NCBI GenBank assembly: GCA_963816145.1
Contig: CAWFJP010000014.1
Location: forward strand, 448,001-512,000
Source: an uncultured delta proteobacterium
GTDB lineage: Bacteria > Desulfobacterota > Binatia > UBA9968
Length of the DNA: 64,000 nt
Direction: 5' to 3'
The notes beneath the pieces were generated by a model that was given only the letters and a program-made list of their open reading frames with translations, was not told where the DNA came from and made no database searches. Positions within the stretch are counted from its first letter, which is position 1; each line of letters starts with the position of its first letter. This document shows positions 1 through 64,000 of this stretch, piece after piece. Position numbers and translations under genes: made by a program.

Positions 1-149
1 GCGGTTGGAGCACGAGCAGCGCTGCCAAGGCATAGGTTGTGATTGCGATTGTGACCCTGGGCCATTCAAGCCGAGGCGATAATAATCAACGTTCTGGTTA
101 CATTCATGTGCGTTTCGCAGCCTGGCTTTTGCTGCTGGAGGAGAATGCA

Positions 150-1013
150 ATGGCGCTAGCCAAAGTAGCAGGGAGTTTGTTAGTGGCGATGTCGGTCTTG
201 GGCTGCTCGACTGCAGGGCTGAGGGTTGACGGGACGCTTGAAAAGATCAAATCGTCGAACACTTTTAACGTTGGCTACATCGCCTCGGTGCCGCCGTTTT
301 CATTCCCGGGGCCGGACCGGCAGCCTGTGGGCTATTCCATTGATTTGTGTAAGCACGTGGCGAACAGTATTCAGCGCCAGCTTGGGATCAAGCTCAAGCT
401 CAACTGGGTGCCAGTGACGGCGATAAACCGCATTGACCAGGTTGTTCAAGGCAATGTGGATCTGGAATGCAGTTCGACCACAGCCAGCCTGTCGCGCCAG
501 GAGAGAGTAGACTTCAGCCTGATGACATTTGTCGACGGCGGCGGCTTGCTGACAAAATCGGACAGACCGCTGCGCGCGCTATCGGATCTGGCGGACAAGC
601 GCATCGCGATCATTCCCGGGACGACCACCGAGACGGCGCTAACTCAGTTTCTCAAGGAGGAGTTCGTGCCGATTCAACTGCTTCACGTCAAGGACCATGT
701 GGAGGGTCGCGCTGCGGTTGAGCAAGGATTAGTCGAAGCTTTCGCGTCGGACCGGGGAATCTTGCTTGGGCTGATCGTGACCTCTGCCGAACCGTCGCGT
801 TTGGCCATTCCGAATTTCCAATTCTCTTATGAACCGTACGGATTCATGTTACGGCGCAACGACGCTGACTTCCGACTCGCGGTCAACCGGTCGCTGGCCG
901 AGCTTTATCGAACCGGCGGGGTAGGACAGGTTTACGAACGGTGGTTCGGGGCGCTCGGCAAGCCGAGCGCCGAACTCAAGGCGATGTATCTTCTTAACGG
1001 GCTACCTGAATAG
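150..1013 (+). CDS. Amino-acid ABC transporter substrate-binding lipoprotein (GltI/family 3-like)
   Basis: ATG150 after GGAGGAG; lipobox-like VLGC; family-3 motifs GYSIDLC, RQERVDFS, YEPYGFMLRRND. Confidence 0.9.
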   Translation: MALAKVAGSLLVAMSVLGCSTAGLRVDGTLEKIKSSNTFNVGYIASVPPFSFPGPDRQPVGYSIDLCKHVANSIQRQLGIKLKLNWVPVTAINRIDQVVQGNVDLECSSTTASLSRQERVDFSLMTFVDGGGLLTKSDRPLRALSDLADKRIAIIPGTTTETALTQFLKEEFVPIQLLHVKDHVEGRAAVEQGLVEAFASDRGILLGLIVTSAEPSRLAIPNFQFSYEPYGFMLRRNDADFRLAVNRSLAELYRTGGVGQVYERWFGALGKPSAELKAMYLLNGLPE

Positions 1014-1151
1014 ATTGGCAAACTATGAGTCGGCAGTCTGACGAAGAACCCGAAACAAATTTGACTTCAGCATGCCTTGCGCTAGAGAACGCCATTCTTC
1101 GGCCAAAACCGAATCGACGTTTGATATCATAGCGATGAAGAAACGGCCAGA

Positions 1152-1181
1152 TGTGAATTCGGTTCGTGTGAATTCGGTTCG
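1152..1181. repeat. Exact 15-bp tandem duplication (tgtgaattcggttcg x2)
   Basis: Read directly in the intergenic sequence. Confidence 0.85.
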
Positions 1182-1467
1182 TTTTGATGTTGCAAAGAGT
1201 GTCGCGCGAAAACAATCGTCAAAAGCGTTTTCGCGAGAGGCGACGACGGTTGAAGGCAGTTAACAAGATTGTCCAGCGGAGCAGTTAGACTTGACCACGA
1301 AACGAGAACCGGACGATATGCCCGGCAATGATTTTTAATTGGGTCGTTGCAGCGATCGCAGTTTTGACGGCAGAGCGTCCGCCTGCTCAAGAAAAGAAGG
1401 CTTGTCGCCTGCGGTTTGGCGAAAGTTCGGAGTCGGCAGGGCAGATGTCGTCCTGGTTCACCACCGA

Positions 1468-3129
1468 TTATTTTAACAACTCACGCACCAACGGCGCCAT
1501 GGAGAGCTGGTTCGGAACTGCGCCGGCGAATTTACCCATGACCGCGCGCATGCGTTCGCCGTTGCCGCCGGCCTGGGCAAGGATAAACGGGATGCGGCCA
1601 TCTTGTTCGCACGCGCTGCCGTGCCAGGTGTAGTGCGAAATCGCTGCGAAGTAATAACGTTGCTCGATGGGCAATTGAGTGCAAGCCTTCGCGAGCAGCA
1701 GAATATCGCCGGCGCGGTGGCCGTAGGGGCCGGCGGCGAGCCATTGCATGCGTCTTTCCAGATCGATCAGATCGGGGCGCGGGTTGCGCCTTAAGTACTC
1801 CCCAATCGGCACCAGCCGCTGTCCGTCGAACACTTGGAAGGGTCTGGCGTTTTGAGTCGTCGGCGCCGGTTCGCGGCTAAAGATCAAGTCGATGGTGCCT
1901 TTTAACTCCGGAACCAGCTCGCCGTTGCGATTGGCTTGGTAAAACGCGTTGAGCGCTGGCAAGACATCTTCCATGAAACGCGGGGGGCGCGGCCAGTCGC
2001 AAGGTTCATGCTCTTTCTCGCAGGTGGAACGGTCGGCCAAGTACACGTAGGCCATGAAACCTTGGTACGCGAAGACGGCTTGATAATCGGCGTCGAGGTT
2101 GGCCAGGCTGAGCAAAGGCTTGCGTACCCGGAAGCCGCTTTTTTTGAGCACGGCAAAGGGCGATTTCTCATCGTCGGTGTTGAGCTCATAGTGGTCATCA
2201 TTCAGCGTTGGAATTTGACCATGGTCGGCAACGACAATCACATAAGTGCCGTTCAAGGCATTTTTCTTTTCGTATGCGTCCAGCACTTCGCCGACGCGCT
2301 TGTCGGTGACGAACTGAAGATAGCGAACCTGGCGAGCCAGCGGGTCCTCCGAGACATGGGTGAAGATGTCCACGCCGGGATAATAGACAACCTGGAGGTC
2401 GGGCACGCCGTGGGTGTCGATCGCTTCGATGAGCTTTTGCGTAGCGCTCAAATCGAGCGCGGCGGCGATAGATTTCTCGGCGTCGATCCCTTTGAGGGTT
2501 CCCTTGATCAGATAGGAAAGGAAATCGGTAAGCGAAGCCGGCGCTACAGTTGTGTAAAGCGTCGCGCCGCGGTGCACCGAAAGAAGTGAAACATGCGTTT
2601 TCTTCTTGATCATCTCGTATAGTGTCGGAGTCTTGAGCGCTTTGCCGATGAGATCGTCGCTGACGACTTTGCTCACGTCCGCTGTATCGAGAACCGAGAT
2701 TGGAACTGGCGCGCGGAAGGTTGCGGTTTCGCGCTCAAACCATTCGTCTCCGGGGACACCGTTGGCGGCCGGAGGCGTTCCAGTGAAGAGGGCGGACCAA
2801 GCCGCGATGGTGCTCGATGGCAATATGCTCCACGCCCGGGACGCGGCATAGGCGTGGTCGAAGAGTCCTTGGCGTTTTTCTTTGCCGAGCAGACCGGCCA
2901 AGTTGGGCGCGTTGCCGGAACGAATCGCTTGCATCAATTGATCGGGAGTCGTGCCGTCGAGAGCGAAGATGATCAGACGTCGTCCAGAACTCGACGACTC
3001 CGGGTGGGCGGATTCGAGTTTTTTTTCACCCCCGGTCCAGATGGTGTCCCAGACCAGTGTGCATGACCATTGGAGCAAAATCAGGAATAACAGAAATCCG
3101 CTGGAGTGACGAAGAGGCTGCCGTTTCAT
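1468..3129 (-). CDS. Alkaline phosphatase superfamily, nucleotide pyrophosphatase/phosphodiesterase-like exported protein
   Basis: FALDG, PSST (Thr nucleophile position), DIFTH, ADHG, WHGS metal motifs; N-terminal hydrophobic segment ending near a Cys. Confidence 0.85.
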   Translation of the reverse strand: MKRQPLRHSSGFLLFLILLQWSCTLVWDTIWTGGEKKLESAHPESSSSGRRLIIFALDGTTPDQLMQAIRSGNAPNLAGLLGKEKRQGLFDHAYAASRAWSILPSSTIAAWSALFTGTPPAANGVPGDEWFERETATFRAPVPISVLDTADVSKVVSDDLIGKALKTPTLYEMIKKKTHVSLLSVHRGATLYTTVAPASLTDFLSYLIKGTLKGIDAEKSIAAALDLSATQKLIEAIDTHGVPDLQVVYYPGVDIFTHVSEDPLARQVRYLQFVTDKRVGEVLDAYEKKNALNGTYVIVVADHGQIPTLNDDHYELNTDDEKSPFAVLKKSGFRVRKPLLSLANLDADYQAVFAYQGFMAYVYLADRSTCEKEHEPCDWPRPPRFMEDVLPALNAFYQANRNGELVPELKGTIDLIFSREPAPTTQNARPFQVFDGQRLVPIGEYLRRNPRPDLIDLERRMQWLAAGPYGHRAGDILLLAKACTQLPIEQRYYFAAISHYTWHGSACEQDGRIPFILAQAGGNGERMRAVMGKFAGAVPNQLSMAPLVRELLK

Positions 3130-3372
3130 GGCGGTCGTTGGTGATGCGGCGCGAACCGCCGATGAGAAAAACTCGCAGACTTGCGGATCACTTGCAAGGG
3201 GAAGCTAGCTGAACGTTACGTGATGGGATTTCCCGGAGTTTTTTTGGAAATTAGCCTCGATGCATCGATCAATGTCAATCACTTGTGCTATATCAGAACC
3301 GCGCCGAGCTCTTTGTTGATGATCGCCAGGGCTTGGCGACGTGCCATTTATTCAGAAGAAAGGAAGACTAAT

Positions 3373-4371
3373 ATGAATGGTAGGATATTACTTTGTGTCT
3401 CTTTGCTTGCAGCTATTTGTTGGCCCTCGGCCCTGATTGCCCAGGAAAAAAAACTGGAGCGGCTCCGCGTCGGCGGCGGATCGGCGTCGGCGGCGCAAAT
3501 GTCGATCTGGTTCGCCAAGGAAGGCGGCTATTACGAAAAGAACGGGCTCAACGTCGAAGTGATCAGTATTCCGGGCAGTTCGTTGGCGATTCAAGCGATG
3601 CTGTCGGGGGAATTGCCGATTATTCAAGCCGGCGGCGCGGGGCCGATTCAAGCCGCTTTGTCCGGGACCGATACCGTGATCCTGGCGACCATCGTGAAAA
3701 AATTTAACTGGTGGATTTACGGCCAAACGAATATCGCGCGTATGGAAGACTTGAAAGGAAAAGTCTTCGGCGTGACGCGCTTCGGCACCCAATCGGATCT
3801 CGCCTCGCGCATCGCTCTGCGCAAGGCGGGGCTTGAACCAGACCGCGATGTCACCATCGTGCAGACCGGCGGGCCGTCGGAAACCGTCACTGCCATGGCC
3901 GCCGGCCGGGTCAACGCGGCGGCGATCAGTCCACCGGCGACCCTGCAAGCCAAGCGATTGAAGCTCAGAGATCTCATGGATCTGACCGGCCTCGACGTCG
4001 AGTATCATGTCAACGGCGTGGTGACGACGCGGCGCTATTTAAAGGCCAATGAAGACATTGCGCGGCGCTTTTTGCGCGCTTATATCGAAGGCGCCGTGCG
4101 CGGTATGAAAGACAAAGCCTTCGCGATCAAAACCATGGGGAAATATTTTCGCACCGACGACAAGGAGGTGCTCGACGAAACCTACGAGCTCAGCATCAAG
4201 AATGGATTCGCCGTGCCGCCGTACCCGGCGGGCATTCCCGGTCTGTTGCAGGATTTGGAAAGAACGATGCCTAAAGCCAAAACCGCCAAGCCCGAAGAGT
4301 TCATCGATAACCGCTTGGTGCGCGAGCTGGATCAGAGCGGTTTTGTGAAGTCGGTCTTGGCCGGTAAGTGA
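3373..4371 (+). CDS. SsuA/NMT1/TauA-family ABC substrate-binding protein
   Basis: Signal peptide; AKEGGYYEKNGLNVE, DLKGKVFGV, GLEPDRDV; ATG3373 after AGGAAG. Confidence 0.9.
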   Translation: MNGRILLCVSLLAAICWPSALIAQEKKLERLRVGGGSASAAQMSIWFAKEGGYYEKNGLNVEVISIPGSSLAIQAMLSGELPIIQAGGAGPIQAALSGTDTVILATIVKKFNWWIYGQTNIARMEDLKGKVFGVTRFGTQSDLASRIALRKAGLEPDRDVTIVQTGGPSETVTAMAAGRVNAAAISPPATLQAKRLKLRDLMDLTGLDVEYHVNGVVTTRRYLKANEDIARRFLRAYIEGAVRGMKDKAFAIKTMGKYFRTDDKEVLDETYELSIKNGFAVPPYPAGIPGLLQDLERTMPKAKTAKPEEFIDNRLVRELDQSGFVKSVLAGK

Positions 4372-4390
4372 GGTGAGGATTGGGGAATCC

Positions 4391-4537
4391 TCCCGCGAAG
4401 GCGCAAAGGCGCTAAGTGACAGGCCGGAGGCCTGTCATCCCGAGCGGAGTCGAGGGATCTTCGGATAGATTTCTCCCTTCGGTCGAAATGACATTCCCCC
4501 TCTTTTCCTTTGCGCCCTTTGCGTGCTTGGCGCGAGA
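4391..4537. repeat. Nested palindromic element: outer cgc(a/g)aag-periodic arms enclosing a tgtcat...atgaca REP-like pair
   Basis: Outer cccgcgaaggcgcaaaggcgctaag / ctttgcgccctttgcgtgcttggcgcgaga; inner tgtcatcccgagcggagtcgagggatct / agatttctcccttcggtcgaaatgaca; extra hairpin tgacaggcc-gga-ggcctgtca. Confidence 0.8.
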
Positions 4538-4612
4538 TATTCCGAATTCCGCTTGCGGTTGCGATAAATTATATCCCTCGTGACGAGATCGAAATTTCTT
4601 TAGGAGCTGCCA

Positions 4613-5506
4613 ATGGCGCAAACAAGTGAAGATACCTTTCGTGTGACGCTGCTCGGCACCGGAGCGCCGCCGCCGCGTTTGGATCGATTCGGGCCGAGTA
4701 CATTGGTTGAAGTCGGCAAGCAAAAATTTATTTTCGATGCCGGCCGCGGCGCGATGCAGCGGTTGCATCAGTTGGCCATTCCGTTCAGCGCCATCAGCGC
4801 GATGTTTTTGACCCATCATCACTCGGATCATGTGGTTGGTTTTCCCGATCTCTGGCTCACCGGTTGGATCGGCCGTCCCTGGGGACAGCGAGCCCAGCCG
4901 TTGCCGGTTTATGGGCCGGCAGGGACGCGGCAGATGATGGAGCACCTGCCGCTGGCGTTCCATGTCGATATCCGCGTGCGCAGCCGCAGCTATCCGCCGG
5001 ACGGCGTCAAGTTGGACGCGCACGAGATTTGTCAAAGCGCGGTGTTCGATCACGACGGTATTAAGATCAGCGCGTTCGAGGTCGATCATGGCGGCGAGGA
5101 GTTGCCCGCCTATGGGTACCGGATCGATTACCAAGGGCGCTCGGCCGTGTTGTCGGGCGACACGACGTTCAACGAGAATCTTATTCAGCATTCTCAGGGC
5201 GCGGACCTGCTCGTACACGAGGTGACCGCGCTCGCCGGTGGTGCGGCGGAAGATCCAAAACAGTTAAAAAGAATCAGCGCCAACCACACGACGCCGGAGC
5301 AGGCCGGTGAAGTGTTTGCGCGCGTGCGGCCGAAGCTGGCGGTCTACAATCATCTCTTGCTGTTCGGCAGCGCAACGCCGGAAGATTTGTTGCCGGCAAC
5401 GCGCAAAAAGTATGACGGGCCGTTGGCCGTTGGCGAGGATCTCATGCAGATCGACATCGGCAGGGAGATTCTCAGCAGACCGTTCCGGCCCAAGATTACT
5501 TACTGA
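4613..5506 (+). CDS. MBL-fold metallo-hydrolase (RNase Z/AtsA-like)
   Basis: LLGTG, THHHSDH, SGDT, LLVHE, NHTT motifs; RBS AGGAG. Confidence 0.9.
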   Translation: MAQTSEDTFRVTLLGTGAPPPRLDRFGPSTLVEVGKQKFIFDAGRGAMQRLHQLAIPFSAISAMFLTHHHSDHVVGFPDLWLTGWIGRPWGQRAQPLPVYGPAGTRQMMEHLPLAFHVDIRVRSRSYPPDGVKLDAHEICQSAVFDHDGIKISAFEVDHGGEELPAYGYRIDYQGRSAVLSGDTTFNENLIQHSQGADLLVHEVTALAGGAAEDPKQLKRISANHTTPEQAGEVFARVRPKLAVYNHLLLFGSATPEDLLPATRKKYDGPLAVGEDLMQIDIGREILSRPFRPKITY

Positions 5507-5667
5507 GGATGGTTGCGTAGCCGGTTGTCCGGAGCAATGAGTTCGGAAAACCAGAGGCTGGACTACGCCGCATCAAGTGAGCGCCGCAGTGACGTCAAAG
5601 ATCGCCTGCCATCTGTTGACTCGTGGTGACTCCCTGGGATAACCCAATCGGAGGAAATATCGATCCG

Positions 5668-6660
5668 ATGAAAGCAATTGTCGCATGGCTCATTTCATGG
5701 GCCTGGTTTGTACTTGGGCCGATGGCTCTTGCTGCTACGCCCGAGCCGGTCACCATCGGCTACTCGACCTTCTCCGGCGCCTATTTGCCGCTTTGGCTTG
5801 CCGTCGAGGAACGTATAGGCAGAAAGTATGGTCTTGACCTCAAAGCGATCTATGCCGGTAGAATCCGGCCGCAACAGCTCCTGGCGAGCAACGAGGTGCC
5901 GTTCGTCATGGCCACCGGAACGGGGGCCATCACGTCGCATATTCTCGGCGTCAAGGACCAGGCGATTATTTTTGTCTCGATCAACAAGGTCAATTCGGCG
6001 ATCTTCAGTCGACCGGAGATCAAAACCGCCGAGGAACTGCGCGGCAAAACCGTTGCGACCGGCCGCCCCGGGGCGTTCGGCGATACCATGGTTCGGTACG
6101 TATTGCGGGCCAAGCTCGGTCTCGTCCCGGACCGCGATGTCAAGATGCTGCCCATCGGCGAAGCGCAGTTGACGTTCCCGGCGCTGGAGCGCGGCGTCGT
6201 CCAGGCCGCGTCGCTGACGATCCCTTTCACATTGATCGCGAAGAAAATGGGCTATCGAGAGTTGATCGATTACGACAAAGCGGGTGTCGTCTATCCGTAC
6301 AATACCATCACGACGCTGCGACAAACGCTGAACAAATCTCCCGATCTAACCGAGAAGGTGTTGAAGACCATGATCGAGGGAACTTATATCGCCAAGACTG
6401 ACCGGGAAAAAAGTCTTGCGGTCATGAAGAAGTACATGCGAGGAACCAGCGACGAAATCCTGGAAGAGACCTACCAATACGCCAAGAGCGTGACCGAAGA
6501 GAACCCGACTCCGTCGCTGGAAATCACCAAGGCTGCGCTGGAGATTTTGTCCTATGAGTATCCGAAAGCGAAAGACACCGATCCGAACCTGATCATCGAT
6601 GCGTCGATTATGAAACGCATCGAGCAGAGCGGCTTTATTAAAGCGCTGTATAAAAAATGA
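5668..6660 (+). CDS. SsuA/NMT1-family ABC substrate-binding protein (tandem paralog 1)
   Basis: Signal peptide; ELRGKTVATG, LVPDRDV; closely similar to the next gene. Confidence 0.9.
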   Translation: MKAIVAWLISWAWFVLGPMALAATPEPVTIGYSTFSGAYLPLWLAVEERIGRKYGLDLKAIYAGRIRPQQLLASNEVPFVMATGTGAITSHILGVKDQAIIFVSINKVNSAIFSRPEIKTAEELRGKTVATGRPGAFGDTMVRYVLRAKLGLVPDRDVKMLPIGEAQLTFPALERGVVQAASLTIPFTLIAKKMGYRELIDYDKAGVVYPYNTITTLRQTLNKSPDLTEKVLKTMIEGTYIAKTDREKSLAVMKKYMRGTSDEILEETYQYAKSVTEENPTPSLEITKAALEILSYEYPKAKDTDPNLIIDASIMKRIEQSGFIKALYKK

Positions 6661-6709
6661 GGATGGGATCGACGATGGCTGGACCACGGCGAACAAGGCG
6701 GTGTTATAC

Positions 6710-7732
6710 ATGACGGTCAGACCAAGGATTAGATTGCTCCGCTTCGCGATAGCTATTGGACTGTCGCCGGTGTGGCTGGCGTTGAACTCGATGGCGTCGG
6801 CGGCGACCAAATTGGAACCTCTCACGGTCGCTTATTCCAATTTCACCGGCACCTACGCGCCGCTTTGGGTCGCGGTGGAAGAGAACCTCGGCGCCAAGTA
6901 TGGTTTGGAATTGAAGGCGATTTACGCCGGGAGGATTCGGCCGCAGCAGTTGCTTGCCACTGGTGAGGTGCCGATGGTGCTGGCCACCGCGACTGGAACC
7001 ATCACTTCGCATATTCTCGGCGTCAAGGATCACGTCTTGGTGGCCACGATCACCAACAAAGTCGGCACATCGATATTTGCCAAAGCGGACATCAAGAGCG
7101 TCGATGATCTCAAGGGCAAAACTATCGCCACCGGCCGGCCTGGGGCGTTCTTGGATGCGACGGTGCGTTATGTGTTGCGCAGCAAGTTCAACCTGGTGCC
7201 GGATCGCGATGTAAAACTTTTGCCCACAGGGGAGCCGTCTTTAGGGCTGCAAGCCTTGGAGCGCGGCGTCGTCGAAGCGGCGGCGATGTCGAGCCCGCAT
7301 ATGTTCATCGCGCGCAAAGAGGGTTTCAAGGAATTGGCCAGCTTCGACAAGTTAGGCGTTGAATATCCCTACACCAGCGTGGTGGTGCTGCGCCAGACGG
7401 TGGTGAAGAGCCCTGACCTGATCGAAAGATTTTTAAAAACCATCGTCGAGGGCATTCATATTTTCAAAACCAACAAGCCCAAGACCTTGGCGGCGTTCAA
7501 ACGGTACATGAAGGGCGCCGACGATGAAATTCTCGAAGAGACCTATCAACATACGCGCGCCACTTTGGAAGATGCGCCGCATCCAACGATTCGGTCTGTG
7601 AAAATCGCGTTGGAGATGCTGGCGGCGCAATATCCGCAAGCCAAGCAGACCGACCCCGGCCCGATTGTCGAACCACAGTTCATGAAGCGGATCGAAGACA
7701 GCGGTTTCATCCGGGCGCTGCAAAAAAAATAA
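6710..7732 (+). CDS. SsuA/NMT1-family ABC substrate-binding protein (tandem paralog 2)
   Basis: Shares LKAIYAGRIRPQQLLA, ITSHILGVKD and DEILEETYQ with the previous gene; start could also be GTG6701. Confidence 0.9.
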   Translation: MTVRPRIRLLRFAIAIGLSPVWLALNSMASAATKLEPLTVAYSNFTGTYAPLWVAVEENLGAKYGLELKAIYAGRIRPQQLLATGEVPMVLATATGTITSHILGVKDHVLVATITNKVGTSIFAKADIKSVDDLKGKTIATGRPGAFLDATVRYVLRSKFNLVPDRDVKLLPTGEPSLGLQALERGVVEAAAMSSPHMFIARKEGFKELASFDKLGVEYPYTSVVVLRQTVVKSPDLIERFLKTIVEGIHIFKTNKPKTLAAFKRYMKGADDEILEETYQHTRATLEDAPHPTIRSVKIALEMLAAQYPQAKQTDPGPIVEPQFMKRIEDSGFIRALQKK

Positions 7733-7738
7733 CCTGCT

Positions 7739-8617
7739 ATGGCTGACACCGACGAGATTCTCTATCACAAGCAGCGCCAAGGCGTGCTGATTACGCTCAA
7801 CCGGCCGGCGGCGATGAACGCGGCGACCCGGCCGATGTTGCACAGGCTCGGCGCAGCGCTTGATGACGCCGTCGACGATCCGGAGGTGCGCGCCATCGTG
7901 CTCACCGGCGCCGGCCGGGGCTTTTCCACCGGCATGGACCAGGGCGGCGGCGCGGCGCACCGGCGGGAAATGGTTTGGCCTTATGGCGTGCGGGCCGGCG
8001 AGAATGCCGCGGACTTCATCGACAACTATCGCGGCCATGAGCAAATCTTCATGCGCATCTTCGAATGCCCCAAGCCGGTCATCGGCGCGATCAACGGTTG
8101 GGCCATGGGCGTGGGCTCGTGGATGTCGTTATTCACCCATATCACGATCGCCTCGGAACATGCCGTGTTCGCCCAGCCGGAAGTGCGCCATGGCTCCAAC
8201 ACCGGTTTTATCTGGACCTTACTTGCTGGCTTCAAAGACGGTCTGCGCTACTCGCTCACCGGCGATCATATCGACGCGCAGGAAGCGCTGCGCATCGGCT
8301 TGGTCAATCAAGTCGTGCCGGCAGATCGCTTGCTCGATGAATGTTTTGCCATCGTCGAACGGATCGCCCTTGTGCCGCCGGAAACCGTCAAGCTCAATCT
8401 CCAACTGGCGACCATGGGCATGCAGATGATGGGCTTCAAAGATGCTTGGACGATCGACGGGCAATTGTCGGCGGCGGCGCATACGCTGCTCCGTGAAGAG
8501 CTGCGCCGTCCGCTCGACGAAAAAAGAAAAAGCGAAGGCACCAGGGCGTACTTGCAGATGCGTGACGGGCCGTTTCAACCGGAGCCGTTTGGGCCGCGCT
8601 CCCGTCGGCGCGAATAG
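7739..8617 (+). CDS. Enoyl-CoA hydratase/isomerase (crotonase) family protein
   Basis: TLNRP, LTGAGRGFSTGMD, PKPVIGAING, QPEVRHG, AQEALRIGLVN. Confidence 0.9.
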   Translation: MADTDEILYHKQRQGVLITLNRPAAMNAATRPMLHRLGAALDDAVDDPEVRAIVLTGAGRGFSTGMDQGGGAAHRREMVWPYGVRAGENAADFIDNYRGHEQIFMRIFECPKPVIGAINGWAMGVGSWMSLFTHITIASEHAVFAQPEVRHGSNTGFIWTLLAGFKDGLRYSLTGDHIDAQEALRIGLVNQVVPADRLLDECFAIVERIALVPPETVKLNLQLATMGMQMMGFKDAWTIDGQLSAAAHTLLREELRRPLDEKRKSEGTRAYLQMRDGPFQPEPFGPRSRRRE

Positions 8618-8627
8618 GCGCGCGGCG

Positions 8628-8728
8628 CGTTCCAGTGGTTCCAAATGTTCCAACGGTTCCAGCGCGGCGTGGTATAAAAACGAGTTCGAATCGATTGGAA
8701 CTTCTGGAACGTTTGGAACCTACGGAAC
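8628..8728. repeat. Inverted pair of 9-bp-periodic NGTTCCANN arrays
   Basis: cgttccagt ggttccaaa tgttccaac ggttccagc ... ttggaac ttctggaac gtttggaac ctacggaac. Confidence 0.85.
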
Positions 8729-8766
8729 CAAAATTGTCGCATTGATCGTAGAAAGATGTAATCCAC

Positions 8767-9636
8767 GTGGGTACGTTTGACACCATTTTATTCGAAAAGC
8801 AGCGGCGCGGCGTCTTGCTGACGCTCAACCGGCCAGCTTTGCGCAACGCGCTCAACCAGCAGATGAAAGACGAGCTGCGGGCGGCGTTGGAGTTGGCGCG
8901 CGACGATGAGGAGATTCGCGCCGTGGTCATTACCGGCGCCGGGGCGGCGTTTTCCAGCGGCGATGATATGAACGAGTCCATGGCAGGAGCTGGGGCCGGA
9001 CCGACTGAGTGGCCCTACGGTATTCCCGAGGGCAGCGCGCTGGTGGACGTCTACGATCGACTGCGCGAGCGCGCTAGGCAGGAAAAGATCGACGAGCAAC
9101 TCTATCGCTGGCAGTACCCCAAGCCGATCATCGCGGCGGTGCACGGTTGGTGTTTGGGCTCGGCGTCGTGGCTGGCATTGTCGTCTCATCTGACCATCGC
9201 CGCGGATGACGCGATCTTCGGCCAGCCCCAGGTGCGCCATAGCGACGCCACGGACTTTATTTGGACGGTTCTTGGTAAATTCAAAAACGCTTTGCGCTAC
9301 GGTCTCACCGGCGATAGTCTCGACGCCAAAGAGGCTTTGCGCCTGCGCCTGGTCAACAAAGTGGTGCCGAAAGAGCAGCTTCTCGAAGAATGCTTCCGGC
9401 TCGTTGAACGCATCGCTTTGGTGCCGCCAGACACGGTCAAGATCAATTTACAAAAGGCGACCGCGGGCTACGAAATGATGGGGTTGGGCAAGGCGTGGTC
9501 GCACAACGCAGAGTTGTCGGCGCTGGCGCAGTTGTCGCGCCGCGAGGAATTTTATTCGCCTTTGGAAGCCGCGCGTGAGCAGGGCGGCTGGAAGGGATTC
9601 TTTGAGCGGCGGGATGCACCGTTCAATAAGAAGTAG
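8767..9636 (+). CDS. Enoyl-CoA hydratase/isomerase family protein (paralog of 7739)
   Basis: GTG start; TLNRP, GAGAAFSSGDD, PKPIIAAVHG; shares ERIALVPP.TVK.NL with the upstream paralog. Confidence 0.9.
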   Translation: MGTFDTILFEKQRRGVLLTLNRPALRNALNQQMKDELRAALELARDDEEIRAVVITGAGAAFSSGDDMNESMAGAGAGPTEWPYGIPEGSALVDVYDRLRERARQEKIDEQLYRWQYPKPIIAAVHGWCLGSASWLALSSHLTIAADDAIFGQPQVRHSDATDFIWTVLGKFKNALRYGLTGDSLDAKEALRLRLVNKVVPKEQLLEECFRLVERIALVPPDTVKINLQKATAGYEMMGLGKAWSHNAELSALAQLSRREEFYSPLEAAREQGGWKGFFERRDAPFNKK

Positions 9637-9677
9637 GCGCGAAGCTTGAGGCGCGAGGCTTGAGTAGGAATAGGAAT

Positions 9678-9755
9678 CGTTCAACCCGTTCAAGTAGTTC
9701 CCTTCGGAATCTCAGGGTCTGAGTTTATCGAAGGCAAAACGTTCAAGTCGTTTCG
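9678..9755. repeat. cgttcaa-periodic repeat interrupted by a cttcg...cgaag hairpin
   Basis: cgttcaacccgttcaagtagttc [ccttcggaatctcagggtctgagtttatcgaagg] caaaacgttcaagtcgttt. Confidence 0.6.
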
Positions 9756-9796
9756 AATCGGGAAACGGATAGAGTGATGCGATACTGGAAGTTCAG

Positions 9797-10807
9797 TTGG
9801 CTGCTTGCATTGTTGCGTCACTACATTCTCCTTCGCGATATTACTGCCGGGCGCAGGCGACCGACCCGAAGGTTGTCGAGGCGGCGAAGAAAGAGGGCGG
9901 TGAGATCGAAGCTTACGTCACTCTGCGCACCGATACGGCGCAATATATTTGGAAGATGTTCGAGGCCAAGTATCCGTTTCTGAGAGTAAAGCAGTATAAG
10001 GCCGACAGCGACAAGATGCTCCAGCGCTTGGCCACCGAGTATCGCGCCAAGAAGTATCTCGTCGACGTGCTTAACTTCGGCGGCGGCTTTCACACCCAAG
10101 TGTTGATCGAACAGGGCATCGCCGGAGCTTACCTATCGCCGGAGACGAAAAATTTTGCGCCGGCGTTCAAAGAGAAGAGCGGCTTGTGGACGACGCTTTA
10201 TTACAATCCTCTGACGCTGGTCTACAACACTAAACTGTTGGCGCCCAACGAACGGCCCAAGGACTGGTTCGATCTGTTGCATCCGCGATACAAAGGCCGC
10301 TTGGCCATCGAGCATGAGCAGGTCACCTGGTACGCCGGCATGTTGAAGCGCTATGGCGTGGAGAAGGGCAGGCAATTCATGCAGGGATTGGCCAAGCATG
10401 AGCCGCGTCCCGAGCAATCTTCGCGCGGCAACGCGCTGCTCGCCGCCGGTGAGTTTGCCGCTTACATCGGCCGCGGCCATGTCGCCGAAATGTTCAAAAA
10501 GAAAGGCGCGCCGGTGGATTGGATCAAGAATCCCGATCCGTTGGTGGTCCAGCCCGCGACCGTGCAGATCGCCAAACAAGCGCCCCATCCCAACTCAGCC
10601 AAGCTGCTGATCGACTTCATGCTGTCCGAGCAGGTAGCCGAACTGTTAGCTAAGGAGCAGCGGCTGCCCGGACGCAGCAACGCGGCGGGGCTCGATCCGG
10701 TGTTCAAGGAGATCAACGCGGAAAAAATCCTGCCCTTGTCGATCGAAGAGGTGCAGGCGAACTTTCGAAAATATCTCGAAGAGTATAGAACTTATTTCGG
10801 CAAGTAG
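9797..10807 (+). CDS. Extracellular solute-binding protein (AfuA/Fe3+-type family)
   Basis: AAKKEG, LVYNT, PKDWFDLL.P.YKG, APHPNSAKLLIDF; N-terminus uncertain. Confidence 0.85.
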   Translation: MAACIVASLHSPSRYYCRAQATDPKVVEAAKKEGGEIEAYVTLRTDTAQYIWKMFEAKYPFLRVKQYKADSDKMLQRLATEYRAKKYLVDVLNFGGGFHTQVLIEQGIAGAYLSPETKNFAPAFKEKSGLWTTLYYNPLTLVYNTKLLAPNERPKDWFDLLHPRYKGRLAIEHEQVTWYAGMLKRYGVEKGRQFMQGLAKHEPRPEQSSRGNALLAAGEFAAYIGRGHVAEMFKKKGAPVDWIKNPDPLVVQPATVQIAKQAPHPNSAKLLIDFMLSEQVAELLAKEQRLPGRSNAAGLDPVFKEINAEKILPLSIEEVQANFRKYLEEYRTYFGK

Positions 10808-10822
10808 CGGAACGAGTGAAAT

Positions 10823-11206
10823 ATGGCAAAGGCGACGGACAGAGCGAAGGCGGGCCATGTCACGGTCTCAACGGTACGCGGCCGCGCGGAAGCGCACGGG
10901 TTGGCAAAGCAGCTCGAAGCGGCGGGCATCGAGTGCGCGCTTGTGGAAGAACGGCTGACGGTGCTCGCCGGCGCCGGCCGGTACCGCTCCGCTGGTATCA
11001 AAGTGCAGGTCGACCGCAGCGTTGCCAAACGGGCGATCGAGCTGCTGCGCGAGCAGCATGGTGAACTGAAACCGGCTGCCAACAACATGTCCGGCGCTCT
11101 TTCATGGTTCCAATTGCCCGCCGCCGGATGGCTGCGCACGGCCTTGGAGGTTGGCGTCATCCTGGCCGCGGCGACGATATTAGCTTTAGTGTTTTTTCTG
11201 TATTGA
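10823..11206 (+). CDS. Hypothetical protein, DUF2007-like domain with C-terminal membrane anchor
   Basis: EAHGLAKQLEAAGIECAL...IKVQV...A.ELL pattern; hydrophobic C-terminus. Confidence 0.65.
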   Translation: MAKATDRAKAGHVTVSTVRGRAEAHGLAKQLEAAGIECALVEERLTVLAGAGRYRSAGIKVQVDRSVAKRAIELLREQHGELKPAANNMSGALSWFQLPAAGWLRTALEVGVILAAATILALVFFLY

Positions 11207-11230
11207 AATTATTTGTAGGGGAGAAACGCA

Positions 11231-12271
11231 ATGCTCGATGGCAAACTGAGAATCGCTCCGACCTGTTATCACGTGCTGCACCAAGTGCCGGTGATGACTG
11301 CCCATGAACTCAATTTCTTCTTTGACGAAGGGCTCAAGACCGCCGATGGATCTTACGGCTATGAAATTTTGACCGACTCGATGGTGCCGTTCGGCTTGGA
11401 GAAGCTCGGCATCTCCCAAGCAATGAAAGAGAAGTCGGTGGACATCGCTCTCGATGTCCAGTCGCGCACGGTTTTCTACCAGCGCGCCCGCGGCGCCGAT
11501 CTCTATATCATTTCCGGCTGGCGCAACCAGCATACCAATGTCTGGGTCGCGCCGCCGCATATCAAGTCGCTGCAAGAGTTAAAAGGCAAGCGCGTCGGCA
11601 TCAGCGACTTCAACAGCATCCGCCATTGGGCGATTCAGATTCAACTTAAAAAGGCCGGCCTTGACCTGGAGAAAGACATCGAGTGGGTGCGCATCGGCGT
11701 CAACTCTCGGCTGCATTTAGACGCGATCCGCAGCGGCAAAGTCGAATGCGCGCCGGTTCCGCCCTGGTACGCCAAAGAGTTGCAGGCCGAAGGCTGCAAC
11801 GCGCTGGTGTCGCCGGCGGACCAATATCCCGACGGCCGGCCCGAGCGTATCATCGCCGCCACCGGGCGGATTCTCGAGGAGCGGCCCGATCTGGTCAAAG
11901 GTTTTCTCAAGGCGATGATCCGTTCCTATTGGTTCGTGCGCGACATGCCGAAAAACTACGAGTACATTTCAAATCTGGAAAAGCGGCTGCGCCTGCGCAG
12001 CCCTGATCCCGAAGAGCGCGTTGTCAAACATCTGCGCTCGGCGCAGGATTTGGAAGCGATGCCGTTCCCGCTAGACGGTCGAGCCACCGGCTTTGAAGAT
12101 ATGCTCAAGGAAGAAGAGCGGCTTGGCGAACTGAATTACGACGTCCCGGCGATCAGCGACGTGGTAGCGCAGGATTTGTGCGACGAAGCATTTAAAGAAC
12201 TGCGCGGTCGCAAGGAGTTGGATGAGGAATTTCAACGGCTCAAGGTGATTGAGAAAAGGTGGGGGTATTAG
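11231..12271 (+). CDS. SsuA/NMT1-fold protein lacking a signal peptide
   Basis: ELKGKRVGIS, AGLDLEKDIEWV, RPDLVKGFLKA; RBS GGGGAG; no h-region. Confidence 0.8.
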   Translation: MLDGKLRIAPTCYHVLHQVPVMTAHELNFFFDEGLKTADGSYGYEILTDSMVPFGLEKLGISQAMKEKSVDIALDVQSRTVFYQRARGADLYIISGWRNQHTNVWVAPPHIKSLQELKGKRVGISDFNSIRHWAIQIQLKKAGLDLEKDIEWVRIGVNSRLHLDAIRSGKVECAPVPPWYAKELQAEGCNALVSPADQYPDGRPERIIAATGRILEERPDLVKGFLKAMIRSYWFVRDMPKNYEYISNLEKRLRLRSPDPEERVVKHLRSAQDLEAMPFPLDGRATGFEDMLKEEERLGELNYDVPAISDVVAQDLCDEAFKELRGRKELDEEFQRLKVIEKRWGY

Positions 12272-12286
12272 AGGGCGCTGCGCGCC

Positions 12287-12322
12287 CGTTCAAAACGTTC
12301 AAGCCGTTCAAATCGTTCAAAA
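12287..12322. repeat. 4 x 9-bp cgttcaaNN tandem array
   Basis: cgttcaaaa cgttcaagc cgttcaaat cgttcaaaa. Confidence 0.85.
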
Positions 12323-12370
12323 GGATTGGGATGAAATACGCCGCACTGGTGTGGGGAGGGTGAGCCATCA

Positions 12371-13420
12371 ATGAGAGCAACGAATCGCAGATTTTTTCGA
12401 ATTCTATCACTTTTGTCTTTATGTGGCGGACTGTTGGCGGATTCAATCGTTCACGCTCAGGGGGCGAAGAGTTTCTTGGACGGTAAAATAATAACATTCC
12501 TGGTCGGTTCGTCCGCCGGGGGCGGGACGGATGTAACGGCGCGGTTGATTGCGCGTCATATCGAACGCCAGTTGCCGGGCAAGCCGCGCATCGATATCGC
12601 CAACAAACCGGGGGCGGGCGGTATGATCGCGGCGAATGAACTTTACAATCTTAAGAAGCCCGACGGCTTGACTATCAGCACGCTCAATACCGGAGCGCTG
12701 TTTGCGACGGCGACGGGCAATGAGGCGATCAAATTCGACTTGCAGAAGTTTCTCTGGGTCGGCCAGGCGTTCGACGACGCTCAAGTTCTTTATCTTAAGA
12801 CTTCGACTCCCTACACCAGCTTCGATGCGATTAAAAAGGCCAACCGCGAGGGCAAGCAGCCCAAGATGGGCGCTCAGGCCCTGGATCACACCAGCAACGT
12901 GGTGGTCAAGATCGCGGAGCAGATCTTTGGCTTGGACTTCACGGTCATTCCCGGTTATCCCGGCACGCCGCAGATACTGCTCGACATCGAGCGCGGCGCT
13001 CTCGATGGCCGCGCCCAAGGTATCGGCTCCTTGATGTCGACACGGCGCGAGTGGATTAAAAACGGTTACATAAAAATATTGGCGACCTCGAAAAAAAGCG
13101 TGGATTCGCGGATTCCGGGCGTCCCCCCCATGGAAGATATCGCGCCGGCCGGAAGCAAAGGATTGCTCAACGCCCTATACGCGGGGCAAAATCTTGCGCG
13201 CTCCGTGGTCCTGCCGCCGGGCGTGCCGGCGGACCGATTGAAGATCTGGCGCGACGCCTTTGCGGCGATGACCAAAGATGAGGCGTTCAACAAAGAGGCC
13301 GCGAAGCTAGGCCTCGAAGTCGACTTGATTCGCGGCGAAGAAATGAACCGCGACATCGAATCCACGCTTCGCGATAAGCGGTTGATGGACCTTTATCGAA
13401 TGATTGCCTCTGCCAAATGA
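12371..13420 (+). CDS. Tripartite tricarboxylate transporter substrate-binding protein (TctC/Bug family)
   Basis: SAGGGTD..AR, NKPGAGG, PDGLT, PPGVP; signal peptide. Confidence 0.9.
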   Translation: MRATNRRFFRILSLLSLCGGLLADSIVHAQGAKSFLDGKIITFLVGSSAGGGTDVTARLIARHIERQLPGKPRIDIANKPGAGGMIAANELYNLKKPDGLTISTLNTGALFATATGNEAIKFDLQKFLWVGQAFDDAQVLYLKTSTPYTSFDAIKKANREGKQPKMGAQALDHTSNVVVKIAEQIFGLDFTVIPGYPGTPQILLDIERGALDGRAQGIGSLMSTRREWIKNGYIKILATSKKSVDSRIPGVPPMEDIAPAGSKGLLNALYAGQNLARSVVLPPGVPADRLKIWRDAFAAMTKDEAFNKEAAKLGLEVDLIRGEEMNRDIESTLRDKRLMDLYRMIASAK

Positions 13421-13493
13421 AGGCAAAAGTAAAAAGTAAATAGGCAAAAACCGATTCGATTATCCCAGTTCTGCCTTTTTACTTTTACCTTTT
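13421..13493. repeat. Inverted 7-bp-periodic array (ggcaaaa/gtaaaaa ... tttttac)
   Basis: aggcaaaagtaaaaagtaaataggcaaaa ... ttctgcctttttacttttacctttt. Confidence 0.75.
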
Positions 13494-13501
13494 GAATTGT
13501 T

Positions 13502-14938
13502 TTGTCTACTCTCGCTATTCTCATCGATTTCGGCAGCACCTTCACCAAAGTCTGCGCGGTGGATTTGGCCAGCGCCCGGTTGCTTGGGCGGAGCCAATCA
13601 CCATCGACCGTGCACAGCGACGTGCGCGAGGGGTTGCTGCGCGGGCTGGTTTCCCTGCACGAACGTCATCGACTCTTTGACCAAACGCCGCGCGATTTAT
13701 CGGTGCTCGAAGATCAGCTCGTTTTGGCGTCGAGTAGCGCCGCCGGCGGGTTACGCATCGTCGTGGTCGGCAACGTTCCCGGATTGACCGTCGAAGCGGC
13801 GAACCAAGCCGCGCTTGGGGCCGGCGCCAAGGTCGTTGGAGCTACGGCGTTCAAACTATCCGCGGCCAAACTCGGGGCGATAGAGGCTCTGCGCCCCGAC
13901 ATGATCTTACTCACCGGCGGGGTCGACGGCGGCGATGCCGAAACCATCATGCATAACGCGCGGCTGCTCGCGCAATCGCCGCAGTCGGTACCGATGGTGG
14001 TCGCTGGCAATCGCGCGGTGGCGGATGATGTCGTGAATTTATTTCAGCAATACGGCAAGGAAGTTCGCTCTGTCGCCAACGTTATGCCGAGCACCGCCAA
14101 GCTCAACGTCGAGCCGGCCCGTGAGGCGATCCGCGAAATTTTCATGGCACGTATCACCCAAGCCAAGGGGCTCGACGGTTTGGCAGGCCTAGTGCCGGTA
14201 GTCTTGCCTACGCCCATGGCGGTGCTGGAAGGCGTGCGTCTCGGCGCCGATGGCGCGGCGGGTAAAAGCGGTTGGGGCGATATGCTGGTGGTGGATGTCG
14301 GCGGCGCGACCACCGATGTTCACTCGATCGGCGACGGTCATGCTGGCGGTGAGAACGTGATTGTCCAGAGCATGGCCGAAGCCTACGCCAAGCGCACTGT
14401 CGAAGGTGATTTGGGAATTCGCTACAACGCCGCGACGATTCTCGAACGTGTGGGCGAGGCTTCGTTGCTCGAAGATTTGCAGCGCATTTTTAGCCAGATC
14501 GCCATCACGGGTGGCATGCTGCGCGGCTATATCGAGCAACTTGGCCATGATACCAGCACGCTGCCACGAGCCGACTGGCATAGCGCCGCGGATGCCGTGC
14601 TCGCCCGGGCTGCTGTCGATATCGCCATCGCGCGCCATGTCGGCCGCCGCGAGCGCATCGTCGCCCGCGAAGGCGAGGCTTGGCTGCACTACGGTAAAGA
14701 TATGCGTGACACGCACACGCTGATCGGCACCGGCGGTGTGTTCGTCCACAATGCCAACGCGGCTTTCATTCTGTGCCAGGGCGGACAAAACGACGACCGG
14801 GTGCAAGCGTTGCGGCCGCGCCTGCCGAAATTGTATTTGGATGGATCCTATCTGCTTTACGCCGTTGGGTTACTTGCCAAGGAGTATCCGTCGGTAGGGT
14901 TACGGCTCTTTCAGCAGAATATGCGGCCGGTCGGTTGA
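13502..14938 (+). CDS. glmL: Glutamate mutase L (GlmL/MutL), ASKHA-fold accessory ATPase
   Basis: IDFGSTFTK, SSAAGGL, ALGAGAKV, LLTGGVDGG, PTP.AV, DVGGATTDVHS, KRTVEGDLG; TTG start. Confidence 0.9.
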   Translation: MSTLAILIDFGSTFTKVCAVDLASARLLGRSQSPSTVHSDVREGLLRGLVSLHERHRLFDQTPRDLSVLEDQLVLASSSAAGGLRIVVVGNVPGLTVEAANQAALGAGAKVVGATAFKLSAAKLGAIEALRPDMILLTGGVDGGDAETIMHNARLLAQSPQSVPMVVAGNRAVADDVVNLFQQYGKEVRSVANVMPSTAKLNVEPAREAIREIFMARITQAKGLDGLAGLVPVVLPTPMAVLEGVRLGADGAAGKSGWGDMLVVDVGGATTDVHSIGDGHAGGENVIVQSMAEAYAKRTVEGDLGIRYNAATILERVGEASLLEDLQRIFSQIAITGGMLRGYIEQLGHDTSTLPRADWHSAADAVLARAAVDIAIARHVGRRERIVAREGEAWLHYGKDMRDTHTLIGTGGVFVHNANAAFILCQGGQNDDRVQALRPRLPKLYLDGSYLLYAVGLLAKEYPSVGLRLFQQNMRPVG

Positions 14939-15053
14939 TCTTGGAACTGGGTTGTCCCGCCAATAGTCGCGTCTAATGCAAGATCAAAGAACACCTGAGT
15001 CCCGCGTACGCGGCACTCGGGGAATTAAGGTTTGGCTTAAAACCAGCCGTCAA

Positions 15054-15929
15054 TTATTTTATTTTCGCCGCGATTCCGGCAAGCCGATCCATCTGATCCA
15101 AATCTTCGGCACAGGGGCGCAGGATAAATTCATCGACGCCCATCTCGGCTTGGCGCTGGATCGCCGAGCGGACGGCTTCATCGGAGGCTGGCAGGGTACT
15201 TAAGCGTTTCGCCGCGAGTTCGCGATTGTAGCCGTAGTTGTGGTTAATGTACTCGGTGGCATGCTCGGTCGCGTTGGGACCGAGGGCAAAATAGCTGGCA
15301 CCGACCCAGCGCGGCTGACCAGCGCGGCCATGAACTTTCCAGGATTGTAAAATATTTCGCCAAGTTTTGAGCATGGCTTCCGGCTCGCCGCCGCCCGGGG
15401 CCATGTAGCCGTCGCCCCACTTGGCGATGCGCTCGACGATCGCTGGTACATAGCCGCCGATGAGTAGCTCCGGTCCGCCCCGGCGCACCGCTGGTGGGCC
15501 GATGACGCCGGTGTCGGGCGATAACATTTCACCGGACCAAAGTTTGCGAAGCAGCTCGTATTGTTGCTCCGAGCTGCGGCCGCGCCGGTGAAAGTCCGTG
15601 CCGCTGGCGAGGTAATCGTTTTTGCGCACGCCGATGCCGACGCCGAGGGTCAATCGGCCGCCGGAGAGGGTATCGATGGTTGCGGCTTGGCGCGCCAGCA
15701 GCGTGGTTTCGCGCGTCGGCCCGATGACCACGCTGGTCATGAGGCCAATGCGTTTGGTGGCACCGGCAGCCATGGCCAGTACCGAGAGCGGCTCCAGCGC
15801 CTGGGAGACGACACGATCGGTGACGACCACGCTGGAGAACGGCCCGGCCTCGGCGCGGGTGATCCACTCCAACATCATTTCGCCTGATGCAGAGGCGACG
15901 CGGCTAGGTAGTCCTAATGCAATGCGCAT
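15054..15929 (-). CDS. LLM-class (luciferase-like) flavin-dependent oxidoreductase
   Basis: AE..PFSSV...DR, LARQAATIDTLSGGRLTLGVGIG. Confidence 0.9.
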   Translation of the reverse strand: MRIALGLPSRVASASGEMMLEWITRAEAGPFSSVVVTDRVVSQALEPLSVLAMAAGATKRIGLMTSVVIGPTRETTLLARQAATIDTLSGGRLTLGVGIGVRKNDYLASGTDFHRRGRSSEQQYELLRKLWSGEMLSPDTGVIGPPAVRRGGPELLIGGYVPAIVERIAKWGDGYMAPGGGEPEAMLKTWRNILQSWKVHGRAGQPRWVGASYFALGPNATEHATEYINHNYGYNRELAAKRLSTLPASDEAVRSAIQRQAEMGVDEFILRPCAEDLDQMDRLAGIAAKIK

Positions 15930-16078
15930 AATAGCTCCATTGTCACAGGGACAAAGTATCCAGGGGCGCGACCTTAAGTCAAACTAATTCGCCAGGCGAT
16001 TTTAGTAATCGCTACTCGCCATGTTATTCTGGATATCGTGACAGCTTCGCTACAATCGATCTTTCCTCGGCCCACTCG

Positions 16079-17899
16079 ATGAAGACTCTTGCACAGACGT
16101 TCGCTGAGCTGCGCTATTCGTTTGTGCACACGCCGCAAGCGATTCGGTTCGTTTGGCGCAACAATCATTGGGGCATCCTCGGCTTGGCTTTTCTCACGCT
16201 TGCCGGCGCGCTGTTGCCGGCGGCACAAGCATGGGTTGGCAAGCTGATCGTCGACGGGGTGGTGGCGGCGATCCAGCATGGCCAGGATCACGATCAGGCA
16301 AAGTCAGTATTTTACTATCTTGTTGTAGAATTGTTGCTGATTCTGTTCGGCACTGGCGTCGTCCAAGCGCGCCGTCTGATTCAGCAGCTCACTCAACTTA
16401 AGCTCGCCAACCAGATTCGCGGCGAGATCATCGGCAAGGCGCTGACGCTGGATTTAGCCTTCTTCGAACACCCGGAGTATTACGACAAGCTGCAAAACGC
16501 CCGGCGCGAGGGTGGCTACAAGCCTGTCGAGCTGATCAACGATACGTTTCAGATCGTGCAAAATGCCATCACACTGGCGTCCTTTGCCGTACTGCTCTTG
16601 CGTTTCAGTCCGTGGCTGGTAGCGATTCTGGTTCTAACCAGCATCCCGGCGTTCATCGCCGAGACGCGCTTCTCGGGGCAAGGCTTTCGGCTATTGACCC
16701 GGCGCGCACCCGAGACCCGGCAGATTAACTATCTTTCCCGGCTGTTGACCGAGGACGCCTCGGCCAAGGAGATCAAACTTTTCAATTTGGGCGGGACTCT
16801 GCTGACGCGCTACATGACCTTGTTCGAAAAGTTTTTTCACGAAGACAAGGCGCTCGCTTGCCGGCGCGCTATGGCGGGCTTTAGCCTCGGGCTGGTCGCC
16901 ACGTTGGGATTCTATGGCTCCTATGCCTGGATCGTTTGGCACACCGTGCAGCGCCGGATCTCGCTTGGCGACATGACGCTCTATCTGGCGATCTTTCGCC
17001 AGGGGCAGGCGACGTTTCAAAACATACTCTACGCTGTCAGCAGCATTTACGAGAACAATCTGTTCATGTCGAATTTTTTCGAGTTTTTAGGCATGACGCC
17101 GCAGTTGGCGATCGCGGCCAAGCCCAAGGTGTTGCCGGCGACGCTGCGCTGCGGCATCGAGTTCCGCGATGTCGGCTTTCGTTATCCGGACAATGACGCA
17201 TGGGTATTGCGCCGCGTGAATCTCATCATCCGTCCGGGCGAGAAGATCGCGCTGGTGGGCCACAACGGCGCCGGTAAGACGACTTTGATCAAATTGTTGA
17301 GCCGGCTTTACGATCCGACCGAAGGCGCGATCTTGATCGACGGGATCGATCTGCGCGACGTCGATCCGCTGGCGCTGCGCCAGAAGATCGGCGTGATCTT
17401 CCAGGACTTCGTCCGTTTTCACTTGCCGGTGAAGGAAAACATCGGCTTCGGCCAGATCGACGCGGCGGCGGATCTGGACCGCATCGTCACGTCGGCACGC
17501 AAGAGCGGCGCCGATACGGTCATCGACCGCTTACCCGATGGCTACGACACCATGCTCGGCCGTTGGTTTAGCGGCGGCCATGAGCTTTCCCTCGGTCAGT
17601 GGCAGAAGGTCGCTCTGGCACGCGCGTTCATGCGCGAGGCCGAGATTCTGGTGCTCGACGAGCCCACGGCATCGGTGGATGCGCAGTCCGAGTACGAAAT
17701 CTTTTGCCACTTTCAGGAGTTGACGGCAGGGAAGATGGCGATCCTGATCTCCCATCGTTTCTCGACCGTGCGCATGGCCGATCGCATCGCAGTCATCGAA
17801 GGCGGCGGTATCGTCGAGATCGGCAGCCATAAAGAGCTGATCGATCGGAATGGCACCTACGCCCGCTTGTTTAGCATGCAGGCGGAAGGGTATCGATAA
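16079..17899 (+). CDS. ABC exporter, fused permease plus ATPase
   Basis: Several TM helices; GHNGAGKT, LSLGQWQK, LVLDEP, ISHR. Confidence 0.92.
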   Translation: MKTLAQTFAELRYSFVHTPQAIRFVWRNNHWGILGLAFLTLAGALLPAAQAWVGKLIVDGVVAAIQHGQDHDQAKSVFYYLVVELLLILFGTGVVQARRLIQQLTQLKLANQIRGEIIGKALTLDLAFFEHPEYYDKLQNARREGGYKPVELINDTFQIVQNAITLASFAVLLLRFSPWLVAILVLTSIPAFIAETRFSGQGFRLLTRRAPETRQINYLSRLLTEDASAKEIKLFNLGGTLLTRYMTLFEKFFHEDKALACRRAMAGFSLGLVATLGFYGSYAWIVWHTVQRRISLGDMTLYLAIFRQGQATFQNILYAVSSIYENNLFMSNFFEFLGMTPQLAIAAKPKVLPATLRCGIEFRDVGFRYPDNDAWVLRRVNLIIRPGEKIALVGHNGAGKTTLIKLLSRLYDPTEGAILIDGIDLRDVDPLALRQKIGVIFQDFVRFHLPVKENIGFGQIDAAADLDRIVTSARKSGADTVIDRLPDGYDTMLGRWFSGGHELSLGQWQKVALARAFMREAEILVLDEPTASVDAQSEYEIFCHFQELTAGKMAILISHRFSTVRMADRIAVIEGGGIVEIGSHKELIDRNGTYARLFSMQAEGYR

Positions 17900-18062
17900 T
17901 GCCAGCTGCCAATGACTTATTGAAATCGTTGCCGTCGATTTACCATGGTCGAACCATTGACGTCCGCTTTCCCAAGCCATGGCAGGACGCGTCGACGCGC
18001 GGCAACTTCAATGATTCAATTGGATGCCGCGCGTCGAAGTGGATTGGATGGAAATTGGCGCA

Positions 18063-18188
18063 TTAATCTCCGCTGCTGCTCGATCTCCCCTCCGACGATC
18101 CGCCGCTGCCCTCTTGTGAAACCTCAGGGCAACCTGCAAGCGCGAAAAGCGAGAGCAAAAGCATCACACTCCAAATTTTTTTCAACAT
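18063..18188 (-). CDS. 41-aa Ser/Gly-rich mini-lipoprotein (absent from the ORF track)
   Basis: Hand translation MLKKIWSVMLLLSLFALAGCPEVSQEGSGGSSEGRSSSSGD*; GGAGGAGG RBS 7 nt upstream; KK n-region, h-region, LAGC lipobox; sigma54 promoter upstream. Confidence 0.85.
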   Translation of the reverse strand: MLKKIWSVMLLLSLFALAGCPEVSQEGSGGSSEGRSSSSGD

Positions 18189-18251
18189 CGTTAATCCTCC
18201 TCCGCTGAATGTAGTCGAACATATCCGTGGACATGCCGCGAGCTTTGCGTC

Positions 18252-18267
18252 AGCAATTGCGATGCCA
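18252..18267 (-). promoter_or_regulatory. sigma54 -24/-12 promoter (copy 1)
   Basis: Minus strand reads TGGCAT-CGCAA-TTGCT, matching TGGCAC-N5-TTGCW; about 65 bp upstream of the mini-lipoprotein ATG. Confidence 0.85.
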
Positions 18268-18894
18268 TCAATTGCGCGATCAAAGCATAGATAAAACCGG
18301 CAACTGCGAACGATGATGCGGCGGAGATTGTGGCAAATTGAAACGTTTTTAAAGTGATTGGGCGTAGCGTTAAAAACTTTGCAGTGTGTTCACTACAAAT
18401 GGTTGTTCGTTGCAAAATCCGACGGATCGATGCATTTTACGACGTCCGCTGCGGCGGTAAAATTTTGGCTGTCTTGAAGAAACTGGGTTACGCCAGACGT
18501 GATTTGGCGAGGACCGACAGCGGCTCCATAGCTGTGGGACGAGGCTGTCCGTGGTGATCAAACGGCAAATCGATCCCGCTTCCGCAAACGCCTTGCCGAC
18601 CTTATCTTGTCGGCTGTGGTGAGGATGTATTTGATCGGGCCTCGATGGGCGCCTATCGATATACTCCGAAACTGGTGTTCCAGCAGTCACGCAGGGTGGA
18701 TTGGTGCCGCACGGGCGGTCGAGGCGTTTGCCAACAGCCCTTAAGAATGGTTGCTTTGGCGAGGAGGGGCGGCGATCCGCAATACCGCGTTGTGGAGTGA
18801 TGGTGAATTTAGGATGGATGTAAGGATAATCCCAAGTGTGGAGAACTACCTATCGGGCAGAACTCCGCACCTGGGCATCGGCTGGTGGGTTCAA

Positions 18895-19062
18895 TTATTC
18901 TGATTCAGGCTTGGGCTCAGGTTTCGGTGCCGGCTTTGGCGCTGGCTTTTCGTCCGGTGAAGGCTCGTCCTGGGCGTAACTGATTGTCACCATCTTTCCG
19001 ATGCCCGGTAGAGCCCAGTTCATTAACGACAATGCAACTACAAGAATCAATGTCTTTTTCAT
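18895..19062 (-). CDS. 55-aa secreted Pro/Lys/Glu-rich peptide
   Basis: MKKTLILVVALSLMNWALPGIGKMVTISYA|QDEPSPDEKPAPKPAPKPEPKPESE; GGGAG RBS; signal-peptide-like N-terminus. Confidence 0.7.
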   Translation of the reverse strand: MKKTLILVVALSLMNWALPGIGKMVTISYAQDEPSPDEKPAPKPAPKPEPKPESE

Positions 19063-19279
19063 ATGAATCTCCCAAATGGGTTGTGATGAGGGTTGGTAGA
19101 GTTTTTGTGGTTGTTCAATCACCGCTGTCTCTGCGAACCCGTGCGCAGATTCGGCGGTCTCATTGGATTCGCTGGAATCCGTAGAGTTGACTCCCCCTTG
19201 TCGAGCCATGCTTCGACATCCTGCCAAAGCACACAACGAGACCGGCAACGCCAAAATCCAAGTCTCTTCGTTACATCAT
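19063..19279 (-). pseudogene. Start-disrupted paralog of the mini-lipoprotein
   Basis: GGAGGG RBS then ATG ATG TAA; the adjacent frame reads TWILALPVSLCALAGCRSMARQGG with the same W-to-C spacing as copy 1 and continues in frame into 19062. Confidence 0.6.
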
Positions 19280-19343
19280 AATTGTTTTTCCCTCCGCTCG
19301 ATTTTGTCGGACATGTCTTTGAACACGCGCGCACCTTTGGTTC

Positions 19344-19359
19344 AGCAATTGCGATGCCA
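19344..19359 (-). promoter_or_regulatory. sigma54 -24/-12 promoter (copy 2)
   Basis: TGGCATCGCAATTGCT, part of an 18-bp exact match to 18250-18267. Confidence 0.85.
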
Positions 19360-19641
19360 GCTGAATTGGCCGTCGTCATTTCGATATCTCATGAAATTTG
19401 ATTAGATAAGTCGGGCGTTCATCGCTGCAATATCAAACACCATGACCATCAACCTGATCATGACCGCGAATAAGGCGCTTAAATTGTCGAGCGTGATCGA
19501 GCGATGCAAAAATCCACGTGGCGATGCGATTTGCTACACTGTTAACAGGGCCGGCTGCATTATCGTGGGTATGGCGATACCATCTGTTCCCTCGGTGATA
19601 TTGACGTGCGGTATCAATCTGTGTCGATCCTATTAAAACGA

Positions 19642-21183
19642 ATGCGGCTTGGAACAAAACTTATAATCGGTCTGGTTTTCGCTTTAATCGTCATCATGCT
19701 TGTCCATGGCTATCTAAGCCTGCGCCAAGACCAGGAAAATATGACCCGGGAAATGCGCGTAGGCATGTTGGGATTGGCCCGCACCGTTCGAGTTGCGCTG
19801 CAGCATGCTTATGGTGACGAGGGTAATCTACGGGCGACCCAAAGCTTGATCGACGGCATCGGCCGTCCTGGTAACATTCATGGATTGGTCATCTATGATC
19901 CCGCCGGTAAGCGGGCAGCTATATCTGTCTCCTTGATCGACACCGGCAGTGTGCCAAATCTCGATCCGGCACCGGTTTTGAGTATCGATCCCGGTCCAAC
20001 GTTGGCGGATGGGGAAAGTCGGGAGGGTTTCATCGAACACCCTGCGCACCCGGTATATTTTCGAATCGAGCCGATAATGGACAGTCAGAATCACGTCGCT
20101 GGTGCTGTCGTTGTCGGGCGGCGCGGCTTGGGTTTGCCCGACGTTCTGGAATCTCGGCGCGATCGTATCCTGGTAACTACCGGAACTTTGATCGTTGTTA
20201 TGTCACTGTCGATTTTGATAATTGTACGGCGCAATATTTCACGGCCAATCGAGCTGCTCATCGAGCGTATTCGGAACGTCGGGATTGGACCCTGGGATCG
20301 GCGAGTGCCGGTTGAAGGAAACAACGAGATCAGTTTGCTCGCCCGTGAGTTTAATCAAATGTGTGAACGCCTCCAGGATTTGTACGCGTCGTTGGCTCGG
20401 GAAAAGCAGGACAGGGCTGGATTGGAACGAAACCTGCGCCAATCGGAAAAGTTGGCTTCGGTAGGCCAACTCGCGGCCGGGCTGGCCCATGAAATTGGCA
20501 CGCCGCTCAATATCATCGGCGGCCGGGCCGATTTTCTTCTGCGGCGACAGCGCAGTGCAGCGGAGATTAGCGATAATCTACAGACTATTCATTCGCAAAT
20601 TGATCGGATAGCGGGCATTGTGCGCCAGCTTTTGGAGTTTTCCCGGCGGCGCGAGCCGGCAATCCGCGCCGTCGAACTCAAACCTCTGATCGAAAAAATC
20701 GCCAGTCTTCTTGAACATAAAATCGCCGAAAGAAAGGTTTCAGTCGATTATCAAATCCCGGCTGGCTTGCCATGCATTGCTGGCGATCCTGACCAACTGC
20801 AGCAAGTCTTTCTCAACCTTTTCCTGAACGCACTCCATGCGCTGCCGCCGAACGGGCAAATTCGCATCCGTGCTAAGCTGGTTGAGAGCGGAGCGGTCAG
20901 CATTCCCGTGGAGGACGCGCAGCGTGGACTGCAGGTTGAGTTTGAGGATAACGGAACTGGCATTCCAGCTCATCAAATTGGTCAGGTGTTCGATCCATTC
21001 TTTACGACCAAGGACGTCGGCGAGGGTACGGGGCTCGGCCTGTCAGTAAGCTATGGTATCATCAAGGACCACGGCGGCGAAATTAGGGTGGACAGCCAGG
21101 TCGGTCAATTCACTCGTTTTACGATATTTCTTCCGTCGCAACTAGATCTGTCTGCCAAGCCTGAGGCGGTGATTATTCAATGA
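19642..21183 (+). CDS. Membrane sensor histidine kinase with HAMP domain (NtrB/ZraS-like)
   Basis: Two TMs flanking a periplasmic domain; LAHEIGTPL, QVFLNL..NA, DNGTG, FDPFFTTK, GTGLGL. Confidence 0.95.
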   Translation: MRLGTKLIIGLVFALIVIMLVHGYLSLRQDQENMTREMRVGMLGLARTVRVALQHAYGDEGNLRATQSLIDGIGRPGNIHGLVIYDPAGKRAAISVSLIDTGSVPNLDPAPVLSIDPGPTLADGESREGFIEHPAHPVYFRIEPIMDSQNHVAGAVVVGRRGLGLPDVLESRRDRILVTTGTLIVVMSLSILIIVRRNISRPIELLIERIRNVGIGPWDRRVPVEGNNEISLLAREFNQMCERLQDLYASLAREKQDRAGLERNLRQSEKLASVGQLAAGLAHEIGTPLNIIGGRADFLLRRQRSAAEISDNLQTIHSQIDRIAGIVRQLLEFSRRREPAIRAVELKPLIEKIASLLEHKIAERKVSVDYQIPAGLPCIAGDPDQLQQVFLNLFLNALHALPPNGQIRIRAKLVESGAVSIPVEDAQRGLQVEFEDNGTGIPAHQIGQVFDPFFTTKDVGEGTGLGLSVSYGIIKDHGGEIRVDSQVGQFTRFTIFLPSQLDLSAKPEAVIIQ

Positions 21184-22568
21184 CACAACCCCAGTTAAAG
21201 TCGAAATCCCAGGCCGGTCGGATTCTCGTTGTCGACGACGATCACGCAATGTGCCAATTGCTCTACGATTTACTACGTGATGAAGGATATGACGTCGACG
21301 TAGCGTACGATGGAGGCTCAGCTCTCGAGAAATATCGACTCGCACCATTCGATTTGGCGATCACCGATCTGATGATGCCGAGGATGAAAGGTGTGGAGCT
21401 GGTCTCTCGATTCAGGCAGGTTGACGGCGGCGCATTGGTCTTATTGATCACCGCTTTTGGCACCATTGAGAGCGCGGTTGAAGCGATGCGGGCCGGAGCT
21501 TTTCATTATGTTACCAAGCCATTTCACAATGATGAGATTCTGATCCAGGTTAAACGGGCGCTCGAGCAAAAGTCGCTCCGCGAAGAGGTTCAGCGTTTAC
21601 GCGACGCCGTCGACGCGCGCAACCGTTTTCAAAATGTTATTGGCCAATGCGACGCCATGCAACGGGTCTATGAGATCGTCGCGCAGATCAGTGATCTGCC
21701 GAACAACGTGTTGATTGAAGGCGAAAGCGGCACCGGCAAGGAATTGATCGCCCGCGCCATTCATCAAAATAGTTCGCGCGCGACGGGACCGTTTGTCGCG
21801 GTCAACTGCGCGGCCATTCCGGAAAACCTGCTTGAAAGCGAGCTGTTTGGTTACGTTCGAGGGGCTTTTACCGACGCGCGAAAAGATCGGCGCGGTTTGT
21901 TCCAAGAGGCCAGCAGCGGGATTCTTTTTCTCGATGAAATAGGAGAAATTCCCTTGTCCTTGCAAGCAAAGCTACTTCGCTTATTGGAAGACAAGGAAGT
22001 CCGTCCGCTGGGCGCCAATCAGAGCGAGAAAATCGATACCCGCATCGTGTCGGCGTCCAACCGCGATCTTGCAGATCAGGTACAGCAGGGAAAATTTAGG
22101 CGGGATCTTTATTATCGACTCAACGTCATTCGCATCGAACTGCCGGCCCTGCGCCAGCGCAGCCACGATATTCCATTGCTAGTGAATCATTTTCTACAAA
22201 AGTTCGCCGCCGGCGCGAATCACAAAGTCGACGGCGTTGCCGCCGATGCCATGGCCGCATTAAAGGCCTACGAATGGCCGGGTAACATCCGTGAACTTGA
22301 ACACACCATCGAAAGGGCGGTACTTCTGGGGAAAGGAGCTGTGATTGGGATGGACGATTTGCCGCCCGTCATGGCTAAAAAAGCTGAATTAGAGATTTTA
22401 ATGGCTCAGGGCATAGCCAAACAGTTCACGCTCGCCGATCTCGAACGGGAATATATCGGCAAAGTTTTAGAGTCGACTCAAGGCAATAAGACGGAAGCCG
22501 CTAAGATGCTTGGTGTCGACCGCACGACGCTCTATCGTAAGCTCGAAGAATATAAGATCAAGGAGTGA
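21180..22568 (+). CDS. sigma54-dependent response regulator (NtrC/AtoC family)
   Basis: REC VVDDD/TDLMMP; GESGTGKE; GAFTDA; WPGNIREL; Fis HTH; ATGA overlap with the kinase. Confidence 0.95.
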   Translation: MTQPQLKSKSQAGRILVVDDDHAMCQLLYDLLRDEGYDVDVAYDGGSALEKYRLAPFDLAITDLMMPRMKGVELVSRFRQVDGGALVLLITAFGTIESAVEAMRAGAFHYVTKPFHNDEILIQVKRALEQKSLREEVQRLRDAVDARNRFQNVIGQCDAMQRVYEIVAQISDLPNNVLIEGESGTGKELIARAIHQNSSRATGPFVAVNCAAIPENLLESELFGYVRGAFTDARKDRRGLFQEASSGILFLDEIGEIPLSLQAKLLRLLEDKEVRPLGANQSEKIDTRIVSASNRDLADQVQQGKFRRDLYYRLNVIRIELPALRQRSHDIPLLVNHFLQKFAAGANHKVDGVAADAMAALKAYEWPGNIRELEHTIERAVLLGKGAVIGMDDLPPVMAKKAELEILMAQGIAKQFTLADLEREYIGKVLESTQGNKTEAAKMLGVDRTTLYRKLEEYKIKE

Positions 22569-22937
22569 ATCATATTGTTAGAATCGTCGCGCCGGAATAT
22601 TCGTAAGAAACCACGCTTCGAAACATAATATAGAAACTGCTGCAGATGGCAAAACAACCGACACCAATTTGCTGCCGCAAGCGCTCAGTGATGAGCTGGT
22701 TTCGTGGTTGAGTTGACCCGCGAATAATGATTCGCTGGCTCGGGTCACAAGTGCAAGGGCCAAGTCGCTTTCGGAGCGATGATTATCCCAAAAACGCTAA
22801 TGGGCCGCTGGTTCAGCCTGCGGGCGCACGGCAATGGATAAAAGACCCGCCGCGAAAAATTCTTGAATTGGTTGCCGTCGATGTGCAATGGTTACTTCCA
22901 ATAACCGTAGCTTGCTGCGGTCGAGAAAGGTTCGCCA

Positions 22938-23897
22938 ATGAAACTCATTGCCACATACGGTGTCCTGCGCCGAAAAATCTCTCCTGCAGCTTTCTACTGG
23001 ATGTTTGTTTTGCTTCTGACCTGCCTCAATGGCGGGGAAGCCGAAGCGCAAACCTCGAAGAGCGCTGAGGTTAAAGCGATTCATCTGGGATTAGTCTCCG
23101 AGATCAACAAGGCGGCCATTGAAGAGCAATTTCGCGACTTCGTCCGCTATGTATCACGGCGGATCGCACCGGGTTCGGAGACGGATGACAAAGTGATCAT
23201 TGCGCCGACACCCTTCGAGCTCGCCAAGCTGCTGGAGCAACGGCGGGTGGATTACTATTTTGAAAGCGTCTATCCGACCTACACGATCAACTACGTTCAC
23301 AACGCCGGCAAGATGCTATTGCGGCGCTGGAAAGGCGGCGCGTCGGAGTATCAGAGTATGATCTTCACCAAGCGCGACGGCGGCATCAAGCAGCTTGCCG
23401 ATCTTCGCGGTAAGATGATGATCTTCGAGGACCCCGGTTCGACCTCCGGCTATCTGATGCCGAAACTTTTCATGTCGCGCAACGGTTTCAAACTGGTGGA
23501 GAAAAAGAGCTACGATCCGAACGCGGTGCCGACAGATATTCAGTATTCCTTCGCTTACTTGCGCAGCAAGCTGATCGAGGCGGTGCTGACCAAGCAAGTT
23601 GCCGCGGGGGCGATCAGCGACGATGACTACGCGGGGCTGGATGAAAAGCGAAAGTCGGAGATGGTCATTCTCGCCGAGACCGAAAAGCTGCCGCGTCATT
23701 TGGTTTCCGTGCGCATCGATCTCGCCCCGCAGACTGTCGGTAAGCTCAACGACCTGCTGGTGGCGATGCATGACGATGCCGAAGGCCAGCGCATTCTCAA
23801 GAAAACCGATCAAACCACCAAGTTCGATCCCCTACCCGGGGGCGAGGCTGCACTGAAGAAACGGCTATTGGATAGCTTTTATACTCCGGCGAGATAA
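22938..23897 (+). CDS. Phosphate/phosphite/phosphonate ABC substrate-binding protein (PhnD-like)
   Basis: Y.S.IF...D, DLRGK, STSGYL.P motif. Confidence 0.88.
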   Translation: MKLIATYGVLRRKISPAAFYWMFVLLLTCLNGGEAEAQTSKSAEVKAIHLGLVSEINKAAIEEQFRDFVRYVSRRIAPGSETDDKVIIAPTPFELAKLLEQRRVDYYFESVYPTYTINYVHNAGKMLLRRWKGGASEYQSMIFTKRDGGIKQLADLRGKMMIFEDPGSTSGYLMPKLFMSRNGFKLVEKKSYDPNAVPTDIQYSFAYLRSKLIEAVLTKQVAAGAISDDDYAGLDEKRKSEMVILAETEKLPRHLVSVRIDLAPQTVGKLNDLLVAMHDDAEGQRILKKTDQTTKFDPLPGGEAALKKRLLDSFYTPAR

Positions 23898-24040
23898 TAA
23901 TCGACAGCGCGTTGGGTTGTCTCGAAACCGAGCAACCCCATCCTGATCACCATATTCGTCATTCTCCGATTTGCGGAATGGCGATAATTGTACGGCACGG
24001 CAATTAGCCGTACTTAGGCGGGGAACGCCGCGTCGGTCTG

Positions 24041-24229
24041 TCAGGGCAAAATTTCTAATGCGAGTTCGCGGGCGCGGCGGGCGTGGACGATGCCGACGCG
24101 AAAGCGGTGTTTGGCGCCTTCTTCGGCGTTGGGGCTGCCGTTTGCCGAAGTGAAATCGTCATAAAATGCCTTGAAAAGATTTTCGACGGCTTGGCCGTAG
24201 GCACGCTCGATGGCGTCTTGTTCATTCAT
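24041..24229 (-). CDS. Small hypothetical protein (62 aa)
   Basis: AAGGA RBS then ATG; amphipathic helical sequence MNEQDAIERAYGQAVENLF... Confidence 0.6.
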   Translation of the reverse strand: MNEQDAIERAYGQAVENLFKAFYDDFTSANGSPNAEEGAKHRFRVGIVHARRARELALEILP

Positions 24230-24322
24230 GGTAATTCCTTTTTTGACTTGATCTGTAACCACCGCCTGGCGGCTGTCGTGTCGAACAACCTAGCGCGACA
24301 CCGCTGCTCAATCCACTTCCAG

Positions 24323-25456
24323 CTATCCGAGCGCACCAATCTCCGCCATGCTGGCGTCGAACGTGATGCGTTGGTTCTGTTCCGGGGAGCGCAAGATCCA
24401 GAAGGGATCTTTACCATGCTGCACGGCGTCGATGGACTCCATGATCAGGTTGCGCAGCAAGATGACACCTTCATCGGCGGCGCCTAAATGTTCTTTGCTG
24501 CGGTCGTAAATCGGCCCCTGGGTTTCCTGGGCGACGCGGTCCTGGTCGTGCGAGGCGACGCGCCACCAGCCGTCGTCGACACGCGTATAAACACCCGGCT
24601 TGTCGTCTTCAAAGCCGATGGTTTTCATCACCAGCGGCTTGCCGACGTCGCCGTCGGTGTACGGCGTGAAGCGCAGCCAAAACGTCATCGTTTTGGTGTC
24701 GTCGGTGGGCACGCGGAAGCGGATCGCGTGATCCGGTATTCGACCTTTGCGCGCGGTGGTATGGCGCGTGTGCGATGGGAAGACCCAGTGCGAATGTTTT
24801 GGCTTGGAGACGTCCGGCACATGCATGGTGATCTTGGCGCCGTAGGCGGTTTTCTGCCAGCCGATTTCGGGCCGCTTCAGAGCCATCTGCGGATACTCCG
24901 GCGCGTGCAGTGCTACCAGATGGGTCTGGTCGACCGAGTTCTCGGCGCGCTGCAACCAATTGCAGTATTCCGTTCCAGCACCGACCACCCGCTCGCCGTT
25001 TTCCACTAGCAATAAATCGTAGCGCGGTAACAGCGGCGCTGGATCGGGACCGATGTAGGCGAAGATAAATCCGCCGAGCTCCTGAACCTGATAGGCCGGA
25101 TGTTTGATCCGGTCTTTGAATGTGCTGTCGGCAGGTTCGGCGGGCTGCTCCAGACAACGGCCTTTTATATCGTAGAGCCAGCCGTGATAGCAGCAGCGGA
25201 TGCCCGCGTCCTCGACCCGGCCGAATTCTAAAGACGTGCCACGGTGCGAACAGTGCAAATCGACCATGCCGAGGTTGCCCGCGCCATCGCGGAAGAGCAC
25301 GAAGTCTTCACCCAGCAGTCGAGCGGGCACCGGACTGCTTTTGGTTTTGACATGTTCGGTAAACCCCACCGGCCACCAGTAGCGGCGCAGCATTGTTCCA
25401 GCCGGCGTGCCGGGGCCGACTCGGGTTATGGTTTCGTTTTCTTCGCGGGATAGCAT
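24323..25456 (-). CDS. Rieske non-heme iron oxygenase alpha subunit (phthalate 4,5-dioxygenase/VanA-like)
   Basis: CSH...CCYHGW; ENSVDQTHLVALH; QD; RBS GAGGAG. Confidence 0.92.
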   Translation of the reverse strand: MLSREENETITRVGPGTPAGTMLRRYWWPVGFTEHVKTKSSPVPARLLGEDFVLFRDGAGNLGMVDLHCSHRGTSLEFGRVEDAGIRCCYHGWLYDIKGRCLEQPAEPADSTFKDRIKHPAYQVQELGGFIFAYIGPDPAPLLPRYDLLLVENGERVVGAGTEYCNWLQRAENSVDQTHLVALHAPEYPQMALKRPEIGWQKTAYGAKITMHVPDVSKPKHSHWVFPSHTRHTTARKGRIPDHAIRFRVPTDDTKTMTFWLRFTPYTDGDVGKPLVMKTIGFEDDKPGVYTRVDDGWWRVASHDQDRVAQETQGPIYDRSKEHLGAADEGVILLRNLIMESIDAVQHGKDPFWILRSPEQNQRITFDASMAEIGALG

Positions 25457-25469
25457 TGCGCGGACTCCT

Positions 25470-25545
25470 CGTTCCAATAGTTCCAGATGTTCCAGTGGTT
25501 CGCAGGCATGTATTCGTGCAAGTGTTCAAGGTTCAAGCGTTCAAC
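25470..25545. repeat. 9-bp NGTTCCANN array followed by gttcaag units
   Basis: cgttccaat agttccaga tgttccagt ggttcgcag ... gttcaaggttcaagcgttcaa. Confidence 0.75.
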
Positions 25546-25567
25546 CGGACCGGATTTATCCGGCGGC

Positions 25568-26659
25568 TCATGAACCTTTTAAGATCTTTGCCAACTCCTC
25601 TTTGAACTGTAGCCCCTCGGCGTCTTCGTTTTTCAGGTAATAGCTGATCGACAGCTTGGGCTCCTGGACGGCGACTTTGTTTTCCTTGAGATACTTTTGC
25701 ATCAGGGTGCCTTCGACCAGATGGGAGCTGCGCGATTCGTGCTTTTGCATGATTTCTTGAGCTTCGCGGGTCGCCATAAAAGCGGCGAATAGTTTTGCCG
25801 AGTTCGGATGCACGGCGTTTTTCGGCACACTCAATTGAAAGTAATCGGTGTTGATCGGTGTGACTCCGGGCACGGCGACCAGCGGCGCGCCTTTGGGCTG
25901 CCATGACCACATGGCGCTGAGCGCATCGCCGAAGTTGGCCATGATCGGAAATTCGCCGCTAACGACGCGCTCTTCTTCACTGTAGCGCAAGCGTCCGCCG
26001 CTCAGCGCGACCAACTTGCGCGCGTAATCTTTGACCTTCTCTTGACCCCAAACGAGCGAAAGTTCGGCGAGCCAGGCTACGTAAGGCGGTATTGCGATCT
26101 TGCCGGCCCAGGCTTGGCTTAACTTCGGGTCCACCAAGTCGGCATAGTTTTTCGGCGCCTTATCTTTGGGAATCAAATCTTTGTTGTAGACGATACCGTT
26201 GGGCGAAGTGTAGGTCAGCACGGTTTCACCGGGAAAGATTTCCATCTCCTTGGTCACCCAAGAAAAAATTCCCGCGTAATTGACCCTCTCCAGCGCATTT
26301 TCCTTGTGCAGCAGCGCTTGATGAGATTGCGAACCGAGAAAAATATCCGATGATACTTTGCGCCCGGCTTTGATCTCGGTAATATGGCGTGCCGCCCGCG
26401 CGTTCATGTCGGGGCCAGCCGCGAAGTTGATTTTGGTTTTGAGTCCGAAGCGTTTGTTGAATGCCACCTCGATGTCGGCGAGTCCTTTGCGTCCGCCGAA
26501 CGTTTGGGCGCCGGCGATGAAAGTAATCTCGTCCTCGGTTTTCGCGCCAGCGACGAGCGATTGTAGAGTGTCGGCGGCGTTCACGTAAGGGACGCTCAAC
26601 AGAATTAACGCGAGCTGTAACAATCTAAAGCGGAAAACTTTGATGACGGACTGTTTCAT
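25568..26659 (-). CDS. Extracellular solute-binding protein (AfuA-like)
   Basis: Signal peptide; IVYNK, PKNYADLVDP, HPNSAKLF. Confidence 0.85.
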   Translation of the reverse strand: MKQSVIKVFRFRLLQLALILLSVPYVNAADTLQSLVAGAKTEDEITFIAGAQTFGGRKGLADIEVAFNKRFGLKTKINFAAGPDMNARAARHITEIKAGRKVSSDIFLGSQSHQALLHKENALERVNYAGIFSWVTKEMEIFPGETVLTYTSPNGIVYNKDLIPKDKAPKNYADLVDPKLSQAWAGKIAIPPYVAWLAELSLVWGQEKVKDYARKLVALSGGRLRYSEEERVVSGEFPIMANFGDALSAMWSWQPKGAPLVAVPGVTPINTDYFQLSVPKNAVHPNSAKLFAAFMATREAQEIMQKHESRSSHLVEGTLMQKYLKENKVAVQEPKLSISYYLKNEDAEGLQFKEELAKILKGS

Positions 26660-26740
26660 TACTTTCTCCCGATAGAGGTTTTCAATTTCAAGCCGAGGGG
26701 TTCTGAATGTGTAGTCTTATTCGGCACGCTTTCTCAATGT

Positions 26741-26825
26741 CGTCATTCCGGCGATAGCGGGAATCCAGGATTTAGTCCCTGGCCTAAAGGGACGAACCTG
26801 GATGCCCGCCTGCGCGGGCATGACG
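26741..26825. repeat. gtcattccgg/ctggat REP-like inverted pair
   Basis: cgtcattccggcgatagcgggaatccag ... ctggatgcccgcctgcgcgggcatgacg. Confidence 0.85.
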
Positions 26826-26858
26826 AAGGGGATAATCAGGTCATCGATAAAAAGGCCA

Positions 26859-28013
26859 TCACGCAACCTGAATTTCTCCAGGAACGATGGTGATCATTTG
26901 GTTCTTGGCTGGATCGCGCACGACGCCGACCGGGTCTTCACCGTTTTGCACGGCCTCGATGCAGTCCCGGAACATGCGGCGCAGTTGAATCACACCTTCG
27001 TCGGAGACGCCGAGATGCTCGCCGCTACGGTCAAAGATCGCCCCCTGGCTTTCCTGGGCGCAGCGGTCCTGATCGCCGCGGGCGATCCAGCCGGTCGCTT
27101 CGTCCCAACGGTACTTGCCGAGAACACTGTCGCCCAAGCCTTCGGCGGATTGGTCCTTGGGAATCTTCACTGTCGCTTTGCCGTTTACAATCGGTGCGAA
27201 GTAGAGGGTGAAATGCATCGTGTTGGTATCATCCACCGGCACGCGCCAGCGCAGCGCTTCGTAGCCTTCATGGGTCGCCGCGAAGGCGGCGGGGTGATCT
27301 TCGTTCAGGTGATAGCCGACTTTGTTCATATTGGGGAACAAGAAAAAACTCTTGGTCATGAACGAGCCTGCGGCGACGGTGCGCGTGAAGGTCGCTTTGA
27401 TGCCGAATTCAAATGGATCGGATGTCAGCGTTTCACCTGACCACAAGCTCGTTTTGGGCGTGCGGTGCAGCCATTTGAAGTGATGTTGGTCGACGCTGTT
27501 TTCGACCGCTTGGAGAAAGTTGCAGTGCATCACGCGCCCAGCCATGGCGCGCACGCCGTCATCACGCACCAGCACATCCCAACGAGGCAACAGCGGCGCG
27601 GGTTCGGGACCGAGATAGGCGAACAACATCCCGGCCAGCTCTTCGAGCTTGTAGGATTTTTGTTTGAGGCGATCTTTGTAGGTGCTGTCGGCGGGCTCGC
27701 CGGGCATTTGCAGAATTCTTCCTTCGGTGTTGAACAGCCAACCATGGTAGCAGCAGCGCAGGCCGCCATCTTCGACATGGCCGAACTCCAATGACGTGCC
27801 GCGGTGCGGGCAACGCAGAGTCAGAATGCCGAGTTTGCCGTGATCGTCGCGGAATAAAACCAAATCTTCGCCGAGCAACCGCCGGCGCAATGGCCGTCCC
27901 TTAAGTTCACTGGCAAAACCGATGGGATGCCAGTAACGCCGCATCATATCGCCGCCGGGCGTGCCCGGGCCGACGTGAGTGATGAGTTCATTTTCAGCGA
28001 TGCTGAGGGACAT
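26859..28013 (-). CDS. Rieske non-heme iron oxygenase alpha subunit (paralog)
   Basis: CPH...CCYHGW; ENSVDQHHFKWLH; QD; the alternative upstream ATG28043 lies inside a repeat. Confidence 0.92.
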   Translation of the reverse strand: MSLSIAENELITHVGPGTPGGDMMRRYWHPIGFASELKGRPLRRRLLGEDLVLFRDDHGKLGILTLRCPHRGTSLEFGHVEDGGLRCCYHGWLFNTEGRILQMPGEPADSTYKDRLKQKSYKLEELAGMLFAYLGPEPAPLLPRWDVLVRDDGVRAMAGRVMHCNFLQAVENSVDQHHFKWLHRTPKTSLWSGETLTSDPFEFGIKATFTRTVAAGSFMTKSFFLFPNMNKVGYHLNEDHPAAFAATHEGYEALRWRVPVDDTNTMHFTLYFAPIVNGKATVKIPKDQSAEGLGDSVLGKYRWDEATGWIARGDQDRCAQESQGAIFDRSGEHLGVSDEGVIQLRRMFRDCIEAVQNGEDPVGVVRDPAKNQMITIVPGEIQVA

Positions 28014-28036
28014 GGGGTGGTTCCAGAATCTTTCGT

Positions 28037-28123
28037 CCGTCATACCGGCGCAAGCCGGTTTCCATCGTGGTCTTCGCTACGTCCGCATAATAACCTGGAT
28101 TCCGGCTTTCGCCGGAATGACGG
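28037..28123. repeat. gtcattccgg-family inverted pair
   Basis: ccgtcataccggcgcaagccggtttcca ... tggattccggctttcgccggaatgacgg. Confidence 0.85.
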
Positions 28124-28177
28124 AACAGAGTTTTGTGCGCGGTACGCTGGCGTAACATTTCGCAGGTTATTACCAAT

Positions 28178-28939
28178 TTAACGGATTCCCTTTCGCTCGA
28201 GAAAGGCTTTGAAGCCCTCGCGTGGCGAATTGGCTTTGAGTTTGTTTTTTCGAGCATTCTGCTCAGCGTCGAAGCGCTCGCGCCACAAGGTGCCGACGCC
28301 GTCGTCGAGGAGTTTTTTTATGCCCTGGACCATGCGCGGATCGTTTGCGCCGATCTGTTTGGCCATGGCGATCGAGCTGTCGAGCAGTTGCGCGCTGGTC
28401 ACGACTTGATTGAGCAGGCCGATCCGTTCGGCTTCTTCGGCGCGTACCGGCCGGCCGGTATAGAGCAGCTCTTTTGCCTTGGGTATGCCTACCACTAGGG
28501 GCAGGGACCAGGTCGAGTTGGCACGGCCATACTTGGCGGCGAGGAATTGAATTTCGGTGTTTTCGCAGCCGATGCGGATGTCGAGCATGGTCGTCAGCTG
28601 GGCGCCGGCGCCGTAGGCGATGCCGTTGATGGCGCCGATGATCGGCTTGGTGAATGTCGCCAGGTGCCAGTTCATCTCGCGCCGTTTGTCCATCCGCGCG
28701 GCCATTTCTTCCGGTGTCGATTTGACCATCTGGTGAATGTCGCCGCCGGAAGAAAACGCCCGCGGTCCGGCGCCGGTGAGGACCACGCAGCGCACTTTGT
28801 CGTCGCCTTCGATGTTGCAGAGTTCTTCATCGAGGTCGGACGCCAGTTCGTAGCTCATGGCGTTCAACTTTTCCGGTCGATTCAATGTGATCACGGCGAC
28901 CGTATCGACGCGCTCACTCAAAATGTTTTGGTAAGCCAT
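28178..28939 (-). CDS. Enoyl-CoA hydratase/isomerase family protein
   Basis: TLNRPEKLNA, FSSGGD, KPIIGAING, AEEAERIGLLN; RBS AAGGAG. Confidence 0.9.
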   Translation of the reverse strand: MAYQNILSERVDTVAVITLNRPEKLNAMSYELASDLDEELCNIEGDDKVRCVVLTGAGPRAFSSGGDIHQMVKSTPEEMAARMDKRREMNWHLATFTKPIIGAINGIAYGAGAQLTTMLDIRIGCENTEIQFLAAKYGRANSTWSLPLVVGIPKAKELLYTGRPVRAEEAERIGLLNQVVTSAQLLDSSIAMAKQIGANDPRMVQGIKKLLDDGVGTLWRERFDAEQNARKNKLKANSPREGFKAFLERKGIR

Positions 28940-29007
28940 TCAGTTTCTCCTTCAGTGTGGCCACATTAGAACAAAAAGGCGCGAACGGCGCAATCGAGGG
29001 ATAAAAT

Positions 29008-29112
29008 ACAGAGAGTTGAGATAGAGATTTGAGACAGAGATTCGGACCGGTCTGCTCTTATAGCGAGCGGCGCTGGGTTTGTCTTACTTCTCTATCTCAA
29101 TTCTCTATCTCA
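29008..29112. repeat. Inverted (gaga)-rich periodic array
   Basis: agagagttgagatagagatttgagacagaga ... tctctatctcaattctctatctc. Confidence 0.7.
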
Positions 29113-29118
29113 TTCTGA

Positions 29119-29898
29119 CTACGTCCGCACGGGCTCGTACACTATCGCTTGTTTGACCGCGGCATCGATCTGGGTGGCCATGGGGTTCTGGATCTCTTCG
29201 GCGATATGGCCGATGGCACCCAAGGTTCGGCCGATGAGCGCGAAGGCTTTGGATATCTGCCAGGGATAGCCCATGTCCAGAGCGATGGCAGCGATGGCGC
29301 CGGTGACATTGACCGGGATCAGGCGCTTGCGCCGCTCACTGGAATGTTTCGACAGCCGCTGGATCAGCTCGCAGTATTTGCCGTAGACCTCAGTGCTGCG
29401 GGCAATGTTAAAGAGCGTCTCGGCGCGCGGGTCGCCTTCGGCGTGGGTACGGTGGCCGATGCCGGGCATGCGCTGCTTGCGCGCGGTGTAGTCGTCGATG
29501 ATCTTGGTGGCGATTTCATCATACGCCGGGTTCTTGGTATCCTGCGGTAAGGCGTCGACGAGCATTTTCGCCGACCATTCCGACGAACCCAAATGGACGC
29601 TGCCGGCGCCGCATAACGCCGCCGCCACCGCCGCTTGCATCGCTTCCGGCGCGCAGTGATAGATCAAGCGCGCCGCGATGACGTGGGAGACCATGCCATG
29701 CTCGACCAGGATGATCATCAGCGCGTCCAACATTTTCGCTTCATTGGCGGTCGGTAAACGGCCGCGCAAGATCAGCGACGTCATGTCGGTGAACGTGATG
29801 TGGCCGACCAACTCCTTATTCAGATCGTAGCCGCGCACCAGTATGCGATGCAATTCTGCTTTGCCGATGCCTGTGACTATCTTTGCTGCTTCTGCCAT
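29119..29898 (-). CDS. Citryl-CoA lyase-like protein (citrate synthase superfamily)
   Basis: VRGYDL, EHG, PGIGHR.H...DPR, PVNVTGAIA; about 260 aa. Confidence 0.88.
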   Translation of the reverse strand: MAEAAKIVTGIGKAELHRILVRGYDLNKELVGHITFTDMTSLILRGRLPTANEAKMLDALMIILVEHGMVSHVIAARLIYHCAPEAMQAAVAAALCGAGSVHLGSSEWSAKMLVDALPQDTKNPAYDEIATKIIDDYTARKQRMPGIGHRTHAEGDPRAETLFNIARSTEVYGKYCELIQRLSKHSSERRKRLIPVNVTGAIAAIALDMGYPWQISKAFALIGRTLGAIGHIAEEIQNPMATQIDAAVKQAIVYEPVRT

Positions 29899-30034
29899 TG
29901 CTAATTCCTCCGTAGATTAGATTTCGCTCGTCTGGATATAGGCCACGCGGCCTAGCAAGGTCAAACGAGCCTGGTTTATTTCCGCAGTTTTTTATGCGTA
30001 AAATGGCCGCCTGAAACGAGGGACACTAGAACCG

Positions 30035-31279
30035 ATGGCTGATTACGCAAAAGAACATTACGACTTTCCCCTGAGCAAGAAGAGCGAACATAAACCGCTC
30101 AATGGCGTGCGCGTGATCGATGCCGGCAACATGGTGGCAGCGCCGTTTGCGACGGTGTTACTCGCCGACTTCGGCGCCAATGTGATCAAGATCGAGCATC
30201 CGAAGTATGGCGACGGCCAGCGCAAGCTCGAACCGATCATGGACGGTATCCCGCTGTGGTGGAAGTCGGTGGCGCGCAACAAACGGTGCATCACCCTCGA
30301 TCTCGGCAAGCCGGAAGGCGCGGACATCTTCAAACGGCTGGTCAAAGGCACCGATGTGGTGGTCGAAAATTACCGTCCGGGCACGTTCGAGAAGTGGGGC
30401 ATCGGCTACGAGGCCATTCGCGCCATCGATCCGCGCATCATCATGCTGCGCATCTCCGGTTTCGGCCAGACCGGTCCGTATAAGAACCGCGCCGGATTCG
30501 GCCGGGTCGCCGAGGCGATGAGCGGATTGACCAACTTGATCGGTGAACCGGATGGCCCGCCAATGTCGCCGGGCTACCCGCTGGGCGACCTGATCGCCGG
30601 GATTTTCGGTTCGCTGTCGGTGATGATGGCGCTTTATCACCGCGATCTGCGCGGCGGCGAAGGCCAGATGATCGACCTTGCTTTGTACGAAGCGGTGTTC
30701 CGCTTCCTCGACTTCGACCCGATCCAATACGATCAGATGAAGACCGTCCATATGCGCACCGGCAACCGCGTCGCCTATGTCGCGCCGAGCTCGATGTTCA
30801 AGACTAAGGACGGCAAATATCTGACCCTGGCGGCGAGCACGCAGAGCGTTTGGTTGCGGCTGGCCGAAGCGATCGGACGCCAAGATATGACGACCGACCC
30901 CAAATTTATCGACAATTCGGCGCGGGTGGAAAATTCCCTGGAGTGTAACGGCATCGTCGGCGCCTGGATCGCACAACACACGCGTGATGAAGTGATCGAG
31001 CACTTCGACAAGCATGGCGTCGCCTACTCGGCGGTATTCGACATGGAAGACGCCTTCCGCGATCTCCAGTATCGCGCCCGCGAAGCGATGGTACGGGTGC
31101 CTGATCCCGATCTCGGCGAGGCGATCGTGCAAAACGTCGTGCCGAAGTTTTCCGGGACACCTGGTTCCGTCGACTTTCTCGGCCGCAAACTGGGCGAGGA
31201 TAACGAAACGATCCTCTGCGGTGAGTTGGGGCTGTCCAAGGAAAAGTTGAAAGAGCTCAAGGACAGCGGAATTGTGTGA
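30035..31279 (+). CDS. Class III CoA-transferase (CaiB/BaiF)
   Basis: LADFGANVIKIE, RNKRCITLDL, VENYRPG, SGFGQTGP, catalytic GD. Confidence 0.95.
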   Translation: MADYAKEHYDFPLSKKSEHKPLNGVRVIDAGNMVAAPFATVLLADFGANVIKIEHPKYGDGQRKLEPIMDGIPLWWKSVARNKRCITLDLGKPEGADIFKRLVKGTDVVVENYRPGTFEKWGIGYEAIRAIDPRIIMLRISGFGQTGPYKNRAGFGRVAEAMSGLTNLIGEPDGPPMSPGYPLGDLIAGIFGSLSVMMALYHRDLRGGEGQMIDLALYEAVFRFLDFDPIQYDQMKTVHMRTGNRVAYVAPSSMFKTKDGKYLTLAASTQSVWLRLAEAIGRQDMTTDPKFIDNSARVENSLECNGIVGAWIAQHTRDEVIEHFDKHGVAYSAVFDMEDAFRDLQYRAREAMVRVPDPDLGEAIVQNVVPKFSGTPGSVDFLGRKLGEDNETILCGELGLSKEKLKELKDSGIV

Positions 31280-31420
31280 ACGTTTCCCGCGAAAATTCTA
31301 TCAGGTTAACCCCGTGGAGAAAAAGGACAGATGGCTTTTACTACGAAGTGTCCATGAGCTTGCGCTCGTGTACAGAGTATGAAATTGCAGCCCCGCAGAC
31401 CACATGGTTCTTCCCTTGAT

Positions 31421-31610
31421 TCGTCATGCCGGCGCAGGCCGGCATCCAGGCGAGGGAGGGGATGGATAGTGGCTTCCGCCGGTATGACGGAAGCTCCATG
31501 CCAGTTCGTCGCCCATGATCTTATCTGCACGTGTATTTTCTTATGGAGGACACGAAGAACACGAAGGTCGGAATGCTAATTATTCGAAACCTTCGTGCTC
31601 TTCGTGGTGA
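31421..31610. repeat. Two adjacent palindromic elements (gtcatgccgg family and cacgaag family)
   Basis: cgtcatgccggcgcaggccggcatcca...gccggtatgacg; gacacgaagaacacgaagg...ccttcgtgctcttcgtggtg. Confidence 0.8.
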
Positions 31611-31739
31611 TGCCTAGATTTCTTGCCATTGTAAGCGCCACCCCTGGCGAAAAATCTTAATATGCAGTAGTGAGTTTGGAGCTGCGCTGCGATTCGTGTG
31701 AGTCGCTACACAATTTCATTTTAGGAAGGATTTTCACTC

Positions 31740-32723
31740 ATGATGACCGATCTGGCTCCGCCGCAGATTCGCGGCATGACCGGACTCGAGCTCGCCGCCG
31801 GTGTGTTCGCTAAATGTTCTGACCAGTTGGCGACGCAGTTGAAGATTACACTGACCTCCGGAGCGAAAGACACCGGGCCGCTGCCGTTTAGCATCGGCAT
31901 CAACGGCGACGTCTACGGCGGCATGCGCGCGCCGTTGGAGGTCGGCATGCGCCGCGTCGATATCGCCTACGTCAACCCTTCTGCCATGGTCTCCATGGCC
32001 TACCGTGGCAAGGGTTATTACAAGCAAAAGATGGCGCTGCGGGTATTGGGCTGTTTCCCGTCTTGGGACCGCATCGCCTTGGTGGTGTCGAAGGATCTGG
32101 GTGTGAAGTCGCTTGCCGATATCGTCCGGCGTCGAATCCCGCTGCATGTCTCGACGCGCTTGTCCGGTGTCGACAATGGAACTTATTTTACCATCGCGAC
32201 GATTCTGGGTTTCTACGGATTCTCTTTCGGGCAAATCAAGAAATGGGGCGGGCGCGTCCAAGAATGTACGAGGCCATTTGCCCAGGAACGGATGAGTGCG
32301 ATCAAGAAACGGTCGCTGACGGCGATCTTCGACGAAGGTGTGAGCACCACCGGCGGCTGGTTGGATCTCGCGCTGGACAACGGTTATGAAATCATTCCCA
32401 TCGAAGGGCCGATCGTCAAAAAGCTCGAGTCGATGGGTTACAGCCGTGCGCTACTGCCGAAGAAGCGCTACAGGCAGTTGAAACAAGACGCGCTAACCAT
32501 CGACTATAGCGGCTGGGCATTGGTGACGCATAAATGGCTGCCCAACCGGATCGCCTACGCTGCCATCGAGACCATCGACGAACGCAAAAAAGTTATTCCG
32601 GTCGACGACGACCGGCCGCTCAACATGAAAAATCTCTGCCACAGCACGGAAAAGTGTCCGCTGCGCGTGCCGCTCCATCCGGGGGCGGCGCAGTATTATC
32701 GGAAGAAGGGATATCTGGAATAA
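31740..32723 (+). CDS. TAXI-family TRAP solute-binding-like protein without a signal peptide
   Basis: VKSLADI and C-terminal VPLHPGAAQYYRKKGYL typical of TAXI; RBS AGGAAGG. Confidence 0.75.
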   Translation: MMTDLAPPQIRGMTGLELAAGVFAKCSDQLATQLKITLTSGAKDTGPLPFSIGINGDVYGGMRAPLEVGMRRVDIAYVNPSAMVSMAYRGKGYYKQKMALRVLGCFPSWDRIALVVSKDLGVKSLADIVRRRIPLHVSTRLSGVDNGTYFTIATILGFYGFSFGQIKKWGGRVQECTRPFAQERMSAIKKRSLTAIFDEGVSTTGGWLDLALDNGYEIIPIEGPIVKKLESMGYSRALLPKKRYRQLKQDALTIDYSGWALVTHKWLPNRIAYAAIETIDERKKVIPVDDDRPLNMKNLCHSTEKCPLRVPLHPGAAQYYRKKGYLE

Positions 32724-32725
32724 GG

Positions 32726-32815
32726 GCGAAGTAGGAAGGATGAAGGATGAATCGAAAACCGCAATGAACGGGGTTCACTTCATTCTTCCGCCTTCATCCT
32801 TCATGCTTTCTTTCA
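32726..32815. repeat. Inverted 7-bp-periodic array (ggatgaa ... ttcatcc)
   Basis: gaaggatgaaggatgaa ... ttcattcttccgccttcatccttcat. Confidence 0.75.
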
Positions 32816-32827
32816 TTAGGAGATTCT

Positions 32828-35053
32828 ATGAGTTACCAAGTAGTCGGCCACTCGATTCCGCGCACGGATAATACCGCCAAGGTTACCGGCGATGCGCGTT
32901 ACACTTCGGATGTGTTGTTGCCGGGGACGCTGTGGGCGAAAACATTGCGCAGTCCCCATGCCCATGCGCGCATCCAGCGCGTCGACACGTCGCGCGCGGA
33001 GAAAGCGCCGGGGGTGCGGGCGATCCTTACGGGAAATGACGTGCGCGGCATTCTCTACGGCCGGCGCTACCGGGATATTTCCGTCCTGGCCCAGGACAAA
33101 GTGCGCTTCATGGGCGAGCGGGTTGCGGCGGTGGCGGCGGACTCGCTCGAACAGGCCGAAGCCGCATTGGAATTGATCGAGGTTCAGTACCAAGAACTGC
33201 CGGCGGTGTTCGACGTGGTCGCAGCGACGCAGGACGGCGCGCCGCTGATACACCCGGACGTGAACAGCTACAAGGGATTGCCCAAGCAGTTCGACAAGCC
33301 GACCAACGCGTTTGTCCAGGATGTGTTCACGCGCGGCGATGTCGCGAACGGCTTTGCCCAGGCCGACGTCATCGTCGAGAACACCTACAGCGTGCCGCGG
33401 GTGCATCAGGGATTTCTCGAACCCCATTGCTGTTTGGTGTGGATCGATGAGCAGGAGCGCATTCAGATATGGTCGCCGTGCAAAGTGCCCCAGGGGTTGA
33501 AGTCGAGCATGGCGGCGGCCTTCGATATCCCCAAGGAAAAAATTCGCGTCAATCCGGTAGCCATCGGCGGCGATTTCGGCGGCAAGGGCGCGCCCTTCGA
33601 TGAGCCGATCGCGTATTTGCTGGCGTTGCGCACTGGCCGGCCGGTGAAGATGGTGATGGAATACCGCGAAGAGTTCATCGCCGGCGCGCCGCGCCATGCC
33701 GGCGTAATGCGTTTGAAGACCGGCGTCAAGCACGACGGCACCATGGTCGCCCATGAGATGGAAGCGTTTCTCGATGCCGGCGCTTACGGCGGCTTTCGTC
33801 CCGGCGCGGTGATCGGCGGCGTCGCTCACGCGGGCGGCTGTTATCGCGCCGCCCATGCGCGCATTTCGGTTTCGCGCGTCTACACCAACAATATCCCCGG
33901 TGGCCAGTTCCGCGCGCCGGGCGAACCCCAGGGCGTGTTTGCGGCGGAGTCGCATATCGATTGCGTCGCGCGCAAGGTCGGCATGGACCCGGCGGCGTTT
34001 CGCCTGAAGAATTTGATGGTGGAAGGTGACGAGACGCTGACGGGCAGCCACTATAAAGACATCAAGGCGAAGGAGACGTTGGCTGCGGCGCTAAAAGCGT
34101 CGGGTTACAACGGACCGAAAGCCAAGAACGTCGGACGCGGTGTGGCGATGGGCTATCGCGGTCCCGGCGGCGGTAACACGGCGATGCAGATTTCCCTCGA
34201 ACCGGACGGCGCCGTTGTGATTCACACCGGTCTGTTCGAACAGGGTACGGGAACCTACACGACGATCCGGCAAATCGCGGCCGAAGAGCTGCGTTGCCAG
34301 CCGGAAACTATTCGCATCGATACTGTCGACACCGATCTTGGCGTATCTTTCGACTCCGGCATCGGCGGCAGCCGCGGTACGCGCGTCGCCAGCAGTGCGG
34401 CCTACACCGCCGCCTGCGACGCGCGGGAGAAACTGCTGGTGCTCGCCGAGAAATTGCTCGGCTGGCCGAAGGCGGAGATCGCTCTCGAAGGCGGTGCGCT
34501 GATTCACAAGACGACTAAGAAACGGCAGCGCTGGGACGAACTGCTCAAGCGCGTCGGTCGGTCGATCAGCGGTGAAGCGGTGACTCGCGATGACGGTCAT
34601 TCGCCGGTGACCGCATTTGCCGCCCAGGTCGCCGAGGTTGCCGTCGATCCGGCTACCGGAGAAGTTACGTTGCGCAAACTGACTACCGCCCATGATACCG
34701 GCGTGATCATGAACCCGGTGGGCCATCAAGGACAAATCGATGGCGGCGTCGTCCAAGGCGTCGGCTACGGGATGATCGAATACCTGCCGGTGCAAGACGG
34801 CAAAGTCGAAGTGGCAAACTTTGGCGAATACAAACTTCCCAATATCTGCGATATTCCACCGCTAAAAACCGTGATCGTCGAGAGCGACAGCGGTGTCGGC
34901 CCGTACAAAGTCAAAGGCATCGGCGAGAATCCGATCTCGCCCGTGGCACCGGCGATTGCTAACGCAATCGAGGACGCGGTGGGCGTGCGCATTCGCGATC
35001 TGCCGATCACGGCGGAGAAAGTCTATCAAGCATTGAGAGAGAAAAGTTCGTAA
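32828..35053 (+). CDS. Xanthine dehydrogenase-family molybdopterin-binding (large) subunit
   Basis: LRSPHAHA, IGGDFGGK, FRAPG, EQGTG, GQIDGGVVQG, KGIGE. Confidence 0.93.
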   Translation: MSYQVVGHSIPRTDNTAKVTGDARYTSDVLLPGTLWAKTLRSPHAHARIQRVDTSRAEKAPGVRAILTGNDVRGILYGRRYRDISVLAQDKVRFMGERVAAVAADSLEQAEAALELIEVQYQELPAVFDVVAATQDGAPLIHPDVNSYKGLPKQFDKPTNAFVQDVFTRGDVANGFAQADVIVENTYSVPRVHQGFLEPHCCLVWIDEQERIQIWSPCKVPQGLKSSMAAAFDIPKEKIRVNPVAIGGDFGGKGAPFDEPIAYLLALRTGRPVKMVMEYREEFIAGAPRHAGVMRLKTGVKHDGTMVAHEMEAFLDAGAYGGFRPGAVIGGVAHAGGCYRAAHARISVSRVYTNNIPGGQFRAPGEPQGVFAAESHIDCVARKVGMDPAAFRLKNLMVEGDETLTGSHYKDIKAKETLAAALKASGYNGPKAKNVGRGVAMGYRGPGGGNTAMQISLEPDGAVVIHTGLFEQGTGTYTTIRQIAAEELRCQPETIRIDTVDTDLGVSFDSGIGGSRGTRVASSAAYTAACDAREKLLVLAEKLLGWPKAEIALEGGALIHKTTKKRQRWDELLKRVGRSISGEAVTRDDGHSPVTAFAAQVAEVAVDPATGEVTLRKLTTAHDTGVIMNPVGHQGQIDGGVVQGVGYGMIEYLPVQDGKVEVANFGEYKLPNICDIPPLKTVIVESDSGVGPYKVKGIGENPISPVAPAIANAIEDAVGVRIRDLPITAEKVYQALREKSS

Positions 35054-35123
35054 AGGGTGAAGGGTAAGGGGTGAGGGGGGGGCGGAATCCAGACGCCTTA
35101 CGCCTCACCCTTTACCCCTTACG
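35050..35123. repeat. Inverted 7-bp-periodic array (gt(a/g)aggg ... ccct(t/c)ac)
   Basis: gtaaagggtgaagggtaaggggtgaggg ... ccttacgcctcaccctttaccccttac. Confidence 0.8.
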
Positions 35124-35143
35124 TTCTTTTTCGGGAGGAAAAA

Positions 35144-36568
35144 ATGCCGTTCGAATCGATGGATGATTTTATCAAGGCGGCGGATCAGGTCGGCGAAGTG
35201 CTGCATGTCGACGGCGCCGATCTAGAACTTGATGTCGGCGGCTTGACCGAACTGACGGCGGAGAAGAGCGGTCCTATGGTGGTCTTCGACAAGTTCGCCG
35301 GTTTCCCGACGGGCTTTCGTGTCGCCGCCAATGCCAACCGCACGTTGCGCCGGTTTGCCCTGGCGATGGATTTGCCGCTCGACATTCATCCACTGGAGTT
35401 GTTGCGCCGCTGGCGCGACAAGCGCGCCGATTCCAAGCCGATTCCAGCGCGAGTCGTCAGAGACGGACCCGTGCTGGCCAACGTCGAGCAAGGCGATGCC
35501 GTTGACATCGAAAAGTTTCCCGCGCCGCGCTGGCATCCCGGCGACGGCGGCCGCTACATCGGCACCCAGGACATGGTCATCGTGCGCGATCCCGAACAGG
35601 GTTGGGTCAACATGGGTTGTTACCGCGCGATGGTGCAGCGCCGTGATCGCGTCACTCTATGGATCAATCCACAGAAGCATGGCCGCATCCTCGCGCAAAA
35701 ATATTGGCGCGACGGCAAGGCCGCGCCGGTTGCCGTCGTGTTCGGCTGCGAGCCGGTGACTTGGATGACGGCGTCGATGTCGCCGCCGTTCGGCACTTCG
35801 GAGTACGAACTCGCCGGCGCCTATCGCGGCAGTCCGGTGGACGTGGTCGAGTTGCCGCTGACGAAATTGCCCGTGCCGGCGCACGCCGAGATCGTCATCG
35901 AAGGCGAGATTCCGCCGGAGAGCGAAGAGACCGCGATTGAAGGGCCGTTCGGCGAATGGCCGGGTTATTACACGCACCAGGGACCGGAAGCGGTCGTGCG
36001 CATCAAGCGCATTTACTACCGCGACAATCCGATCATCGCCGGCGCGCCGCCGCTCCGGCCGATCAACTGGAGCAATTTCACCAACTATGTCCACCTGTGG
36101 GAGCATCTCGAACGCTCCGGCATCACCGACATCAACGGTGTCTGGGGCTTTTACAACGGCCTGCTCACGGTAGTATCGCTCAAGCAACGTTACGCCGGTC
36201 ATGCCAAGCAAGCACTGATCACCGCCGCGGGCTTTCGCCACGGTGACATGAAGACCTACTACGTCACGGTCGACGACGACATCGATCCGACCAATCAGGA
36301 AGAAGTCCTTTGGGCCATGTGCACCCGCGTCGATCCGACGACTTCGGTCGATGTCTTGCGCGATGCCTGGACCGCCGACCTCGACCCGCGCGTGTCGCCG
36401 GCGCGCCGCGCCCAGGGCGATCTGACCGTCGGCCGCATGCTCATCAACGCCTGCAAGCCGTTCGCCTGGCGCGATCAATTCGCCAAAACCAATGTGTTTG
36501 GCGCTGACGATCGCCAGAAGCTGCAAGCGAAGTGGGGCGATTTGTTGGCGAAGATGGGAACGAAATAA
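35144..36568 (+). CDS. UbiD-family prFMN-dependent (de)carboxylase
   Basis: DGGRYI, NMGCYR, EGPFGEWPGYY, VDDDIDP. Confidence 0.93.
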   Translation: MPFESMDDFIKAADQVGEVLHVDGADLELDVGGLTELTAEKSGPMVVFDKFAGFPTGFRVAANANRTLRRFALAMDLPLDIHPLELLRRWRDKRADSKPIPARVVRDGPVLANVEQGDAVDIEKFPAPRWHPGDGGRYIGTQDMVIVRDPEQGWVNMGCYRAMVQRRDRVTLWINPQKHGRILAQKYWRDGKAAPVAVVFGCEPVTWMTASMSPPFGTSEYELAGAYRGSPVDVVELPLTKLPVPAHAEIVIEGEIPPESEETAIEGPFGEWPGYYTHQGPEAVVRIKRIYYRDNPIIAGAPPLRPINWSNFTNYVHLWEHLERSGITDINGVWGFYNGLLTVVSLKQRYAGHAKQALITAAGFRHGDMKTYYVTVDDDIDPTNQEEVLWAMCTRVDPTTSVDVLRDAWTADLDPRVSPARRAQGDLTVGRMLINACKPFAWRDQFAKTNVFGADDRQKLQAKWGDLLAKMGTK

Positions 36569-36840
36569 GAGGCGAATTTTTCACCACGACGGCAAGAAGG
36601 ACACGAAGTTCGAAAAATGACGTAAAACGGAATTCGGCATCGCGCTTCGCTTCATTCGGGCTAGGGACACTGCATTCATGCGTCTCGCGTTTATCTCTCA
36701 TTCATAAAATCCTGCCATACTCTGATTCCCCTGCTTTAACCAGGCAGCCGGCTGTAATATAAAGATCGAATCGGTAGAACTCATTTGCTGGCTAATTGAG
36801 TCCGGCACGTTGCTTTCAATTCAGCTTTTCTGGAGGAACG

Positions 36841-37989
36841 ATGGAGATCAAACATAAACTTATCAGCGCCGATTCCCATGCCGGGTTCGACCGCGACGAC
36901 TTCACCAAGCGCATGTCCGCGAGTAAGTGGGGCGACAAAATTCCGCAGATCGTCGAGACCAAAGAGAACGGCAAGCGGATCGATCGCTGGACCGTGTATG
37001 GCGAGGTGCGCCACGGCGATGTGGCGAATTGTCCGGTTCTGATGGGCGATCCGTTTCCGACTTATCCGCAACTCTACGAAGCGATTCCCAAGGCGTACCA
37101 CGATCCGCAGGCGCGCATGGCGATGCTCGACGCCGATGGGGTCGACGCCGAGGTGCTGTTTCCCAACCCGCCGGGCGGAACGTTTTTCGAGCCCGGCGAT
37201 GTCGAATACGAGTTGGACGTGGTGCGCGCTTACAACGACATCCTCGCCGAGTGGAAACGGGTCAGCGACCGTTACGTGCCTCTGGCGATCGTGCCGTATT
37301 TGAGCGCGCCGGAGGTGATCAAAAAAGAACTCGAACGCGCTGCGGCGGCGGGCCATCGCGGCGTCAATCTCATGGGGCAGATGCCCAAAGGGCTGCCGCA
37401 TATCACCGAACCGTACTGGAATCCGCTTTGGGAGGTTTGCCAGGCGTTGGAACTGCCGATTCATTTTCATGGCTCGGCGGGACTGAGCGCGGGCGCCTCG
37501 GTGCGCAAGTGGAGCGGCTATTCGCCGCGCCAGGCTCACTCGGCGCAGACCGCGACCTCGGCGGTGACGCCGGCGCAGATCGTGCCGCAATTTATTTTCT
37601 CCGGGATCACCGAAAAGTTTCCCGGTTTGATCAGCGTATTTCCTGAGGCTGGTGTCGGCAGTCTGAACTATGTCATCGCAACTTGCGATCACGAATGGGA
37701 AAGCCGCCACCTGTGGACCGAAGGCATAATCACGCGGCCGAGCGAGATCGTACGCCGGCAGATGTACGTGAATTTTTGGTTCGAAGCCGAAGGCATCAAG
37801 CTGCGCGATGACATCGGCGTCGACAACATCATGTGGGAGTCGGACTTCCCCCATGTGGCGTCGTACTACCCGCATTCGTGGCGCGAGGTCGAGCGCGTGC
37901 TCACCGGCGTGCCGGAGGCGGACCGGCGCAAGATGCAATATGAAAACGCCGTGCGGCTGTACAAGATCGACGCGGTGTTGCCGGCTTGA
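36841..37989 (+). CDS. Amidohydrolase_2 family protein
   Basis: ISADSH, DADGVDAEVLFP, IHFH, WESDFPH; RBS GGAGG. Confidence 0.9.
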   Translation: MEIKHKLISADSHAGFDRDDFTKRMSASKWGDKIPQIVETKENGKRIDRWTVYGEVRHGDVANCPVLMGDPFPTYPQLYEAIPKAYHDPQARMAMLDADGVDAEVLFPNPPGGTFFEPGDVEYELDVVRAYNDILAEWKRVSDRYVPLAIVPYLSAPEVIKKELERAAAAGHRGVNLMGQMPKGLPHITEPYWNPLWEVCQALELPIHFHGSAGLSAGASVRKWSGYSPRQAHSAQTATSAVTPAQIVPQFIFSGITEKFPGLISVFPEAGVGSLNYVIATCDHEWESRHLWTEGIITRPSEIVRRQMYVNFWFEAEGIKLRDDIGVDNIMWESDFPHVASYYPHSWREVERVLTGVPEADRRKMQYENAVRLYKIDAVLPA

Positions 37990-38020
37990 GTGTCCTAGCG
38001 CTTGAGGAGAGGAACTGATC

Positions 38021-38101
38021 TCACCACGAAGACACGAAGGACACGAAGGGTTCGGAGAAATATTATTCCGAACTTCGTGCTCTTCGTGTCCTTCGTGGTG
38101 A
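38021..38101. repeat. cacgaag-periodic long hairpin
   Basis: tcaccacgaagacacgaaggacacgaagggttcgga ... tccgaacttcgtgctcttcgtgtccttcgtggtga; a half copy lies at 36581-36610. Confidence 0.9.
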
Positions 38102-38125
38102 ACCGTGTTAGGGAGGAACATTTGC

Positions 38126-39250
38126 ATGCAATTGAAGTTTGGCTTTATCAGCGTCGACGATCATGTGCAGGAGACGCCCGATCTGTGGACCAGCCGGGTC
38201 GCGAAAAAGTTCGCCGACCGCGTGCCGCAGTTGGTAACTGCAAAGGATGGCAGCCAGCAGTGGTTCGTCGATGGCCAGATGCTCCTCGACGGCCGCACCG
38301 CCCGGGTCGGCGCGTTGATGGCGGACCGCAATGAAGATCCCAAACGCTGGGCCGATGTGCCGGCGCCGGCGTATATGCCAACGGAGCGATTGAAGGCGAT
38401 GGACTCGGCCGGCATCGACTACTCGGTTCTTTATCCGACAGTGGCTGGCCTAGCCGGGGATACCTTCGGCCGCCTGCAAGACTCGGAGTTGGAAATCGCC
38501 TGTGTGCGGGCTTACAACGATTGGCTGATCGACGAATGGGCGGGCGCCAGCGACCGTTTCATACCCCAGTGTCTGGTGCCAATCTGGCCCATCGACGCGG
38601 CGGTCGCCGAAATCAAGCGCGCGGTAGGGCGCGGCCATCGCGGCGTGATCCTGCCGTCCTTGCCCATGCACCTGCGCGAGGTGCCGCATATCAGCGGACC
38701 CGAGTATGACCCGCTCTGGTCGGTGTGCGAGGAGCTGGGCGTGCCGATCTGCCTCCACGCCGGCGGTTCGCCGGAACTACAGTCGCCCTTGCCGCCAAAT
38801 ATGAAACCGGCGCTGGCCGCCGCAGTGGATGCTTCGACCAAACCGGTGTCGAGCGTGTTCGTGATTTCGCTTTACTCCTTTTCGCGCATCTTGCTGCGCC
38901 ACCCGAAGTTGCGCTTGGTTCTGGCCGAAAGCGCACTCAGCTGGGGCATGCTCTATTTGGAATGGGCCGATCACCAGTTCGAACATGATGGTCTCGTCCG
39001 CGAGGGTTACGATCTCACGCCGTTGCAAATGTTCAAGCGCCAATGTTTCTTCAACGCTTGGTACGATCCGGTCGCGCCGTTCACCGACTACATCGGCGCC
39101 GATCACATCCTCTGGTCGGCCAATCTACCGCTGGCGAATTCGACTTGGCCGCGCACTCAGGAAACAATCGGTCATTGTTTCAAAGGCGTATCGGCCGACG
39201 CACGCGAACGAGTGTTGTGGAAAAATGCGGCTGAGCTTTATCGGCTGTAG
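38126..39250 (+). CDS. Amidohydrolase_2 family protein (Asp-to-Asn at strand 8)
   Basis: ISVDDH, ICLH, WSANLP; RBS GGGAGG. Confidence 0.88.
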   Translation: MQLKFGFISVDDHVQETPDLWTSRVAKKFADRVPQLVTAKDGSQQWFVDGQMLLDGRTARVGALMADRNEDPKRWADVPAPAYMPTERLKAMDSAGIDYSVLYPTVAGLAGDTFGRLQDSELEIACVRAYNDWLIDEWAGASDRFIPQCLVPIWPIDAAVAEIKRAVGRGHRGVILPSLPMHLREVPHISGPEYDPLWSVCEELGVPICLHAGGSPELQSPLPPNMKPALAAAVDASTKPVSSVFVISLYSFSRILLRHPKLRLVLAESALSWGMLYLEWADHQFEHDGLVREGYDLTPLQMFKRQCFFNAWYDPVAPFTDYIGADHILWSANLPLANSTWPRTQETIGHCFKGVSADARERVLWKNAAELYRL

Positions 39251-39382
39251 GAGTTGGATAGCGAAATATCAGGATTCGTGCCGATCAGTGCCGTGGCGCG
39301 AGGTGCTTAAATTGTACGGCCTGGTCCTGACTCCCTTTAGCCGGCTCCAAGCGAAGAAAAGACAGGTCAATCGAGGCATGAC

Positions 39383-40369
39383 ATGAAAGCAGTCTGGTAC
39401 GACAAACAGGGCCCGGCACGCGAAGTCTTAAACTACGGTGACATGCCCACGCCGGAAGCTGGCCCCGGTGAAGTTCGCATCAAGCTTGAAGCATCCGGCG
39501 TCAATCCGTCCGACACCTATCGCCGCGCGGGAACCGCGGACCCGATGGAATATCCACGCGTGATCGTTAATAGCGATGGCGCAGGCATCGTGGACCAGAT
39601 CGGATCAGGCGCCACGCGTTTCAAGGTCGGTGACCGCGTTTGGCTGTACAACGGCCAGCGTAACGGACGCGCCTTTGGCACTGCGGCTGAATATATCGCG
39701 CTCGATGAGGCCCTCGTTACGCCACTGCCGGACAACGTGTCGTTCGCGGAAGGCGCAACGCTCGGTGTGCCCGGCATGACCGCGTGGGTCTGCTTATTTC
39801 ATGCTGGTCCCATCGACGGACGAACGGTGCTGGTCACCGGCGGTGCAGGTGCGGTAGGTCAATATGCCATTCAGCTGGCGAAATGGGGCGGTGCGCGCGT
39901 CATCACCACTGTGAGTTCGTCGCAAAAGGCGCAGATCGCCAACGCGGCCGGCGCGGACCTCGTGATCGATTACAAGCAGGAGGATGTCGTTGAATGCGTG
40001 CGCAATTTTAGTCCCAAGGGCGTGGACCGTATCGTCGAAGTAGACTTCGGCGGCAACATCGCCACCACGGAAAAAATCCTGGCGCGATTCGCCATCGTCG
40101 CCGTCTACGCCACCAAGGGTAATCTGAAGCCCCAGGTGACCGTCCGCACGCTGACCAGTAAGAACGCCACGATCTACTGCATGCAGCTTCCGCTAACACC
40201 GATTCCGCTGCAGCGAAAGGCGCAGGCCGGAATGGCGGAGTGGCTCGTTGGCGGGCGTAGAATTCATATGATCGCAGCGCAGTTTCCGCTGAAGGAAACC
40301 GTCGAAGCCCACCTTGCAGTCGAAGCTGGCACCAAGTTGGGGACCGTTACCGTCGATTGCGCGCGCTGA
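39383..40369 (+). CDS. NADPH:quinone reductase (zeta-crystallin/MDR family)
   Basis: GVNPSD, DGAG, TGGAGAVG. Confidence 0.92.
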   Translation: MKAVWYDKQGPAREVLNYGDMPTPEAGPGEVRIKLEASGVNPSDTYRRAGTADPMEYPRVIVNSDGAGIVDQIGSGATRFKVGDRVWLYNGQRNGRAFGTAAEYIALDEALVTPLPDNVSFAEGATLGVPGMTAWVCLFHAGPIDGRTVLVTGGAGAVGQYAIQLAKWGGARVITTVSSSQKAQIANAAGADLVIDYKQEDVVECVRNFSPKGVDRIVEVDFGGNIATTEKILARFAIVAVYATKGNLKPQVTVRTLTSKNATIYCMQLPLTPIPLQRKAQAGMAEWLVGGRRIHMIAAQFPLKETVEAHLAVEAGTKLGTVTVDCAR

Positions 40370-40484
40370 GGGGACTTTGCCAAGTGGGGCGCCAGCGTAG
40401 CGGATAGATAGTAATCACTGTTCTGCCCGCCCCGCGCTATTTGACCCCATCTATGACTCTGACTTTAGCGATCGGAGATGCAAG

Positions 40485-41321
40485 ATGCCTGTGTACATGG
40501 ATCGACATTACGTCGAAGGAGCAACTCGACACGCCCTCGCCGACGCGCACCAGCGGGATATGGCGCTGCAAGAGAAGTATCACGTCAAGTTTCTGACCTA
40601 TTGGTTTGATGAGAAGCGCTCTACCGCGTTTTGTCTCGTGGAGGCGCCGAATCGAGAAACTATTGAACGAGCGCATATCGAAGCTCACGGCTTAGTCCCC
40701 AATGAGGTCCTTGAGGTCGATCCCAAGGTGGTGGACGCCTTCCTGGGCAGAATCGAGGATCCTCCGGCCGTGGCCACGACAGCAGCAGAGACAGGTGAGA
40801 TTCCCATTGATCCGGGTTTCCGCGCCATTATGTTTACGGATTTGAAAGATTCGACACGGATGACGACCCTGTATGGAGACGCCAAAGCCCTGCATCTGCT
40901 GCATATTCACAACGCCCTAACACGCACTGAGCTTCAGCGGTATCGGGGTCGAGAGGTCAAACACATGGGCGACGGGATTATGGCTTCCTTTGCCTCCGTG
41001 CCGGATGCGGTCGAGTGTGCCATTGCCATCCAGAAGGCGTTCGCTGCGTACAACGAAGAAAACCCGCAAACGCCGCTGTATTTACGCATTGGTTTGAGTG
41101 CGGGCGAACCGATCGAGGAACATGGCGACCTGTTTGGCAAGGCGGTCCAACTGGCGGCTCGCCTTTGTGCGCACGCTGAACCTGCTGGGATTCTAGTTTC
41201 TCAGTTAGTGCTGGACCAATGCCAAGGCAGAGAATTGGCTTTTTCAGACGTTACCGAAATCACACTCAAAGGTTTTGATCGCGCCATTCCAGTGTGCGAA
41301 GTGAAATGGATGAAGGCGTAA
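40485..41321 (+). CDS. DUF4242 (SCO4226-like nickel-binding) domain fused to a class III nucleotidyl cyclase
   Basis: MP.YMDRH, AHQRD, FCLVEAP, H..AHG; FTDL..ST, VKHMGDG, GDLFG.AV.LAARL. Confidence 0.88.
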   Translation: MPVYMDRHYVEGATRHALADAHQRDMALQEKYHVKFLTYWFDEKRSTAFCLVEAPNRETIERAHIEAHGLVPNEVLEVDPKVVDAFLGRIEDPPAVATTAAETGEIPIDPGFRAIMFTDLKDSTRMTTLYGDAKALHLLHIHNALTRTELQRYRGREVKHMGDGIMASFASVPDAVECAIAIQKAFAAYNEENPQTPLYLRIGLSAGEPIEEHGDLFGKAVQLAARLCAHAEPAGILVSQLVLDQCQGRELAFSDVTEITLKGFDRAIPVCEVKWMKA

Positions 41322-41389
41322 AGTCCGCAGGAGAAAATATGATGACTGATGTGAATACACGCCAACCAGTCAGTTTAATCGGAGGGTTT

Positions 41390-41803
41390 ATGCGCTTTTT
41401 TGCCGTATTCGTAGCCCTGTCGCTGACCGCGTGTGCCACCTCGCCGATCGCTGTTAATCAGGCATCCGCAGTGCCGTCCTCGCGCATTTTAGCGCCGCAG
41501 TTTTTAGCGCAAGCACAGTACACGGGAAGCCTTATCATCAAGCGTGACGGTGGTTTCATGGGTTCGGCTTGTGACGTTCGGGTTTTTGTCGGTGCCGTGC
41601 CGGTTGCCGATCTCGCGCCGTCGGAAAAGGTCGAGCTATTCGTTCCGCTTGGTGAGCATGTCGTGGCGGCGACTTCGACCAGTAGCTTCTGCGGTGGAGG
41701 TGTTTCTGAAGCGGCAGTTGTCATAAGTCCTGAGCGTCAAAAGATTTTGCGCATCGCCAGCGGTCAGAGCGGTGATATTCATCTTCAACCAAGCGCATTC
41801 TGA
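41390..41803 (+). CDS. Hypothetical lipoprotein
   Basis: GGAGG RBS; LTAC lipobox; RDGGFMGSAC. Confidence 0.75.
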   Translation: MRFFAVFVALSLTACATSPIAVNQASAVPSSRILAPQFLAQAQYTGSLIIKRDGGFMGSACDVRVFVGAVPVADLAPSEKVELFVPLGEHVVAATSTSSFCGGGVSEAAVVISPERQKILRIASGQSGDIHLQPSAF

Positions 41804-42023
41804 ATCTCGCGCCAAATGAAATATTAGCCGGGGCTATTCTCCAGAGTCACTGAATCGCCAACATCTATTACCGGCGACAGGAATGTGGTGACGATGGTGC
41901 GGGAGATTCAGTTGGGGTCATCGCGTAATCGAGTGGTTGCTGACTTTCTGGCAAATTACTCTCCCATGGCCGGTTCCTCTCGGGGATGTTAGAAATCCCT
42001 CGCCTTCAGGCGGAGAGAAGATT

Positions 42024-42132
42024 TGTCATGCCGGCGAAGGCCGGCATCCATCTTCGGTTTTGTTGCAGGGCAAAGAAAACCTGGATTCCGGCCCCGGATC
42101 GAGTCCGGGGCAGGCTCTGCGCCGGGATGACG
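42024..42132. repeat. gtcatgccgg-family inverted pair with a nested hairpin
   Basis: tgtcatgccggcgaaggccggcatcca ... ctggattccgg[ccccggatcgagtccggggcaggc]tctgcgccgggatgacg. Confidence 0.85.
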
Positions 42133-42403
42133 AAGGGAAGAGTCGACTTCGAGTCGACGATTTCAGAATCCCTCGGCTTATAACCGAGGATTGTTTAATT
42201 AGTTTCGTGATTGCGGCCATTATCAACTCCATCCGAATTGAGCTTGACTCCCTAAAGGACTGTGCGAAAGATAAGTGTGTCATTTCAATCAGCGATGATA
42301 TGCATGATATGGACACTCGCTGAAAGAGGTCGACGTTACTGGTTACAACAGACATAGTGCCACGTTCGCAAACGCGCTCAATCAATAAAGGAGGAGGACT
42401 CCC

Positions 42404-42850
42404 ATGCCTAACCCATTCGTCGTCACGCCCGAAAACGCACCGCACCCATTAACATTAGTGGGCGAAAAAATCACGGTACTTGCTTCCGGGGCGCAAACCG
42501 GCAGCTATGAAATATTCCTGCAAAAAGGACCCGAAAACAGCGGTCCACCGCCGCATAATCATCCTTGGGACGAATCTTTTTATGTCATCAAGGGCGAGAT
42601 TGCGTTCGGCATGGACGGGAGCGAAACGACCGCCTTGCCAGGCACGCTCGTGCATTTGCCTGCAGGGACGACGCACTGGTTCCGCTTCGGCAAAGGCGGC
42701 GGCGAAATGATCTCGATGACTTCGCGCGAAGCGGCCTCGCGCATGTTCACCGAAATCGATCGCGAGATTTCGCCGGATAATCCGGACCTTAGCAAACTTG
42801 CCGAAATCGGTCAGCGGCACGGGTTAGCTGTTGTTGCGCCGACCAAGTGA
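42404..42850 (+). CDS. Cupin domain protein
   Basis: GPPPHNH..DESFYV..G, LPAGTTH.F; RBS GGAGGAGG. Confidence 0.9.
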   Translation: MPNPFVVTPENAPHPLTLVGEKITVLASGAQTGSYEIFLQKGPENSGPPPHNHPWDESFYVIKGEIAFGMDGSETTALPGTLVHLPAGTTHWFRFGKGGGEMISMTSREAASRMFTEIDREISPDNPDLSKLAEIGQRHGLAVVAPTK

Positions 42851-42930
42851 TCGCAGGTGTCGCTCGAGCTGTTTCGCTTTGAGACGACGCAGTCTAGAAA
42901 GGTTGAAGAAATCTTGAGGGTAGGGTTGCC

Positions 42931-44475
42931 ATGCTAAAACTCCGAATCGTATCTTTCTCTGGGTTGCTTTCCCTAGTTCTGGCGGCTTGCCAATTAGTTA
43001 TCGGAACAATTTCGGTAATGGCTGCCGCGAAGATCGATCAGAAGGTGAGCGCAAATGTCGCCTTGCCCGGCGTGCAGGTAGAGACCCTGAACCCCTACGG
43101 ACACTCGACCACGCAGATTTATCCGACCTGGAAGCATGTGATCGAGCCGTTGATCGAGTGGAACTGGAGCAAAAAACGGATTGTACCGATTCTCGCCGAG
43201 TCGTGGAGCAATCCGGACCCGAACACATGGCTGTTCAAGCTCAAGAAGGGCGTCAAGTTTCACGACGGCAGCGAGTTCACCTCTGCCGATGTCGTGCATT
43301 CGTACACGCGCATTCAGAAGGACCCCGATAGCAAACAGGCGAGCTCCATCGCTCATGTGATCGCCATCGAGGCGGTGGACCCACTTACCGTCCGGTTGCG
43401 CACGAAGAGTCCGGACGCGGCATTACTGTTCCGACTGTCGCAGCGCTTTATCACCAATAAGGCCGCTTATGACCGCTTGGGCGCGGCGGCGGCCGACAAG
43501 CTGGCGCTCGGCACCGGGCCATACAAATTCAAGGAATGGGTGCGCGGCCAGTGGTTCGTCGTCGAGAAGAACCCTGGCTACAGCCATAGTGATCACAAGC
43601 CGACGGTCGACGAAATCGTTTTCCGCAACGTTCCAGAATCTGAAGTGGCGATCACCTCGCTCTTAAACAAGGAAGTGGACATCATCTCCAACGTTCCGCC
43701 GGAGAGCGCACCGCGCGTGACCGGCAGTGCGCGGATCGAGAGCGCGCGCACGATCAACATCATGTTCCTTGGCATGCACAACTCGGTGCCGCAGTTCGGT
43801 AACAAACTTGTCCGTCAGGCGGTCAACTACGCCATTGATCGAAACGCTCTCGCCAAGAATGTGCTTAAGGGCTACGCCTATCCGATGGACGCGCCGGTGG
43901 GCCCGGACCAGTATGGATACAGTCGCGAGATCCGTCCCAAGTATAGTCATGATCCTGAGAGGGCGAAGAAGTTGCTGGCCCAAGCCGGCTACCCCAACGG
44001 CTTTGAAGTCGATTTCCTGGTTCCCGTCGGGCAGTACAACAAGGTCAAGGATGTTGCTGAGGCGATCGGCGGTATGCTCAACCAGGTCGGCATCCGCGCC
44101 AAACTGCACACGCAGGATCAAGACAGCGGCTTTGCCGCCATCCAAAATGGCAAAGTCGGCATGTATATTTTCGGACGCGGCGCGGTGGTCGACCCGAGCG
44201 AATATCTGCATCAGTATTTTCGCACGGGAGTGACCAAGCGGCTGGAATTCTCCAACCCGGCGGTGGACGCCGCTCTTGAAGCGGAACAGGCAAGCTTCGA
44301 TCCGGCCCAGCGCGTGAAGCTTTTGCAGAAGGCGATGTCGGTGCTGATGGATGAAGCGCCGGTGGCTTGGCTTTACCAGTATCAGGGCCTGCAGGGAGTG
44401 AGTAACAAGTTCGACTTCAAGGCGAATCCCGGCGAGGACGTTTATGGCTGGGATCTCAAACCGCGATTACGTTAG
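42931..44475 (+). CDS. Peptide/nickel ABC substrate-binding protein (family 5)
   Basis: LAESW, KFHDGS.FT..DV, GTGPY, VRQAVNYAID, AKKLLAQAGY. Confidence 0.93.
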   Translation: MLKLRIVSFSGLLSLVLAACQLVIGTISVMAAAKIDQKVSANVALPGVQVETLNPYGHSTTQIYPTWKHVIEPLIEWNWSKKRIVPILAESWSNPDPNTWLFKLKKGVKFHDGSEFTSADVVHSYTRIQKDPDSKQASSIAHVIAIEAVDPLTVRLRTKSPDAALLFRLSQRFITNKAAYDRLGAAAADKLALGTGPYKFKEWVRGQWFVVEKNPGYSHSDHKPTVDEIVFRNVPESEVAITSLLNKEVDIISNVPPESAPRVTGSARIESARTINIMFLGMHNSVPQFGNKLVRQAVNYAIDRNALAKNVLKGYAYPMDAPVGPDQYGYSREIRPKYSHDPERAKKLLAQAGYPNGFEVDFLVPVGQYNKVKDVAEAIGGMLNQVGIRAKLHTQDQDSGFAAIQNGKVGMYIFGRGAVVDPSEYLHQYFRTGVTKRLEFSNPAVDAALEAEQASFDPAQRVKLLQKAMSVLMDEAPVAWLYQYQGLQGVSNKFDFKANPGEDVYGWDLKPRLR

Positions 44476-44566
44476 CGCAGAACGGAAAGCGCCGAGTTGC
44501 TCTGACAAAAGTTTTCGAAAGGCCGCCGGCTCTTTGTGGTTTAAGAAATCTTCGACATCCCGAATC

Positions 44567-45025
44567 TCAGCTTTTGAGCGCAAGGACGAGCGTGTATAAA
44601 CTCATGCCAATAACGATCAGCGAACCGATTGTAAAGAATACCGCTCTAAGATCATGGATCTTCGCCGTACCCAAGGCGTAGGCGTGCAGGAGTCGGGAAA
44701 CGACATAGCCGTACATCAAAATTTGCGCAGCCCAAAGCGCCGGCTCGGTCAGCGTAAACAAAAAACCGGCGACCAGAAAGATCGGAATGTTTTCCATATC
44801 GTTACGCTGCATGCTGCGTGAGCGCTCGACGACGGGGTTGGGTTTCAGTTGGTCTGGATTGGGATTGGGGTTCAGGGGTGTTTTCTTGATGTCTTCGGGA
44901 TGCAAGAAGCCGCCGTCAACCTTGATCATGCGATAGACGGTTAGCCACGCTTGCAGCATCATCTTCAGGCACATCAACGACGCCGCGATCAGGTAAGTTT
45001 GCCAAACCGGATCTTTGAGATTCAT
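44567..45025 (-). CDS. MAPEG family membrane protein
   Basis: PED, VER..S.QRNDMENI, R.LH; four hydrophobic segments; AAGGA RBS. Confidence 0.88.
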   Translation of the reverse strand: MNLKDPVWQTYLIAASLMCLKMMLQAWLTVYRMIKVDGGFLHPEDIKKTPLNPNPNPDQLKPNPVVERSRSMQRNDMENIPIFLVAGFLFTLTEPALWAAQILMYGYVVSRLLHAYALGTAKIHDLRAVFFTIGSLIVIGMSLYTLVLALKS

Positions 45026-45111
45026 CGAAGTCCTTGTTCCAAGTCGGCGGTTAGGCGCAAACCGACATATTTTACAATTGGCTACAACAAAACGTCCGTG
45101 AGTCAGGTTTT

Positions 45112-46173
45112 CTACGCCGCTTCTTCTCTGAACAAACCCAAGCTTTCCAGCACCGGTCGGTCGGTCACCGAGAAGACGATCGCCGGCTCCTTTGCTGATT
45201 TGTTGTCGAACGAGTGCCAGTTCCAGGACGGCACGAAGAAGCAATCGTGGGCGCCCCAGGTGAGCTGCTTGCCGTCACCTTTTTTCTGACCGACGGTGGT
45301 GACGCCGCTGCCCTGGACGACGTGGTAGATGGTGCTGCTGGTGTGGCGGTGAGGTTTAGTCGATTCGCCCGGCGGAATCATTTGCACCCAGCAGCCGATG
45401 GTCGGCATGGTTGGGCCGCCGGTGATCGGGTGGGAGTACTCTAACAGCACGCCGTCATGGGTATCGCGATGGCCGGACGCGCAGATTTCCTTCAACGCTC
45501 GCTCGGCGTCGCGCCATTTGTAGTTATAGGGCAGTGCGGCGTGGCTGGAGTTGGTCATGCGCGGCCGAATCGCACCATATTGCTGTTTGCCGTAGCCGTC
45601 GGGCCTGACGATGGGCTGGGCCGGTCCTTCGGCAAAGTTTTCGTGAAAGGTCGCGTCGAGATGATTGGTCAGGTGCGCATCGAGGACGTCGAGCCAGACC
45701 AAGTTTTTCTTGCCCGCATTGAAATGATCATGCCAGGTCCAGTTGGGCGTGAGCACGAGATCGCCGGGTTCCATGAGCATCTGCTCGCCTTCGACGTTGG
45801 TGTAGCCGGTGCCGTCGGCTTCGACGACGAAGCGCAGCGCCGCTGCAGTGTGGCGGTGACACTCGGCGCGCTCGCCGGGTTTCACTAGCTGAATCGACAT
45901 TTGTAGCGTGCGTGTGGTAGCTTTCTTATTGGTCAGCGCCGGGTTGACGAGTTGTACGGTCCGCCTTTTGGCGGCGTCGTCGATGCCGCCAAGTTTGATC
46001 ACTTCGCCGGACTCCATCAGACAAGAATAGATTACCGACCAGGGCCACAAGTGGGGCACCAACTCGGTATTCTTCTCGCGCGGCTGCCAGTGCCCCCCCA
46101 GGGAATGCTCCGCCAAGCGATTATGTAGTGAGATGACTTCCGGTGTTTCCGGGACGGCATGTGCGTCGGCCAT
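45112..46173 (-). CDS. Gentisate 1,2-dioxygenase-like bicupin
   Basis: HRHTAAALRF, PNWTWHDH, WLDVLD, second HRHTSS, PSW.WH. Confidence 0.9.
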   Translation of the reverse strand: MADAHAVPETPEVISLHNRLAEHSLGGHWQPREKNTELVPHLWPWSVIYSCLMESGEVIKLGGIDDAAKRRTVQLVNPALTNKKATTRTLQMSIQLVKPGERAECHRHTAAALRFVVEADGTGYTNVEGEQMLMEPGDLVLTPNWTWHDHFNAGKKNLVWLDVLDAHLTNHLDATFHENFAEGPAQPIVRPDGYGKQQYGAIRPRMTNSSHAALPYNYKWRDAERALKEICASGHRDTHDGVLLEYSHPITGGPTMPTIGCWVQMIPPGESTKPHRHTSSTIYHVVQGSGVTTVGQKKGDGKQLTWGAHDCFFVPSWNWHSFDNKSAKEPAIVFSVTDRPVLESLGLFREEAA

Positions 46174-46202
46174 GATTTTCTCCTCTTGCGCTTTTGACTG
46201 CC

Positions 46203-46232
46203 AATCTATCGTTAGATTGAGCGAGGTGTCAA
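46203..46232 (-). promoter_or_regulatory. Putative sigma70 promoter of the cupin gene
   Basis: TTGACA-N18-TAGATT on the minus strand. Confidence 0.5.
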
Positions 46233-46271
46233 CGCGCGATTGCGGGAGAATGGCGATACGTAGGAGTCTTT

Positions 46272-46751
46272 CCCGCAAAGCCGCAAAGAACGCCAAGTTC
46301 GGGAACTAAATGACCCTCGGCTTCAAGCCACGGGGCTCCGAATTCATCGACTGGAACTCGACTCTTCATTTCATCATTCCGGCGCAAGCCGGAATCCGGT
46401 CTTTAGTCAACAAACCGAAATTGAACCTGGATGCCGGCTTTCGCCGGCATGACAAATCTTCTCTCCGGCTCAAGGCGAGGGATTTCAATCATCCCCGAAA
46501 CGAACATTCAGGCTTTTTCTTGGCGTTCATTGCGCCCCTTCGATTGGACTCAGGGCATGCTTTGCGGGAGGAATATCTGTCCGAGGTCCTTGAGTCCGAG
46601 ATCTGTAGTGGTTCTGTTAGATCGAGATCTCTCACTTCGTTCGAGATGACAAATCGACTATTCTGCTGTCATTTCGAGCGAAGCGAGAAATCTTTCTCAG
46701 GATGAAGACGTGTGCCCGACTCAAACTGAATCACTACCCTATCACTACCCT
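46272..46751. repeat. Composite nested palindrome cluster
   Basis: Outer cccgcaaagccgcaaagaacgccaag ... cttggcgttc...ctttgcggga; inner tcattccggcgcaagccggaatcc ... ctggatgccggctttcgccggcatgac; then agatctctcacttcgttcgagatgaca / tgtcatttcgagcgaagcgagaaatct; 11-bp tandem atcactaccct x2. Confidence 0.85.
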
Positions 46752-46764
46752 GAGATTAGTTGGT

Positions 46765-46793
46765 TTGACACCTGATGGGCCATCGGTTACGGT
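46765..46793 (+). promoter_or_regulatory. Putative sigma70 promoter of the AAA+/VWA pair
   Basis: TTGACA-N17-TACGGT, about 35 bp before ATG46829. Confidence 0.5.
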
Positions 46794-46828
46794 TTTTTGA
46801 TATCAATTTTTGAGAGTGAAATTAGCGA

Positions 46829-47722
46829 ATGTCCACTGAGCCATCAGCCTCGCAGTACCGGATTGAAGAGTATGTTGTCAGGGAGGAGCCATTTTACGTG
46901 GCCAGCTCCGATGAAGTGCAAATCTTCGAAGCGGCTTACCGCCAGCGCGTGCCGGTTTTATTGAAAGGCCCCACCGGCACCGGCAAGACCCGTTTCGTCG
47001 AGTACATGGCGTGGAAGCTGGGCCAGCCGCTCTCCATCGTCAAAGACGCCGCCAAAAGCGTTAAGAATGGCAACGCTGCCAACGGCGCAGTTCCGCTGGT
47101 CACGGTGGCTTGTCATGAAGATTTGACCGCCAGCGATCTGGTCGGGCGCTATCTGCTCGATGCCGCGGGCACGCGCTGGATCGACGGACCGTTGACGCGG
47201 GCGGTGCGGGTCGGCGGAATCTGCTATCTCGACGAAGTGGTCGAGGCGCGCAAAGACACCACGGTGATCATTCATCCGCTTACCGATCATCGGCGCCTGT
47301 TGACCATCGATAAGCTCGGCGAAGTCATCGAAGCGGCCGACAGTTTCTTGCTGGTGGTGTCGTACAACCCGGGCTATCAGAATGTGCTCAAGGATCTCAA
47401 GCATAGCACGCGCCAGCGATTCGTCGCTTTGGACTTTCAGTTCCCGGATACCGAGCGCGAGGCGAGAATCATCGAGCATGAATCCGGCGTCGACGAGCAG
47501 AACGCGCTGCAGCTGGCCAAGCTCGGCCACAAGGTGCGCAACTTGCGCGAACATGGTTTGAAAGAGGGCGCGAGCACGCGCGTGCTGATCTATGCCGGCC
47601 GCTTGATCAAGGAAGGCATCGCGCCGCGCCGCGCCTGCCAGGTGGCGGTCACCTGGGGCATCACCGACGACCCGCAAGTGCAACGGAGCCTGGAGGAAGT
47701 CGTTACTGCAATCTTTCCGTAA
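46829..47722 (+). CDS. CbbQ/NirQ/NorQ-type MoxR AAA+ ATPase
   Basis: LKGPTGTGKTRFVEYMA, ACHEDLTASDLVGR, YLDEVVEARKD, SYNPGYQ..LKDLK.STRQRF. Confidence 0.95.
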   Translation: MSTEPSASQYRIEEYVVREEPFYVASSDEVQIFEAAYRQRVPVLLKGPTGTGKTRFVEYMAWKLGQPLSIVKDAAKSVKNGNAANGAVPLVTVACHEDLTASDLVGRYLLDAAGTRWIDGPLTRAVRVGGICYLDEVVEARKDTTVIIHPLTDHRRLLTIDKLGEVIEAADSFLLVVSYNPGYQNVLKDLKHSTRQRFVALDFQFPDTEREARIIEHESGVDEQNALQLAKLGHKVRNLREHGLKEGASTRVLIYAGRLIKEGIAPRRACQVAVTWGITDDPQVQRSLEEVVTAIFP

Positions 47723-47731
47723 GAAGAAGTG

Positions 47732-47908
47732 AACCACAAAGAGCACAAAGGTCACAAAAATAAGAACTGCGTTCCGCAGGTTATATTATTTTCAAAGATA
47801 CGAAAGTAAGTACGGTCGATCACGATACACACGAAGATTGCGAAGAATGAGTATCGGGGCGGGTTGAGAACCCGCCCGACTTTGTGAACTTTGTGCCCTT
47901 TGTGGTTA
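47732..47908. repeat. cacaaag-periodic inverted arms enclosing a REP-like hairpin
   Basis: aaccacaaagagcacaaaggtcacaaa ... ctttgtgaactttgtgccctttgtggtt; inner gggcgggtt-gag-aacccgccc. Confidence 0.8.
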
Positions 47909-47917
47909 AATCTCCCC

Positions 47918-50131
47918 ATGTCTTCCCCGAATCCTTCTGCTGTTGAGCTGGCGCCGATCCGCGAGATGTTGGGGTTCTATTGTCATGCGTTGACCGAACG
48001 ACGCGTCGAGCTGCAGGATTTGAAGCAGCTGGTCGATAAGAACATTGGCTGGTCAAAAAACGACGTGGCTACGAGCGACGGGGCGGCAATCTTTTTGCCG
48101 TCAGTGGTCGAGCGTTTTGCGGTGCGGGCTGACAATTACGATTTTCTCAAAGTCATGCTCACCCAGCAGGCCGGCCATCTCGAGTTTGGCAGCTTCGAGT
48201 TCGAGTTCGACCGGGCGTCGACACGGTTCACCGATCTGCGGGCGAAGTTTACCGCCCCGCCAGAATATCATGACCACGATCACGGCCATGAAGGCCATCA
48301 CGAGCAGGCCGCGGTCACCGAGCTGACGAAGTTTTTCAAACTCTTTCCCAACAAGCGTCTGGCGCTGGACATCTTCGCCATCGTCGAAAGCGCCCGCGTC
48401 GAAGCGCGTATCATGCAGCAGTACCGCGGCATCGCCGTCGCTTATAGCGCGATGCGCCAGCGCACGCTGACGTTGCGCCAGGAGTCGATCTTTCTTCCCG
48501 CCCGCGAAGCGCTGCTGGAATTCATGGTGCGGCTCAGTCTTGGCCTGACCGATGGCATTAAAGTCCCTAAGCAGCAGGCGAAAGTCGCCCGCGATATCCG
48601 CGCGATGATGCAACTGGTCAGCGGCGCGGGCGCCACGGTCGAAGACGCCGCTGAGGCGACATTGCGCATTTATGCGCGCTTGGCGCGGGTCAAGAACGAC
48701 TATCTGGAGGAAGAGCAATTCATCGTTCTGAACTCCGAAGTAGCGAGTTCAAGCCGGCGAATTGGTTCTAAACGTTCCAAGGCTTCCAGTGGTTCCAAGG
48801 TTTGGCGAGATGAAGACGAGTACCGTGCGCTGCCTGAACTAGTTGGTCGTGAGCGCGAGTATCTGGCGCCGCAGGGGGTCGATTATCGCGGCGACTTTCG
48901 GCCTGAGCTGGCGCAGTTGCTCAACAAAGCGCAGGCTAACTCGCGTGAGCAGCGCAAATCGCTGACACCGGAAGAGCTGGCAGATCTCTTGCGCAGCCAG
49001 CGTACGCCGAAGCCGCGCAACGGCGAGGATGACGGCGACGAGCAGGATCCGCAGACCAGCCAGATGGTGCAAAACTTGATGAAGGAGCTCGACCAGCGCG
49101 ATCCGCGCATGCAGAGCGTGACGCGCCGGCCGTCGCCGAACAATGACGATGACTCGGGACCTCTGTCAGCGAACCAGCCCAATACTTTTATTTACGACGA
49201 ATGGGACGCCGCGGCGCATAAATATCGCGAGCGCTGGTGTAAGGTTTACGAAAAAAATCTTGGCAGCGGCGATCTGACGTTTTACCGCGAGACTTTGCTG
49301 AGCCATGCCGGTTTGTTGCAACAGATACGGCGCGAATTCGAGCAGGTGGTGCCGGAGCTTTATCACAAGGAAAAGCGCTTGCCGGAAGGGTCTGACCACG
49401 ACCTCGATCTGGCGATCGAGGCACTGACCGATTTTCGCATCGGCATTAGTCCTTCAGAGAAAATATTTTGGCGCCATCATAAGATCGACCGCGACGTCGC
49501 GGTGGCTTTTTTGCTCGACATGAGCGGCTCCACCGGCGAGGCGATCAAGACCGTGAATGAGAAACCGTTGGGCGGCAGCGCACCCGGCTTAGAGCGTTCA
49601 CAGCGGCGCATCATCGACGTTGAAAAAGAAGCCATCGTTCTAATGATGGACTCTCTCGAAGCGATCGGCGACCGCTACGGCGTTTACGGTTTTTCCGGCC
49701 ATGGCCGCGACAATGTCGAGTTTTACGTGATCAAGGATTTAGAAGAAGCGTTTTCGCTCGACATCGCCAAACGCTTTGGCCGCATCGGCCCGCTCCACGC
49801 CACGCGCATGGGACCGGCGATCCGCCATACGACGGCAAAGCTGCGCACGCAGCAGACTCACTCGAAATTCCTGTTTCTGATCAGCGACGGCCGGCCGCAG
49901 GACCGCGGTTATTCGCAGGAAGGCGCGGAGAAGGCCCACGCGGTGCAGGATACCCGCATGGCGATGATCGAGGCACGGCGCGAGGGTATTCATCCATTTT
50001 GTTTGACGGTGGACAAGGAAGGCAACGATTACCTGCGAACCATGATGGATGATTTTAGTTACGAAGTTTTGGCCGACGTCAGTTTATTGCCGCGGCGGTT
50101 GCCGCAGTTGTATAAAAAGCTCACGACTTAA
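47918..50131 (+). CDS. NorD/CbbO-type VWA-domain adaptor protein
   Basis: YDEWD..AHKY, LLDMSGST MIDAS, TRMGPAIRH, ISDGRP.D..Y, LPQLY..LT; TTG47891 lies in a repeat. Confidence 0.92.
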   Translation: MSSPNPSAVELAPIREMLGFYCHALTERRVELQDLKQLVDKNIGWSKNDVATSDGAAIFLPSVVERFAVRADNYDFLKVMLTQQAGHLEFGSFEFEFDRASTRFTDLRAKFTAPPEYHDHDHGHEGHHEQAAVTELTKFFKLFPNKRLALDIFAIVESARVEARIMQQYRGIAVAYSAMRQRTLTLRQESIFLPAREALLEFMVRLSLGLTDGIKVPKQQAKVARDIRAMMQLVSGAGATVEDAAEATLRIYARLARVKNDYLEEEQFIVLNSEVASSSRRIGSKRSKASSGSKVWRDEDEYRALPELVGREREYLAPQGVDYRGDFRPELAQLLNKAQANSREQRKSLTPEELADLLRSQRTPKPRNGEDDGDEQDPQTSQMVQNLMKELDQRDPRMQSVTRRPSPNNDDDSGPLSANQPNTFIYDEWDAAAHKYRERWCKVYEKNLGSGDLTFYRETLLSHAGLLQQIRREFEQVVPELYHKEKRLPEGSDHDLDLAIEALTDFRIGISPSEKIFWRHHKIDRDVAVAFLLDMSGSTGEAIKTVNEKPLGGSAPGLERSQRRIIDVEKEAIVLMMDSLEAIGDRYGVYGFSGHGRDNVEFYVIKDLEEAFSLDIAKRFGRIGPLHATRMGPAIRHTTAKLRTQQTHSKFLFLISDGRPQDRGYSQEGAEKAHAVQDTRMAMIEARREGIHPFCLTVDKEGNDYLRTMMDDFSYEVLADVSLLPRRLPQLYKKLTT

Positions 50132-50140
50132 AATTTAGCA

Positions 50141-50176
50141 CGTTCAAAACGTTCAAACGGTTCGAGCCGTTCAAAT
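50141..50176. repeat. 4 x 9-bp cgttcaaNN array
   Basis: cgttcaaaa cgttcaaac ggttcgagc cgttcaaat. Confidence 0.8.
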
Positions 50177-50194
50177 CGTCGCGGATTCGGAGAA

Positions 50195-51346
50195 GTGAAA
50201 GAAGTGGCAATACAGTACAAGATTATTTCCGGAGATTCGCATTTGGATTTGCCGCCGGACCGGTGGACGCACCGGGTTCCGGCAAAATGGAAAGACCGTG
50301 CACCGCGGCGGGTGAAGTTGCCTAGCGGCGAAGAGGCGATCGCCATGGAGGGGCGGCCCATAGCGCCCATCGGCCTAACGCGCAGCGTCGGGGTGCCCCA
50401 TGACCAGCTGCACCTTCAGGTGCCGACCTTTGACAACAGCGCCGGCACGGGACAGCCGGAGCAGCGCTTGCGCGAGCAGGATCAGGACGGCATCGACGCC
50501 GAGATTCTGTTTTCGCGCATTGCGATCATCCGCGGCATCCAGGAAGACGAGGGCTATGTCGCGCTCAATCATGCATACAACGAATACCTCGCCGAGGAAT
50601 ATGCCAAGGTTGCGCCGGAGCGGCTTTTCCCCATGGGGATTATTCCGATCACCGGCATAGACGACGCAGTGAAAGAGTTGGAATACTGCGCCAAAGCGGG
50701 TCTGAGAGGCGTGCAGCTCGATATGTTCCCTAACGGCAAACAATTTCCGACGGCGGCGGACGACCGTTTCTGGGCCGCAGCGCTCGATCACAATATCGCC
50801 ATCGCGTCACACACGCGCGCGGGCACGACACGTTTCGCTGACAAAGGACCGTTCTTCCAATATCCGAAGGGCGGATACAAAGGCGATCCCATCGAACAAA
50901 TATTTCGCTTCTGCGGCGACGCCGCCTTCGCTGTTTTGCAGATGGCCTTCGCCGGTGTTTACGACCGCTTTCCGCAATTACAACTCTACTGGGCCGAGAC
51001 GCAGATCGGCTGGTTGCCCTACGCGCTCTGGCAGGTCGACGATCACTACGAACGCTATCGCCACTTGGCGAAGGGGATGTTCGGCCTCGACTTTCTCAAA
51101 AGCAAGCCAAGTGAGTATATCCGCGAGCATTCGCTCTGGGGTTTTCTTTACGACAAAGTCGGGGTCGGCACGCGGCAAGCGATCGGCAGCGACAAAGTGA
51201 TCTGGGGCAGCGACTTCGCTCATGCGGCGAGCGACTGGCCCAACTCGAAAAAGACTATCGCCGACAGTTTCGCCGGTGTGCCAGAAGATGAGAGTTACGC
51301 GATGCTAGCGGGTAATGTTATCCGATTTTTTCATTTGAACGGGTAA
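50195..51346 (+). CDS. Amidohydrolase_2 family protein
   Basis: ISGDSH, QDQDGIDAEILF, WAETQIGWLP, WGSDFAH; start uncertain. Confidence 0.9.
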   Translation: MKEVAIQYKIISGDSHLDLPPDRWTHRVPAKWKDRAPRRVKLPSGEEAIAMEGRPIAPIGLTRSVGVPHDQLHLQVPTFDNSAGTGQPEQRLREQDQDGIDAEILFSRIAIIRGIQEDEGYVALNHAYNEYLAEEYAKVAPERLFPMGIIPITGIDDAVKELEYCAKAGLRGVQLDMFPNGKQFPTAADDRFWAAALDHNIAIASHTRAGTTRFADKGPFFQYPKGGYKGDPIEQIFRFCGDAAFAVLQMAFAGVYDRFPQLQLYWAETQIGWLPYALWQVDDHYERYRHLAKGMFGLDFLKSKPSEYIREHSLWGFLYDKVGVGTRQAIGSDKVIWGSDFAHAASDWPNSKKTIADSFAGVPEDESYAMLAGNVIRFFHLNG

Positions 51347-51356
51347 TCGGAAATCT

Positions 51357-51518
51357 CGCCACAGAGGGCACCGGGATCACAGAGTAGAAGAATAAGATTC
51401 AAATGGGTGACCGCAAAGGATACAAAAGCGCAAGAACAGTTCGGACGCGTAGGGGGCGGGTGTTAAACCCGCCCGTCGATAGTCAGAGAGGTGTCATTTC
51501 GACCACAGGGAGAAATCT
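51357..51518. repeat. Cluster of repeat half-elements including a GTAG-type REP hairpin
   Basis: gtagggggcgggtgttaaacccgccc; tgtcatttcgaccacagggagaaatct matches the reverse complement of 4467-4493 at all but two positions. Confidence 0.7.
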
Positions 51519-51598
51519 ATTTCAAACCTTACCGAGTAGGGCGTTGCGGGCAATTAATTTCAAATCGATCGGGCGCGATTCGTCAGTTAAAGTTTTTG

Positions 51599-51862
51599 TC
51601 AGCTTCGCTTGCTGAGCGCCATCGCAGCGATGATGAAGTCTAGAAGCGCTGTGCCCAAGAACCCAATGATGGTCTGCAACGCCAAATATTTTTCGGTGTA
51701 GATATACACCGCAATATTTGCGATCCCGAACAAGGTCCAAGTCATGGGACTCACGCCTCGAACGCTGTTGCTGCGCAGGATGGCGATGAGCTGGATCAGT
51801 GTTGCGGCAGGGAAGATGATCGCTGGGAGCCAGCCGGCGATGTTGATGACGTGGGGGTTCAT
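51599..51862 (-). CDS. SemiSWEET/PQ-loop-like three-helix membrane protein
   Basis: 87 aa, three hydrophobic helices, IQL..I.R..S..GVS pattern; GAGGG RBS. Confidence 0.7.
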   Translation of the reverse strand: MNPHVINIAGWLPAIIFPAATLIQLIAILRSNSVRGVSPMTWTLFGIANIAVYIYTEKYLALQTIIGFLGTALLDFIIAAMALSKRS

Positions 51863-51954
51863 TCCCTCATTTCATAGTTTCCAGACTCGCAGCCCTGTTC
51901 GAGATCGGCAATCGTGGCGGGGGGGACCTCTTGGTCTACAGGGGGCCTTCAAGG

Positions 51955-52341
51955 TTACGATATCGGAGTTACGTGGTTTCTTAACCAAGTTGTGAACTCA
52001 TCGCGTTTCATCAGCCCCGATGCGACCAACAGAATTATTTGCTCTTGTTCGTCGACGGATGCGTCAATCTCGCACCCGTTGATGACCAGAAATGTTTCCA
52101 GTGCCGCGTGTCCAATGCGTTTGTTGCCGTCGACGAAGGGATGATTCTGTATGAGCGAGAATCCCAGAGCCGACGCCTTTTCGGTAACTGTCGGGTATAA
52201 GTCTTCGCCGCCGAATGTTGCTCGAGGCTGAGCTAGCGACGACTCTAGAGCATGAAGATCTCGTATGCCGAAGCTTCCACCGCTTTGACGAATAATCTTA
52301 CGGTAGATTTCGAGTGCTTCATTGAGACTGAGGTAACGCAC
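51955..52341 (-). CDS. doc: Type II toxin, Doc (Fic/Doc family)
   Basis: GIRD...LES, HPFVDGNKR Doc-type motif; GTG start overlaps the upstream TAG. Confidence 0.92.
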   Translation of the reverse strand: MRYLSLNEALEIYRKIIRQSGGSFGIRDLHALESSLAQPRATFGGEDLYPTVTEKASALGFSLIQNHPFVDGNKRIGHAALETFLVINGCEIDASVDEQEQIILLVASGLMKRDEFTTWLRNHVTPIS

Positions 52342-52538
52342 TATGCAAGCCGTCGGTACAGCTCAGAATTCTTATTTAAGACGTACTCGGCGGCCTTTTC
52401 GAAGGCCTCATCGGGTCTTGTCAGCAGCTCATCGATGCTGACTCGTACAAGGTCCTCCGGCGAGATGCTAAATCGACCGGCTATCTCTTTGAGTTTCGCC
52501 ATTCGGTCATCGGAAACTGTTACGGTGATGCTGCTCAT
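52341..52538 (-). CDS. Putative antitoxin (RHH/CopG-like)
   Basis: 65 aa; ITVTVSD...LK.IA; C-terminal VL.KN.ELYRRLA; GGAGG RBS; coupled to doc. Confidence 0.85.
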   Translation of the reverse strand: MSSITVTVSDDRMAKLKEIAGRFSISPEDLVRVSIDELLTRPDEAFEKAAEYVLNKNSELYRRLA

Positions 52539-52610
52539 ACAAACCTCCAGATGGGATCGGAGTATAGCTTCCCGCTGGAAAAAATCCTACAAACCGTGCC
52601 GAATAATCGC

Positions 52611-53633
52611 CTACCCATTCTCTTCCCGGTCCAAACCGGTCATCTCCAGTAGAGGCCGATCGGTGAACGAAAACAGGATCGCCGGCTCGGTTTGCGACAG
52701 GTTTTTATGCGCGTGCCAACGCCAGGAGGGGACGGTGTAGCTGTCGTGTTCGTCCCATTGCAGTTCTACAGGATTGGTCTTGTCGACCAGGGTGACGCCG
52801 CGGCCTTGGACGGAGTGATACATCGCCGTGCCAGTGTGGCGGTGAAAGCGGGTTTCTTGTCCCGGTTGAAGCAGCTGCAAGTAGCAGGTCATGGTGAGAA
52901 AGGTGTGGCCGCCATCGATGGGGTTTTTGTATTCGATGTATAGGCCGTCGTAAGGGTCTTGGATGCCTTGCTCGCCAAGCTCCTTCAATGCGTCGAGCGC
53001 TTCCTGCCATTTGTAATGATACGGCACGCCGGCGGCGCCTTCGTAGTTGACTTTCGGCTGGCGCGCCGGGCCGAAGAGGCGGCGCGCCGCGCCGTGGCCA
53101 CGGGTCAAGGGTTGTTGTTTGCCTTCGGCCCATTCTTCGCGAAAAATGTGAGCATCGAGATAATTGACCAATCCGGCGTCCAAGGCGTCGATCCAAATGA
53201 TCGGCTCTTTGGAAGTGTTCACATGATCGTGCCACACCCAGTTGGGCTGAATCAGCAAGTCGCCCGGCTCCATCACCATGGGTTCGCCGTTCGATGTCGT
53301 GTAGGCGCCGCCACCGGAGACGACGAAACGCAGCGCCGTGTTGGTGTGACGGTGCGCCGCGGCAGCTTCGCCGGGAAGAACGATTTGAAACCCCATCGCC
53401 AACGTCTTGCTGCCGGTCTGCAAGCCGACGTTGCGCCGAAAGGCGTCGGGGCCGATGCGGATGACTTCGGTGGTTTCCATCAAGGCCGGATAGATATCTT
53501 TCCAGCGCCACAGCCGCGGCTCCATGCGTTGATAATTTCGCTCGTTCTGCCAGTAGCCACGCAGGCCCAATTCGGCGAACTTCTTGTGTAGTTGTTCGCG
53601 GTCTTTCGGTTCTTTGATAGCCGGCTTGGACAT
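52611..53633 (-). CDS. Gentisate/1-hydroxy-2-naphthoate 1,2-dioxygenase-like bicupin
   Basis: HRHTNTALRF, PNWVWHDH, WIDALD, HRHTG, PSWRWH; AGGAG RBS. Confidence 0.9.
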   Translation of the reverse strand: MSKPAIKEPKDREQLHKKFAELGLRGYWQNERNYQRMEPRLWRWKDIYPALMETTEVIRIGPDAFRRNVGLQTGSKTLAMGFQIVLPGEAAAAHRHTNTALRFVVSGGGAYTTSNGEPMVMEPGDLLIQPNWVWHDHVNTSKEPIIWIDALDAGLVNYLDAHIFREEWAEGKQQPLTRGHGAARRLFGPARQPKVNYEGAAGVPYHYKWQEALDALKELGEQGIQDPYDGLYIEYKNPIDGGHTFLTMTCYLQLLQPGQETRFHRHTGTAMYHSVQGRGVTLVDKTNPVELQWDEHDSYTVPSWRWHAHKNLSQTEPAILFSFTDRPLLEMTGLDREENG

Positions 53634-53646
53634 CTTTGTTCTCCTG

Positions 53647-53682
53647 GGTTCAAATCGTTCCAACCGTTCAAGTCGTTCAAAA
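53647..53682. repeat. 4 x 9-bp NGTTCAANN array
   Basis: ggttcaaat cgttccaac cgttcaagt cgttcaaaa. Confidence 0.8.
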
Positions 53683-53802
53683 CGTTAGCTCACCGAGGTT
53701 GTATCAAATTCATGAATCCGGGCGCAACTTGGACTTTACAACGATGACTGTTTCCAGCTATGACTTTAGGAAATCTTCTCCAAATCCCTAAGGAGGTTCG
53801 TT

Positions 53803-54774
53803 ATGGTTTCAGCGAAGGATGTCCAAGGCGTGATGGCGATGATGCCATCGTTTTCGACCAAAGATGCCGGCGATTTGACCGCGAAAAATACTATCGATGT
53901 CGACAATCTCAAAGCCGGTGTCGACAAGATGATCAACGACGGTATCGACGTGATCACCACCACGGGAAGTTTCGGCGAGTGCTACAACTTGAGCTGGGAC
54001 GAGTACAAGACGTTGGCCGCGGCTGCCGTCGACGCGGTGAAAAAACGCGTGCCGCTGTTCGTCGGCGCCACCAGCCCCAATGTGCGCGAAGTGGTCGAAC
54101 GGCTGAAGTTCGTCCAAGACATCGGCGCGGACGGCACGCTGCTCGGTGTGCCTTACTATGACGCGCAATCACCGGAGTATATGGCCGACTTTTACACCCA
54201 GATCGCCGAGATGTTTCCCAAGCTGGCGTTTCTGATCTATCACAATCCGGTCAACCATAAGGTCAAGATTCCGGTGTCGGTCTTTCCGCGCTTAGTGAAG
54301 TGTTCCAATATTGTCGGTATGAAGGACAGCCATCGCGACACTCGAGAGTTTCTCCGGCTGATGGACATCATCCGCGGCAAGATCAGCGTTATGACAAATC
54401 AAGCGCAGATGGTTCCCTACTATCGCATGGGTTCGGCGGGCTGCTGGTCGATCGACTCCTGGATGGGCCCTTGGCCGGTGCTGCATTTGAGAAACTTGGT
54501 TCGCGCCGGCAAGGACCAAGAAGCGATCGCGGTGATCAGTGATATCATGAACGCCGCCGGTGGCGAACGGCCTGGCGGCAACGAAGGCGCCACGGCGAAG
54601 CTGCCCATCGAATTCGCCGGCTACGTCAATCCCGGTCCGGCGCGCACACCGATCGTGAAGTTCTCCGATACGGCTATCGAACGGGCGAAGAAAAAAGCCG
54701 AAGGTTGGAAGACGCTGTGCGCGAAGTATAAGCCGTTGGTCGAGGCGGCGCGGGCGCAAGCCAAGGTCGCTTAA
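53803..54774 (+). CDS. DHDPS/NAL-family aldolase, NahE/PhdJ hydratase-aldolase-like
   Basis: GSFGE (GXXGE), KKRVPLFVG, GADGTLLG.P, IYHNP, Schiff-base MKDS, MGPWP; AAGGAGG RBS. Confidence 0.85.
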   Translation: MVSAKDVQGVMAMMPSFSTKDAGDLTAKNTIDVDNLKAGVDKMINDGIDVITTTGSFGECYNLSWDEYKTLAAAAVDAVKKRVPLFVGATSPNVREVVERLKFVQDIGADGTLLGVPYYDAQSPEYMADFYTQIAEMFPKLAFLIYHNPVNHKVKIPVSVFPRLVKCSNIVGMKDSHRDTREFLRLMDIIRGKISVMTNQAQMVPYYRMGSAGCWSIDSWMGPWPVLHLRNLVRAGKDQEAIAVISDIMNAAGGERPGGNEGATAKLPIEFAGYVNPGPARTPIVKFSDTAIERAKKKAEGWKTLCAKYKPLVEAARAQAKVA

Positions 54775-54782
54775 TCAAATTC

Positions 54783-54855
54783 CGTTCAAGGTTCAAAGGT
54801 TCAATCGGTCCCAATCCGATCCGACCTTGAACTCTTGAACTTTGAACTTTTGAAC
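54783..54855. repeat. Inverted 7-8-bp gttcaa(a)g arrays
   Basis: gttcaaggttcaaaggttcaa ... ttgaactcttgaactttgaacttttgaac; a half copy lies at 56067-56097. Confidence 0.8.
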
Positions 54856-54874
54856 AAGTGTTTTGGAGATACGC

Positions 54875-56062
54875 ATGAGTTCGGTTCCGTTAATTCCTAA
54901 ACAGGCGGCGATCGCCGTCGGCGATATGATCGACAACTGTGCCAAGGTCAAGCCGGGGATGAACGTGTTGCTCGTCGCCGGTAACGACGGCATGTACGGC
55001 GGCGTCAACATCGTCGATTCGGAAACCATCTCATGGCTGCACTCCGCGATCGTTCAACGCGGCGCCGATGCGACGGTGGTTTGGTGCGATATTCCCTATC
55101 GCCCGATGGTGCTATGGGGCGACGGCGCCGACCCGGGCAAGGCCTGGCGTGTGCCCAAGATCGTCGCCGCCGCGATGAAGGGCGCCGATTGCATCGTCAG
55201 CAACGCCGTCGATCTCACTTTCGAAGAAGAGCTGCGCGAGACCGCCGATATTCTCGAAGAGTATAATATCCCGTACGCGCGCAACATGGCGACCACGGGA
55301 TCGCTGCTGACCAGCAACTGGGGGCTGACGCCCTACGAGTTAGTTTCCGAGATCCGCGTTCAGGCATGTGCTCTAGCCGTTCCCGGGGCGAAATGGGTGA
55401 TGACTCATCCCAACGGCTCGCATATCGAAGGCTACGTCGTGAAGCCGGAGGAAATGGACGACTACGCGCATTATCGGGATATCGGCGTCTACCGGCCGTT
55501 TCCCGAAGGTGTCTGGTCGTCGATCCGCGCGCGCGATGCCGAGGGTGTCGGCATCATCAATGAGATCGGTGTGATCTGGGCGCGGCACATTGGCGTGCCC
55601 TGTCCGTTCAAGCAGCCGGTGAAAGTGTTTATCGAAAAAGGGCAGATCACAAAATTCGAAGGCGGAGCCGAAGCCGAGACGCTGACGCGTTTCTACCAAT
55701 TCATCTCAAAATATTTGGGCGACGCGGCTTACGAAGTGCGCGGGTTCCATGGCGGAGTTCATCCATCGGCGATCTTGGAACCGCATCAGTGCCCTAATGC
55801 GCCGTACCGCCACTTCATCGAGCACCATCACTGGAGCAGTTTTCACTTTCACATGGGCAACAGCCGGCGCAGCAAGACGTTTCCCTATTTGATGCACATC
55901 TCCGCCGAACTGCGCGGCGGCGATCTCAAGATCGGCGATAAGTTTGTTTATCAGAATGGCCGAATCACCACGGCAGATCATCCGAAAGTTCGGGCTATCG
56001 CCGAGAAGCACAAAGATCGTCCGGGACTGGAGCCGGAGAAGTGGTTACAATCGCCCAGATAA
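54875..56062 (+). CDS. Hypothetical protein, possibly of the aminopeptidase-T/NicX-like fold
   Basis: CAKVKPG.NVL, THPNGS.I, FPEG, A..AEG, PVKV.IEKG.I..FEGG.EA, HFH.GN. Confidence 0.55.
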   Translation: MSSVPLIPKQAAIAVGDMIDNCAKVKPGMNVLLVAGNDGMYGGVNIVDSETISWLHSAIVQRGADATVVWCDIPYRPMVLWGDGADPGKAWRVPKIVAAAMKGADCIVSNAVDLTFEEELRETADILEEYNIPYARNMATTGSLLTSNWGLTPYELVSEIRVQACALAVPGAKWVMTHPNGSHIEGYVVKPEEMDDYAHYRDIGVYRPFPEGVWSSIRARDAEGVGIINEIGVIWARHIGVPCPFKQPVKVFIEKGQITKFEGGAEAETLTRFYQFISKYLGDAAYEVRGFHGGVHPSAILEPHQCPNAPYRHFIEHHHWSSFHFHMGNSRRSKTFPYLMHISAELRGGDLKIGDKFVYQNGRITTADHPKVRAIAEKHKDRPGLEPEKWLQSPR

Positions 56063-56125
56063 GATTTATTCAAAGTTCAAGGTTCAAAGGTTCGAGGTTT
56101 GTTCGGATCCATCGGGAGATAGATA

Positions 56126-57271
56126 ATGGCAAGCAAGTATCGTTTGTTTTCAGCTGATTCACATTTAGAAATTTCGCCGGCGCGTTGGACCGATCGAGTG
56201 CCGGAGAAGTATCGTGACCGGGCGCCGCGATTGGTGAAGCTCGCCAATGGCGGCGATGGGATTATCATTGAAGGACGGCCGCTTTATGTGGTCGGGCTGG
56301 CGATCGCGGGCAAGCCTTACGAGCGGCATGAGCTGAGGGGGATTAGCTACGAAGGGTCGGAAGGAGCAGGTTCGCCCGAACAACGGTTGAAGGAGCAGGA
56401 GAAGGATGGTGTCGACGGCGAGATTCTCTATACGTCGGCGAGCAACCTAAGCTTTTGGCGAGGTATCAAGAATGACGACGCCTATTTGGCGACCGTGCAT
56501 GCGTACAATACGTTTCTTGCCGAAGAATATTGCACGGTCAATCGCGATCGTTTGATCGCCCTCGGGGCGATCCCGACCCATTCGGTCGACGCGGCGGTCA
56601 AGGAGCTGGAGTACTGCGCGAAGGCTGGCTTGAAGGGCATGATGCTCAACACATTTCCCAGCGGCAAGTCTTACCCAACCGCTGAAGACGATCGCTTCTA
56701 CGCGGCCGCGCTGGATCTCCAGATGCCGCTATCGGTGCACGTCTCGATGCAGCTCCCCGACGGGCCGTTGTTCAAATACGACAAAGATCCAGGTGAAGTG
56801 GCGTTTGGCGGCGACCCGATTCGCGTGTTGACGCGCTTCGGCGGCAATAGCGGCTTGAACGCCGTGCAGCTGCTACTTTCCGGTGTTTTCGATCGCTTGC
56901 CCAAATTGAGAATCTACTGGGCGGAGACCCAGATGGGGTGGTTGCCTTACTACTACGACCAGCTCGACGACGTTTACAATCGCAGCAAGCATTGGATGCA
57001 ACGTTATTTCGATTTGAAGCCGTTGGAGAAATCCCCCAGCGTTTATTTCCGCGAGCACTTCTATTGGGGCTTCATTTACGATCGCGTCGGCGTGCGCCTG
57101 CGCTACGAGATCGGTGTCGACAAGGTCATGTGGGGTAACGACTTCCCGCATTCCGCCGGCGATTGGCCCAACTCCAAACGGGTCATCGAAGATATCTTCT
57201 CAGGTGTGCCGGAGGATGAGAAGCATAAAATGCTGGTCGATAACGCGGCGAATTTCTTTCACTTGAATTAA
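56126..57271 (+). CDS. Amidohydrolase_2 family protein (close paralog of 50195)
   Basis: FSADSH, QEKDGVDGEILY, WAETQMGWLP, WGNDFPH. Confidence 0.9.
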   Translation: MASKYRLFSADSHLEISPARWTDRVPEKYRDRAPRLVKLANGGDGIIIEGRPLYVVGLAIAGKPYERHELRGISYEGSEGAGSPEQRLKEQEKDGVDGEILYTSASNLSFWRGIKNDDAYLATVHAYNTFLAEEYCTVNRDRLIALGAIPTHSVDAAVKELEYCAKAGLKGMMLNTFPSGKSYPTAEDDRFYAAALDLQMPLSVHVSMQLPDGPLFKYDKDPGEVAFGGDPIRVLTRFGGNSGLNAVQLLLSGVFDRLPKLRIYWAETQMGWLPYYYDQLDDVYNRSKHWMQRYFDLKPLEKSPSVYFREHFYWGFIYDRVGVRLRYEIGVDKVMWGNDFPHSAGDWPNSKRVIEDIFSGVPEDEKHKMLVDNAANFFHLN

Positions 57272-57279
57272 GATCGTAT

Positions 57280-57356
57280 TCACCACGAAGACGCGAAGAG
57301 CGCGAAGGTTCGGAGAATCTATTTCTTTCCTTCGTGTCCATCGTGTCTTCGTGGTG
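57280..57356. repeat. cacgaag-periodic long hairpin
   Basis: tcaccacgaagacgcgaagagcgcgaagg ... ccttcgtgtccatcgtgtcttcgtggtg. Confidence 0.85.
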
Positions 57357-57367
57357 CGCCAATCCCG

Positions 57368-58420
57368 ATGGCATCACCAAAACAATCAGAAGCGGAGCGC
57401 CTAAGTCAGCTCAACGCTAAAGCGCAGCAGGGCTCTTTGCGCGGGGCGTGGCAGCGGGACCGGGGCAATCCCAAGCAGGAAGAGATCAAGCCACAGATCT
57501 GGCGCTGGAACGATATGGCACCGCTGTTGTTCGAAGCGGGCGAACTCGCGCCGCTGGATGATGTCATGCGCATGCGCACGCTGCATATGACGAACTCGCC
57601 CGATACGATACCCCTCGGCGCGGCGCGGACCTTTGCGGCGATGTTGCAGCATGTCAACGGCGGCGAGGTGACCGATTCGCACCGCCATACGGCGACATCG
57701 GTTTATTTCGCGATTCAGGGCAGCGGTATTTACACTACGGCGGAAGGCGAGCAGCAGTTCATGGAGCCAGGCGATTTGTTAACCCAGCCGAGCTGGACCT
57801 GGCATGGCACGACCAACAGCGGACCGGAACCGGCGATCTGGTTTACCGCCATGGATACATCGCTGATGCAATTTCTCGACAACTGGGAGTACCAACGTTA
57901 TCCGGAAAGCTTTTCCCAGCCGATCACCAAAGCCGACGGCTTTCATATGAAACGTCTGGGCGCATTACGAGGCCAGGGTGCGCTCGATGGGTCTGGTCCG
58001 TTTCCGCTGAAATACCGATGGTCGGAGACATTGAGCGCATTGAAAGATGTAGCGGCGGCGGGTCCTTGCGATCCATTTGATGGCGCCGTTTTGGAATACC
58101 GCAATCCACAGGATGGTGGTCCGACGACGGCGACGATGAGCTGCCGGATTCAACTGCTCGGTCCCGGCGAGCGGACGCTCGTGCATCGTCATACCTGCAA
58201 TACGGTTTACCATGCAGTGCGCGGCCGGGGTGTTACCAAGATCGGCAAAAGCCGAGGCGCTGATATTGATTTGTCGTGGAGCGAGCGCGACTGCTTCAAT
58301 GTGCCGAGATGGTACTGGCATCGATTTATCAACTCGTCGAGTTCCGAAGACGCGATTCTTTTCTCGGTCTCGGACCGGCCAATGTTCGATGCGCTCCGCC
58401 TTTACCGCGAAGAATTTTAA
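57368..58420 (+). CDS. Gentisate 1,2-dioxygenase-like bicupin
   Basis: HRHTATSVYF, PSWTWHGT, HRHTCNT, PRWYWH. Confidence 0.88.
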   Translation: MASPKQSEAERLSQLNAKAQQGSLRGAWQRDRGNPKQEEIKPQIWRWNDMAPLLFEAGELAPLDDVMRMRTLHMTNSPDTIPLGAARTFAAMLQHVNGGEVTDSHRHTATSVYFAIQGSGIYTTAEGEQQFMEPGDLLTQPSWTWHGTTNSGPEPAIWFTAMDTSLMQFLDNWEYQRYPESFSQPITKADGFHMKRLGALRGQGALDGSGPFPLKYRWSETLSALKDVAAAGPCDPFDGAVLEYRNPQDGGPTTATMSCRIQLLGPGERTLVHRHTCNTVYHAVRGRGVTKIGKSRGADIDLSWSERDCFNVPRWYWHRFINSSSSEDAILFSVSDRPMFDALRLYREEF

Positions 58421-58473
58421 GATCCCTTCGGGAGATGGAGCAAGACCTCGCCATCAGGCGAAGAGAAGATCCA

Positions 58474-58554
58474 TCATGCCGGCGCCGGCCGGCATCCAGG
58501 TTCGATTTCGGTTCGTTTGCAAAAGGCGGGATTCCGGTCTCCGCCGGAATGACG
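58474..58554. repeat. gtcat(g/t)ccgg-family inverted pair
   Basis: tcatgccggcgccggccggcatccag ... gggattccggtctccgccggaatgacg; followed by gagtcgacttc as at about 42140. Confidence 0.8.
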
Positions 58555-58602
58555 AAATGACGAGTCGACTTCCAGTGATCCGAGGCACTGACGAATGATT
58601 AC

Positions 58603-60150
58603 TTATTCCACTCCGAGCCGCCGGAGTTTTTTTATCAATCCCTGACGGCTTAACCCGAGGGCCTGCGCTGCTTTGGATTTGTTGCTATCGCAGTTAGCGA
58701 TGGCCTGCTGAATCATTCTCCGTTCCAGCGCATCGAGGGCTTGGCTGAGCGTCTGCCCCGTCACTTGTTCCGCTGCCGAATTTGAATTCGCTTGGGGATC
58801 GCGCCTCTCTAGAGCCAAGTGCTCGGCGCCGATGGCGCTGCTGCGCACCGAAGCGACCAAGCGTTTGACTTCATTTTCCAGTTGGCGCGCGTTACCGGGC
58901 CAGGAGTATGCGGTCATGCTCAAGATCGCGGCCGCCGTGAAGCGTTTGGGCTCCACTAGGTTGGCGGCGCAATGCTTTTGCAAGAAATGATTCGCCAGGA
59001 TTGGAATGTCTTCGGGGATTTCGCGGAGGGTCGGCGTCTGAATGCGGACGACGCTTAGCCGGTAATATAAGTCCTCGCGAAAGATTCTTTCTCTCATGGC
59101 GCGTTCGAGATCGCGATTGGTGGCGGCGACGATTCGAACGTCGACCGGCACCGGGGAGCGCGCGCCGATCCGGTCGATGGATCGCTCTTGTAACACCCGG
59201 AGAATCTTCGCTTGCGCCGACGGACTCAGGTCGCCGATTTCGTCTAGGAATAACGTGCCGCCATGGGCCGCTTCAAATTTTCCGATGCGCCGATCGACGC
59301 CGGTGGCGACGCCTTTTTCGATGCCAAAAAGCTCCGCCTCCACCAGGTTGTCCGGCAATGCCGCGCAGTTGATCGGGACGAAGGGATACTTGGCGCGCGG
59401 GCTGTTAAAGTGCAGCGCTTTGGCGATGAGTTCCTTGCCCGTGCCGCTTTCGCCTTGAATCAAAACATCCACCGAACTCGGTCGAATCTGGTCGATTAAA
59501 CGAATGATCGACTGTATGCGGTGGCTCATGCCGACGATCTTTTGGGTGGCAAACCCGTTGCCCCATGATGTGCTAGGTTCCATTGCTAAACTGGGACCCT
59601 GAGCTTTCATCTCCGCGGTAATTGGCGAATTCTCGATGATGTCGCTGAGATGGGCGGCGATGGTGCTGAGAATTTCCGCGTCTTCTTGGGTGAAAAGACC
59701 GCCCATCTTGTTGGCCGCCTCGCCGACACCGATCACCGAGCCGTTGAGGCTATGGATCGGTACCGCCAGCAGGGTGCGGGTTCGATAGCCGGTTTGAATG
59801 TCCACTTCCTTGTAGAATAACGGGTGCTCATAGGCGTCGGCGACGTTGATCGTTTGGTTGCTCATGGCGACGGCGCCGGCGATGCCCAAGCGGGCATCGA
59901 AACGCATGATCTTGCCCTCCTGGGAGATCGCCGACCAAAGTTCGCAATTATCTCGATCGAAAAGAAAGACACTGACGCGATCCGCCTGGAGCAGTTCTTT
60001 GGCCTCGCGGGTAATCAGCGCTTGCAGCGCCGACAGATTGGCGCTTGCTCGCATACGCCGACAGAGATTCAAAACCGCGCGTAGCTTGTCCACATGGGCC
60101 GGCGGGCTAGCCGCGATGGGGACATTAATTTCACTGTCGATGGCGTTCAT
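58603..60150 (-). CDS. GAF-domain sigma54-dependent Fis-family activator
   Basis: GAF (GIAG.VA, DAY..P.F...VD..TGYRT); GESGTGKE; GVATGV loop; WPGN.RQL; HTH. Confidence 0.93.
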   Translation of the reverse strand: MNAIDSEINVPIAASPPAHVDKLRAVLNLCRRMRASANLSALQALITREAKELLQADRVSVFLFDRDNCELWSAISQEGKIMRFDARLGIAGAVAMSNQTINVADAYEHPLFYKEVDIQTGYRTRTLLAVPIHSLNGSVIGVGEAANKMGGLFTQEDAEILSTIAAHLSDIIENSPITAEMKAQGPSLAMEPSTSWGNGFATQKIVGMSHRIQSIIRLIDQIRPSSVDVLIQGESGTGKELIAKALHFNSPRAKYPFVPINCAALPDNLVEAELFGIEKGVATGVDRRIGKFEAAHGGTLFLDEIGDLSPSAQAKILRVLQERSIDRIGARSPVPVDVRIVAATNRDLERAMRERIFREDLYYRLSVVRIQTPTLREIPEDIPILANHFLQKHCAANLVEPKRFTAAAILSMTAYSWPGNARQLENEVKRLVASVRSSAIGAEHLALERRDPQANSNSAAEQVTGQTLSQALDALERRMIQQAIANCDSNKSKAAQALGLSRQGLIKKLRRLGVE

Positions 60151-60478
60151 CTCGTCCTGCCTAACATAGTCGTCAAAAATATGTCAATGAAAGTCGCCTT
60201 GAAGTTGAATGAGCCAGGGAATCTGACAACAAAACGACCAAGCTGTCCGCAAAATTTCCCTCCATTTATCAGCACCGTAATGGCAGTTGGCCGCTAAACT
60301 CAATTGCAGTGAGTTCGGAGTTTGCATGATAGTCCTCGTCGGTGTTTCGAGTGGTGTTGCTGATCTTTCGTGCGCAACTCTGCGGCAATGCGGCCCGATT
60401 CCTCGACAACCTCGCGATGGTTCGCGCCTATGCCGCTTGGTTTGGTGCTCAAGACTGATGTTTCACGCCGCAATGTTA

Positions 60479-60494
60479 TGGCACTAAGGTTGCT
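60479..60494 (+). promoter_or_regulatory. sigma54 -24/-12 promoter
   Basis: TGGCAC-TAAGG-TTGCT, a perfect consensus 45 bp before ATG60539. Confidence 0.9.
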
Positions 60495-60538
60495 CTTCGA
60501 ATGGATAGAAATTAGCCTATGAAGTAATGGAGGTCTCC

Positions 60539-61285
60539 ATGAATCGGGAAAGCTTTCGCGAGCAGCTCCTCGGTGTGATGGAACGGAAGGAGCATTGGGC
60601 CTGGCCGGCATTTACTTCAGGCCGGGTGGCGCGAGAGCGATTGCACTTTCACTTCGAACAGGAGTATGGCACCTACGTGCGCGACTTTCCGATTCTCGTC
60701 GGGCGATCTTATATTCGATGTCCCATCGCTGAGATTCGCCGCAGCTTGGCGGAAAATCTCTACGAAGAAGAAACCGGCGGGCTTGTCGCAGGACATCCTC
60801 ATCCCGAGCTTTTTCTCGAGTACCCGCGTGGACTGGGCATGGATATGCGCCGATTTCAAAATATCCAACTCCTACCGGCGGCGCAGCGTTACCGTGAATT
60901 CCTCGATGCGGCGACCCAGTCTTTCGGCTGGGATATCGCGGCGGCGATCGTTACTATCTTTGTCGAAGGATCGAGCGCGGAACGCGTCGCGCTCAGTGGG
61001 GCCAATGGCAAACCGCCGCCCTTGGAGGAGCATCCGCTGGTGAAACATTACGGTCTCTCGGTGGACCGCTTAGCGCTCACTAAGGCGCATCGAGAGGTGG
61101 AAGGGCACCATCGGGCCGCCGCATGGAATGCGATCCTGGATCATGTGGTGCCGCTGCGCCGGGGCGCCGTTGTTCGGGTGATGGAAGACGCGCTCAGAAG
61201 CTGGTTGCTCTATCGCGACGAAGTCGCGTTGGTTTGCGGCATTCAGCCGAGCGACGTGTCTTTCAATTGCGCGGCTGCTCACTGA
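60539..61285 (+). CDS. PqqC/TenA/CADD-like heme-oxygenase-fold (putative di-iron) protein
   Basis: ENLYEEE.G...H.EL, VEG, H..VE..H; GGAGG RBS. Confidence 0.85.
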   Translation: MNRESFREQLLGVMERKEHWAWPAFTSGRVARERLHFHFEQEYGTYVRDFPILVGRSYIRCPIAEIRRSLAENLYEEETGGLVAGHPHPELFLEYPRGLGMDMRRFQNIQLLPAAQRYREFLDAATQSFGWDIAAAIVTIFVEGSSAERVALSGANGKPPPLEEHPLVKHYGLSVDRLALTKAHREVEGHHRAAAWNAILDHVVPLRRGAVVRVMEDALRSWLLYRDEVALVCGIQPSDVSFNCAAAH

Positions 61286-61329
61286 ACCGCAAACTCATTT
61301 CTTGCGCGTGAGCCTGGCCTCGTGAAAAT

Positions 61330-62631
61330 CTATGCGATCCTTTCGCCGCGATAACTCATTGCCAAGATTTGCATCGGGTTGAGCGGCCGTTTGCCGTTGG
61401 CCTGTTCGATCTGGATTGCCGCGAGCGGGCAATCGGAGCAGGTTACCTTCGGATCACCTTCGGCCATTTCTTTAAATGCCCGGCCGCCATATTTGAGCGA
61501 CATTTCAAAGTTTTCCTTCTTCATGGCCCAGGTGCCGTCGTGACCGGAACATTCTTCGACCACTCTGACAGTGGTTTCGGGTAAGAGCGACAGCACATCG
61601 CGGGTTTTGTAGCCGACATTCTGGGCGCGCAGGTGACAGGGGATATGATAGCTGATCGCTCCTGCGCCAGTTTTGAAGTCCTTGTTGAGTTTGCCATCAG
61701 TTGCCAGTTTGGCAAGGAACTCCATCGGATCCATGGTCGCCGCAGCGACTTTCTTGGCTGGCTCGCTACCCAGCAGGCGCGGATATTCGACGCGGATCAT
61801 CTGCGAACAGGTTGGATTGGTTGCGATCACGGTTCTGCCGTCATCGACGAAGCGCAGCAGGTAGTCGACATTGCGTTTGGCCGCCGCGATGGCGCCGTCC
61901 ATATCGCCGTTGTGCCACAGCGGCATACCGCAGCAGCTCTCATAGGCGAGCGCGATATCGACGTTGTTGCGGGCCATAACTTCGAGCGTATCGTTGCCGA
62001 TCTCCGGCTGGTTGTAGTTTACATAGCAGGTCGAGAAAAAGGCGACAGACGCCGCCGGTTCACCGGCCGGTGCTTTGTGGTTTTGATTGAACTGCGCGGC
62101 GAAGGTTTGCGATGCGAAGGGCGGCAGTTTCTTGTCTTTATGGATGCCGACAACGCTTTCCATGAGTTGGCGATTGAGCGGGTTTTCGTTGCCCCAGTTG
62201 GCCAGCGGCGCGGTCATGGTGCCGACTTTGCCGACTAGATCCGGATTGCCGAGCAGTTTGTCGACCAGCGGCACGCCATTTTTCTTGACCGATTGGGACT
62301 TGGCTCGGTTCATCAAGCGGGGAAAGTCGATGGCCCATTCATGATCGCCCGGCGTATACGGGCATTTGATATAGCAGAGCTTACACTGGAAACAGAGGTC
62401 GACGACGGTGTCGACATCTGCCGGCTTGAGATTCTTGGTATTGACGTCGGCGTACTTGCCTTCGACACAGTAGTCATCGATGGCGTCGAAAAGTTTCGGA
62501 AAGCTGCCGCAATACTTAACGCACATGCGGCAGTCGGCGCAGAGGCCGAACACCCGTTCAACTTCGGAACGAAGGTCTTTTGTATCAAAAAATCGCGGAT
62601 CGGTGGGGTCATAGGCGGGTTGGTTCGCCAT
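61330..62631 (-). CDS. GlpC/heterodisulfide-reductase-related Fe-S oxidoreductase
   Basis: CADCRMCVKYC, CFQCKLCYIKCP, CCG domain ESCCG and ECSG...SDCP. Confidence 0.9.
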   Translation of the reverse strand: MANQPAYDPTDPRFFDTKDLRSEVERVFGLCADCRMCVKYCGSFPKLFDAIDDYCVEGKYADVNTKNLKPADVDTVVDLCFQCKLCYIKCPYTPGDHEWAIDFPRLMNRAKSQSVKKNGVPLVDKLLGNPDLVGKVGTMTAPLANWGNENPLNRQLMESVVGIHKDKKLPPFASQTFAAQFNQNHKAPAGEPAASVAFFSTCYVNYNQPEIGNDTLEVMARNNVDIALAYESCCGMPLWHNGDMDGAIAAAKRNVDYLLRFVDDGRTVIATNPTCSQMIRVEYPRLLGSEPAKKVAAATMDPMEFLAKLATDGKLNKDFKTGAGAISYHIPCHLRAQNVGYKTRDVLSLLPETTVRVVEECSGHDGTWAMKKENFEMSLKYGGRAFKEMAEGDPKVTCSDCPLAAIQIEQANGKRPLNPMQILAMSYRGERIA

Positions 62632-62887
62632 TGCAGCTCCTTGGCTCGACGTAAATTTGCTGGAAGGTCAACCCGAGCAATTGCATAAAATAAACAAAAT
62701 TACCTGCTCGACCAATATCCTACGTCTACCAAGGACCCAGCGACGCTTCAACAAGAATTGAATATGCTCCTAGGCTTTTGGAATAACGGTGTATTTTTGC
62801 TGGTTATCGCCACGGTAAGAATTCCCCGGTGGGGCGCGTTAACGTTACCCGAGCTGCGCCGTCTAACTGGCCAAGGAGGATTTCACA

Positions 62888-63394
62888 ATGACAAAAACCA
62901 CAAAAACATTAATTGCCGCTGGGATCGTATCCCTGTTGATCATCGCAATGCCAAACTTGGCGAGCGCGGATGCACGTAGCCGGCAAAAGAAGCTGGACAA
63001 GGCCGCGGCGCGAGCCGAAAATGCTAGGGTGACCGAGTTGCAGCGCGACCGCGCCGAACTGCGCCGAGATTACGCCGAGCTGGAGCGTGATCGCGCCGAG
63101 CTGCGCCGGCTCCACCGCGCAGTCGCCGGCCGTGAAGAAATCATTCGCAAGCGCAACGAGGTGCAAGAGGGCCTGAGAGAAATCGCTCAGGATCGCCGCG
63201 AAATTAGAGACGATATCGGCGCGCTGCGTCGTGATCGGGACAACAGTAACGGCTGGTGGGGCAGCGACGATTGGCGGTACGATCGTTCGAGCCGAAACGA
63301 CAACAACGGTTGGGGCTGGGGACGCGACCGTCGGGACAATCAAGGCCGGTGGAATAAGTCCGATTTATGGAACTGGAGTTACGGTCGAAATTGA
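62888..63394 (+). CDS. Secreted low-complexity protein (R/D/E heptad coiled coil plus Trp/Gly/Asn tail)
   Basis: AAGGAGG RBS; signal peptide ending ASA; RDRAELR repeats; NGWWG and NGWGWG. Confidence 0.75.
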   Translation: MTKTTKTLIAAGIVSLLIIAMPNLASADARSRQKKLDKAAARAENARVTELQRDRAELRRDYAELERDRAELRRLHRAVAGREEIIRKRNEVQEGLREIAQDRREIRDDIGALRRDRDNSNGWWGSDDWRYDRSSRNDNNGWGWGRDRRDNQGRWNKSDLWNWSYGRN

Positions 63395-63443
63395 TCGCGC
63401 CTGTAAGCGATTTACCATCGCATCTCTGGGAACGTTTATCGAT

Positions 63444-63470
63444 GGGGGCAGGCTATGAAATCCTGCCCCC
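63444..63470 (+). terminator. GC-rich hairpin (terminator or REP-like)
   Basis: gggggcagg-ctatgaaat-cctgccccc downstream of 63394; no poly-U tract. Confidence 0.45.
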
Positions 63471-63480
63471 CCCTCGATGA

Positions 63481-63510
63481 TTGACATAGCGATCAGGAGA
63501 GCCTTATAAC
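63481..63510 (+). promoter_or_regulatory. Putative sigma70 promoter
   Basis: TTGACA-N18-TATAAC upstream of TTG63542. Confidence 0.6.
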
Positions 63511-63541
63511 CGAAGTCGAAAGATTCTTCGGAGGCTCAAAA

Positions 63542-64000
63542 TTGATCATCGATTGCGACACCCATCTAATGCCCCGGGACGCCTTTAACGCTGTCGGCGG
63601 TGCTCTGGAACCCTTAAAACCGACCCTCAAGTTCAACGATCAAGAGCTCTACTTTGACGTAGATTTTCCCGGCTATCCATCGGACGTGTCGGGAACTAGC
63701 CCGCTGCCGGCACCGGGTTCGGGGGCGATGTTTCGCAGTCTGTGGGATCCGATCGCGCGGATGAAAGACTACGATGGACGGTTAGCTATCGACCAACATA
63801 TCATCCTGCCGCAGTTTTCCGGCTGGTGGTCCTATCTGATCGAGCCGGAGCTGGCCTGCCGCATGGCGCGCTCGCACAATGAGTCGTTGCTGCGGGTGAT
63901 GCAAGAGTTCGCCGGCAAGATTTTCGGCTCGGCGCTGGTGCCGTTGCAGGATGTGCCGGCAGCAATCCGTGAAATGGAGTGGGCGCAAGACCACGGCTTT
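63542..64000 (+). CDS. Amidohydrolase_2/ACMSD-like protein, truncated by the window end
   Basis: GGAGG RBS; TTG start; hand translation MIIDCDTHLMPRDAF...LVPLQDVPAAIREMEWA. Confidence 0.8.
   Translation, partial: MIIDCDTHLMPRDAFNAVGGALEPLKPTLKFNDQELYFDVDFPGYPSDVSGTSPLPAPGSGAMFRSLWDPIARMKDYDGRLAIDQHIILPQFSGWWSYLIEPELACRMARSHNESLLRVMQEFAGKIFGSALVPLQDVPAAIREMEWAQDHGF

Follow-up and report, generated by a model that had tools for sequence, protein, structure and literature searches.

The stretch of DNA described here probably carries a conserved sigma-54 two-component module in which tiny exported peptides are the local outputs of a sensor kinase and an NtrC-type activator. The module (Table 1) lies within a 64,000-nucleotide segment, which we refer to as the window. 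The case for it is built on sequence features, conservation, coding signature, RNA contigs, and a fold model of the sensor, from which we infer dependence on sigma-54 and the regulator along with export and lipidation of the products. An earlier note had described a self-contained signaling module with a duplicated mini-lipoprotein cassette. The linkage of promoters to regulator and the tiny peptide outputs hold, but the duplication does not: the proximal unit contains a decayed lipoprotein remnant and drives a different peptide, which we call class B.

Table 1. Positions, strands, and characteristics of the features of the module
Feature	Position	Strand	Characteristics
Perfect 13-bp hairpin	17992..18037	-	Between class A and convergent ABC exporter gene; bidirectional, terminator-like
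Class A gene, 41 aa	18063..18188	-	Lipoprotein signal (KK, hydrophobic core, LAG|C)
Class A 5' leader	18189..18241	-	Short conserved hairpin, CGAC(A/T)A motif, ribosome-binding site GGAGGAGG
Distal sigma-54 promoter	18252..18267	-	TGGCATCGCAATTGCT; predicted transcription start ~18241
Enhancer-like region of distal promoter	18328..18446	-	Elements 18409-18446 (with TTTTGCAAC at -148) and 18328-18346
Stable hairpin 3' of class B	18825..18879	-	Terminator-like, no U tract
Class B gene, 55 aa	18895..19062	-	Sec-type signal ending SYA|Q; ribosome-binding site GGGAGA 6 nt upstream
Decayed class A lipoprotein remnant	19063..19279	-	Now class B transcript leader
Proximal sigma-54 (-24/-12) promoter	19344..19359	-	TGGCATCGCAATTGCT; predicted transcription start ~19333
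Enhancer-like region of proximal promoter	19421..19539	-	~-180/-150 (19501-19539), ~-75 (19421-19441)
Sensor histidine kinase, 513 aa	19642..21183	+	TM1, ~150-aa periplasmic domain, TM2, HAMP, HisKA, HATPase
NtrC-type sigma-54 enhancer-binding response regulator, 462 aa	21180..22568	+	Pfam domains (see text)

Promoters, kinase, and activator

Both peptide units lie downstream of the same predicted promoter sequence. The pattern TGGCAY-N5-TTGCW has three matches in the window against 0.16 expected, a number reached in 1 of 100 shuffles, and rpoN is present in the genome. Most of the 46 such sites in the whole genome precede a ribosome-binding site and a start codon, and among them the spacer CGCAA is found only in the two TGGCATCGCAATTGCT promoters. 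Another sigma-54 promoter of this genome drives a Gly-rich lipoprotein. The 18-mer that had been reported twice on the minus strand is confirmed there, terminating both copies of a direct repeat (18199-18267 and 19291-19359). This repeat is 69 nt long with 75% identity and no gaps, in agreement with the gapless 68-bp block for which 51/68 matches had been counted by hand, and the block corresponds to the promoters and 5' leaders of both units.

The divergent neighbors were correctly recognized as a periplasmic-sensing kinase and an NtrC-type regulator: on the plus strand, HAMP, HisKA, and HATPase domains are followed by a receiver (Response_reg), Sigma54_activat (E 4e-71), AAA_lid_14, and HTH_8. 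The conserved start of the kinase is the ATG at 19642, with the sequence MRLGTKL conserved and 11 orthologs aligning gap-free; the GTG at 19606, which gives the longest open reading frame, was rejected. In an AlphaFold2 model of residues 1-200 (mean pLDDT, 86.6), the periplasmic domain models as a PDC/Cache-like fold, with the WalK extracellular domain, CitA, KinD, DcuS, and DctB as best Foldseek matches. The sensor keeps Tyr139, Tyr140, and Arg141 and a GNIHG motif. The regulator carries GAFTDA instead of GAFTGA in its loop, as do 12 of the 12 orthologs seen, and it scores below the cutoff of every NCBIfam equivalog, the best being AtoC, NtrC, and ZraR.

The arrangement extends well beyond the window. 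A divergent sigma-54 site lies 185 to 285 nt from the kinase start at 16/16 same-genus loci. In a class-wide sample of 301 genomes, such a promoter accompanies 8/8 sensor-domain matches of at least 44% identity, six of which belong to different genera in that family and one of which duplicates a same-genus locus; sensor homologs at ~30% identity in another family have no such promoter. Nearly all of these promoters are followed by a ribosome-binding site and then a class A or class B gene. The exact promoter 15-mer is found in 15 of the 31 genus genomes, once in each except for G000 and G016, which have it twice, and it adjoins kinase orthologs in other genomes; a reversed-pattern control had no matches in these 31 genomes. 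Judging from these comparisons, the module is lineage-specific, and its conservation spans one family of uncultured bacteria from soil.

Conservation also reaches upstream of the promoters. In 14 aligned upstream regions, including those of both window promoters, the blocks TGT.G.AA...GC..CG....GT.G..TTTTGCAAC and GT.T.A..TTGC.ACA are conserved at fixed distances, with TTGCAAC / TGT.G-N7-CAACA as the enhancer-like core. The distal region matches the kinase-adjacent intergenic region of loci L035-L037 block for block. The NtrC-type regulator presumably binds these elements. With rpoN in the genome and the site conserved beside kinase orthologs, both sites have the marks of genuine sigma-54 promoters linked to the adjoining kinase and activator, as had been proposed.

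Two classes of small gene

The distal unit encodes the class A reading frame (MLKKIWSVMLLLSLFALAGCPEVSQEGSGGSSEGRSSSSGD), whose translation bears out the intact 41-aa protein described before; its mature lipopeptide is predicted to comprise 22 aa (CPEVSQEGSGGSSEGRSSSSGD). Across 13 intact relatives, G-C-P is invariant and E-V/M-[SA]-Q-Q nearly invariant, and the conserved mature motif is CPEV[SA]QQG. Differences at the three codon positions (0.326/0.053/0.527; pN/pS, 0.29) form a substitution pattern typical of coding sequence. Its product is predicted to be exported and lipidated, and lgt and lspA are both present in the genome. The leader, whose proximal counterpart is 19280-19333, contains a hairpin of five consensus pairs, three with compensatory changes. 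On the 3' side, the inverted repeat at 17992..18037 is 100% complementary (minimum free energy, -32.1 kcal/mol; z, -3.2).

The proximal unit has a different composition. A W-x10-LAGC signal is indeed present in this second copy as well, although its lipoprotein frame is decayed: the start is an ATG directly followed by a second ATG and then TAA (19279-19271), the lipobox is in another frame (Cys codon 19216-19218), the two Lys of the n-region are replaced by Glu, and no stop codon precedes the next gene. The remnant matches class A weakly by tblastn (E 0.018). That next gene is class B, which the earlier note had missed, with a predicted mature peptide of 25 aa (QDEPSPDEKPAPKPAPKPEPKPESE). It has 14 relatives in genomes and 5 database clusters, in which A-Q-[ED]-[ES]-P is invariant, and the conserved mature part is QE[ES]P.P..PKP. 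Its codon-position differences (0.46/0.38/0.61; pN/pS, 0.63), obtained by anchoring signals of different lengths without gaps, represent a weaker coding signature than that of class A. In shuffled sequences, 0/200 were as stable as the hairpin 3' of class B (minimum free energy, -30.9 kcal/mol; z, -4.5).

All 13 class A and 14 class B reading frames begin less than 400 nt after a promoter, except for the class B gene of the window. Every start that was checked has an RBS-like sequence upstream, and signal-peptide features are conserved. The two classes are represented by only 2 (A) and 5 (B) clusters among 5.8 billion in protein databases, in line with the claim that such genes escape standard gene calling. 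Their arrangement varies: G017 has no kinase and still has a class A cassette directly divergent from the regulator, G018 has one promoter followed by A and then B, both intact, and decayed class A remnants are also found in G002 and G046. In alignments, the single cassette found in three other species is a closer match to the distal unit (74 to 77% over ~400 nt) than the proximal unit is (70 nt at 79%). A single promoter followed by A and then B, as in G018, was probably the ancestral state, with lineages later keeping A, B, or both.

RNA contigs cover both units. Metatranscriptomes of soil, rhizosphere, and sediment from four studies, found using the window itself, yielded assembled contigs, carrying neither strand, level, nor true ends, that span 17950-18193 plus 33 to 37 nt of homologous leader (class A), 18835-19109 and 18887-19037 (class B), and 19106-19312 (remnant/leader). 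Distal contigs from three studies end 11 to 15 nt short of 18241 and proximal contigs from two studies end at 19309 and 19312, placing the upstream ends of these assemblies 11 to 24 nt short of the predicted transcription starts overall. DNA carry-over in the RNA libraries could be a source of such contigs. Coding signature, conserved signal features, and contigs covering both units favor the proposal that the outputs are tiny peptides, with export predicted.

Possible roles of the peptides

In the mechanism that we propose, the PDC/Cache-type domain of the kinase would sense a periplasmic cue, and the kinase would phosphorylate the NtrC-type activator. The activator would bind three enhancer-like elements (~-180, -150, and -75; core TTGCAAC) upstream of each TGGCATCGCAATTGCT promoter and there open the sigma-54 holoenzyme complex, giving rise to two short mRNAs bounded by hairpins. 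The proximal mRNA (~19333 to 18830) would have the dead lipoprotein remnant as its leader and encode class B, whose mature part, a 25-aa acidic/basic proline-rich peptide, would be released into the periplasm via the Sec signal. The distal mRNA (~18241 to 18000) would encode class A, whose mature part, a 22-aa Gly/Ser-rich acidic lipopeptide, would be anchored to a membrane via the lipobox.

What the peptides do can be addressed more tentatively. They match no family in Pfam and NCBIfam, ZraP/CpxP/Spy included, and both are new microprotein families. By analogy with ZraP, CpxP, or MgrB, they might modulate the kinase from the periplasm, as accessory or feedback factors, the likeliest of the roles considered but one that we put forward with reserve. 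Alternatively, the peptides could be end products of a stress response with no signaling role, that is, abundant, hydrophilic, disordered protectants of the envelope against drying, osmotic, or ionic stress in soil. Some small lipoproteins, OsmB for example, are induced osmotically, the mature parts are low in complexity, charged, and Gly/Ser- or Pro-rich, and this same genome has a sigma-54 promoter driving a Gly-rich lipoprotein. Transcripts are also plentiful enough to assemble from soil, rhizosphere, and sediment metatranscriptomes, but contig depth is no measure of expression. On the other side, both mature peptides have N-terminal motifs that are tighter than a bulk physicochemical role needs, and lineages tolerate the loss of either class. 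We regard a purely protective function as possible and only slightly less likely than modulation of the kinase.

In another reading, the peptides are secreted autocrine or quorum-type signals that the PDC domain senses, for example via their acidic ends, and would thereby reinforce the sigma-54 promoters that drive them in a positive loop. A periplasmic PDC sensor does adjoin its own secreted-peptide genes, the conserved mature parts (CPEV[SA]QQG and QE[ES]P.P..PKP) are short, and most peptides end in Asp or Glu. Furthermore, PDC sensors such as CitA and DcuS, both among the fold matches, bind carboxylates, and the sensor retains Tyr139, Tyr140, Arg141, and GNIHG. Yet the last residue of several peptides is Q, N, R, or M, and a lipid-anchored peptide and a periplasmic peptide of 1.5 to 3 kDa have no obvious route across the outer membrane. 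The module has no conserved accompaniment of genes for processing or export, and the MsbA-like exporter is syntenic in some lineages only. Finally, the peptide class adjoining the kinase varies by lineage (A, B, or both) while the sensor remains orthologous, which does not favor tight ligand-receptor pairing. We consider this role unlikely.

It is more improbable still that the units act through small regulatory RNAs dependent on sigma-54, like glmY and the Qrr RNAs, with incidental or secondary reading frames. The short hairpin-bounded units, the compensatory leader hairpin, the CGACAA motif, and a proximal 270-nt leader that is a dead gene covered by RNA contigs would suit such RNAs. Against this, class A is least variable at second codon positions (with the pN/pS given above), 13 and 14 genes retain their start codon, ribosome-binding site, stop, and either the lipobox or the A-Q cleavage motif, and no Rfam family was found, the single match (E 0.49) lying over the kinase start and being unrelated. 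Lastly, a chance or decaying repeat without small genes, to which one decayed lipoprotein frame of two, the remnants in G002 and G046, and the very few database gene calls might point, is strongly disfavored by the persistence of promoter, enhancer blocks, ribosome-binding site, and reading frames across at least six genera, the empty reversed-pattern control, the coding signature, and the RNA contigs.

Relation to known systems

Lipoproteins of ~40 to 70 aa with a mature part of a few dozen residues include entericidin A/B, LptM/YifL, and Lpp. Class A matches the LptM signal/mature model weakly and over residues 1-20 only, the signal peptide (E 0.026; 14.6 bits, below the 27.7-bit cutoff), and neither Entericidin nor any other Pfam family matches it. 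Judging by the libraries, CPEV[SA]QQG is the mature motif of no entericidin/LptM/Lpp family.

The control of glmY by GlrK(QseE)-QseG-GlrR(QseF) is comparable in its two-component sigma-54 activator, several TGT...ACA-type sites, and very short transcript, and GlrR is among the subthreshold matches of the regulator. QseG is a lipoprotein of that system, much larger and encoded inside the kinase operon. Unlike glmY, the products here are protein coding. The elements also differ: TTGCAAC / TGT.G-N7-CAACA contrasts with the GlrR site TGTC-N10-GACA given in a table of PMC4987338, as well as with the Nla28 half-site CT(C/G)CG(C/G)AG cited from PMC9765219.

MgrB is described in PMC2789325 and bioRxiv 10.1101/438515 as a 47-aa envelope peptide of a two-component regulon that inhibits its own sensor kinase. 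The module can be likened to MgrB with PhoQ/PhoP in that an envelope peptide might act on the kinase of its own regulon. PhoQ, too, has a PDC-type periplasmic domain. MgrB is PhoP- and sigma-70-dependent, and its gene is not adjacent to phoPQ. It is a transmembrane peptide, whereas those described here would be a cleaved lipopeptide and a soluble peptide, and there is no sequence relation by Pfam.

In its wiring, the module resembles zraP-zraSR, by analogy. ZraP is folded and has roughly 140 aa, in contrast to mature peptides of 13 to 25 aa, one of them a lipoprotein, with two separate promoters. Among the best NCBIfam matches of the kinase and regulator are those to ZraS and ZraR, albeit far below threshold (195.7 versus 479 bits and 415 versus 760 bits, respectively). 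According to passages of PMC4987338, the E. coli and Salmonella system likewise has a membrane sensor kinase and an NtrC-type activator that adjoin, in a back-to-back arrangement, the sigma-54 promoter of a small periplasmic protein; there, ZraR drives both divergent promoters, whereas we found no sigma-54 site for the kinase operon. The same paper cites Appia-Ayme 2012, whose title presents ZraP as a repressor of ZraSR.

Two predicted sigma-54 promoters opposite a kinase and an activator

Our analysis recovers a compact module in which a sensor kinase and an NtrC-class regulator face two sigma-54 promoters on the opposite strand. When positions 17800-19800 were inspected, TGGCATCGCAATTGCT was found twice on the minus strand, each time as the upstream end of an ungapped repeat with 75% identity that spans promoter to ribosome-binding site. 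In both copies the GG stands 10 nt from the GC inside TGGCAC-N5-TTGCW, and each scores 21/23 on a simple weighted sigma-54 consensus. Furthermore, TGGCAY-N5-TTGCW has three matches in the window versus 0.16 expected, a number reached by 1 of 100 shuffles. The earlier note had proposed this pair of minus-strand promoters with a repeated block, lipobox patterns and a 41-aa ORF, divergent from a kinase and an NtrC-type regulator; as a whole its observation was right, because promoters, block, lipobox patterns, the 41-aa ORF and kinase/regulator were all recovered.

Features of the module and its surroundings, in window positions
Feature	Position	Strand	Remarks
MsbA-like ABC exporter	16079-17899		under all equivalog cut-offs; convergent with class A
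Class A lipoprotein gene	18063-18188	minus	41 aa, MLKKIWSVMLLLSLFALAGCPEVSQEGSGGSSEGRSSSSGD
Distal leader	18189-18241	minus	hairpin common to both leaders; predicted start 18241
Distal promoter	18252-18267	minus	TGGCATCGCAATTGCT
Repeated block, distal copy	18199-18267	minus	69 nt
Weaker sigma-54-like site	18583-18598	minus	CGGCAAGGCGTTTGCG, score 20/23; between both units
Class B gene	18895-19062	minus	own ribosome-binding site; signal MKKTLILVVALSLMNWALPGIGKMVTISYA, then QDEPSPDEKPAPKPAPKPEPKPESE
Shared RNA contig-end spot	19106-19113		A-rich stretch 45-50 nt upstream of class B start
Proximal leader	19280-19333	minus	hairpin common to both leaders; predicted start 19333
Proximal promoter	19344-19359	minus	TGGCATCGCAATTGCT
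Repeated block, proximal copy	19291-19359	minus	69 nt
Kinase	19642-21183	plus	conserved start ATG 19642 (MRLGTKL...), not GTG 19606
Regulator	21180-22568	plus	sigma-54 contact loop GAFTDA
Consensus sigma-54 site	60479-60494	plus	TGGCACTAAGGTTGCT; then ribosome-binding site and 248-aa ORF
RNA contigs, distal unit	18039-18193, 17950-18193, 17967-18193		three studies
RNA contigs, class B	18835-19109, 18887-19037
RNA contigs, decayed class A leader	19106-19309, 19113-19312		two studies; no loose ends
No RNA contig cover	18235-18834, 19318-19650		left out of the evidence

The genome of the window (7.8 Mb, 56% G+C, 31 contigs) encodes RpoN as a 505-aa open frame on contig C11 (Sigma54_DBD, E 1.2e-62) and lacks a marker family of planctomycetes. 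It holds 46 TGGCAY-N5-TTGCW sites, all ending in TTGCT and most followed by a ribosome-binding site and start codon; the spacer CGCAA occurs among them only in the two window promoters. Elsewhere in this genome, sites at C11:144534, C13:1816 and C30:513596 precede 49-69-aa ORFs with a C..C...H....H pattern, those at C15:21054 and C29:370907 precede near-identical 67-91-aa helix-turn-helix proteins, and one at C3:836297 precedes a 115-aa Gly-rich lipoprotein, with GTTGCAA also at -176.

The kinase carries HAMP, HisKA and HATPase domains. Out of 1.84 billion proteins, no more than 59 representatives match its residues 1-200 at E <= 0.001, and the sensor sequence gives only weak matches to CHASE4 and sCache_3_2 (E about 0.04). 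An AlphaFold2 model of the sensor built from 25 sequences (mean pLDDT 86.6) comprises helices at 3-59, 63-73 and 165-199 along with five strands, and its Foldseek matches include the WalK extracellular domain (E 2.5e-6 to 1e-7), CitA, KinD, DcuS and DctB. In the model, residues about 24-175 fold as a periplasmic domain of the PDC/Cache type, with a membrane helix on either side, in agreement with the earlier description of the kinase as periplasmic-sensing. A scan of genome contigs with the kinase alignment returned, through generic kinase motifs, 78 unrelated loci and no close relatives.

The regulator combines receiver, Sigma54_activat (E 4e-71, full profile) and HTH_8 domains, and as an NtrC-class protein scores under the cut-off of every named equivalog. 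Its contact loop, GAFTDA in place of GAFTGA, is kept in 12 of 12 orthologues. Of the 28 loop motifs that the genome contains, 21 read GAFTGA and no other shows this variant. A coupling of the CGCAA spacer to this loop was considered and abandoned, since GAFTDA is kept in relatives with other spacers.

Upstream of the promoters, an alignment of 14 regions that includes both window promoters contains two blocks at fixed distance: TGT.G.AA...GC..CG....GT.G..TTTTGCAAC at about -180 to -145, and GT.T.A..TTGC.ACA at about -80 to -65. The conserved positions, about -180, -150 and -75, lie within the 70-200 nt range of upstream sites for sigma-54 activators, the usual place of such sites. Specifically, the distal promoter has TTTTGCAAC at -148, and the proximal one has TTTTGCATC at -150 and ATTGCAGC at -71. 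These elements resemble a dyad, TGTTGCAA-N-TTGCAACA, which we infer to be bound by the regulator. Near the other 44 sigma-54 sites of the genome, TTGCAAC matched three times versus roughly one expected, too weak for a regulon. A search by eye for an IHF site found one in some relatives and none convincing in the window.

Both leaders hold, in this order, a short hairpin, CGACAA and the ribosome-binding site, and they account for the conserved 68-nt block described earlier. Compensatory changes occur in three of five consensus pairs; hairpin pairs in relatives include ACATG/CATGT, CCTGTT/AACAGG, GCGCCTC/GAGGCG and ACCGGA/TCCGGT. The hairpin and CGACAA could form an mRNA stability or control element. 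A stable hairpin also closes each unit (z -3.2 and -4.5).

Two families of small peptides with predicted export

The distal promoter leads to the intact 41-aa lipoprotein that the earlier note had described. Its signal, MLKKIWSVMLLLSLFALAG followed by Cys at position 20, has a positively charged n-region, a hydrophobic core and a lipobox of the [LVI][ASTVI][GAS]C type, and lipidation and cleavage are predicted; the genome has two above-cut-off matches each for Lgt and LspA. Matches to Pfam LPAM_1 (E 0.085) and to the LptM signal model (E 0.026, covering the signal portion alone) are below cut-off. Class A is represented by 13 intact genes, which encode 39-46 aa, and by one truncated at a contig end. 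Across 14 aligned sequences G-C is invariant; K, G-C-P and Q are invariant in the family, and E-[VM]-[SA]-Q-Q is nearly so. Averaged over sequence pairs, the three codon positions differ at 0.326/0.053/0.527 and pN/pS is 0.29 (23 codons, 13 sequences), a coding pattern of substitution.

The proximal unit differs. The W-x10-LAGC signal that had been reported for each copy is indeed present at both as a pattern, but the proximal frame is dead: ATG ATG TAA follows the ribosome-binding site, the lipobox is out of frame, both n-region Lys are now Glu, the sequence of the mature part is divergent and there is no stop ahead of class B. What the account of a duplicated lipoprotein cassette overlooked is the class B gene in this unit. 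Class B encodes a Sec-type signal and, with cleavage read by rule, a mature 25-aa proline-rich peptide. The signal begins MKK..., continues with a hydrophobic stretch and ends in S-[YF]-A, followed across the cleavage point by Q-[ED]-[ES]-P; A-Q is invariant in 17 sequences, as are P34, P44 and P46 in the family. The family counts 14 genes, which encode 41-58 aa. Its codon positions differ at 0.464/0.383/0.611, with pN/pS 0.63 (25 codons, 14 sequences, ungapped anchor), a weaker coding signal that is due in part to unequal signal lengths and the ungapped anchor.

Among 5.8 billion database proteins, class A forms two clusters, one of them the window's own gene from an internal GTG, and class B five; gene calls for either are very few. 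With E limits as loose as 10 or 0.1, neither was assigned to a Pfam or NCBIfam family, ZraP/CpxP/Spy included. In the protein atlas all matches stayed below 0.9 and were to unnamed clusters, and no further copy of either class was found in the window's genome. One 63-aa relative of class B, P0010, is named "outer membrane biosynthesis protein TonB" by one source, which is likely a mis-annotation and presumably reflects its Glu-Pro/Lys-Pro run.

Conservation, history and occurrence

The earlier note had asked for synteny of the small ORF and promoter with kinase orthologues, and we found both conserved. Full-length orthologues (49-87% identity) occur in 15 other genomes of the genus, and a regulator orthologue (65-92%) follows in 11 of those 15 loci. 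All 16 loci, window included, have a sigma-54 site on the strand opposite the kinase, at a distance of 185-285 nt from its start; a ribosome-binding site and then a small ORF come downstream of the site. One locus (L043, in genome G005) is unpublished; it supplies one each of the 16 loci, 14 class B genes and 12 regulators, and nothing rests on it. Of the 31 genomes of the genus, 15 contain an exact copy of the 15-mer TGGCATCGCAATTGC, once in each except for two copies in the window's genome and in relative G016, and its reversed control has no match in the 31.

Conservation extends beyond the genus. A search of 301 genomes of the class with the first 200 kinase residues added eight matches at 44% identity or more. 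Two are from the genus itself, the other six are spread over five more genera of its family, and each of the eight has a sigma-54 promoter. Seven were read: a class B gene is present in six, in one case after a decayed A, and the seventh has a class-A-like lipoprotein; the remaining match, in G006, is already among the 16 same-genus loci. At 36% identity or below, 14 loci, mostly from one other family, had no strict promoter match. A metagenome scan with the 15-mer gave at least 120 matches; of the 80 loci whose DNA was examined, one (L179) has a class A gene and the others look like chance matches.

The combinations of genes bear on how the locus arose. In relative G018 promoter, A and B are intact, with a GTG start for A, and a decayed A precedes B in the window, G002 and G046. 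Most simply, these arrangements descend from an A-B operon that lost one or the other gene repeatedly. The two units of the window are not a recent copy, as a duplicated cassette might imply, since they share 79% identity over 70 nt only. The distal unit (436 nt with enhancer region, promoter, leader and class A) shares 74-77% identity, across 363-418 nt, with the only cassette next to the kinase in G003, G004 and G019, and the proximal unit best matches its orthologue in G002 (70% over 361 nt); both units are therefore old. They may go back to an early duplication and later divergent decay; alternatively, recombination with a related lineage may have brought in the distal unit. In relative G017 the module is split: a class A cassette and a regulator orthologue (73% identity) face each other directly, and the kinase is missing there (L163 of C3, positions 5800-7703), and a kinase and class B cassette lie elsewhere without regulator (L041, C10). 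Its parts can evidently function, or at least persist, in trans. The exporter convergent with class A keeps its place in six loci besides the window, namely five among the 15 compared and G017:C3, and not in the others.

DNA of this stretch was found in 14 soil and wetland metagenome runs (0.66-0.82 of sampled words), and six RNA runs contained a small share of its words. Contigs aligned from four of the six, each from a different study, place the peptide units in RNA libraries of soil, rhizosphere and sediment. Those of the distal unit extend 33-37 nt into a leader homologous but not identical to the window's, from a related strain (consensus ATGTTCGAC and GGAGGG), and stop 11-15 nt short of the predicted start; those of the decayed A leader stop 21-24 nt short of theirs. 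Together these ends give a weak hint of support for the start sites. As evidence of expression the contigs are supportive, not proof, because they lack strand, level and true ends, because the runs were found with this very sequence and because DNA carry-over is possible. Contig ends of three studies fall within 8 nt of each other, without loose ends, in the A-rich stretch ahead of class B. RNA processing there, another start or an artefact of assembly may be the cause.

What the peptides may do, and known systems

We regard a regulatory reading of the module as probable. For the peptides themselves, no single role reaches even odds. A feedback or accessory function is rated highest, only narrowly ahead of protection of the envelope. 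A role as autocrine signals is improbable. That the units act only as RNA is unlikely, because class A has a coding substitution pattern and Rfam (GlmY/GlmZ and Qrr among its families) gave a sole match, E 0.49, unrelated and over the kinase start.

The boldest proposal is a self-contained circuit in which the PDC-type kinase of this diderm soil lineage would sense how much there is of the micro-peptides that its own sigma-54 promoters drive: the 22-aa lipopeptide and the proline-rich peptide of 13-25 aa with N-terminal Gln. Recognition might proceed through conserved N-terminal motifs or acidic C-termini. We give this proposal little credence; if true, the locus would work either as a loop for autocrine or kin sensing or as a set-point device of the periplasm, made from two new micro-protein families. 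Whatever the function, one sensor, one activator, two promoters and enhancer elements make this a clean case for the roles of micro-peptides in the cell envelope, with natural variants at hand: A only, B only, both, and a split kinase and activator.

Word searches of the literature found no description of the module or its peptides. According to PMC9765219, the Nla28 half-site of Myxococcus xanthus is CT(C/G)CG(C/G)AG, in tandem upstream of target promoters; compared by DNA site only, it misfits the TTGCAAC-type blocks, and identity with Nla28S/Nla28 was rejected. The GlrR site, TGTC-N10-GACA in a table of PMC4987338, likewise differs from the enhancer-like elements. The wiring of the module can be likened to zraP-zraSR as outlined in PMC4987338. 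Yet the kinase reaches 195.7 bits against a ZraS equivalog cut-off of 479, and the regulator 415.2 against 760 for ZraR. ZraSR has sigma-54 promoters in both directions and an autoregulated kinase operon, whereas plus-strand positions 17900-19700 yielded no sigma-54-like site for the kinase operon here. The divergent target of zraSR belongs to the ZraP/CpxP/Spy family, and classes A and B fall outside it. Membership in the ZraP-ZraSR or MgrB-PhoQ families thus fails every sequence test. MgrB-PhoQ, according to published abstracts, offers a precedent for a PDC kinase on which a very small member of the regulon exerts feedback. A kinase, an NtrC-type activator and a divergent sigma-54 target are textbook wiring; the targets here are new, two conserved micro-protein families with mature parts of 13-25 aa that are not described by any library.
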